Below are positions 1 through 30,986 of a DNA stretch of 30,986 nucleotides, piece by piece. A program made the position numbers and the translations under genes. This stretch comes from an uncultured Lachnospiraceae bacterium (lineage in GTDB: Bacteria; Bacillota; Clostridia; Oscillospirales; CAG-272), in contig CAZFQJ010000001.1 in the NCBI GenBank assembly GCA_964520875.1, positions 1 to 30,986 of the forward strand, written 5' to 3'. How positions within the stretch are numbered: the first letter of the stretch is position 1; each line of letters begins with the position of its first letter. The notes under the pieces were generated by a model, which saw only the letters and a program-made list of their open reading frames with translations, did no database searches and was not told where the DNA came from.

Positions 1-127
1 TGCCGAACACAGAGCCTTTTTCGCGTTCGATCTCAAAGTTTCCGAACCACATAAGCTTACGCATAACGCGTCCCGCGTCCTTCTTCATTACGACGAGCGT
101 AAGCTTTTTCATCTTACTTACCGACAT
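1..127 (-). CDS. ntpI: V-type ATP synthase subunit I, N-terminal fragment (runs off the window start)
   Basis: Manual translation from ATG at 127: MSVSKMKKLTLVVMKKDAGRVMRKLMWFG. This resembles the typical subunit I start (M.I.KMKKL.L). A GGAGG RBS lies upstream, and the gene follows a subunit H/G-like gene. Confidence 0.75.
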   Translation of the reverse strand, partial: MSVSKMKKLTLVVMKKDAGRVMRKLMWFGNFEIEREKGSVFG

Positions 128-157
128 GCTTTCGCTCCCTCCGACTTTCGCGTCCGT

Positions 158-472
158 TCATTCGTTTATCACGCTTTTTACTATCATATCCACCGCACGC
201 TCCATGTTCTTTTCCGCCCTCGCGGTCATCTTCGCCGCTTTTTCATACGCAAGGATACGCGCCCTGTCTACTTCGGCTCTCGCTTCGCTTTCGGCGTTAT
301 TTCGCGCGGTTTTTATCTCTTTTTCCGCCATTTCAACGAAGTGAAGACGTATCTCTTCGCTCTCCGCTTCCGCCTTTTTAACGGCAGCTCTTGCATATAC
401 GTCCGCGCTTTTTCTTATCTCCGAGGCTTCAGCCTCGCTCCTTAAGATCTCATCTATGATCCTTTTCGACAT
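158..472 (-). CDS. V-type ATP synthase subunit H/G-like peripheral stalk protein
   Basis: 104 aa, A/E/K/R-rich coiled coil (AEAEASEI...A.E.A), directly upstream of subunit I, the usual order in clostridial V/A-ATPase operons. Confidence 0.75.
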   Translation of the reverse strand: MSKRIIDEILRSEAEASEIRKSADVYARAAVKKAEAESEEIRLHFVEMAEKEIKTARNNAESEARAEVDRARILAYEKAAKMTARAEKNMERAVDMIVKSVINE

Positions 473-525
473 TCTTTTCTCCGAAAATATTGTTTACCGT
501 TTCTTTTGGTTCGGCTCATCATGAT

Positions 526-1086
526 TTATCTTGCGCTTTTAAACGTCAAAATATTTCCGATATCCGATATATTTTGCGGCAAAGCCGAATTTTTTTCGTC
601 GACATCGTAATAAAAAGTACCGTTTTTATCGACAAATATACCGTCATGCGCGCGTTTTCCGCGTTTTTTCCTTATACCGAGCGTCGTCTCGTCACACAGA
701 AGCCCCGTAAGCCTATCCCATACCGTATATTCGACCGAGCAGGCGATCGTTCGAGGCAGAAACGCTCTCTCGCTTTCCGTTACGCTCGCTTCCGTCCTTA
801 CGCTCACGCTATTTCCGTTCTCTCCGCATACGGTGATCGAAAGACGGTATACACGTCTCGGAAAAGCCGAGCGTCTGCCGCCGTTTCCGACATGCTCCGA
901 AAACCTTTCTTCATCGTTTTTGAACATTTCTTTTCTTACGCTTTCCGCAAAGCCTCCGGATAGCTTTTCGAAGATACCGTCGCTCCTTCCGACCGTCTCC
1001 GCTATCGGATATCTTATATACATTTCGGAAATATCGACGCCCTTCACCGTATTTTTCTCGGAGATCTCGCGATAGATATCGCCCAT
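526..1086 (-). CDS. Hypothetical protein, possibly DUF4163/DUF3298 (RsiV/PdaC-N)-like
   Basis: Start moved to ATG 1086 because of the GAAAGGA RBS; the longer ORF start lies in a terminator. The motifs IRYP, SVRTEASV and TVWDRLTG resemble the YP / lSv / tfDl.tG pattern of that fold. No signal peptide. Confidence 0.45.
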   Translation of the reverse strand: MGDIYREISEKNTVKGVDISEMYIRYPIAETVGRSDGIFEKLSGGFAESVRKEMFKNDEERFSEHVGNGGRRSAFPRRVYRLSITVCGENGNSVSVRTEASVTESERAFLPRTIACSVEYTVWDRLTGLLCDETTLGIRKKRGKRAHDGIFVDKNGTFYYDVDEKNSALPQNISDIGNILTFKSAR

Positions 1087-1102
1087 ATTCGTTTCCTTTC
1101 GT

Positions 1103-1132
1103 AAAAAAAGGGAACTGCTTTTAACAGTTCCC
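1103..1132 (-). terminator. Rho-independent terminator
   Basis: Minus strand: GGGAACTG-ttaaaag-CAGTTCCC followed by T7. Confidence 0.8.
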
Positions 1133-1229
1133 ATAATATTTCAATGTATTTTATCCCCGAAAGTCCGTTTAATGCAAACCGTTACGATAATATTGTATGC
1201 AAAAAACGGTATCTATACACTTTTTAAAT

Positions 1230-2510
1230 TTACGAAGCGAGATATTTTTCAAGCGCCGCTATCTTTACGCAAAGGCAAAGTATTGAAACGGCGTCCTTAA
1301 GCTCCGATACAGGCGGATAAGAGGGCGCTATGCGGAGGTTCTTGTCCTCCGGATCGATACCGTAGGGGAACGGCGCGCCGGCGGGAGTCAAGGTAACTCC
1401 GACCTCTTTTGCAAGCGTATAAACGCGCTTTGCACACCCCGGAAGAACATTAAGGCTTATGAAATATCCGCCCTTGGGGTCGCTCCATTCGGCTATTCCC
1501 TTACCGCTAAGCTCTTTGTCGAAAGCCGTAAGCACGGTCTCAAACTTCGGACGAAGTATAGCCGCGTGCTTCTTCATCTGCTCTTTTATTCCGTCAAGAT
1601 CCTTAAAATATCTCGCATGGCGGAGCTGATTTATTTTGTCGAAGCCTATCGTCTGTATACCCATGCTCTTCTTGGTCTTGGCTATATTGGCGTCCGACGC
1701 CGCCATAGCCGCTATTCCCGCGCCCGCAAAGGATATCTTTGAGGTAGACGTGAACATGATCGGAAGATCCTCGTTTCCATATTCGCGGCAAAGCTCAAAG
1801 AGGTTCGGAAGCTCTACGTATTCGTAAAGATCGTGAACGGCGTATGCGTTATCCCAAAAGATACGGAAGTCGTCCGCCTTGGGTCTGAGAGCCGCAAATC
1901 GTCTTACGGTCTCCTCGGAGCAAACCGTTCCCTCAGGGTTTGAATACTTCGGAACACACCATACGCCCTTTACGCTTTCGTCCTCGGAAACATACTTTTC
2001 TATAACGTCCATATCCGGACCGTCCTTGGTCTGCGGAACGGGTATCATCTCTATACCCATAAGCTCGCATATGGCGAAATGTCTGTCGTATCCGGGTGCG
2101 GGACAGAGAAATTTTATCTTACCCTGAGCACCCCACGGCTTTTTGCCGCCAGCAACGCCGAAGATCATCGCACGGGATATCTCATCGTACATGAGATTTA
2201 AGCTGGAAGAGCCGCCGACTATGACGTTTTTGGAGGGAACGCCCAATATCTCGGCAAATAACGACTTGACCTCCGGAATACCGTCAAGTATTCCGTAGTT
2301 ACGGCAATCCGTTCCGTTTTCGGAAACGCAGTCCGACGCCGTCTTTACGCAATCGAGCATACCGACCGAAAGATCGAGCTGATCAGCGCCCGGCTTTCCT
2401 CTTGACATATCAAGCTTAAGTCCCTTGGCTTTAAAATCCTCATACTGTTTTTCGAGAGCGGAAAGCTCCTTTTTCATATCTTCCTTTGAAAGCTGCGAAT
2501 AACGACACAT
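1230..2510 (-). CDS. PLP-dependent aminotransferase class I/II (putative aspartate aminotransferase, Rv3722c/AspB-like subgroup)
   Basis: 426 aa; LDMSRGKP, PGYDRHF, VPKYSNPEG, WDNAY, STSKISF (PLP lysine) and RIAPS motifs. Confidence 0.85.
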   Translation of the reverse strand: MCRYSQLSKEDMKKELSALEKQYEDFKAKGLKLDMSRGKPGADQLDLSVGMLDCVKTASDCVSENGTDCRNYGILDGIPEVKSLFAEILGVPSKNVIVGGSSSLNLMYDEISRAMIFGVAGGKKPWGAQGKIKFLCPAPGYDRHFAICELMGIEMIPVPQTKDGPDMDVIEKYVSEDESVKGVWCVPKYSNPEGTVCSEETVRRFAALRPKADDFRIFWDNAYAVHDLYEYVELPNLFELCREYGNEDLPIMFTSTSKISFAGAGIAAMAASDANIAKTKKSMGIQTIGFDKINQLRHARYFKDLDGIKEQMKKHAAILRPKFETVLTAFDKELSGKGIAEWSDPKGGYFISLNVLPGCAKRVYTLAKEVGVTLTPAGAPFPYGIDPEDKNLRIAPSYPPVSELKDAVSILCLCVKIAALEKYLAS

Positions 2511-2544
2511 ATATTTTTATCTCCCTATCTGATTTGATCCGTGC

Positions 2545-3717
2545 TTATTTGCGTGCGACGCCGCTGTCTCTTGCCGCCTGTGCGACCGCACGTGCGACCG
2601 CGCCGTGTACTCTTTTATCGAACGCCGCCGGTATCACGTATTCCGGCGAAAGCTCGTCGTCGCTCACCAGCTCCGCTATCGCGCGTGCGGCCGCGAGCAT
2701 CATGTCCTTATTTATATCGCTCGCCCTTGCGTCGAGCGCGCCTCTGAATATTCCGGGGAACGCAAGAACGTTGTTTATCTGATTTTGATAGTCGCTGCGT
2801 CCGCTTCCCACTATATAAGCGCCCGCATTTTTTGCGTTTTCGGGCATTATCTCGGGAACGGGGTTCGCCATAGCGAACACGACCGAGCCGCTTGCCATAG
2901 ATCTCACCATGCTCTCGCTTACCACGTTCGGAGCCGAAACGCCTATGAATATATCCGCGTCCGCCATAACGTCCGCAAGGCTTCCGGTCTTTTTACGGGG
3001 ATTGGTTATCTTGCTCATTCTTATCTGAGCCTCATTAAGCCCGTCTGTTCCCTCGCATATCGCTCCGACCTTATCGCAAAGTATAAGATCCTTTATCCCG
3101 TAATCGAGCAAAAGCTCCGCTATCGCTATTCCCGCAGAGCCTGCGCCGTTTATAACGGCTCTTACGTTCTCGGGCTTCTTCTTTGTCAGTCTAAGCGAAT
3201 TCATTACAGCCGAGAGCACCACGACCGCCGTTCCGTGCTGATCGTCGTGGAACACGGGGATATCGCATATCTCTTTAAGGCGCCTTTCTATCTCAAAGCA
3301 CCTCGGAGCCGATATATCTTCAAGGTTTACGCCCCCGAAGCTTCCGGCAAGAAGCGATACCGTCCTTACTATCTCGTCCGTATCCTTGCTTCTTATGCAG
3401 AGCGGTATCGCGTCAACGTTTCCGAACTCTTTAAAGAGGACGCATTTGCCCTCCATCACCGGCATGCCCGCCTCCGGACCTATATCTCCGAGCCCGAGCA
3501 CCGCCGTTCCGTCGGTTATGACCGCGACCGTATTCCACCTTCCCGTAAGCTCGTATGAAAGCTCGGGATCCTTTTGTATTTCAAGGCAAGGCTGCGCAAC
3601 GCCGGGCGTATACGCAAGAGAGAGCGACTCTCTGTCGTTTACCGTTACCTTGGTCTTTATCTCCAATTTTCCCTTAAGCCTTGCATGGAGCTTTAACGAT
3701 TCCTCTCTGTAATTCAT
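2545..3717 (-). CDS. NAD(P)-dependent malic enzyme (short, YtsJ/MaeB-N-like)
   Basis: 390 aa; LAYTPGVA, TDGTAVLGLGDIG, MEGK, NLEDI, HDDQHGTA, GAGSAG, AMANPVPEI and NNVLAFPGIFRGALD motifs. Confidence 0.93.
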   Translation of the reverse strand: MNYREESLKLHARLKGKLEIKTKVTVNDRESLSLAYTPGVAQPCLEIQKDPELSYELTGRWNTVAVITDGTAVLGLGDIGPEAGMPVMEGKCVLFKEFGNVDAIPLCIRSKDTDEIVRTVSLLAGSFGGVNLEDISAPRCFEIERRLKEICDIPVFHDDQHGTAVVVLSAVMNSLRLTKKKPENVRAVINGAGSAGIAIAELLLDYGIKDLILCDKVGAICEGTDGLNEAQIRMSKITNPRKKTGSLADVMADADIFIGVSAPNVVSESMVRSMASGSVVFAMANPVPEIMPENAKNAGAYIVGSGRSDYQNQINNVLAFPGIFRGALDARASDINKDMMLAAARAIAELVSDDELSPEYVIPAAFDKRVHGAVARAVAQAARDSGVARK

Positions 3718-3765
3718 AGACGTATGTCCGATCCTTTCCGAGCCTCGGCATAAGCGCGCTCTGAG

Positions 3766-4575
3766 TCATTTTTTTGTTTTTATCTGTTTTTTATAATCTC
3801 GCGGAAGCATGCCCGCGTAATTTTTGAATGTCTTTGAAAAATGCTTTGCGTCGGTAAACGAAAGCTCATCAGCTATCTCCGCCATTTTCTTGTCCGTATC
3901 GGAAAGCAGGTGCTTTGCGTACTCTATCTTCTTGTTCAGTATATACTGCATGGGAGCCATTCCGTAACTGTCCTTGAACATTCTGAATATCTGAGTCTTG
4001 CTTACGAAGAACATAGCGGAAAGCTCGTCAAGCGTAAATTTTCCGTCGATATGAGTATCTATATATCCGCGTATGAGCGAAGCCGTATTCTTACGCGCCG
4101 TATCCTTTCCGGACGCCGCCCTTGCGGCTTTGAAAAATATACGGTGGAGCGCCATTAGCGCGTCGCCCCTCTTTTCCTCGGCGCTTATGTCATTCGACTT
4201 TAAAAGTCTGCGTATCTCGAACATCTCGCCGGCTATATCGACGCCTCTTAGTACCTCGTTTCCGTGCAATCCGTACACGCTTGCGAGAGCATAAACGAGC
4301 GTTCCGTAAGCAAACACGGCGGCTATCTTGCTTTCGCTTTCACTATCCGCAGAAAAAACCGCATCCGAACGATCTCGGACTATCATAAAATCGCCCGCAG
4401 AAAAGACCGTAAATCTTCCGCCCGCCGTCAAACCGCGCTCTCCCGAGATTCCGCATATGAGCAATATTCCTTTTTCCGGAAGCTCCGAAAAATCCGGAAG
4501 CCCGTCGTAGTTTATTATACCAAAAAGTCCGTTTTCGTCGGACAGATCATTACCGAAGGTATCCCCAATATACAT
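3766..4575 (-). CDS. AraC family transcriptional regulator
   Basis: C-terminal double HTH (LDELSAMFFVSKTQIFRMFK...IADELSFTDAKHFSKTFKNYAGMLPRDYK). Confidence 0.9.
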   Translation of the reverse strand: MYIGDTFGNDLSDENGLFGIINYDGLPDFSELPEKGILLICGISGERGLTAGGRFTVFSAGDFMIVRDRSDAVFSADSESESKIAAVFAYGTLVYALASVYGLHGNEVLRGVDIAGEMFEIRRLLKSNDISAEEKRGDALMALHRIFFKAARAASGKDTARKNTASLIRGYIDTHIDGKFTLDELSAMFFVSKTQIFRMFKDSYGMAPMQYILNKKIEYAKHLLSDTDKKMAEIADELSFTDAKHFSKTFKNYAGMLPRDYKKQIKTKK

Positions 4576-4648
4576 TTTTACGTCCTTTTCTTAAGCACCC
4601 GCACGCCGCCTCGGACGGCGTTCACACCGATATATCGCATACCTAATT

Positions 4649-4677
4649 ATGTTATCATATTTTGCTCCGATTGTCAA
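4649..4677 (-). promoter_or_regulatory. Sigma-A-type promoter for araC
   Basis: TTGACA-17 nt-TAACAT with a TGn extended -10. Confidence 0.55.
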
Positions 4678-4773
4678 TCACAGAAAGCAAATTTGCTTCT
4701 TTTACGCATATTTTTTTATTTTATGACTACCATAAGCATAAACAATAACATGATACAAAACGGAGGTCATCGT

Positions 4774-6183
4774 ATGCCCGAGAGCGATATACTCAGCGGA
4801 GATCTGGATTCGGATATCGAAAAAATAGATAAAATAATGCGTACCTCGGAGAGCTTCGACCTCGTAAAGCGCGTATTGACTCCGAAAAACGGTCAGCGGT
4901 GCGCGTTTTTCTACGTTGCGGGATTCGCCGACGGTCAAACGGTGCAGGATTTTATGCGTTACTGCCTGACCTCGGACATTACGGAATTAAGGGACGATAC
5001 CGTACCCTATGTCGAAGCGTCGCGTTCGGAAGAGATACCGAAGATAATAAAGGGCATACTTGCCGGAATGACCTGCTTTATAGCCGAAGGACAAAAAGAA
5101 GCGCTCATCATGGATATGCGAAAAATGCCCGTCCGAGGGATAGAAGAGCCGGAAAACGACAAGGTCCTGCGCGGAGCGAGAGACGGCTTCGGAGAGGCTC
5201 TGCAGCCCAACGCCGCGCTAATACGCAGGCGTATACGCGACCCCAGCCTCACGTTTTCGGTATACGTAGTCGGAAAAGAGACCAAAACGGACGTCTGCGT
5301 CTGCTATATGGAAGGAAAGGCGGACAAAAAGTTCGTCGATACCGTTAAAGAGCAATTAAAAGAGCTAAAGCTCGATAACGTAAATTTTCACGGTGAGACG
5401 CTTACGGAAACGCTGATAAAAAAGAGGTGGTACAACCCCTTCCCCAAGGTGCGTTATACGGAACGCCCGGACGCCGCGGCGGCTTCTCTGCTTGAAGGAA
5501 GCGTACTGATACTGTGCGACAATTCCCCTTCCGCCATAATACTTCCAACCTCAATATTCGATTTTTTTCAAGAGACGGACGATTTTTGCTTTCCGCCGCT
5601 TACGGGAAGCTATCTGAGGATAGTGCGCTTTGCGGTATACCTTTCCTCTATATATCTCACCCCCGTCTGGTATTGGCTTATCGGAATGTCCGACTCGCTT
5701 CCGCCGTGGCTCGGGTTTTTACGCCTTTCACAGGAATCGGGAATACCGGTATTCTGGCAGCTGCTGATCATAGAATTTGCAATAGACGGAATGCGCTTAG
5801 CATCTCTTAACACTCCCGATATGCTCGGAAGCTCGCTGAGCATAGTAGGGGGACTGATACTCGGAGATTTCGCCGTCAGCGCCGGGTGGTTTTCTCCGGA
5901 CGTCATACTCTACATGGCGTTCGTAACGATAGCGAACTTTACTCAAACGAGCTACGAGCTCGGATATGCGGTGAAATTCATGCGTATGCTCATGCTCGTG
6001 CTCGTACACCTTATAGGCGGTATCGGGATAATTCTCGGCACGGTGATCGTTCTGTTCCTTATCCTGACGAACAATTCGATAAAAGGAAGCCGAAGCTATA
6101 TCTACCCGCTTTATCCATTCAACGGCAAAGCTTTGCTGAGTCTTATGATAAGACTGCGAAGGCGGCCCGATGAAAAAAAGTAA
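4774..6183 (+). CDS. Spore germination protein, GerA family (SpoVAF-like)
   Basis: Start at ATG 4774 after a GGAGG RBS; EEPENDKVLRGARDGF, RRRIRDP, PKVRYTERPD, DFFQETDD, IDGMRLASLNTP and IVGGLILGDFAV motifs. Confidence 0.9.
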   Translation: MPESDILSGDLDSDIEKIDKIMRTSESFDLVKRVLTPKNGQRCAFFYVAGFADGQTVQDFMRYCLTSDITELRDDTVPYVEASRSEEIPKIIKGILAGMTCFIAEGQKEALIMDMRKMPVRGIEEPENDKVLRGARDGFGEALQPNAALIRRRIRDPSLTFSVYVVGKETKTDVCVCYMEGKADKKFVDTVKEQLKELKLDNVNFHGETLTETLIKKRWYNPFPKVRYTERPDAAAASLLEGSVLILCDNSPSAIILPTSIFDFFQETDDFCFPPLTGSYLRIVRFAVYLSSIYLTPVWYWLIGMSDSLPPWLGFLRLSQESGIPVFWQLLIIEFAIDGMRLASLNTPDMLGSSLSIVGGLILGDFAVSAGWFSPDVILYMAFVTIANFTQTSYELGYAVKFMRMLMLVLVHLIGGIGIILGTVIVLFLILTNNSIKGSRSYIYPLYPFNGKALLSLMIRLRRRPDEKK

Positions 6184-6190
6184 AAGACAG

Positions 6191-7834
6191 TCATTTGACT
6201 GCCTTTTTGCTTTTAACGAACCAATACGCCCACCTATTAGCGACCCAAAATATACAGAGATATACGAACAGATTGCCGACGTAAGAATAGAGCGTCCTGT
6301 CGCTTTTCGCGTATACGGTCTTGCAGGCGTATCCCTTGATCAGCGGCTCTATCTCGGTAAGCTTGACTCCCGTCGGCGTGATGATCGACGATACTCCGGT
6401 ATTCGCCGCTCTTATCACGTATCTTCCCGTCTCTATGGCTCGCAGAGCCGCGTGCGAATTATGCTGATAGACCGCCGCCGAATCGCTGAACCAAGAATCG
6501 TTTGTGGAAAGAGTTATCAGCTCCGCGCCGTCGCGCACGGCGTCAAGCGCAAGCGTTTCGTAGATCGAATCGAAGCATATTAGACTGCCTGTCTTTCCGT
6601 ATTCGGTATCGAAAACGTTACTGTCGCTTCCCGGAGTAAGCGGATCGGAAAGAAGATTCATTTCGGAAAGCACGGGAAGCACCGCGTTTACAAAGCCTTC
6701 CATTGGCGTATATTCGCCGAACGGCACGAGACGGCGTTTATAATAACATTGGTCGTCCACCGTTCCGTCCGAATGAAATACGAATATGGCGTTATATGAG
6801 GTACACTCCTCGGTATCATCTTCGTAAATATCGTCAAACGCGCCTACGAACAGAGTTATGCCGTAACGCTTCGCAAGGTCACTCAGATCGTTCATTATCT
6901 TCGTGTTATATCTTATACTCGTCGGTATAACGGTCTCCGGCCATACGACTATATCGGCGCCGTATTCCTCAACGCATTGCTCCGTAAGCGATATATAAAG
7001 CTCCGCCGAGGCTTTCGTTGAGCCGTCCGCCCATTTGTCAAGCGACGATATATTTCCCTGTATCACCGCCGCCTTTATCGGTTCTCCGCTCTCGTCATTT
7101 TTGACCGCCATTCTTACGACCCCGAACACGGCGTTAGATACGAATATACATAAAGCGACGGACGTAAGTATAACGCTCTTTTTGCTTTCAAAGAACCGTC
7201 TTATCTCGCGACCGTTCTCTTTAAGCTCCGCATAAGATGCCGCAAGGAACGCGTTTACCGCCACTATGAGCGCGCTTGTAAACATGCTTCCGAAAAGCGA
7301 CGCGCTCTGCTGCATGAACGGAACATAGCTCTGAGATACCGCCATTCTCGCCCACGGAACTCCTCGCCAGAAAAGCGTTTCCTGCCATTCGAATATCACC
7401 CACATAGCGGTAAATAACAAAGCGCGAACGTAGGTCTTTTTCCCCTCGGGACGGATAAATCTGTAAAAAAGCGGAAGAAAACCGAACTCCGTCGATTGAA
7501 GGAGCGCAAGCCCCACCCAACAAAGAACTATGAGTCCTATCGCGCCGAGCGTTCCGAGATCCTCAAAGACCGGATAAAGATTCGCAAACCAATGGTACAT
7601 CACGCCGAAATACCCGGCGCCGAACGTAAATCCGTTAAGATAGGCGCGTTTTCGCGTGACACAAGCTCCGTATCTTATCTGAAAGTATATCATCGGAGAC
7701 AATCCCACCCATGATATGAGCCATAATTTCGGAAAAACATACGGCAAAGCCGATATAATTCCGCTGATAAAAAAGACGATCGTCATCTTTCTTACCGTCT
7801 TTTTTTCGGTACTGTTTTTTTCGATCTCATTCAT
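6191..7834 (-). CDS. lnt: Apolipoprotein N-acyltransferase
   Basis: N-terminal multi-TM region, IQGN, and a nitrilase-fold triad: WPET (E), YKRRLVPFGEY (K), LICFDS (C). Also STNDSWF and RAANTGVS. Confidence 0.92.
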   Translation of the reverse strand: MNEIEKNSTEKKTVRKMTIVFFISGIISALPYVFPKLWLISWVGLSPMIYFQIRYGACVTRKRAYLNGFTFGAGYFGVMYHWFANLYPVFEDLGTLGAIGLIVLCWVGLALLQSTEFGFLPLFYRFIRPEGKKTYVRALLFTAMWVIFEWQETLFWRGVPWARMAVSQSYVPFMQQSASLFGSMFTSALIVAVNAFLAASYAELKENGREIRRFFESKKSVILTSVALCIFVSNAVFGVVRMAVKNDESGEPIKAAVIQGNISSLDKWADGSTKASAELYISLTEQCVEEYGADIVVWPETVIPTSIRYNTKIMNDLSDLAKRYGITLFVGAFDDIYEDDTEECTSYNAIFVFHSDGTVDDQCYYKRRLVPFGEYTPMEGFVNAVLPVLSEMNLLSDPLTPGSDSNVFDTEYGKTGSLICFDSIYETLALDAVRDGAELITLSTNDSWFSDSAAVYQHNSHAALRAIETGRYVIRAANTGVSSIITPTGVKLTEIEPLIKGYACKTVYAKSDRTLYSYVGNLFVYLCIFWVANRWAYWFVKSKKAVK

Positions 7835-7864
7835 AATACATTCCCCGTATCCGAAAACGATAAC

Positions 7865-7903
7865 AAAAAAGCTGCTTTGAATACGCTAAGCACTCAAAGC
7901 AGC
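7865..7903 (-). terminator. Terminator of the rplU-prp-rpmA operon
   Basis: Minus strand: GCTGCTTTGA-13 nt-TCAAAGCAGC followed by T6. Confidence 0.8.
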
Positions 7904-7918
7904 CGTTCACCTTTGTCC

Positions 7919-8200
7919 TTACTCTGCCGCGTAAACGCTGACGCGCTTTCTTCCGCCCGCAAAAGTCTCGAACTTTACGTTACCCTCCGCAAGAGCGAAA
8001 AGGGTATCATCGGAACCGATACCTACGTTGGTACCGGGATGGAACTTGGTTCCTCTCTGTCTGACTATAATGTTACCGGGAATAACGTGCTCTCCGCCGA
8101 ATTTCTTTACGCCGAGACGCTTAGACTCACTATCACGGCCGTTCTTGGTAGAACCGACTCCCTTTTTATGTGCGAAAAACTGTAAACCTAATCTTAACAT
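7919..8200 (-). CDS. rpmA: 50S ribosomal protein L27 with Prp-cleaved N-terminal extension
   Basis: [30 protein letters not shown]; GAAAGGA RBS upstream of ATG 8200. Confidence 0.97.
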
Positions 8201-8262
8201 AACAACCGTTCTTCCTTTCTTCGGAAGGTCCGCCCGAAAAGAGCACGAGCCTAACCGAAAAT

Positions 8263-8613
8263 TCATTTGTCGGTCTCTTCTACCGACAGATAATCGTAAT
8301 AGTCCTCAAGCATGTCCATGAGTTGTATGAAATACCCCTGGAGAAGTCCTCCGATCGCAAACCTAACGGCTGCGTTCTCCTCGGACGTATCCAGAACTGC
8401 GGGGATCTTCACCGTTACGTCGGTGGAATCCTCGTCGATAGTGTATTCGACGTCCGTCGCATACGCGACCTCGACCGTATTCACTATCAGCATGGTCATT
8501 GCCGAAAGCGCGGAACAGACTATGTCCTCTCCCGCGTCCGCGTAGCCGGAATGTCCGGTTTCTTTAAAACCGTAATACACGCCGTCCCGCTTAAAAAACG
8601 TGATCTTCGTCAT
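8263..8613 (-). CDS. prp: Ribosomal-processing cysteine protease Prp (YsxB)
   Basis: GHSGY...DIVCSALS motif; lies between rplU and rpmA. Confidence 0.93.
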
Positions 8614-8628
8614 ACCTTGAAGTCCGAA

Positions 8629-8940
8629 TTACGCGCCGATCTTTGTGATCTCGACCTTCGTATAAAGCTGGCGATGACCGATCTTCTTCTTCTCGTTCTT
8701 TTTAGCCTTGTACTTAAGAACATAGATCTTCTTGCCCTTGCCCTGCTTTACGACCTTAGCCTCAACGGAAGCTCCGTCAACGTAGGGAGCGCCTACCTTG
8801 AAGCCGTCGTCACCGGAAATAGCAAGAACCTTGTCAAATTTTACGGACGTATCTGCTTCAGCTTCTATCTTTTCGATGAAGAGAATGTCGCCCTCGCTGA
8901 CCTTGTACTGCTTTCCGCCTGTTTCAATTATTGCGAACAC
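8629..8940 (-). CDS. rplU: 50S ribosomal protein L21
   Basis: GTG start after a GAGGTG RBS; [13 protein letters not shown]...[15 protein letters not shown]. Confidence 0.97.
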
Positions 8941-8949
8941 GAAAAGCAC

Positions 8950-9055
8950 CTCACTTTCTTATATGCCATATACGGCAAAATCTCGCTGATTCGGGTAGAC
9001 GCGCCTCGACCGTACAGTCTCCTCGCGACGTTTGCGACCGTTTTCATGCGGCATT
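8950..9055 (-). promoter_or_regulatory. Structured 5' leader of rplU (probable L21 leader)
   Basis: About 100-nt UTR between promoter and RBS with several short stems (GCCG/CGGT, TCGC/GCGA, AGAC/GTCT, TGCC/GGCA). Its position matches the Firmicute L21 leader; not verified with a covariance model. Confidence 0.5.
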
Positions 9056-9059
9056 GATC

Positions 9060-9089
9060 ATTTTACCATATGCATAACCGATTTGTCAA
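9060..9089 (-). promoter_or_regulatory. Sigma-A promoter for rplU-prp-rpmA
   Basis: TTGACA-18 nt-TAAAAT with a TGn extension. Confidence 0.7.
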
Positions 9090-9257
9090 TACCGAAAACG
9101 TTTTTCTTTGCCAAAGCAATTGTAAATTTTTTATGACTCAGTCTCCCGCAAAATGAATAAACGTTTTAAATATTCGCTTTTTTGACATCAAAATTACAAA
9201 AATCGGGGCATTTATTTATAAATATTCGGAAAAAAGTCCGAATTTCCTCAAAAGCTA

Positions 9258-9286
9258 TTGACAAAAAACAGGAAATGTTGTATCAT
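9258..9286 (+). promoter_or_regulatory. Sigma-A promoter for the amino-acid ABC operon
   Basis: TTGACA-17 nt-TATCAT. Confidence 0.7.
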
Positions 9287-9328
9287 AGGGTCACTTATAA
9301 AATACGTTTCATCGAAAGGAAGTTCACC

Positions 9329-10201
9329 ATGAAAATGAAAAAGACACTCGCACTCGTTATGGCTATCATGATGATAGTCGGAACGATGGCATTCACCACA
9401 TCGTGCAGCTACAAGGGCTACGATTTCGATAACGACGACACGCTCGTTATGGTAACGAACGCCGCTTTCCCGCCCTACGAATACACCGATCCCGACGGAC
9501 CGTTCAACGGTTACGCCGGAATAGACGTTGAGATCGCAATGGAGATCGCAAAGCGCCTCGGCAAGACCCTTGAGATCAAGGACGTCGAATTCGACTCCGT
9601 TATCAGCGGTATAAACACCGGTAAGTACGATATCGCTCTCGCCGGTCTCACCGTAACTCCCGACCGCCAGAAGAGCGTAAACTTCTCCAACTCCTACGCA
9701 ACGGGCGTTCAGGTAATGATCGTGAGAAAGGACAGTGCTTACACAAGCATAGACGATTTCTTCAACTACGATGACGACGGCAACCCCGTTTCTCTTAAGA
9801 ATACCGACGTTAAGATCGGCGTTCAGAAGACGACGACCGGCGACATATACTCTTCCGACGACATTACAAACTTCGGATTCAACGAATTAAACGATGACGG
9901 AAGCGTCAAGGGAACCGACAGAGTCACCAAATACAACACGGGAGCGGACGCCGTCGAAGCTCTTAAGACCGGAAAGGTCGACGTCGTAATAATCGACAAC
10001 GAGCCGGCAAAATCCTTCGTTAATCAAAATTCCGACTCTATCCGTATCCTTGAGACTACCTACGCCGAAGAGGACTACGCGATAGCGATCAACAAGAAGA
10101 GCACCGTTCTTCTCGAAAAGGTAAACGAGGCTCTCGCGGCTATGAAAGCCGACGGAACTATCGAAAAGATAGTAAGAAAGTACATTCCCGTCGAAGAATG
10201 A
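9329..10201 (+). CDS. Polar amino-acid ABC transporter substrate-binding lipoprotein
   Basis: GAAAGGA RBS; signal peptide with lipobox-like FTTS-C26; TNAAFPPYEY, GIDVEIA, FDSVISG and YAIA motifs. Confidence 0.92.
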   Translation: MKMKKTLALVMAIMMIVGTMAFTTSCSYKGYDFDNDDTLVMVTNAAFPPYEYTDPDGPFNGYAGIDVEIAMEIAKRLGKTLEIKDVEFDSVISGINTGKYDIALAGLTVTPDRQKSVNFSNSYATGVQVMIVRKDSAYTSIDDFFNYDDDGNPVSLKNTDVKIGVQKTTTGDIYSSDDITNFGFNELNDDGSVKGTDRVTKYNTGADAVEALKTGKVDVVIIDNEPAKSFVNQNSDSIRILETTYAEEDYAIAINKKSTVLLEKVNEALAAMKADGTIEKIVRKYIPVEE

Positions 10202-10222
10202 TCTGTTAAAAATACTTTCGTT

Positions 10223-10260
10223 CAATGGCAGCGGCGATATAAATATTGCCGCCGCCATTG
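10223..10260 (+). other. Intercistronic hairpin between the binding-protein and permease genes
   Basis: CAATGGC-a-GCGGC-GATAT...ATATT-GCCGC-c-GCCATTG with only a weak T tail. Confidence 0.7.
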
Positions 10261-10297
10261 CTTTATGTAAATACTGAAAAATCAGAGGAAAAGCATA

Positions 10298-11029
10298 GTG
10301 GAATGGTTTAATTCTTTAAAAGACGATTTTATTCTCAATTTCGTTGAGAAGGCGAGATGGAAGATGCTCGTTCAAGGTCTCGGCAAAACGTTACTGATAA
10401 CCTTCTTTGCCGTGATCATAGGCGTTATCATAGGAATACTGATCGCCTCCGTCCGCACGACATACGACAAGAATAAGGAAAGCATGCAAAATAACGGCGG
10501 CGTAAAGTACCGCGTGATGCAGGTACTCAACGCCGTATGCAATCTGTATCTTACGGTCATACGCGGAACGCCGGTAGTCGTTCAGCTCCTCATATTCTAT
10601 TTCGTAATATTCACCTCGGTCGATAACGGCGTCATCGTCGCCATACTTGCTTTCGGACTCAACTCCGGAGCATACGTCGCCGAGATATTCAGAAGCGGAA
10701 TAATGTCGATAGACAACGGACAGTTCGAAGCCGGACGCTCTCTCGGATTCAATTACCCTCAGACTATGATCCATATCATAATACCGCAGGCGGTAAAGAA
10801 CGTTCTGCCCACGCTCTGCAACGAATTCATAGTTCTCCTTAAGGAGACGTCGGTCGCGGGATATGTGGGAGAAATGGATCTGACAAAGGCGGGCGACCTT
10901 ATAAGAGGCGCAACATTCTCCGCATTTATGCCCTTGATCGCAGTCGCGCTCATATATCTCACCGTGGTAGTGATACTCACCAAGCTCGTAAAGCTCCTCG
11001 AAAGGAGGCTCCGCCAGAATGAACGCTGA
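10298..11029 (+). CDS. Polar amino-acid ABC transporter permease (GlnP/HisM family)
   Basis: GTG start; [10 protein letters not shown] and [13 protein letters not shown]...[10 protein letters not shown] (EAA loop) motifs. Confidence 0.93.
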
Positions 11030-11780
11030 AAAAACAACGGAAAACTACGTAGTCGTAGAAGCAAGAGACGTAAAGAAATATTACAAGGGAGACAAGATAA
11101 AGGCTCTCGACGGCGTTTCCATGAAGGTCAAAAAGGGAGAGGTCGTAGTTATAATCGGTCCGTCAGGAAGCGGAAAATCGACCTTTCTGCGTTCTCTCAA
11201 TCTTCTTGAGATACCGACGTCCGGAAGCATACTCTTCCACGGAACGGACATCGCCGCAAAGCATGTTGACATAAACGTGCACCGTCAAAAAATGGGCATG
11301 GTGTTCCAGCATTTCAATCTTTTTCCGCATATGACCATATTAAAGAACCTTACTCTCGCTCCGATGAAGCTTCTCGGAAAGAGCAAGGAGGAAGCGGAAG
11401 CGAAGGCTCACGAGCTTTTGAAGCGCGTCGGTCTTGACGAACGCGCGGACGCATATCCGAGCCAACTTTCTGGCGGACAAAAGCAACGTATAGCGATAGT
11501 ACGCGCGCTCTGCATGGAGCCGGAGGTGATGCTCTTCGACGAGCCTACCTCGGCGCTCGACCCCGAGCTTGTCGGAGAAGTCCTTGACGTCATGAAGACG
11601 CTTGCAGGCGAAGGAATGACCATGCTATGCGTAACTCACGAAATGGGCTTTGCGCGCGAGGTCGCGGACAGAGTCGTATTCATGTGCGACGGAACGATAG
11701 CGGAAGAGGGAACTCCGGAGGAGATATTCACAGACCCGAAGAACCCGAGACTCAGACAATTTTTACAGAGCATACTTTAA
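11019..11780 (+). CDS. glnQ: Polar amino-acid ABC transporter ATP-binding protein (GlnQ family)
   Basis: [29 protein letters not shown] and VTHEMGFA motifs; overlaps the permease stop. Confidence 0.93.
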
Positions 11781-11784
11781 AATC

Positions 11785-11828
11785 AAAAAAGATCTCGCGG
11801 CGGAAGATATCCGCCGCGAGATCTTTTT
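11785..11828. terminator. Bidirectional terminator
   Basis: A6-GATCTCGCGGCGGA-agata-TCCGCCGCGAGATC-T5 between convergent genes. Confidence 0.88.
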
Positions 11829-11829
11829 A

Positions 11830-12612
11830 TTATCGCTCGCGAGCGCTTTTAAAACGGGCTATCAAAAGCGAGATCACGGCAAACATCATTACGAGTATAC
11901 TTATGAACTGAGAGGTAGAAAGACCGAATACAAAGCCGCGTATATCGTCTCCTCTCAAAAGCTCGTCAAAGAACCTGACAAAGGAATACATGATAAGATA
12001 TATATAAAACGTTCTTCCCTTCGCTTTACCGTTCTTTAAAAGAAGGTATATAACGAGCGCTATGCAAAGATCAAGGAACGACTCCAAAAGCTGAACGGGA
12101 AAACGCCTTACCTCTCCTATATCGGTCAATGTATTTCCGTGAGCGCAGAATCCGATATCGGATTCTATACCGTAGCAACACCCTCCGAAAAAGCACCCCA
12201 CCCGAGCAAAAGCATGAAAAAGCGGTGCGAGCAGAGCGAAATTATCGATATATATATCCTTCGGAAGCTTAAATATCCTAATATAGATAAGACCGAACAA
12301 AAATGCGCCGATAAGTCCGCCGTAAAACACCGAGCCTCCGAATATCCGCCCGAGAAGCGCTAAGGCTTCCCCAAGGCTCTCGGCTTTGAAAACAGACGGT
12401 ATATACCGTGCGTTGACCGCCCCGTACATAATGTGTCCGCCGACAAGCACGCCTCCCCCGACAAAAAGAAGGAAGAGTATAGCGTCATTATCGTCATGAC
12501 CGCTCTTTTTTATCCTTACACAAAAAACATAACCGGACACAAGTATACCGATCGCAGCCATAACGGCGTACATCGATATCTCTTTTCCGAATAAAACGAT
12601 TACAGGATACAT
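11830..12612 (-). CDS. lgt: Prolipoprotein diacylglyceryl transferase family protein (Cys-rich variant)
   Basis: Start at ATG 12612 after a GAGGTG RBS; GGSVFYGG, ARVGCFFGGCCYG, RFPVQLLE and RFFDELLRGD align with Lgt motifs; multi-TM. Confidence 0.82.
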   Translation of the reverse strand: MYPVIVLFGKEISMYAVMAAIGILVSGYVFCVRIKKSGHDDNDAILFLLFVGGGVLVGGHIMYGAVNARYIPSVFKAESLGEALALLGRIFGGSVFYGGLIGAFLFGLIYIRIFKLPKDIYIDNFALLAPLFHAFARVGCFFGGCCYGIESDIGFCAHGNTLTDIGEVRRFPVQLLESFLDLCIALVIYLLLKNGKAKGRTFYIYLIMYSFVRFFDELLRGDDIRGFVFGLSTSQFISILVMMFAVISLLIARFKSARER

Positions 12613-12673
12613 TTTCACCTCAACGAAAAAGCGGCGCTCTTGTGTTTTGCAAAAGCACCGCTTTCGATCTTTT

Positions 12674-13045
12674 TTACATCGACGCTTCCGCCGCCGCGCA
12701 TATGGTCGCCGCGCATGCAACCGTGCAGATAACGCCTATGAAAGCAAATATCGTTCCGATGATACCGAGGACCAAGCCCGCCGTTGCGATACCCGAAGGT
12801 CTTCCGGTCGCCGCGATCGACTTTTTCCTTCCTATCGCTCCGAATATGAGTCCGAGAAGAGCAAAAAATCCCGTAAATAAATTTACGACCGGGATCCATG
12901 CGCCGATCATTCCCAATATTCCGAAAACGAGTCCGGCGACCGACAGTCCCTTTCCGCTGCTTTGTGTTCCGTTCGATCCCGCGTTCGGTTGCTGATAAAA
13001 ATCCACGTTGCGGTTATCGTTCGGATCCTGAAATTGTCCGTTCAT
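12674..13045 (-). CDS. Small membrane protein, DUF4190-like
   Basis: N/Q/P-rich N-tail; repeated A(T)AGLV(F/L)GI motif (SVAGLVFGI, ATAGLVLGI); three hydrophobic segments; GGAGG RBS. Confidence 0.7.
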   Translation of the reverse strand: MNGQFQDPNDNRNVDFYQQPNAGSNGTQSSGKGLSVAGLVFGILGMIGAWIPVVNLFTGFFALLGLIFGAIGRKKSIAATGRPSGIATAGLVLGIIGTIFAFIGVICTVACAATICAAAEASM

Positions 13046-13074
13046 AACAGAACCTCCTAAAAGTAATATATTGA

Positions 13075-13101
13075 TCTTGTAGTTATTTTTTAACTACAAG
13101 A
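13075..13101. promoter_or_regulatory. Perfect 11-5-11 inverted repeat, candidate XRE operator
   Basis: TCTTGTAGTTA-ttttt-TAACTACAAGA, overlapping the predicted +1 of the leftward promoter. Confidence 0.7.
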
Positions 13102-13104
13102 AAC

Positions 13105-13133
13105 ATTATATGCCAATTCTAACTATTTGTCAA
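13105..13133 (-). promoter_or_regulatory. Consensus sigma-A promoter for the DUF4190-lgt operon
   Basis: TTGACA-17 nt-TATAAT, a perfect match. Confidence 0.85.
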
Positions 13134-13149
13134 TAGTTTTAGTTAAAAA

Positions 13150-13158
13150 TGTTATAAT
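13150..13158 (+). promoter_or_regulatory. Extended -10 promoter for the XRE gene
   Basis: TG-T-TATAAT about 24 nt upstream of the ATG; no canonical -35 at 17 nt. Confidence 0.55.
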
Positions 13159-13181
13159 ATTTTTAACGGAGGCGGAAATAT

Positions 13182-13454
13182 ATGAATATTGGTGAAAAAA
13201 TAAGAAACGCACGCGAAGATATGGATCTTTTGCAATCGGATATGGCAAGGCTCATTCCGATGAATCAATCGAATTATTCCAAAATAGAACGAAATATCCA
13301 AGAACCGAGCATAGAACAACTGAGAAGGATCTGTCAGATACTCCGTCTCGATCCGCGCTACCTTCTCGATCTGGAGCTTTACGAGACCGTTTCCGAAAAG
13401 GATCTCGAACTGCTGGGCGACGTAAAAAAGCTGATACGCAAATATTCGAATTGA
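13182..13454 (+). CDS. XRE family HTH transcriptional regulator
   Basis: IGEKIRNAREDMDLLQSDMA...QSNYSKIERNIQEPSIEQLRRICQIL; GGAGG RBS. Confidence 0.92.
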   Translation: MNIGEKIRNAREDMDLLQSDMARLIPMNQSNYSKIERNIQEPSIEQLRRICQILRLDPRYLLDLELYETVSEKDLELLGDVKKLIRKYSN

Positions 13455-13482
13455 AGCTCGGCAACGACCGAGCTTTCGTTTT
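13454..13482 (+). terminator. Terminator after the XRE gene
   Basis: AAGCTCGG-caacga-CCGAGCTT followed by TCGTTTT. Confidence 0.7.
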
Positions 13483-13546
13483 ATACGTAAAAAGCGGTAT
13501 ATGATACATTTTCGCGAATTCGTAGATAACGTTTTTGATTTTTTTA

Positions 13547-13575
13547 TTGATTTTTACAAAATAATAGTGTATAAT
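13547..13575 (+). promoter_or_regulatory. Sigma-A promoter for GH38
   Basis: TTGATT-17 nt-TATAAT. Confidence 0.65.
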
Positions 13576-13637
13576 CTTCTTACACGCACCGTTTTCCGCT
13601 CTTAAATGGAAAATACAAACGTTAAGGAGACTTCAAA

Positions 13638-16340
13638 ATGGTATCAAAAGAAAAGAACTATTGCATAATCTCCCACACGCATTGGGACAGAGAGTGGTAT
13701 CTTCCGTTCGAACAATTCAGGATAAGACTCGTCGACATGATCGACCGTGTTCTCGAAATACTAAAAAAGGACGAGGATTACCGTTTTCATCTTGACGCAC
13801 AGACCGTAGTCCTTGAGGATTACCTTGAGATAAAGCCGGAAAACAGAGCCGAGCTCGAAGGCTTCATACGCGAAGGCAGACTTCTCGTCGGACCTTGGTA
13901 CGTTCAAAACGATTTTCACTTAACGAGCGGAGAAGCGACCGTAAGGAACCTGCTCATAGGCACCGATATAGCCGAAAGCTTCGGCAAATGCATGGACATA
14001 GGCTATGCCGCCGATCAGTTCGGTCTCATATCTCAGCTTCCGCAGATACTTAACGGCTTCGGGCTTGATACGTGTATATTCGGACGCGGCTTCGGCAGAG
14101 GCGAACGTCAGTTCTATTGGACATCGCAAAACGGAAGCAAACTGCTATGCGAGCACATGTTTGCATGGTATAACAATCTTCAGCGTTTGCCAAGCGATTC
14201 GGACGCGGCCCTTAAATTGCTCGTTTCCGCAGGAGAAACGAACCTCGGCAAGGGCAAAAGCTCCTCCGCGCTCCTTATGAACGGAGTCGATCACCTCGAA
14301 GCACAGGAGGATCTTACAGATATAATAAAAGAGCTTCAAAAGCGTTTGCCCGACGGCACGCGGGTATTTCAGGACACAATGCCCGAATATATGCAAAGGC
14401 TAAAAAGCGATATCGAAAAAGAAGGTCTTTCGTTAAAGAGCTACGAGGGCGAGATGCGCGATTTAGGCGCTGCGAACGTACTTACCGGCACACTCTCGTC
14501 TCGTATATATCTAAAGCAGATGAACACGCGTATACAGAGCGATATCGAACGCCGCTTCGAACCTTCATACGCGCTCCTTTCCGCTCTCGGAATACAAAAA
14601 TACCCTTCGGAATACGGAAGATATCTTTGGAAGACGCTCATACTTAACCACCCGCACGATTCTATCTGCGGTTGCTCGGTCGATCCCGTTCACGAGCACA
14701 TGGTCGACCGTTTCAAGAGGCTCGAAGAAAATCTTTCGGAGCTTGACGAGCGAGCGGACGAAGCGTATATGCGACATATAGACCGTTCTCTTATAAATAA
14801 AGACGATATAATGATAATGTGCGTAAACCGCACCCCGTATCCGTATAACGGTACGCTGACCGCAACTGTCGATATACTTACGAGCGAAAACAAGGACGGA
14901 TTTACGTTAAAGAACGCTAACGGCAAGGAAGTTCCCTTCGAAATAGTCTCGATAGACAGGAATGTCAGAAAGCGCATACTTTCTCCGATAAATCTTCCCG
15001 GAGAAAAAACGGTAGATCGCTATGTTTTACGAATAATGCCGGGAAAGCTTGACGGAATGACGCGCAAGATACTCGTCCTTTCCCCGAGCGAGAAAAAGCT
15101 CTCCGTTTGCGAAAACAAGAAGCGCGCACGCGTAAAGACCATACAAAACGAATACTTAAAGGCGGTCATAAATCCGAACGGAAGCGTAGATCTCACCGAC
15201 AAGATCTCGGGAAGGACCTATCGTTCTCTCCTGACCTTTGAGGACGACAGAGATCTGGGAGACGCGTATACGTATTTCGAATACGACAAAGGCGATCTCA
15301 TAACGAGCGATAACGCAAAGGCTCGCGTTTCCGTAGTTGAGGAAACGCCGTTCATCAGCTCGCGAAAGATAGCTCTCTCCCTTGACGTCGACCGAATTAC
15401 CGGCAAGGGACGGATCCCGATAGAGGTTGTCGTTTCGCTTACAAAAGGCTCAAAAAGGCTCGATGTTACCGTAACCTACGACAATTCATTAAAATACCAC
15501 CGTCTGCGCGTAAAGCTTCCCACCGGTATAAAAACGGATACAAATTATGCGGGTCAGCCCTACGATACCGTAGTAAGGAGCAAGGTCAGCGTATACAAAA
15601 ACGACTTTACGCACCCGAACACAGGCTTCTGCGGTATAGACGGAGACGGTCACGGACTTGCCGTGCTTAACGAAGGACTTTACGAATACGAGCACATGAC
15701 GGGAAAGGACGACGGAACGCTCGCGCTGACGATACTGCGAGCTACGGGACGCGTCACCGGCGGATACGGAGAACCGAACGAAAGCAACGTAACCGAGGGC
15801 TGGGACGCGCCGGCTTGTCAATCATTCGGAAAGAACACCGTCCGCCTTGCCGTTCTTCCCTATTCGGGAGACCGAACGGAAGCAGGCGTAGAAAAGGAAG
15901 CCGATCTGTTCCTTTCCGCGCCTTATACGGCGGTCCAACATTCCGACTATAACAAATTTCTCGGAGGAAGACCGTTCGTGCAATCGACCGACATTCCGAC
16001 GATATTCTACCGTCCGTTAGAGCGCCCCGAAATAAAGCTGCCGCTTGAGACCGCGGCTTTCGGGTTAGAACAGAGCGTAAAGAACGCCATGGCGCTGACG
16101 GCGTACAAAGAAGCCGAGGACGGAAACGGACAGATAATACGTTTTTTCAACACGACGCTTTCGGAGATCGATTTTTCCATTAAATTCGGATACAAGATAA
16201 AAGAAGCGTTCATAACGGATCTTGCCGAAAAAAGCTCCGTTCGGATCGCAGTTAACGCAAAAAAGAAGATAAAACTGCATGCGAAAGCAAAGGAGATAGT
16301 CACCGTAAGAGTGATATCGGAAGCAACAAAAGCGATATGA
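13638..16340 (+). CDS. Glycoside hydrolase family 38 alpha-mannosidase (MngB-like architecture)
   Basis: 900 aa; SHTHWDREWY, LDAQ, VGPWYVQND, ADQFG (nucleophile), NGVDH and NHPHDSICGCS motifs; no signal peptide. Confidence 0.93.
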   Translation: MVSKEKNYCIISHTHWDREWYLPFEQFRIRLVDMIDRVLEILKKDEDYRFHLDAQTVVLEDYLEIKPENRAELEGFIREGRLLVGPWYVQNDFHLTSGEATVRNLLIGTDIAESFGKCMDIGYAADQFGLISQLPQILNGFGLDTCIFGRGFGRGERQFYWTSQNGSKLLCEHMFAWYNNLQRLPSDSDAALKLLVSAGETNLGKGKSSSALLMNGVDHLEAQEDLTDIIKELQKRLPDGTRVFQDTMPEYMQRLKSDIEKEGLSLKSYEGEMRDLGAANVLTGTLSSRIYLKQMNTRIQSDIERRFEPSYALLSALGIQKYPSEYGRYLWKTLILNHPHDSICGCSVDPVHEHMVDRFKRLEENLSELDERADEAYMRHIDRSLINKDDIMIMCVNRTPYPYNGTLTATVDILTSENKDGFTLKNANGKEVPFEIVSIDRNVRKRILSPINLPGEKTVDRYVLRIMPGKLDGMTRKILVLSPSEKKLSVCENKKRARVKTIQNEYLKAVINPNGSVDLTDKISGRTYRSLLTFEDDRDLGDAYTYFEYDKGDLITSDNAKARVSVVEETPFISSRKIALSLDVDRITGKGRIPIEVVVSLTKGSKRLDVTVTYDNSLKYHRLRVKLPTGIKTDTNYAGQPYDTVVRSKVSVYKNDFTHPNTGFCGIDGDGHGLAVLNEGLYEYEHMTGKDDGTLALTILRATGRVTGGYGEPNESNVTEGWDAPACQSFGKNTVRLAVLPYSGDRTEAGVEKEADLFLSAPYTAVQHSDYNKFLGGRPFVQSTDIPTIFYRPLERPEIKLPLETAAFGLEQSVKNAMALTAYKEAEDGNGQIIRFFNTTLSEIDFSIKFGYKIKEAFITDLAEKSSVRIAVNAKKKIKLHAKAKEIVTVRVISEATKAI

Positions 16341-16364
16341 TCAAAAGAAAGGATATACCGTAAA

Positions 16365-16727
16365 ATGAATCTGCAGGAATCGGGAGAGATGTACCTTGAG
16401 ACGATATTACGTCTTTCGGAAAAGCTGAACGTCGTTCATTCGATAGATATAAGCGAGGAAATGGGATATTCAAAGCCGAGCGTGAGCCGTGCCGTGGGAA
16501 TACTGAAAAAAGGCGGATATATAACCGTGGCAAAGGACGGCGCGATAACGCTGACGGAAAGCGGAAGCGAAACGGCAAAGAAGATATATCTCAGACACAG
16601 GACGCTTACCGAATTTCTGATACACATAGGCGTATCCCCCGAGACCGCATCGACCGACGCCTGTAAGATAGAACACGTAATAAGCGACGAGACCCTGAAC
16701 AAGATGCTCGTATTTTTGAAAAAATAA
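16365..16727 (+). CDS. mntR: DtxR/MntR family metal-dependent regulator
   Basis: ESGEMYLETI, SKPSVSRAV, RHRTL and DACKIEHVIS motifs; 120 aa with no SH3-like domain. Confidence 0.88.
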   Translation: MNLQESGEMYLETILRLSEKLNVVHSIDISEEMGYSKPSVSRAVGILKKGGYITVAKDGAITLTESGSETAKKIYLRHRTLTEFLIHIGVSPETASTDACKIEHVISDETLNKMLVFLKK

Positions 16728-16752
16728 TATCAATCCGAAAAATCAATATTAA

Positions 16753-16797
16753 AAAGTTCTCGCAGACCGGAAAAACGGCTTGCGAGAACTTTATTTT
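16753..16797 (+). terminator. Terminator after mntR
   Basis: AAAGTTCTCGCA...TGCGAGAACTTT followed by ATTTTT. Confidence 0.8.
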
Positions 16798-16823
16798 TCG
16801 GACAGAATGACCTAAAACGAAAA

Positions 16824-16871
16824 GCCTTCTCCTGTGGGAGAAGGTGTCACGCGTATGCGTGACGGATGAGG
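16824..16871. repeat. REP-like double-hairpin element (single copy in window)
   Basis: GCCTTCTCC-tgtg-GGAGAAGG-t-GTCACGC-gtat-GCGTGAC-GGATGAGG. The two stems are seen directly; the repeat-family assignment comes from recalled similarity. Confidence 0.6.
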
Positions 16872-16891
16872 TATTATTCATCTTTCACTCC

Positions 16892-16933
16892 ATAATACAA
16901 AGCCGCAGATATATATCTGCGGCTTTGTATTAT
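16892..16933. terminator. Perfect 42-bp palindrome, probable terminator for the convergent membrane-protein gene
   Basis: ATAATACAAAGCCGCAGATATATATCTGCGGCTTTGTATTAT equals its own reverse complement. Confidence 0.7.
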
Positions 16934-16947
16934 AATTAAGATGTTCT

Positions 16948-17685
16948 TCAGGCTCTCCGAGCCTTTCTTACGTGATATGCGGCAAGCACCGCGACCGCGG
17001 ACGCGGAGATATATCCGACTATATACCGTACCGCAACGCTTAGGTATTCAAGCGCCCAATAGAACCATTCCTTTGCGTTTATCGGTGTGCCGAGAGCGGG
17101 GTCGAGAAAATCTCCGACCATTCTGTATACAAGAGCTATAAGACTTGCAACCGAGAACACCGTAACGGCTATCAGTACGCTTTTTATTACCGGATGCGAG
17201 AACATAAGAGGATTTGCCCTGTACGGCGCTATATTCAGCACCGTATCGTTTTTCTTTGAATATCCTAAAAGCAGTAAAAATATGACTCCGTATATAACTT
17301 CGGTCGCAACGACATCTAAAAACAACATAAATACCGCCGAAACTATATTGCTTCCTCCGCACGCTATGTAAGCAAACACAGAAGAAACGAAGCCTATCCC
17401 CTGACTCAGAAACATCAGAGCTATAACTCCGCGCGCGTTTGCGCCGAAATACGCGACCGCCACCGCCACAGATCCGAGTCCTATGTTGACCGCAACGACC
17501 GAGAGCCATTCTCTTAACGTCATTATAACGTCGCTCAGCCCCCCGTAGGCTATATCCCCTTCAACATAGAGCTGGACGACCTGCAAAATGAAATTATTCA
17601 AGAACGGCACGAACGCAAAAACGCCGATCGCGAGCCAGAACAGGTTCTTGTACATATAAACCTCTGAAAAAGAAGGTCTTCTCAT
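16948..17685 (-). CDS. Hypothetical integral membrane protein (about 6 TM)
   Basis: 245 aa; GGAG RBS; about six hydrophobic segments; no family recognised. Confidence 0.75.
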   Translation of the reverse strand: MRRPSFSEVYMYKNLFWLAIGVFAFVPFLNNFILQVVQLYVEGDIAYGGLSDVIMTLREWLSVVAVNIGLGSVAVAVAYFGANARGVIALMFLSQGIGFVSSVFAYIACGGSNIVSAVFMLFLDVVATEVIYGVIFLLLLGYSKKNDTVLNIAPYRANPLMFSHPVIKSVLIAVTVFSVASLIALVYRMVGDFLDPALGTPINAKEWFYWALEYLSVAVRYIVGYISASAVAVLAAYHVRKARRA

Positions 17686-17733
17686 CTATATCTCCGTTTC
17701 CGCGGCTCTAACCCATAAAAAGCCGCAAGGTCT

Positions 17734-18651
17734 TTACTTTATGTCGTTCAGATCGTAAGGCGTAAGCTGATATACGAAATAATTGAGCCAATTGGAAAAC
17801 AAAAGGTGCGCGTGCCCTCTCCACAGATTCTTAGGCGTTTTCGAAGGATCGTCGTCGGGAAAATAGTTTTCCGGAACGTCTATATCAAGGCCCTTATCCC
17901 TGTCTCTGAAATATTCCTTTGCCAAGGTATCGCTGTCATATTCCGCATGACCGGTAACGAAGAACATGCGGCTGTCGCGCGCAGATATTATGAACGCGCC
18001 GGCTTTTTCGGAGCTTGCGAGTATCTTTAAACGCTTCTCCTTCAGTATGTCCTCCGTCTTACATTCCGTATGACGAGAATGAGGCGCGAGGAACTGCTCG
18101 TCAAAGCCGCGCAGTATCGGGTGGTTCGGCTCTATCGCCTCATGCCTGTATACTCCGAAAAGCTTTTTATCAAGCTTGTACTTCGGAACGCCATAATGAT
18201 AATAAAGCGCCGCCTGCGCCGCCCAGCATATATGGAAAGTGGAAAACACATGAGTTTTCGACCACTCCATGACCCTGCAAAGCTCGGGCCAATAATCCAC
18301 CGCCTCAAACGGAAGCTCCTCGACGGGCGCTCCGGTTATTATGAGACCGTCGAATTTTTCATCGCATATATCGTCAAAATACTTATAAAAGGTCTCAAGG
18401 TGCTCCTTCGGTGTATTTTTCGACTCATGCGACGCGGTACGAAGCAGAGTGACCTCGACCTGAAGCGAGGTATTGGAAAGCAGACGAATGAGCTGAGTCT
18501 CGGTAACTATCTTAGTAGGCATAAGATTGAGTATAAGTATCCTAAGAGGACGTATGTCCTGCTTTTTTGCGCGAAGCTCGTTCATTACGAATATGTTTTC
18601 GTTTTCAAGGACGCCCACCGCCGGAAGTCCCTCGGGTATTTTTATAGGCAT
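17734..18651 (-). CDS. metA: Homoserine O-acetyltransferase (MetA family)
   Basis: [34 protein letters not shown] and TGHAEYD motifs. The Glu in GAPVE is the residue associated with acetyl-CoA preference, versus Gly in E. coli MetA. Confidence 0.95.
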
Positions 18652-18859
18652 ACGCTTCACCTCTCTTTAATGCATTACTTTTATTATAAACCAAATAATG
18701 AAAAATAGCAATACCCAAAAAAGTCTTTTTTGCCTTTTTAACAAAAATTTTGCCGTTTTCACATAAATAAAAGTATTTCCCGTATTTTTCTTGATATATA
18801 AGCGAGTTCTTACGCAAAAAATATCTTCGAAAAGAAATAACTTAAGGAAAACCTAAAGA

Positions 18860-21349
18860 ATGTCAAAAGAAAAGAAACCCGGATCTAAGGGAAAGATCTT
18901 TCGTTTTATCGGAACGTGCGCGCTCTGCGCCTTTCTCACTTTAGCGTTCTGCATAGCGGCATTTGCGATATATGTACAAAATTCACCCGATTTATCCGTA
19001 AACGAATTTTCCGTAATGGCAAAGGCGCAGGACCGCACGACCAAGCTATACTATATGTCATACACCGACAGAGCCTCGCGCACGGGACAGGCGGTAGAGC
19101 TTGAAGGCGAAGCGCTCTATCAAGATCAAAACAGAGAATGGATCCGTTACAAAAATATTCCTCCCGATCTTATAAACGCCTTCGTTTCGATAGAGGATCA
19201 CCGTTTTTTCGAACATAGCGGTATAGATATACGCCGAACCGCGGGTGCGATAATCGGCTTTATCACGGGCAAAAGCGGTTACGGCGGATCGACTCTTACC
19301 CAGCAGCTGATCAAAAATGTCACGGGCGACGACGAATACAGCGTAAACCGAAAGATAAAGGAGATCATACGCGCGCAAAGACTTGACCGCGAGCTTACCA
19401 AAGAAGAAATACTTGAGCTTTATCTTAATACGATATATCTGTCAAGCGGTTGCTACGGAATAGGGGCGGCGTCCGAGCGCTACTTTGGAAAGAATGCAGA
19501 CGACCTGACTCTCGCCGAATGTGCTTCTCTTGCCTGTATTCCCCAATCCCCTGCCAAATGGGATCCGTATCACAATCCGGAAAACAACGCCGAGCGAAGA
19601 AAGACCGTCCTTTACCGTATGTGTGAGCTTGGATATATAACCGATATTCAGTTAAGCGAAGCGCTTGACGACGAGGTATCGACCGTCAAAAGCCCGAAAA
19701 AAGCCGATAATTCGGGAGATATACGTTCATGGTACACGGAGTCGGTCATCGAAGAATCCTTACGTCTTTTGACCGAAAACGGAATAGCGAGTAGCCGCGC
19801 GACCGCCGCAAAGCTGCTCTATACCGGCGGACTTTCCGTCATAACCGCACAGGATCCGAAAATTCAACGCGCGGTGACCGATTATTTTGAAAACGCAACT
19901 CATTTCTATTCGTATTCGACGCTTATCCACCCCGAATGCTCCATGGTCGTGATCGATCCCCGAAACGGAGATATCCTTGCGTTAGCCGGAGCGACCGGAG
20001 AAAAGAAAATGAATCGCACGTTAAACTACGCGACCGGCACTCTGCGTTCTCCCGGCTCTTCCATAAAGCCTCTCTCCGTCTACGCGCCCGCAATAGATAA
20101 AGGGATCATAACCTACGGAACGGTAATAGACGATACGCCGGTAAGATTCGTAAACAACGGGCGCGATTCGCTCAGAGGTTGGCCGAGAAACTATCCTGAC
20201 GGATACAGAGGTCTGACAACGGTACGGGACGCCGTCGCCCGTTCCGTAAACACCGTCGCGGTAAAAACGCTGAACGCCGTCGGAAAAGAAGAATCCTTCT
20301 CCCTTCTGCACGATACAATGAACATGAAACACTTGGTCAGAGGAGAATCGCGTAACGGAAGTTTTTACACGGATATAGCCGACTCCCCTCTCGCACTCGG
20401 TCAGCTTACGCGCGGAGTTACGGTCTCGGAGATAACGGCGGGATATACCGCGCTCTGCAATAACGGTAATTTCAGCGAAGCAAGAACGGTACTGAAGATA
20501 CTGGATCAGGACGGAAATGTTCTCGTGGACAACATCAAAGCTCCGAAAAAGGTGTTTTCGGAGCAAACGGCAACGATAATGACAAAGCTCTTACAGAACG
20601 TCACTTCCGCCGGAACGGCTTCGTCCATGACCGCAAAAAGAGAGTTCGACTGCGCCGGAAAGACCGGTACGACGAGCAACGATCACGACCGTTGGTTCAT
20701 AGGCTACACTCCTGATCTTCTCGCCGGCGTATGGTTCGGCTATTCAAACCCGAAAAGCCTTACGGGATATTCTTCGTCTCCCGGTCCCGCGCTCTCCGCG
20801 TGGGACGACGTGATCAAGATCATAAACACGAGGGAATACCTCGGCAGAGAGCCTAAAAAGCATTTTACCGACGCCGAAGGCGTGGTAAGCGCGACGTATT
20901 GCCGAGATTCCGGCAAGCTGCTATCCGCCGCATGCATGTGCGATCCTCGCGGCTCCCGCGCCGAGACAGGTTATTTTACGCTTGAAACGCTCCCCGATTC
21001 GTACTGCGATTGTCACGTGCTCGTAAATTACGATCACGTCCACGGAGGCGTCGCCTGCTCGGAATGTCACCCGGGAAACTGCCGGCGCGTCGGACTTTTG
21101 AAAATCGAACGCGTATTCCCTCACGACGTCATAATAAGCGACGCTCAGTACACCTATCGTCCTCTCGGAAGCACCCCTCCGTGTCTGCTCTCCACCGAGC
21201 CGTTCTATCTTACCGCCGTTCCTCGCGGATATTCTCCCGGACACAGTCTTTCCGATTCTCCGTTCAACCGCTTATGCCCGTGTTATTTCGAAGACGAAGC
21301 AACCGATAACGACGATCCGTTTTACGAAGATAGCTTTTACGAGGATTAA
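18860..21349 (+). CDS. Class A penicillin-binding protein (PBP1A family) with Cys-rich C-terminal domain
   Basis: N-terminal TM; transglycosylase motifs EDHRF and GGSTLTQQLIKN; transpeptidase motifs SSIK, SVN and KTGT. Confidence 0.93.
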   Translation: MSKEKKPGSKGKIFRFIGTCALCAFLTLAFCIAAFAIYVQNSPDLSVNEFSVMAKAQDRTTKLYYMSYTDRASRTGQAVELEGEALYQDQNREWIRYKNIPPDLINAFVSIEDHRFFEHSGIDIRRTAGAIIGFITGKSGYGGSTLTQQLIKNVTGDDEYSVNRKIKEIIRAQRLDRELTKEEILELYLNTIYLSSGCYGIGAASERYFGKNADDLTLAECASLACIPQSPAKWDPYHNPENNAERRKTVLYRMCELGYITDIQLSEALDDEVSTVKSPKKADNSGDIRSWYTESVIEESLRLLTENGIASSRATAAKLLYTGGLSVITAQDPKIQRAVTDYFENATHFYSYSTLIHPECSMVVIDPRNGDILALAGATGEKKMNRTLNYATGTLRSPGSSIKPLSVYAPAIDKGIITYGTVIDDTPVRFVNNGRDSLRGWPRNYPDGYRGLTTVRDAVARSVNTVAVKTLNAVGKEESFSLLHDTMNMKHLVRGESRNGSFYTDIADSPLALGQLTRGVTVSEITAGYTALCNNGNFSEARTVLKILDQDGNVLVDNIKAPKKVFSEQTATIMTKLLQNVTSAGTASSMTAKREFDCAGKTGTTSNDHDRWFIGYTPDLLAGVWFGYSNPKSLTGYSSSPGPALSAWDDVIKIINTREYLGREPKKHFTDAEGVVSATYCRDSGKLLSAACMCDPRGSRAETGYFTLETLPDSYCDCHVLVNYDHVHGGVACSECHPGNCRRVGLLKIERVFPHDVIISDAQYTYRPLGSTPPCLLSTEPFYLTAVPRGYSPGHSLSDSPFNRLCPCYFEDEATDNDDPFYEDSFYED

Positions 21350-21357
21350 GCTTAATA

Positions 21358-21400
21358 TAAAAGTTCGGTCGGGCGCATATGCGCCCGGCCGAACTCTTTT
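21358..21400. terminator. Bidirectional terminator
   Basis: AAAAGTTCGGTCGGGCGC-atat-GCGCCCGGCCGAACTCTTTT between convergent genes. Confidence 0.85.
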
Positions 21401-21407
21401 ACATTTC

Positions 21408-22004
21408 TTATTTTATATATTCGCGTATCTTTAACGTAACGCCGAGATCATTTGCAATGACCTTACATTTTTCTATATCATCATCGGGAACCGAGCCGCG
21501 GACAACGCTCAGCATGACGTTCTTAACATGCTCCTTCGCCTTTACCGCAAAGTCAAGGAGCGCGTCGAACGCCGCTTCCCCGAAATCGGAATGGCATACA
21601 GAGTCATACTCCTTCGAGTTAGACGCGTTAAGACTGACGGAAACGGTATCTATCTTTCCCTCAAGCATAGGCGTAACGTCCTTTCCGTAGATAAGGTTCG
21701 TCTGACCGTTCGTATTTATCCTCGTTTTTATATCGCTTACCTTACGCACCTCTTCCGAGACCCACAAAAGCTCGTCAAGACGCATAGTAGGCTCGCCGTA
21801 TCCGCAGAAAACAAGCTCTGAATATTTACCGAGATCTCTTTCGAATATCGAAGAAAGTATCTCCTCCTTCGTAGGCTCTCGGTCGAGCCAAAGCTCTCCG
21901 TATGTACCGTCGGCAACGCTCCTTACGCAAAATTCGCACGCGTTCGTACATCTGTTCGTAAGGTTAACGTAAAGCCCGTCTCCCACCTCGTATGTTACAG
22001 TCAT
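21408..22004 (-). CDS. Radical SAM protein, TatD-family-associated type
   Basis: Start at ATG 22004; LYVNLTNRCTNACEFC (CxxxCxxC), VFCGYGEP, RINTNGQ and VSVSLNA motifs. Confidence 0.85.
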   Translation of the reverse strand: MTVTYEVGDGLYVNLTNRCTNACEFCVRSVADGTYGELWLDREPTKEEILSSIFERDLGKYSELVFCGYGEPTMRLDELLWVSEEVRKVSDIKTRINTNGQTNLIYGKDVTPMLEGKIDTVSVSLNASNSKEYDSVCHSDFGEAAFDALLDFAVKAKEHVKNVMLSVVRGSVPDDDIEKCKVIANDLGVTLKIREYIK

Positions 22005-22032
22005 TTGCAAGCCGTTCCTTTCATAAAAGCGC

Positions 22033-23061
22033 TTAAAGCAGATCCGCGACCTCAAGTATGAGCTTCTCGGTCTTTTCCCAGCCAAGACACGGGTCGGTTA
22101 TCGACTTTCCGTATACGCCTTCGCCTATCTTCTGACAACCGTCCTCAATGTAGCTCTCTATCATAAATCCTTTGACGAGCTTCGCTATATCCTCGTTATG
22201 TCTGCACGAATGGAGGACCTCCTTACAAATACGCGGCTGCTCGGCATATTTCTTTCCGGAATTGGCGTGATTCGTATCCACTATTACCGCGGGGTTTACA
22301 AGCTCGGTCTTCGCGTAGGTTTCCGCAAGATGCGCCAGATCCTCGTAATGGTAGTTCGGAAGGCTCTGACCGTGCTTATTTACGTAACCGCGAAGTATCG
22401 CATGAGCACAGGGGTTTCCGGAAGTTGTGACCTCCCAGCCTCTGTATATAAACGAATGAGCGTGCTGGGCCGCGGTGATCGAATTCATCATAACGGATAT
22501 GTCTCCGCCCGTCGGATTCTTCATTCCGACCGGAACGTCTATACCGCTTGCAACGAGCCTATGCTCCTGGTTTTCGACCGAACGCGCGCCGATCGCAACG
22601 TAAGAGATGAGATCGGAAAGATATCTGTAATTCGAAGGATAGAGCATCTCGTCGGCGGTAGGCATACCTGTCTCCGTAAGCACTCTCGTATGGAGATTTC
22701 TTATGGCAAGCAGACCCTTATACATATCCGGACTGCCCATGGGATCGGGCTGATGAAGCATGCCCTTATATCCGTCTCCCGTCGTTCTCGGCTTATTCGT
22801 ATATATCCTCGGAACGAGTATAAGCTTTTCGGCTACCTTTTCCTGAACGCCCTTAAGACGGTAAACATAATCCATGACCGACTCCTCGTTATCCGCAGAG
22901 CAAGGACCGATTATAAGAAGCTTCTTGTCCGACTTTCCGGTCATTACGTCGCGTATCGCGATATCGTTAAGCTCCTTTTGACGCTCCGCTTTCTCGGATA
23001 CGGGATATTTCTCCTTGGTATCTAACGGGATCGGTAATTTTCTTATAAACTGCATTGGCAT
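22033..23061 (-). CDS. aroF: 3-deoxy-7-phosphoheptulonate (DAHP) synthase, class I-alpha
   Basis: IIGPCS, KPRT, IGARS, VGMKNP, DTNHANS and SITDPCLGW motifs; GAAAGGA RBS before ATG 23061. The paralog letter (aroF/G/H) cannot be determined. Confidence 0.93.
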   Translation of the reverse strand: MPMQFIRKLPIPLDTKEKYPVSEKAERQKELNDIAIRDVMTGKSDKKLLIIGPCSADNEESVMDYVYRLKGVQEKVAEKLILVPRIYTNKPRTTGDGYKGMLHQPDPMGSPDMYKGLLAIRNLHTRVLTETGMPTADEMLYPSNYRYLSDLISYVAIGARSVENQEHRLVASGIDVPVGMKNPTGGDISVMMNSITAAQHAHSFIYRGWEVTTSGNPCAHAILRGYVNKHGQSLPNYHYEDLAHLAETYAKTELVNPAVIVDTNHANSGKKYAEQPRICKEVLHSCRHNEDIAKLVKGFMIESYIEDGCQKIGEGVYGKSITDPCLGWEKTEKLILEVADLL

Positions 23062-23097
23062 TGTAGTACACTTCCTTTCGATCGAACGCCGTTTTTT

Positions 23098-23127
23098 ATT
23101 ATAGTACTTTACACACGTTCTTGTCAA
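23098..23127 (-). promoter_or_regulatory. Sigma-A promoter for the DAHP synthase gene
   Basis: TTGACA-18 nt-TATAAT. Confidence 0.7.
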
Positions 23128-23188
23128 GTGGATTTTGCAAAATGTTACATTTCAAACGCATTATTATTCACTTTTTTGCCTTACCCTT

Positions 23189-23644
23189 TCATATCCTTGA
23201 GCGAAGCGCACCGAAAAAAGCCGTCATAAGCTCCCTCGACTCATTTTCCATTAGTCCGAACTCAGTCTTTGTCTTGTGATTTAAAGGGTATGAATTCATG
23301 TTCAGCACCGAACGAAGCGCCCCTGACTTTGCGTCCGAAAGCGCCACGACCACTCTGTCTATCCTCGCGTTTATCAGACCTCCCGCGCACATCGGACAGG
23401 GTTCAAGCGTAACGTACATCGTACATTCTGGCAGTCGCCAGCCGCCGAGCGTTCTGCACGCCTCGTTTATAGCTTCTATCTCTGCATGCGCGAGCGCGTT
23501 CTTCGCTTTTTCTCTTCTGTTTCGTCCTCTGCCGACTATCTTTCCGCCATGGACCACCACCGCGCCGACCGGTACCTCTCCGTCGAGCGCCGCTTCTTTT
23601 GCAAGCTCAAGCGCCGCTTGCATAAATATTACATCGTTTTCCAT
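23189..23644 (-). CDS. tadA: tRNA-specific adenosine deaminase
   Basis: GEVPVGAVVV, HAE and TLEPCPMCAG motifs; 151 aa. Confidence 0.92.
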   Translation of the reverse strand: MENDVIFMQAALELAKEAALDGEVPVGAVVVHGGKIVGRGRNRREKAKNALAHAEIEAINEACRTLGGWRLPECTMYVTLEPCPMCAGGLINARIDRVVVALSDAKSGALRSVLNMNSYPLNHKTKTEFGLMENESRELMTAFFGALRSRI

Positions 23645-23663
23645 ATCTTCCGTAATTTCTCCG

Positions 23664-24545
23664 CTAAATAATATTCAGTATAGCTATAAGCAGCGCCGAT
23701 ACCGCGTATATCGCCGTTCCGGCGTTCAAAAAGCTTTTTATCTCCGTTTTAGGCTCGTCCGAGCGCGCAGGACCGTTCTTCTTTTCCGACAAGATAAAAT
23801 AAACCGCTCCGCATATAGCCGTCACCGATAGCACGATATATGCAATGTTCGACGCAAAAGAAACCTTTTCCGCGTCTCCGAATGTCCGAAGCGCTTCGAA
23901 AACGAACGTGAACAGATTCGAAGAAAAATGCAACATGACAGCATAAATAATCGAACCCGTCCTTAGGTAAAATGCGGAGATCACTATCCCCGCGGCGAAC
24001 GCATACGGTATCTGCAAAAAATTACAATGCATTATCGAAAACAAAGCTGCGGAGACGAGCACCTTCGCTGTTCCTCCGCACCCTTCAAGCGCATGCATGA
24101 CGACATACCGAAAAAGTATCTCCTCGGTTATCGCCGCCAGAAGAACGCTCCCCAAAAACATAAAAACAAACTCACCCGCATTCGCCGAAACGGTACTTTC
24201 GGGAACTTGCATGCCGAAAACAGACATCGCCTTTTCGGTCATGCCTCCGACCGTATTCACGGCGACCGAGATAAACGAAAACGCGAACAGAAATTCAAGC
24301 GCGCCGACGGCGTTCTTTTGTATCGGCTTTTCTTTGCGCTTCGGCTCATATCCCGTGATTTTAAAATAGACGACCGTCGGCACTCCGAACCTTATCACCT
24401 TGAAAACGAGCGAAACAATGTCACGGATCGAACCCGCAAACGAAAAAATGAGCGCGGACGTCACGAGCTGAAGCAGTATATAGAGCGAAAGAGCGATGCC
24501 GAGCGCGTTCGCTCTCTTCGAATTTTCCGTATAGTCTTTTTGCAT
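23664..24545 (-). CDS. CPBP family intramembrane glutamic endopeptidase (CAAX/Abi)
   Basis: EEILFR, FSIMH and MLHFSSN motifs; multi-TM. Confidence 0.9.
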   Translation of the reverse strand: MQKDYTENSKRANALGIALSLYILLQLVTSALIFSFAGSIRDIVSLVFKVIRFGVPTVVYFKITGYEPKRKEKPIQKNAVGALEFLFAFSFISVAVNTVGGMTEKAMSVFGMQVPESTVSANAGEFVFMFLGSVLLAAITEEILFRYVVMHALEGCGGTAKVLVSAALFSIMHCNFLQIPYAFAAGIVISAFYLRTGSIIYAVMLHFSSNLFTFVFEALRTFGDAEKVSFASNIAYIVLSVTAICGAVYFILSEKKNGPARSDEPKTEIKSFLNAGTAIYAVSALLIAILNII

Positions 24546-24618
24546 GATATAACCTTTCCTGCATTTATCCGTTTATTGAATATTTTTACGGGAACTAAAG
24601 GTAAAACCGCGATAATAC

Positions 24619-24647
24619 TTGATTCGGGGGCGTTTTTCTGCTATAAT
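24619..24647 (+). promoter_or_regulatory. Sigma-A promoter for the M23 gene
   Basis: TTGATT-17 nt-TATAAT with a TGn extension. Confidence 0.7.
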
Positions 24648-24727
24648 CTAAACACGTTTTCACGCTATTTCGGCATGAAGAAAACATAAGATCACCTTAC
24701 CCCAAGCTCAAGAAAGGACGGCACGAT

Positions 24728-25735
24728 ATGCCTATCGGAAAAGCTCCGTACAAACACCTTACCGCCATACTGATACTTGCCTTCACGGCGTTTTTTGCCT
24801 CATGTTCGGCAAACGAACCTCCCGACGCCTCCGAGCAGATTGCGAAAGCTTCCGCATACATACTGACGATAGACGAAAACGAAGTCGCCTTCATCGAAAG
24901 CTCCGTGACCGCAGAGAATATAGTATCTCTGCTCACGACCATAAAAACGGACGAGATTAAAAAAAGCGGAAAATCGCCCGTATCCGTTTCCGTAAACAGT
25001 AAAGTGGAAATAACGCAGACGTTCTGCGACGAAAACGAGATAAAATCTCCCGAAACGGCGATAGAAGACTACAAAAACAGCGGCGGAATGATCTCGTATA
25101 CGGTGACGCTCAGCGAAAGCGTCACCGAAGCCATACCGTTTGATACTGTATATAAAAACTCTTCCGCATATTACGAGGGAGAAAAAATAACCTCCGTATC
25201 CGGAAAAAACGGCGAAAAGCTGCTTACATACAACGTAACATACAAAAACGAAAGTGAAAGCTCGCGCGTTCTCGTTTCCGAGAAAGAGCTTTCGCCCGCA
25301 ACCGACAAGGTGATCCTGATCGGAACCAAAAAGTCTACCGCGTCTACCGGAAAATACCTCTTTCCTCTAAAAAACATGTACGTTACGTCAAGCTACGGCG
25401 GAAGATATCTGAATTCCGAGTACGACTTTCATCTCGGCGTAGACCTGCGCGCCGCAAAAGGAACGAATGTTTACGCTTCCGACGGCGGAGAGGTCATATA
25501 TTCGGGATACATGGGAAGCTACGGTTATCTCATAAAGATACGTCATGACAACGGAGACGTAACGTATTACGCACATCTAAGCTCCCTCGGAGTAAAAAAA
25601 GGCGTGCGAGTCTATCAGGGACAATGCATAGCCAAGAGCGGAGCTACCGGAAACGTAACGGGCGCACATCTGCATTTTGAGATACGCCGCAACGGAAAAA
25701 CGGTAAACCCTTTAACGCTGTTACCGAATTTCTGA
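24728..25735 (+). CDS. M23 family peptidase lipoprotein with G5 domain
   Basis: Lipobox FFAS-C26; G5-like segment (EAIPFDTVY...GKNGEK...PATDKVILIGTK); HLGVD, YAHL and HLHFE motifs. Confidence 0.9.
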   Translation: MPIGKAPYKHLTAILILAFTAFFASCSANEPPDASEQIAKASAYILTIDENEVAFIESSVTAENIVSLLTTIKTDEIKKSGKSPVSVSVNSKVEITQTFCDENEIKSPETAIEDYKNSGGMISYTVTLSESVTEAIPFDTVYKNSSAYYEGEKITSVSGKNGEKLLTYNVTYKNESESSRVLVSEKELSPATDKVILIGTKKSTASTGKYLFPLKNMYVTSSYGGRYLNSEYDFHLGVDLRAAKGTNVYASDGGEVIYSGYMGSYGYLIKIRHDNGDVTYYAHLSSLGVKKGVRVYQGQCIAKSGATGNVTGAHLHFEIRRNGKTVNPLTLLPNF

Positions 25736-25758
25736 CCAGAAAACGTTCAAGTATATAA

Positions 25759-26721
25759 TTATTTTTCGGAGGCATGATATTTCATGCCCTGCATACTGTT
25801 ACGTCTGAAAAGCTCTTTGTCTATCTCGTTCTGCAAGACGAGCTTTTTGCGGCTCCATAGCGGCGCTATGAGCATATCCTCCGCGCCGTCTCCGGAAACA
25901 CGTTCGATAACGGTCTCGGGCGGCAAAAGTTCAAGCTCGTCGCAAACAAGAGAAACATATTCCTCGCGCTCCATTACCTCGATCTCTCCCCGAGAATACT
26001 GTTTTTCCATTTCCGTACCCTTAAGGATATGCAGAAGGTGTAGCTTTACCGCCCAGGGACGAAGCTCGGCAATCTTCTTAACGGTCGTAAGCATCATGTC
26101 CTTGCTCTCACCCGGAAGACCGTTTATTATATGTACGCAAACGCGCAGTCCCTCCAAAAGCTCACACGCCTTAAGGAAATCCGAATATTCGCAGCATCTG
26201 TTTATACTGCGCGCGGTACTGTCGTGCACCGTTTGAAGTCCAAGCTCCACGAATATCTCATGCCCGCGCGAAAGCTCCTTCAGATACAGAGCCGTTTCGG
26301 CATTTATGCAATCGGGACGGGTGGATATACACAGTCCCGCGCTTTCGGGATAGGAAAGCGCCTCGGAATACAGCTTTTTCAAGGTATCAAGCGGAGCATA
26401 TGTGCCGGTAAACGACTGAAAATACGGTATAAGAGCCGCGTCATTCCACTTTTTACGCATCATTAGCGCTCCGCGCTCTATCTGCTCGGTTATCGAATAT
26501 TCTCTTCCGGCGGCAAACTCTCCGCTACCCTTGCCCGAACAGAATGTACAACCGCCCACTCCCTTGCTTCCGTCGCGGTTCGGACAGGTAAAGCCGCCGT
26601 CAACAGGTATCTTGCACGCCTTACCGCCGAAGATCTGCCGCATGGCATAGTCCATGGTATGATAACGCTTATTGTCGTCGGAATACGGGAAAGGGTTTAT
26701 GCTTTTTTGAGTTATTTTCAT
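25759..26721 (-). CDS. Radical SAM protein, TIGR01212 (YhcC/YtqA) family
   Basis: GFTCPNRDG...GCTFC, YFQSFT, TRPDC, ELGLQT, HIINGLPGE and VKLHLLHILKGT motifs. Confidence 0.9.
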   Translation of the reverse strand: MKITQKSINPFPYSDDNKRYHTMDYAMRQIFGGKACKIPVDGGFTCPNRDGSKGVGGCTFCSGKGSGEFAAGREYSITEQIERGALMMRKKWNDAALIPYFQSFTGTYAPLDTLKKLYSEALSYPESAGLCISTRPDCINAETALYLKELSRGHEIFVELGLQTVHDSTARSINRCCEYSDFLKACELLEGLRVCVHIINGLPGESKDMMLTTVKKIAELRPWAVKLHLLHILKGTEMEKQYSRGEIEVMEREEYVSLVCDELELLPPETVIERVSGDGAEDMLIAPLWSRKKLVLQNEIDKELFRRNSMQGMKYHASEK

Positions 26722-26748
26722 TTTTTCACACCGATATGATATCAAATC

Positions 26749-26788
26749 AAACAGAGCCCCGCGCTTTACAAACGCGAGGCTCCGTTTT
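26749..26788 (-). terminator. Terminator after the 913-aa gene
   Basis: Minus strand: ACGGAGCCTCGCG...CGCGGGGCTCTGT-TTGATTT; the two G-U wobbles fit only the minus-strand RNA. Confidence 0.75.
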
Positions 26789-26796
26789 TGCGTCGA

Positions 26797-29538
26797 TCAA
26801 AGGTTTATGTTTATGCCGAGTATCGAAGCGAGAGCCTTAAGCTCGTTCTTAAGCTTCTCGCCGTCGCTTGACGCATGCTTACTGCAGTAGTCGGCGCACG
26901 CGTCCTTTATCTCTTCTATTTCGCTTTCGCTTATCTTATGATGACCGTCCTTTTCAAGTCCGAACGGGTCAAATGTCAGATTTTCGCTGTCAAGTATACT
27001 GCGTACCGCCGTGCTCGACATGATAAGCTCCACCATGTCGTCCGCCGTGCAGCCGAGTCTGCCATCTTCACCGAACAATTTGGTTCCGTTTCCGCTCTTG
27101 GCGGTGAGCGCTATATCTATCACGTGCTTTACCGCGCCCGCCTCGGACTCTATACTTTTTTCATCGGCGAACTTTCCTATCTCGGTAAGAAGATCCTTTA
27201 TGAGCGAAGTCGCCGCGTCAAGCTTTTCCTCCGGTATACCCAGATTTCCGAAACGGTTACCCGTTATAAATCCGCTGAGCGCTTCGACGTTGGCTTCGGT
27301 AAGAGAGGATATGAGAGTCTTTGTCAGTTCGATATCTATCGTCAGAGAGCCTTCCTTTGCGATAGACTCAACAAGATCCACTATGCTCGAAACTCCGTTC
27401 ATAAGCTCGCCGTAGGTAAGTCCGTCGGAACCGGAAAGTCCGTCGATTATACCCTGCTTCTCTTCGTCGGTGATTATATCTCCGATCTTCTCGGAATTAA
27501 GGATAGCATTAAACAATTCGTCGGTCTTTTCTTTTCCGAAGCTCTCGGTATTAGAAAGCTTATCAAGAACCTCTCCGACGCCCTTTATAATGTCTCCGGT
27601 CGACGTGGAGGACGAGCCGCCGTCACCGTCATCGGAATCGTTATCATCGTTTCCGCCGAGGAATCCCGAAACAAGTCCCATTATCTGCTCAAGCGCTTCG
27701 GCTTCGTTTTGGATATCCTCTTCGGTGTAATCTCCGTAGTTCGAATTCTCGCCGTTTCCGAAAAGTCCGGATATCGTGGTTACATTAAAATATTCGCCGG
27801 CAGACTGACCGTTTCTGAGTCCGGCAAGCTTTCCGGAATCCTCTCCGTCATCGCCCGAACTGCCGTGTTCTCTTCCGAGCTCCGCCGCGGACGAACCGGA
27901 CGCACCGCCGTTGCCATAGCCGTTTTGGTACTTGTAATACTGATACTCTTTTTCGCCGTCTTCGTCGTTACCGTCGCCGAGCTTTACGAACAACGCTCCG
28001 CCGCCGTAAGCGATATCTCCCGTTCCTTCTTCGCCCGCGGCGTCAAGATGATCGGAATATATCTCAAAGAATTCCGATACGAACGCAGGATCTATCACCA
28101 CTTCCGAATCGCCGAAGTCTTTTACGAGAGCCTCCGCTACCGCGCTGACGTACTCCGCTTTGACATCAAGTCCAACCTTCGTAAATTCGGTCTCAAGCGT
28201 ATCTTCGACTATCGCTATCTTTTCGCTTTCGGAAGCCTCGCCGTTTCTGAGCTCGTTCAGCGTACCCGCGATATTCGAAAGCATTTCCGTGTATACGGCT
28301 TCGTCGTTTTCCGGAATACCCAAGCTCTGAGCAAGTATCTTTACGGAAAGATTGGTAAGCTCGGGAATGAGCACCTTCATTCTGTCGTTGCTTCCGAGTA
28401 TACGGGCAATGTCCGTTATGACTCCCTCTTTCGAGATAGCCTTTACGAGCTGCTCGGTATCTCCCATGGATTTCATAACGTCGGTCGTTATGAGCTTCGA
28501 CATGAGCTTTGTGAGAGTCTGTATGTCCTCATTAAAAGTGCCTGTACCCTTTGAGCCTTCGTAGAGTATATCGATTATCTTATCGAACATGACTCCGGTC
28601 ATCTCGTCGGATTGGGGCTTTTCAACTCCGGCAAACGCTTCCCCATTCTTCCATGCGCCGGTAGCGCCGTGAACAAGCTCCGAAGCGATAAGGGAAACTA
28701 TATCCGAATCCTTTACGGACTCTCCGAGCGCTTCTATCGCTTCCGCTTCCTCTGAGGTGTATTCGCTCGGCTGCTTTCCGGAGATATCCTTAATCTCCGA
28801 AACGAGCTTCAGTATCGCGTCTATCTCGCGATCAAGCTTGACCTTTACCTTTTCACCGCCGTTATCGACCGAATAATCGGTAAACGCGGAGCATACGAGC
28901 TTTCCGCCAGCGGTACGGAAGACCGCGACTGCGGGAGACTTATTTACCGAATCCGCCTGCGCGCTTACCTCCGCAAGGATATCCGAGCTTCCGTCATCGC
29001 TTCCGACGGGAATATTGTCGGTTATCTTCGGGAGTATGGAAAAATACGTGGATATCGGAACGAGAAGCACCGCTACGCATATAGCGCCCTGTACGAGTCC
29101 GTGTATAAGGCACGGAACTCCCTTGAACTTTCTCGTTTTTTCCTTACGGTGTATGACGACGAACAATGCAAGCGTCACGATAAAGTACAGTACCCAAGTC
29201 ACGAGACTCAGCACCGCAAACAATATGAAGAATATCATCGGAGCAAGCAGAGCGCCGCCTGTTTTGAGCACTATCTCTTCGATGACGGGCGAGATCTCGG
29301 CAAGCTCGTTTATAAACTCCATGCCGTTATTGCTCGCGAAATCGTGAAGCGTAGCTCTGAGGCTCTCGTTTGCCACCATGTTCTTTACGACGAGAGTGGC
29401 TATGAAAGCGATCACCGCGGACGCTATCACCGTAAACAATCTGATCCTCGAACGCGTGACCCCTCTTATGCGTGCCCATACCACGCAAACGAGCAGATAC
29501 GCCGCTATTCCGACGGTCAATATCAATCCTGCAGACAT
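26797..29538 (-). CDS. Large hypothetical membrane-anchored protein; CvpA-like N-terminal TM region and acidic helical body
   Basis: 913 aa; GAAAGGA RBS; about four N-terminal hydrophobic helices with an RG motif after TM1; own promoter and terminator. Confidence 0.8.
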   Translation of the reverse strand: MSAGLILTVGIAAYLLVCVVWARIRGVTRSRIRLFTVIASAVIAFIATLVVKNMVANESLRATLHDFASNNGMEFINELAEISPVIEEIVLKTGGALLAPMIFFILFAVLSLVTWVLYFIVTLALFVVIHRKEKTRKFKGVPCLIHGLVQGAICVAVLLVPISTYFSILPKITDNIPVGSDDGSSDILAEVSAQADSVNKSPAVAVFRTAGGKLVCSAFTDYSVDNGGEKVKVKLDREIDAILKLVSEIKDISGKQPSEYTSEEAEAIEALGESVKDSDIVSLIASELVHGATGAWKNGEAFAGVEKPQSDEMTGVMFDKIIDILYEGSKGTGTFNEDIQTLTKLMSKLITTDVMKSMGDTEQLVKAISKEGVITDIARILGSNDRMKVLIPELTNLSVKILAQSLGIPENDEAVYTEMLSNIAGTLNELRNGEASESEKIAIVEDTLETEFTKVGLDVKAEYVSAVAEALVKDFGDSEVVIDPAFVSEFFEIYSDHLDAAGEEGTGDIAYGGGALFVKLGDGNDEDGEKEYQYYKYQNGYGNGGASGSSAAELGREHGSSGDDGEDSGKLAGLRNGQSAGEYFNVTTISGLFGNGENSNYGDYTEEDIQNEAEALEQIMGLVSGFLGGNDDNDSDDGDGGSSSTSTGDIIKGVGEVLDKLSNTESFGKEKTDELFNAILNSEKIGDIITDEEKQGIIDGLSGSDGLTYGELMNGVSSIVDLVESIAKEGSLTIDIELTKTLISSLTEANVEALSGFITGNRFGNLGIPEEKLDAATSLIKDLLTEIGKFADEKSIESEAGAVKHVIDIALTAKSGNGTKLFGEDGRLGCTADDMVELIMSSTAVRSILDSENLTFDPFGLEKDGHHKISESEIEEIKDACADYCSKHASSDGEKLKNELKALASILGININL

Positions 29539-29700
29539 GTTACCATTCCTTTCGTTAAGGACCTGCCATATCGGTCCGATTGTAATAATTGGTTGATCTC
29601 AAAAGCGGATAGCCGGAAAGCGTCAAGATCTCCGGCGTCGTGTATGTATGGTCTCGGAATACCGCGCAAGTCGCACTACGCCGATTTTCCGATTCCGCCT
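29539..29700 (-). ncRNA. Candidate structured 5' leader (unassigned cis-regulatory RNA)
   Basis: About 160-nt UTR with nested stems P1 GCGGA/UCCGC, P2 UCGGAA/UUCCGA and P3 GCCGGAGA/UUUCCGGC. No known family recognised. Confidence 0.5.
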
Positions 29701-29702
29701 TC

Positions 29703-29731
29703 ATTATAACACTTCTCTCATATTTTGTCAA
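29703..29731 (-). promoter_or_regulatory. Consensus sigma-A promoter for the 913-aa gene
   Basis: TTGACA-17 nt-TATAAT, a perfect match. Confidence 0.85.
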
Positions 29732-29838
29732 TATATTTTTGCATTTTTTTGAATGCGGCGACCGATTTCGGAGCGGTTTCGACCGAAAAACGTATGTATT
29801 GCCTTGAAAAAAACTTTTTATTAATTTTCATTTTCGCC

Positions 29839-29867
29839 TTGAAAAAATCCTTACCTTATGCTACAAT
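29839..29867 (+). promoter_or_regulatory. Sigma-A promoter for the MBL-fold gene
   Basis: TTGAAA-17 nt-TACAAT with a TGn extension. Confidence 0.7.
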
Positions 29868-29901
29868 ATATTCAGTTACTTATCGGGAGGTCATTTTTCT
29901 G

Positions 29902-30825
29902 ATGAATGAATTTAAGGAAATAAAACCGAATATCTACCACCTCGTTCCGAGCTCGTCCGATTTCGGAGACGCGGTAACTCTCGTCATCGGAAAAAGCAAC
30001 TTCTTAATAAACTGCGGAGCGCACGACTCATCTGTGACCGACGTGATCGTTCCGGCACTCAAAGCTATCGGACTCGCGCCGAAGGATATAGAATACGCGG
30101 TATTCACGCATTGCTCTATCGAAACGCTCGGCGGTCTGCACAGATTAAAGCAGATAGCTCCGGACATACGAGTGCTCGCCTCGGAGGATCAGATAAGAAA
30201 GATTAAAAACCCCACATATTATATAGCGGAGCTTTGCTCGGTATTTCCCGATAATTCGCCTCCGTTCAGAGAGATAAAGGGCGTTCTTGCCGACGCACGT
30301 ATAAATCCGGACGACGCGATATTCAAGGAGCTGCGCCCGCTCGCTCCGATAAAGAACCAGACCGAACACATATGCTGGTATCACGTCGAAAGCGAGACGC
30401 TCATATGCGGAGACATGGTCCAAGGCGACGGCACGCCGGAGACGGGAGTTGCCTTTTTCAGAGACCTAAGAGAATATCGCGGAACTCTCAAATATCTTTC
30501 CAGCCTTCAGATATCCGCCATGCTGATAAGCCGTAACTATAAAGACGCGTGCGCCGTCACCTACGACCGCACTCTTGATCCGGAAAACGCAGGCGACCCG
30601 AACGCCGTAAACGAATGTCTGCAAGCAATAGAAGCAAGCCTCGAACACGTAAAAGGTTACGTAGCGGCGGTGGAGGAGTATGTAAAGCTCTGCCGAAAAA
30701 AGCACGAGCAGCCGTCCGTCGAAAAATTTACGCCGAGTTATTTCTCGGGCAAAGCCGCTCCGACGTGCCTCGGATACGCTATGCTCACCTTTAATTCTAT
30801 TTTTGAACATTTCGGACATTCATAA
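29902..30825 (+). CDS. Metallo-beta-lactamase fold protein with degenerate metal-binding motifs
   Basis: GGGAGG RBS; FLINCG, VFTHCSIETLGG and LICGD align to MBL motifs 1, 2 and 4. Confidence 0.75.
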   Translation: MNEFKEIKPNIYHLVPSSSDFGDAVTLVIGKSNFLINCGAHDSSVTDVIVPALKAIGLAPKDIEYAVFTHCSIETLGGLHRLKQIAPDIRVLASEDQIRKIKNPTYYIAELCSVFPDNSPPFREIKGVLADARINPDDAIFKELRPLAPIKNQTEHICWYHVESETLICGDMVQGDGTPETGVAFFRDLREYRGTLKYLSSLQISAMLISRNYKDACAVTYDRTLDPENAGDPNAVNECLQAIEASLEHVKGYVAAVEEYVKLCRKKHEQPSVEKFTPSYFSGKAAPTCLGYAMLTFNSIFEHFGHS

Positions 30826-30850
30826 GTTCTTTTTTTACATCACATTACTC

Positions 30851-30879
30851 TTGATTTATCGGAATTTATGTGGTATAAT
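30851..30879 (+). promoter_or_regulatory. Sigma-A promoter for the tRNA
   Basis: TTGATT-17 nt-TATAAT with a TGn extension. Confidence 0.75.
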
Positions 30880-30932
30880 CTTGAATGTTGATAAGTTAGT
30901 TCAGCTTCAATACCTTGATCGGTATTGAATAT

Positions 30933-30986
30933 GTACCTTTAGCTCAGTTGGTAGAGCAACTGACTCTTAATCAGTGGGTCCAGGGT
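30933..30986 (+). tRNA. tRNA-Lys (anticodon CTT), truncated by the window end
   Basis: GTACCTT-TA-GCTC-AGTTGGTA-GAGC-A-ACTGA-CTCTTAA-TCAGT-GGGTC-CAGGG-T. Confidence 0.93.

Follow-up and report, generated by a model that had tools for sequence, protein, structure and literature searches.

A Cys-signature Lgt paralog genomically coupled to a DUF4190-type protein points to a putative, undescribed enzyme-substrate pair for membrane-protein lipidation

Results

The window, that is the whole stretch of 30,986 nucleotides analysed here, carries on its minus strand a two-gene module in which a gene for a DUF4190-type three-helix membrane protein (P0002, 123 aa; 12674..13045) is followed by a gene for an Lgt-family protein (P0001, 260 aa; 11830..12612). 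Both are preceded by a sigma-70-type promoter on the same strand (13105..13133), which matches the consensus TTGACA-17-TATAAT at 12 of 12 positions. Downstream lies a bidirectional intrinsic terminator with a 19-bp stem (11786..11828) that ends the Lgt-like gene on the minus strand and an ABC ATPase gene on the plus strand, and between the two genes of the module we located a terminator-like hairpin followed by a U run (12627..12665, minus strand; dG -29.3 kcal/mol, z -4.6). A gene for an XRE-family HTH regulator (P0003, 90 aa; 13182..13454, plus strand; HTH_3, PF01381, 40.6 bits at a cut-off of 23) is positioned divergently and has a terminator-like hairpin at its 3' end (13453..13476, plus strand). 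The genes, their motifs, the perfect promoter and the terminators on both sides were all found where the original prediction had placed them. The Lgt-like gene starts with the ATG at 12612, preceded by a GAGGTGA ribosome-binding site; the upstream TTG at 12720, given in the open reading frame list, is not the real start.

Just downstream of the -10 box, a perfect 11-5-11 inverted repeat was identified (13075..13101), with more TAACTA/TAGTTA half-sites at 13120-13125 and 13140-13145; four of the eight TAACTA hexamers of the window fall within 66 bp. Judged from the sequence, this repeat is the probable operator of the XRE regulator. The regulator had been counted among the members of the cassette, a view that did not survive comparison of related loci, as phmmer searches and inspection of divergent open reading frames yielded a divergent HTH gene in only about 5 of 64 loci. 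Ribbon-helix-helix-like genes are divergent upstream in 2/64. The XRE gene is a local addition outside the conserved pair.

The Lgt-like protein matches PF01790 with 127.4 bits (cut-off 24.9) over profile positions 2-239 of 240, and the motifs GGSVFYGG, ARVGCFFGGCCYG, RFPVQ and RFFDELLR were confirmed in it. It does not classify as a housekeeping orthologue, scoring 81.7 with TIGR00544 against a cut-off of 118.9 (NCBIfam equivalog); NF000778 likewise gave 123 against a cut-off of 334 (NCBIfam). Searching the genome for a canonical Lgt, we found it on contig 22, adjoining folD (PF01790, 249 bits; GRWGNFCNGEAFG). Since the canonical gene lies on another contig, the copy in the window is an accessory paralog, in line with the prediction that it is not the housekeeping Lgt. 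The two proteins of this genome share 26% identity. Tyrosine in place of His103 in the HGGL motif, originally taken for a special feature of the paralog, is also present in the canonical Lgt of the same genome (GGLAIYGG) and is the norm in Firmicutes (PMC13251419).

An AlphaFold2 model (pLDDT 87.6, pTM 0.81) predicts the seven-helix Lgt fold for the paralog, and Foldseek retrieved E. coli Lgt (5azb) as the sole match below 1e-3 (E 1.6e-9, TM 0.76). We tested the essential or catalytic residues R143, R239, Y26 and G154 (E. coli numbering) and found all of them in the paralog. Across the paralog family, the equivalents of E. coli Y26, D129, R143, G154, Y235, R239, E243 and R246 are invariant or nearly so; in the paralog's own numbering, 24 family members have R137, R213 and G148 without exception, and at least 90% have Y15. 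The signature region is altered: N146, E151 and L152 are replaced by cysteine and N149 by glycine (E. coli numbering), and the resulting C140, C145 and C146 of the paralog (CxxxxCC) are invariant in the family, so that the head-group residues N146 and E151 are not retained. In E. coli Lgt, N146 is essential (PMC4728403, PMC13251419), E151 binds the head group of phosphatidylglycerol, and the two residues together recognise it (PMC4728403). With both of them changed to cysteine, the chemistry of the paralog may differ or its activity may be low. The enzyme is an accessory Lgt-family member of the published N146C/E151C "Cys-signature" branch. As anticipated in the original prediction, variants of the GCC type exist elsewhere, and the Cys signature of Lgt as such is already in print (PMC13251419).

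Distribution of the paralog is patchy. Among 151 genomes of the order, it was detected at 130 bits or more in 30, of which 29 also contain a canonical-type match, and it is absent from all 7 other genomes of the same family. Sampled loci with the module number well above one hundred and come from bacteria of the gut, the rumen and the termite gut, Clostridia for the most part, and at least two cultured organisms, Monoglobus pectinilyticus and Ruminococcaceae bacterium AB4001, carry the pair. Screening for plasmid or phage carriage by tblastn returned weak matches only (31-41% identity), with the plasmid search turning up the Monoglobus pair; thus the module does not correspond to any known mobile element. 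No clear anomaly of GC composition was seen over the cassette.

The co-encoded protein P0002 scores 28 bits with DUF4190 (PF13828), below the Pfam cut-off of 35, and we assign it to this family through its relatives: 35 of 39 aligned partner family members match DUF4190 (best E 7e-15), and the nearest Atlas clusters are DUF4190. A partner homologue (P0168) was also noticed in Treponema primitia. The partners combine a disordered N-tail and a conserved N-terminal part with a variable, acidic C-tail, and their conserved feature is a ladder of cysteines, CxxCxxC, which sits amid Ala, Val, Leu and Thr residues as the continuation of a helix. In P0002, the ladder comprises C107, C111 and C116 at the predicted outer end of helix 3, and the C-terminal motif IGVICTVACAATICAAAEASM was confirmed as quoted in the original prediction. 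The "lipobox-like TVA-C" noted there turned out to be a coincidence, since a strict lipobox ([LVI][ASTVI][GAS]C) precedes the first cysteine in only 5 and any ladder cysteine in only 8 of 71 partners. The partner is not built as a lipoprotein precursor either: its cysteines follow the third helix and an N-terminal signal peptide is missing. Density of K+R per residue is 0.245 in the loop between helices 2 and 3, compared with 0.006 in the turn between helices 1 and 2 and 0.010 in the C-tail. Because the basic loop contrasts with a poor turn and C-tail, the ladder is predicted to face outside, the same side as the active site of Lgt (PMC4728403).

Partner and enzyme genes are conserved together. 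About 66 of the 77 genome loci that could be assessed have the partner next to the enzyme gene; in the enzyme-seeded survey, 62 of 79 loci showed it directly upstream on the same strand, with two more located downstream and two missed by phmmer, these counts being drawn from related genomes rather than independent samples. All-against-all clustering of the open reading frames of 80 loci left these two as the only conserved gene clusters and revealed no conserved neighbouring protease, exporter or radical SAM enzyme. We then approached the linkage from the partner side in an independent metagenome collection. DUF4190 proteins with at least two cysteines after helix 3 had an Lgt of the R.GCF..GCC type directly downstream in 44 of 44 cases and those with a single such cysteine had a Cys-signature Lgt there in 4 of 4, i.e. 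48/48 in total, as against 0/32 for proteins with no cysteine in this region. In an aligned-column comparison, which is biased insofar as linked members served to build the partner profile, cysteine occupied the C107 column in 70 of 75 linked partners (at least two cysteines in 69) versus 1 of the 44 DUF4190 proteins from this order that are not linked (at least two in none). The linkage holds even between deeply separated branches of the enzyme tree, and the surroundings in which it is found vary widely. The co-occurrence of enzyme and DUF4190 gene, proposed originally as a point to check, is therefore both conserved and specific, and amounts to a near-perfect genomic rule: proteins next to the enzyme gene, and only these, have a post-helix cysteine. 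A search for longer proteins in which enzyme and partner are fused returned eight; DUF4190 is absent from all of them, and they have the appearance of merged gene calls.

This linkage bears on another account of the paralog, namely that it is a second Lgt acting on ordinary lipoproteins, redundantly or under particular conditions, as in Streptomyces, mycobacteria or the B. cereus group, and that its activity has nothing to do with the DUF4190 neighbour. There are two copies of lgt in about 1,300 genomes and Cys-signature Lgts can act on lipoproteins, e.g. in Leptospira interrogans (PMC13251419), and the intact fold and core would suit such a role. A coupling that is near-perfect in both directions, across deep branches and varied flanks, would scarcely be expected unless the two were functionally connected, and we hold this account to be very unlikely.

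The hairpin between the two genes is a further recurrent element of the module. A hairpin with a T run was present in 45 of 64 related loci compared with 20 of 67 control gaps, and one with a dG of -15 or lower in 39/64 compared with 9/67. It probably lowers the expression of the enzyme relative to the partner; alternatively, it could separate two transcription units. In addition, tandem partner copies precede a single enzyme gene in loci L013, L024, L027, L042, L043 and L053. Such gene organisation resembles that of a substrate and its enzyme.

A second possibility is that the two proteins form a stable complex and the partner accepts no lipid: on the outer face, the CxxxxCC of the enzyme and the CxxCxxC of the partner would constitute a redox-active dithiol/disulfide relay or bind a metal or another cofactor, or the partner would act as a regulator or pseudo-substrate. 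Both proteins have gained cysteines, which the predictions place on one membrane face; CxxCxxC is a spacing typical of metal or cluster ligation. A single cysteine would moreover suffice for one lipidation, which leaves the conserved period-3 ladder unexplained, and for the Lgt of L. interrogans it has been suggested that N146C forms a disulfide with another cysteine (PMC13251419). Against such a complex, the Cys signature of the enzyme is also found in subclades devoid of this partner (G009, G095, G075 and the L044/L058/L062/L074 group), so the cysteines of the enzyme are not tied to it, and four linked partners have only one cysteine. The tandem partners and the hairpin ahead of the enzyme gene fit an unequal stoichiometry rather than a fixed complex, the ladder continues an Ala/Val/Leu/Thr helix unlike the known cluster-binding loops, and the catalytic arginines are retained. 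On balance we regard the complex as unlikely.

Discussion

Lgt is seen as an enzyme with one job, the transfer of diacylglyceryl onto the lipobox cysteine of secreted prolipoproteins. To our knowledge, the extra divergent Lgt copies found in many genomes have no known role, nor has the very large DUF4190 family, and we know of no enzyme identified for lipobox-less cysteines beside membrane helices of the MYXO-CTERM type. The literature search returned no paper linking Lgt with DUF4190, the latter being mentioned in one unrelated preprint. The results presented here point to a putative enzyme and substrate, undescribed as a pair, for the lipidation of a membrane protein.

Comparative genomics and structural models together suggest, as the best reading, that the Lgt paralog is dedicated to the S-lipidation of its co-encoded DUF4190 partner, and we would give this about an even chance of being correct. 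The module would then code first for a small, abundant membrane protein and next for the enzyme that modifies it. As the Lgt fold and the Arg-centred catalytic core are retained, we infer that the paralog still transfers lipid; a lipid group, most likely diacylglyceryl, would pass from a membrane phospholipid to the thiol of a protein on the outer side of the membrane. The substrate would be the DUF4190 partner and not an ordinary lipobox prolipoprotein. A basic cytoplasmic loop, a helix of about 21 residues and then a cysteine may reproduce the geometry of a lipoprotein signal peptide inside a polytopic protein, without the lipobox, and one or several of the ladder cysteines would become S-lipidated. 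Two points weigh against this reading: a single lipidation would not account for the conserved period-3 ladder, and other Cys-signature subclades lack such a partner. The changed residues belong to the part of the E. coli signature that selects the phosphatidylglycerol head group, and the donor lipid may therefore differ. Limited read-through at a leaky intergenic terminator would leave the enzyme less abundant than the partner, and in this particular genome the divergent XRE repressor, with its putative operator over the transcription start, may add on/off control. The more specific form of the proposal, in which a Cys-signature Lgt paralog is dedicated to S-lipidating a polytopic membrane protein, perhaps at several ladder cysteines and perhaps from a donor other than phosphatidylglycerol, we put forward tentatively, at somewhat less than even chances.

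Lipidation might also be only the first step, with a cleavage of the signal peptidase II type before the modified cysteine releasing a short lipopeptide; the product would in this case be the variable C-tail, with the three DUF4190 helices serving as a membrane-bound leader. The layout of the partners, a conserved N-terminal part with a variable C-tail, is leader-like, tandem partner genes and a hairpin after the "precursor" gene recall many peptide operons, one LspA is encoded in the genome, and a small residue (S, A or G) stands before the first cysteine in 32 of 71 partners. However, Ile is the commonest residue at this position, the strict lipobox required by LspA is as rare as described above, the partner tails lack a conserved core, and no protease, exporter or immunity gene accompanies the two conserved gene clusters. 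We consider release of a lipopeptide very unlikely.

If dedicated S-lipidation of the partner is correct, it would give the large and unexplained Cys-signature branch of Lgt its first defined enzyme-substrate pair. It would mean that Lgt-type enzymes can recognise a "helix end plus cysteine" without a lipobox, widening the substrate range of the family, and it would reveal lipidated membrane proteins of a new kind in Clostridia that abound in gut and rumen, as well as provide the first functional handle on DUF4190. With one enzyme and one small candidate substrate, the two-gene module represents a minimal test case.

Among the known systems, the closest is E. coli Lgt (PDB 5AZB/5AZC; PF01790), with which the paralog shares the fold and the retained core residues and whose substrates resemble the partner in that the proposed acceptor cysteine lies at the outer end of a helix after basic residues. 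Unlike E. coli Lgt, the paralog is accessory and carries the Cys/Gly changes of the signature, and its proposed substrate has neither an N-terminal signal peptide nor a lipobox. Cys-variant Lgts have been published: that of L. interrogans has N146C plus a cysteine at W153 and partly complements E. coli, MSMEG_5408 of Mycobacterium smegmatis has Y26H and N146C with an activity presumed to be low, and a "distantly related Lgt" has N146C and E151C/D (PMC13251419). These share with the window family the replacement of N146 (and E151) by cysteine, and several are second copies; no partner has been described for them, whereas the window family has three invariant cysteines (CxxxxCC), keeps Y26 and is accompanied by a DUF4190 partner with a ladder. 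In the MYXO-CTERM/myxosortase system, a lipobox-less invariant cysteine likewise lies beside a membrane helix at the outer face, and its lipidation by an "Lgt-like acyl-transferase" has been proposed, without proof (PMC11980579; bioRxiv 10.1101/2023.06.07.544157). The orientation is opposite there (cysteine, helix, basic cytoplasmic tail), a CPBP protease removes the helix and the clients are large and secreted; the order in the partner is helix, cysteine, acidic tail, with no protease conserved nearby, and it is not a signal of the MYXO-CTERM type. Finally, eukaryotic S-acylation by DHHC enzymes (IFITM/dispanins, tetraspanins) offers no more than an analogy, with small polytopic proteins whose N-tail is disordered and whose cysteines, the lipid acceptors, cluster where a helix ends. 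Its enzymes belong to an unrelated family, lipid donor and bond type are likewise different, it takes place on the cytoplasmic side and we claim no homology to it.

An accessory Lgt paralog with a cysteine signature

The minus strand of the window encodes a 123-aa three-helix membrane protein of the DUF4190 type (the partner; 12674-13045), which matched the Pfam family only weakly (28 bits against a cut-off of 35), and downstream of it a 260-aa Lgt-like protein (the enzyme; 11830-12612; PF01790, 127 bits). The original prediction held that this is not the housekeeping Lgt, and a search of the source genome (1.6 Mb, 198 contigs, 95% complete) for a canonical copy bore this out: a second PF01790 gene, adjoining folD on contig 22, scores 249 bits and carries the canonical signature (GRWGNFCNGEAFG), while the window copy scores under the NCBIfam equivalog cut-offs. 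The two proteins share 26% identity, and the genome contains one LspA gene. Among 151 sampled genomes of the same order, 30 had a match of at least 130 bits to the profile built for the paralog, 29 of these together with a second, canonical-type match, and the seven further sampled genomes from the family of the window all lack the paralog; it is therefore accessory and patchy.

An AlphaFold2 model of the enzyme built on 24 family members was confident (pLDDT 87.6, pTM 0.81), and its sole significant match among solved structures was E. coli Lgt (5azb; E 1.6e-9, TM 0.76). The equivalents of E. coli Y26, D129, R143, G154, Y235, R239, E243 and R246 are invariant or nearly so in the enzyme family. 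Relative to E. coli, the signature has cysteines in place of N146, E151 and L152, all three invariant in the family, and glycine in place of N149. In E. coli Lgt, the catalytic pocket has been proposed to be formed by R143 and R239, E151 makes a hydrogen bond to the glycerol head group of phosphatidylglycerol, and the signature motif was proposed to act as the filter selecting the donor lipid (PMC4728403); therefore it is the donor-selecting part of the enzyme that is altered and the transfer centre that is retained. All motifs originally quoted were found exactly as given, but the tyrosine replacing His103 had wrongly been taken for a special difference, since it occurs across Firmicutes generally (PMC13251419) and also in the canonical Lgt of contig 22.

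Linkage of the enzyme to cysteine-bearing partners

Scanning one genome per species with the enzyme motifs gave at least 583 confirmed loci, of which we fetched the best 80, nearly all from gut or rumen Clostridia. Within this best 80, 62 of 79 loci had a homologue of the window's partner (P0002) as the next gene upstream on the same strand, two (L028, L047) had it downstream, and in two more (L071, L077) phmmer had missed a recognisable partner; as two loci end at a contig edge, the partner adjoins the enzyme in about 66 of the 77 that could be assessed. Clustering of all ORFs from these best 80 of at least 583 loci yielded only two conserved gene clusters, enzyme and partner, and no radical SAM or protease gene was conserved around the pair.

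An independent scan of a separate, metagenomic collection was seeded with partner sequences. An Lgt gene with the signature R.GCF..GCC lay directly downstream of all 44 partners with at least two cysteines after helix 3 and of all four with one such cysteine, and of none of the 32 DUF4190 matches without cysteines at this place. Comparative genomics, including this contrast (48 of 48 against 0 of 32), supports the core of the original prediction, a non-housekeeping paralog tied to the C-terminal cysteines of its partner. In the same order, 22 of the 26 top-scoring partner matches adjoin the paralog, and the cultured carrier Monoglobus pectinilyticus has the pair with the gene order swapped. 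In a FastTree phylogeny of 125 Cys-signature enzymes, a sample biased in that part of it was obtained via the partner, 105 were linked and spanned deep branches; the 20 unlinked enzymes were mostly confined to a small number of separate subclades. We judge it close to certain that the two genes are functionally coupled.

The cysteine ladder of the partner

DUF4190 was matched by 35 of 39 aligned partners, and the superfamily around it is very large, with 27,787 clusters (50% identity) at E 1e-3 or better. The partner model predicts three helices (32-48, 52-80 and 85-122) and places the cysteines (the ladder; C107, C111 and C116) within the continuous third helix. C107 is nearly invariant across partners, later cysteines follow with a period of three (+4, +7, +10), and the C-tails vary in length and sequence. 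Linked partner ORFs have cysteine in the C107 column in 70 of 75 cases and at least two cysteines within 16 residues in 69 of 75, compared with 1 and 0 of 44 unlinked DUF4190 ORFs (30 loci, genomes of the same order); at least two cysteines were also present in 134 of the 146 best library representatives of the partner. Positive charge per residue is concentrated in the loop between helices 2 and 3 (0.245, against 0.006 for the turn joining helices 1 and 2 and 0.010 for the C-tail), which by the positive-inside rule would put ladder and tail on the outer side, the same side as the Lgt active site. Only 5-8 of 71 partners have a strict lipobox ahead of a ladder cysteine, and the lipobox-like TVA-C pointed out in the window is therefore coincidental.

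A compact partner form (about 90 aa, without N-tail, CTVxC) is recorded from Treponema primitia (P0168), and many partners of this type lie on metagenome contigs (L122-L151), where the Lgt-like gene is always next; the metagenome data set Ga0099364 is also the source of a termite-gut Oscillospiraceae bin (L028). The enzymes of the compact-partner contigs nest in the Clostridia clade of the tree, so transfer of the module between phyla is possible.

Cys-signature enzymes and DUF4190 proteins also occur apart. At one locus (L117, G101:C37, 1495-3400) a Cys-signature Lgt-like gene (RVGCYFGGCCYG) without DUF4190 partner is abutted downstream (stop 2247, start 2249) by the gene of a 384-aa protein, P0134, which has IISCVTC after its first membrane helix and could represent another client that shares the feature of helix end plus CxxC. 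In a partnerless subclade (L044, L058, L062 and L074, about 4790-5480 each) the stop of the enzyme gene overlaps the start of the next one, whose 125-127-aa product combines membrane helices with a treble-clef zinc ribbon (DUF2116) at the N-terminus, and a DUF378 protein follows. Genus g57 (G060, G082, G136; L083, L089, L112) has DUF4190 proteins that resemble the partner with high scores (80-91 bits) and bear a zinc ribbon at the N-terminus; they have neither ladder nor Lgt-like neighbour. G060 and G082, 96-97% complete, gave zero matches to the paralog profile (A2), which finds canonical Lgts in most other genomes. The order includes 16 genomes among the 151, several 99-100% complete, without any Lgt-family match to A2; either the first-look filter missed their canonical Lgts or some such Clostridia lack Lgt.

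Gene arrangement and control

The genes, promoter and terminators originally described were confirmed. The pair is preceded on the minus strand by a sigma-70 consensus promoter (12/12; 13133-13105) and followed by a terminator with a 19-bp stem (11786-11828); a 90-aa XRE protein (HTH_3) is encoded divergently on the plus strand (13182-13454), with a second terminator at 13453-13476. A perfect 11-5-11 inverted repeat (13075-13101) lies between the -10 box of the leftward promoter and the partner ribosome-binding site, extra TAACTA/TAGTTA half-sites occur in the divergent control region (13075-13160), and four of the eight TAACTA hexamers of the window fall inside 66 bp of the partner-XRE intergenic region. 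Palindrome and half-sites plausibly, and indeed likely, constitute a multi-site XRE operator. The proposed co-occurrence held for DUF4190 and failed for XRE: only about 5 of 64 loci have a divergent XRE-type gene upstream, and the regulator does not belong to the cassette as had been suggested. The flanking amino-acid ABC transporter (solute-binding protein, permease, ATPase) and GH38 alpha-mannosidase (8323-11780 and 13638-16340) are unrelated to the module. The Monoglobus pair (L113) likewise adjoins an amino-acid ABC transporter, which is probably a coincidence.

The 61-nt gap between partner and enzyme in the window holds a strong hairpin with a U run after it (12627-12665; dG -29.3 kcal/mol, z -4.6), and no promoter-like site was found there ahead of the enzyme gene. 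This arrangement recurs, without sequence conservation, in 45 of 64 loci, with a dG of -15 or lower in 39; the control, same-strand gaps of 30-200 nt elsewhere in these loci, gave 20 and 9 of 67, respectively. Furthermore, in six loci a single enzyme gene is preceded by two or three partner genes in tandem. Hairpin and tandem partners agree with a structural product made in large amounts and a modifying enzyme made in catalytic ones, and agree less well with a fixed 1:1 complex. The unequal stoichiometry that they imply argues against the main rival explanation, a redox or metal site formed jointly by the cysteines of enzyme and partner, as do the single cysteine of some linked partners and the existence of Cys-signature subclades without a DUF4190 partner.

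Proposed function and comparison with known systems

The most economical reading of sequences and models is that the paralog S-lipidates the ladder cysteines. With its basic loop, 21-residue helix and cysteine at the outer leaflet, the partner would mimic the geometry of a lipoprotein signal peptide, and the ladder cysteines would serve as lipid acceptors for the Lgt transfer centre that the enzyme retains.

Both the enzyme family and its Cys signature have already been described in print. In distantly related Lgts N146 and E151 are "replaced by C or C/D", M. smegmatis MSMEG_5408 carries N146C, and the L. interrogans Lgt, with N146C and a second cysteine, partly complements E. coli (PMC13251419), so Lgt chemistry and a signature of this kind can go together. 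No mention of a dedicated DUF4190 partner with a cysteine ladder, of the rule tying cysteines to linkage or of the hairpin between the two genes turned up in the literature searched. A published hypothesis has Lgt-like enzymes lipidating cysteines that lack a lipobox and lie beside membrane helices, in MYXO-CTERM proteins (PMC11980579).

Follow-up and report, generated by a model that had tools for sequence, protein, structure and literature searches.

A riboswitch is usually found in many lineages or in front of more than one gene of a pathway, and a 5'-terminal stabiliser hairpin is a stable stem-loop lying within about 4 nt of the 5' end of its transcript. In Bacillus subtilis, the aprE leader mRNA is stabilised by 5' stem-loops in combination with ribosome binding (Hambraeus 2002, as cited in PMC3997798), and for the hbs mRNA, whose 5' UTR is highly structured, stability depends both on RNase access and on a strong SD (PMC5737220). 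The slpA 5' UTLS of Lactobacillus, the long structured leader of an abundant envelope protein, raises expression (Narita 2006, as cited in PMC3666127).

A leader that can be compared with each of these lies on the minus strand of the window (the whole 30,986-nt stretch of DNA analysed here, from an uncultured Lachnospiraceae bacterium, genome G000), between a consensus promoter and the gene for a 913-aa protein. The features of the locus, in the order in which they are read, are:

29703..29731, minus strand: promoter, with -35 TTGACA at 29731-29726, a 17-nt spacer and the extended -10 TGtTATAAT at 29711-29703
29650..29696, minus strand: 5'-terminal long hairpin, with a GG/CC closure (29696-29695 with 29651-29650) and helix P2, UCGGAA/UUCCGA (29692-29687 with 29659-29654); its inner part, in MFE folds, has the stems AUCG/CGGU and CGUAG/UUGCG and the apical loop UGCGAC (29675-29670)
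29640..29649, minus strand: A/C-rich unpaired linker with the UACAUA box at 29648-29643, reading GAUUUACAUAGAU or GAUUUAYAUAUAU in relatives
29612..29636, minus strand: hairpin P3, GCCGGAGA (29636-29629), 9-nt loop UCUUGACGC and UUUCCGGC (29619-29612)
29605..29611, minus strand: 3' flank of P3, UAUCCGC (UAUACGC in relatives), a partly conserved block that holds the 3' arm UCCGC (29609-29605) of helix P1
29559..29577, minus strand: hairpin P4, GGACC (29577-29573), 9-nt loop and GGUCC (29563-29559), ending 1 nt before the ribosome-binding box
29539..29558, minus strand: ribosome-binding box UUAACGAAAGGAAUGGUAAC, which contains the SD AAAGGAA (29552-29546)
26797..29538, minus strand: the controlled gene, an ORF of 913 aa with its ATG at 29538, encoding a protein with TM helices at its N terminus and a long acidic stretch

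Like the stabilisers of the aprE/ermC type, this leader combines a hairpin at or near the predicted 5' end, in which pairing is kept and sequence is free, with a good RBS and a strong promoter; unlike them, it is longer and has two extra conserved hairpins and a conserved unpaired box, and stabilisation is here only proposed. With the slpA UTLS it has in common that a large envelope-associated protein gene is preceded by a long leader, rich in hairpins and driven by a strong promoter, though there is no sequence relation and the gene product is a membrane-anchored acidic protein rather than a known S-layer protein. The hbs 5' UTR, with its coupling of RNase access and the SD, is by its architecture a plausible model for a box flanked by hairpins such as the present one. 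The conservation of a hairpin and of its single-stranded flanks upstream of the RBS is also reminiscent of the H-type pseudoknot riboswitches preQ1 and SAM-II, from which the locus differs in having no cmscan match on the leader, no covarying pseudoknot, no expression platform and only a single gene; the sole SAM-II match (13 bits against a gathering score of 44, E 9.6) lies in the promoter rather than in the leader.

The promoter, detected by promoter scan at 29731-29703, matches the consensus at 12 of 12 positions, so that the perfect TTGACA-17-TATAAT described in the sequence-only reading is confirmed, and it has a TG extension besides; all homologous leaders have the same promoter at a constant distance from the 5' hairpin. 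For the 913-aa protein no match was obtained in Pfam or NCBIfam, and no curated family is assigned. One distant homolog gives a sub-threshold match to Colicin_V/CvpA (27 bits against a cutoff of 29.3), and the atlas neighbours of the protein are Bacillota hypothetical proteins, including one cluster with 10% Colicin_V; this CvpA-like hint gives no clue to a ligand. Gene order is constant among the loci: the leader and the large-protein gene lie between a divergent MBL-fold gene on one side and, on the other, the MnmL/YtqA radical-SAM gene followed by a G5/M23 peptidase. The leader is single-copy within its own 1.6-Mb MAG. Downstream of the large gene, on the same strand, window positions 25759-26745 encode an MnmL/YtqA tRNA-modification radical-SAM protein (equivalog-level match to TIGR01212, 320 bits), which is syntenic in every relative except L095. 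On the other side of the leader, the block GGATTTTTTCAAGGCGAAAATGAAAATTAATAAAAAG (29850-29814, minus-strand reading) is conserved among relatives and overlaps the plus-strand TTGAAA-17-TACAAT promoter (29839-29867) of the divergent MBL-fold gene (29902-30825). A partial tRNA gene (Rfam RF00005, 38 bits) is cut at the window end (30933-30986).

Orthologs of the 913-aa protein are present in 12 of the 12 other species of the genus that were examined; several more genera of the family have them too. Most of these orthologs lie behind a similar consensus promoter followed by a short AT-rich leader unrelated to this one. A near-perfect TTGACA-17-TGnTATAAT precedes nearly all of the large-protein orthologs (loci L034-L051, from the genus and neighbouring genera), and the presence of such promoters in spite of unrelated leaders suggests that the large protein is uniformly highly expressed. 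Homologous leaders number 16, all from orthologous genes (35-78% protein identity), and fall into three subclades: that of the present genome with its closest relative, L087 (71% protein identity); a main group of about nine leaders; and four leaders of the G006 type. They come from genomes G012 and G006, from nine closer homologs (50-71% protein identity) in a large protein collection and from three further short-form loci of the G006 type, and the organisms that bear them are a few uncultured gut Clostridia. The G006-type loci L035, L105, L106 and L107 encode half-length proteins (498-535 aa, with the N-terminal membrane and first acidic domain only), the radical-SAM gene following directly; other homologs have 887-980 aa. 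In L035 the frame is closed by a single stop. The public gene call at L095 (1034 aa) is over-extended, beginning upstream of the promoter and running through the leader (L095:1501-1689); its true start is L095:1687, as the conservation of promoter, leader and ATG shows.

Direct searches found little more. When 61 relatives were searched by blastn with the leader, the matches covered the promoter only, and the G012 leader, used as a query against a sample of 401 family genomes, gave nothing beyond short chance matches and missed G000 and G006 themselves. The search for related loci found no relatives in JGI metagenomes and only G012, G006 and three distant loci in GTDB genomes, while a scan of metagenome contigs for the exact box and P3 pattern gave three matches, all chance ones within unrelated coding sequence. 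Two covariance models, R1 (box and P3) and R2 (5' hairpin and box), were each run over the same 150 genomes, namely G000 and 149 relatives. Credible matches were seen in 3 of the 150, one per genome and always at the large-protein gene, G000 and G012 being found by both models and G006 by R2 only. Weak R1 matches in G009, G010 and G018 were set aside as a hairpin beside another promoter, a hairpin resembling a terminator and a stretch of coding sequence. No Rfam family matches the leader, as cmscan against Rfam 15 makes clear: the whole window has only the partial tRNA (30933-30986) at the gathering threshold, the region 29450-29800 searched with E up to 10 has nothing on the leader structure (its best match reaches 18 bits, where the gathering score is 153), and in six orthologous loci no match falls on the leader.

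The leaders of the main group are 78-85% identical, as against 55-63% identity at the 4-fold degenerate sites of the adjacent gene, and a 17-nt block is identical in the G012 and G006 leaders though their proteins are only 35% identical. That leader identity exceeds that of the 4-fold sites, together with the exact 17-nt block, indicates that the leader is under selection as RNA. More distant orthologs within the same genus have short unrelated leaders, several without a 5' hairpin, and the lack of a homologous leader in distant orthologs implies that the gene family can do without the element. The idea that all orthologs have a 5' hairpin was considered and dropped; only about half of the more distant ones have one.

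In 16 of 16 leaders the 5' hairpin begins 5-8 nt after the -10, and from the promoter we infer a +1 at about 29696 in G000. A homologous hairpin with compensatory changes is found in 13 of 15 relatives. P1', the short closing helix around P2, appears there as GUCC/GGAC, GCC/GGC, GUC/GAC or GGCU/GGUC, and P2 itself as GGGAG/CUCCC, GGAGAU/AUCUCC, CCGC/GCGG, CCUCA/UGAGG or CUGCA/UGCAG, so that the sequence differs among subclades and the pairing is kept. In alignment A5, which was fitted to the covariance model, 78.6% of the cells of this hairpin are paired and 15 cells are changed on both sides; its covariation score there is 0.283 against 0.142 for shuffles (none of 500 as high) and a maximum of 0.213 for slid controls, values that are to be read as coming from a model-fitted alignment and, like all of the covariation statistics given here, from few and related sequences. 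Loci L089 and L090 have cleanly lost about 32 nt (L089:1371-1401, L090:1339-1369), and with them the inner 5' hairpin (P2), but keep a terminal CCC/GGG mini-hairpin; both also lack the CGCA motif that follows P3. A pairing of that CGCA with the P2 loop (UGCG) was considered, the two partners being lost together in L096, L089 and L090, but it is contradicted by L095 and L092 and is retained as a lead only.

The UACAUA box occupies invariant columns (T55-A60) of alignment A2, G000 included, and is unpaired in all MFE folds; the main group reads GAUUUACAUAGAU at this place, and the G006-type leaders conserve the box as UAYAUA. In P3, which follows, 8 of 8 pairs are formed in all ten aligned leaders (100% of cells), the only stem changes among them being A-to-G or C-to-U transitions that keep a sense-strand G-U pair. 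The G006-type P3, CGGGAAA..UCCCG, has its second pair flipped from C-G to G-C. As the substitutions in P3 are G-U-compatible or compensatory, an RNA hairpin on the sense strand is favoured over a DNA palindrome; since it has no U-tract on its 3' side, P3 is not a terminator. L087 carries in the apical loop of P3 a tandem repeat of about 100 nt (L087:1326-1427; 9-nt unit GCTTTCGCA, 11.8 copies), and its P3 stem is retained, with G-U pairs, despite the insertion, so that for the G000 subclade the sequence of the loop is not essential. Two further pairings involving this hairpin were rejected: a lower P3 helix, AGAU/AUCU, which occurs in most main-group leaders, shows zero covariation and is missing in G000, and an anti-SD role for the 3' arm of P3, for which the 5-bp complementarity of YUUUC with GAAAG is conserved and, being invariant, uninformative.

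P4 is predicted in every homolog, with the helices GGACCGA/UCGGUCC, CCGGAA/UUCCGG, CAGGA/UCCUG and CAGGAU/AUCCUG, and among the ten aligned leaders 96% of its cells are paired, with substitutions on both sides. Directly after it, the ribosome-binding box sequence TAACGAAAGG is invariant in alignment A2, the SD-containing box of the whole family being (G/U)UAACGAAAGGAA. The SD window has a mean unpaired probability of 0.43-0.68 in 13 homologous leaders, which is to say that it is about half accessible, with no consistent sequestration; a candidate SD hairpin, CCGU/ACGG, is disrupted in 2-3 of 10 sequences, which show no compensatory change. The sequence-only reading had seen two mutually exclusive stems near the RBS, of which GGACC/GGUCC is the predicted hairpin P4, but AUCGG/CCGAU leaves a 1-nt loop and is unfolded in RNAfold.

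That reading had also proposed a three-way junction in which P1 (GCGGA 29698-29694 with UCCGC 29609-29605) encloses P2 and P3. All three helices are present on the minus strand where it had placed them, and RNAfold of an RNA started at 29700 does give P1, P2 and P3, but only 25% of P1 cells are paired in the ten aligned leaders; the P1 pairing is essentially peculiar to G000, where it arises beside a local CGGAA duplication, and is missing even in L087. Within G000 itself P1 enters the MFE structure only when transcription starts at 29698 or upstream (no more than 5 nt after the -10). From a start at 29697-29694, a range that includes the usual spacing of 7 nt from the -10, the MFE structure swaps P1 for the 2-bp GG/CC closure of P2, which is the architecture of the family. 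Thermodynamically the whole leader (171 nt) folds no better than chance (z = -0.80; 44 of 200 shuffles equally good) and a 105-nt core mildly better (z = -1.85; 8 of 200 shuffles as good). The proposed 8-bp pseudoknot of GAUCUUGA with UUGAGAUC (29602-29595) fares like P1: the complementarity is there, but 36% of its cells are paired, no better than in slid controls. The comparison of ortholog UTRs thus bears out the suggested structure as to covariation in P2 and G-U-compatible or compensatory changes in P3, and not as to P1 and the pseudoknot, neither of which is conserved. The four-codon uORF MAGP (ATGGCAGGTCCTTAA, 29569-29555) is likewise present in G000, but there only, and lacks an SD; the subclades have no uORF in common, the leader indels are not multiples of three, and nothing like the conserved, SD-preceded short ORF expected of a leader peptide or uORF attenuator was found. 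Junction, pseudoknot and uORF being peculiar to G000, the element is, as far as comparative sequence analysis can decide it, not a new riboswitch class. What does hold is the broader suggestion of an undescribed cis-acting leader RNA, in that the region has no Rfam 15 match, is conserved above the level of synonymous sites and has hairpins that covary or vary only within G-U pairing. It is, on the evidence of these alignments, a real, conserved, clade-restricted, hairpin-rich 5' leader.

The explanation that we consider somewhat better than an even bet is that the leader stabilises the mRNA and sets its translation, with the box and P3 acting as a recognition site for a putative factor. A 5' UTR of about 160 nt would lead the mRNA of the large CvpA-like acidic membrane protein, driven by a very strong SigA-type promoter. 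The long hairpin at or near the 5' end of the transcript would protect the mRNA against 5'-end-dependent decay, by analogy with the aprE/ermC type; the unpaired UACAUA box and P3 would be recognised by a trans factor, perhaps an RNA-binding protein, an RNase or an sRNA, any processing of the leader being likewise conjectural; and P4, which abuts the ribosome-binding box with its conserved GUAACGAAAGGAA, would set the initiation of translation. A post-transcriptional leader of this kind fits the architecture -- a strong promoter, a 5' hairpin of free sequence, P4 at a strong RBS and a conserved box beside P3 -- better than a riboswitch does. The stabilising role by itself fails to explain either the conserved unpaired box or the P3 loop conserved in the main group.

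An orphan riboswitch, in which box, P3 and flanks (possibly with the loop of the 5' hairpin) would form a small pseudoknotted aptamer for some metabolite or ion and control translation of the membrane protein, is an unlikely reading, though not without attractions. Conserved unpaired nucleotides do flank a conserved hairpin that no Rfam family matches; the main-group P3 loop has an AUGU complementary to the ACAU of the box; and a C-G to U-G to U-A series links the CRAU just 5' of the box with the P3 loop in L091, L089 and L090, which is anecdotal. The AUCU of the G000 loop, however, breaks ACAU:AUGU, the corresponding loop of L087 holds the 100-nt repeat insertion, the inner 5' hairpin can be deleted, and neither the three-way junction nor the 8-bp pseudoknot is conserved. 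With no terminator and an SD that is not consistently sequestered, a classical expression platform is missing, and with one copy per genome, at a single gene and in 3 of 150 genomes, the locus does not behave as the riboswitch-like element first supposed: what is conserved is a set of separate hairpins, with no covarying multi-helix or pseudoknotted aptamer and no multi-gene or wide recurrence. We give a low probability to the related idea that the UACAUA box, P3 and their flanks form a small sensor (an orphan riboswitch or a protein-bound RNA switch) that uses a tertiary pair between CRAU and the P3 loop and is lineage-specific to the giant CvpA-like envelope proteins.

A similarly low probability attaches to the leader having no specific function, and representing residual shared ancestry or hitch-hiking beside a conserved promoter and start codon. 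Its narrow phyletic spread would agree with this, as would the leader identity of only 52-57% between G000 and the main group and the case of L091 and L096, in which the leaders (78% identical) fall below the synonymous sites (92%); in most pairs, however, the leader is more conserved than the 4-fold sites, and neutrality would also have to account for the 17-nt block kept at 35% protein identity and for the compensatory changes in P1'/P2, P3 and P4. A DNA-level operator, where the P3 inverted repeat and the box would bind a transcription factor and thereby set up a block or roadblock for RNA polymerase downstream of the promoter, is very improbable: P3 is indeed an inverted repeat (8-9-8) of strongly conserved sequence, lying 67-91 bp past the -10, but its substitutions (columns 71-73 and 85-87, in five sequences) keep G-U pairs on the sense strand and break the DNA palindrome, while P4 and P1'/P2 conserve pairing rather than sequence. 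Hardly any credence is left for an independent or 5'-UTR-derived sRNA, about 95 nt long and with its 3' end at the U4 that follows P1, such as the sequence-only reading had suggested on seeing UUUU (29604-29601) after UCCGC. Within 29300-30000 no terminator-like site was detected, and at the leader no GC-rich hairpin is directly followed by a U-tract; P1 is no simple GC hairpin adjoining the U run, both P1 and the U run are missing in relatives, and the leader continues uninterrupted into the conserved ribosome-binding box.

Taken as a stabilising and translation-setting leader, the element opens no new mechanism, and the features that had suggested a riboswitch fail on comparison with relatives; the practical yield is small, namely 16 sequences of a candidate motif missing from Rfam, with two covariance models of it. 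If functional as proposed, it would be one more lineage-restricted structured 5' UTR among bacterial cis-acting RNAs, and it would flag an abundant uncharacterised envelope protein of uncultured gut Clostridia as being strongly, and post-transcriptionally, controlled.
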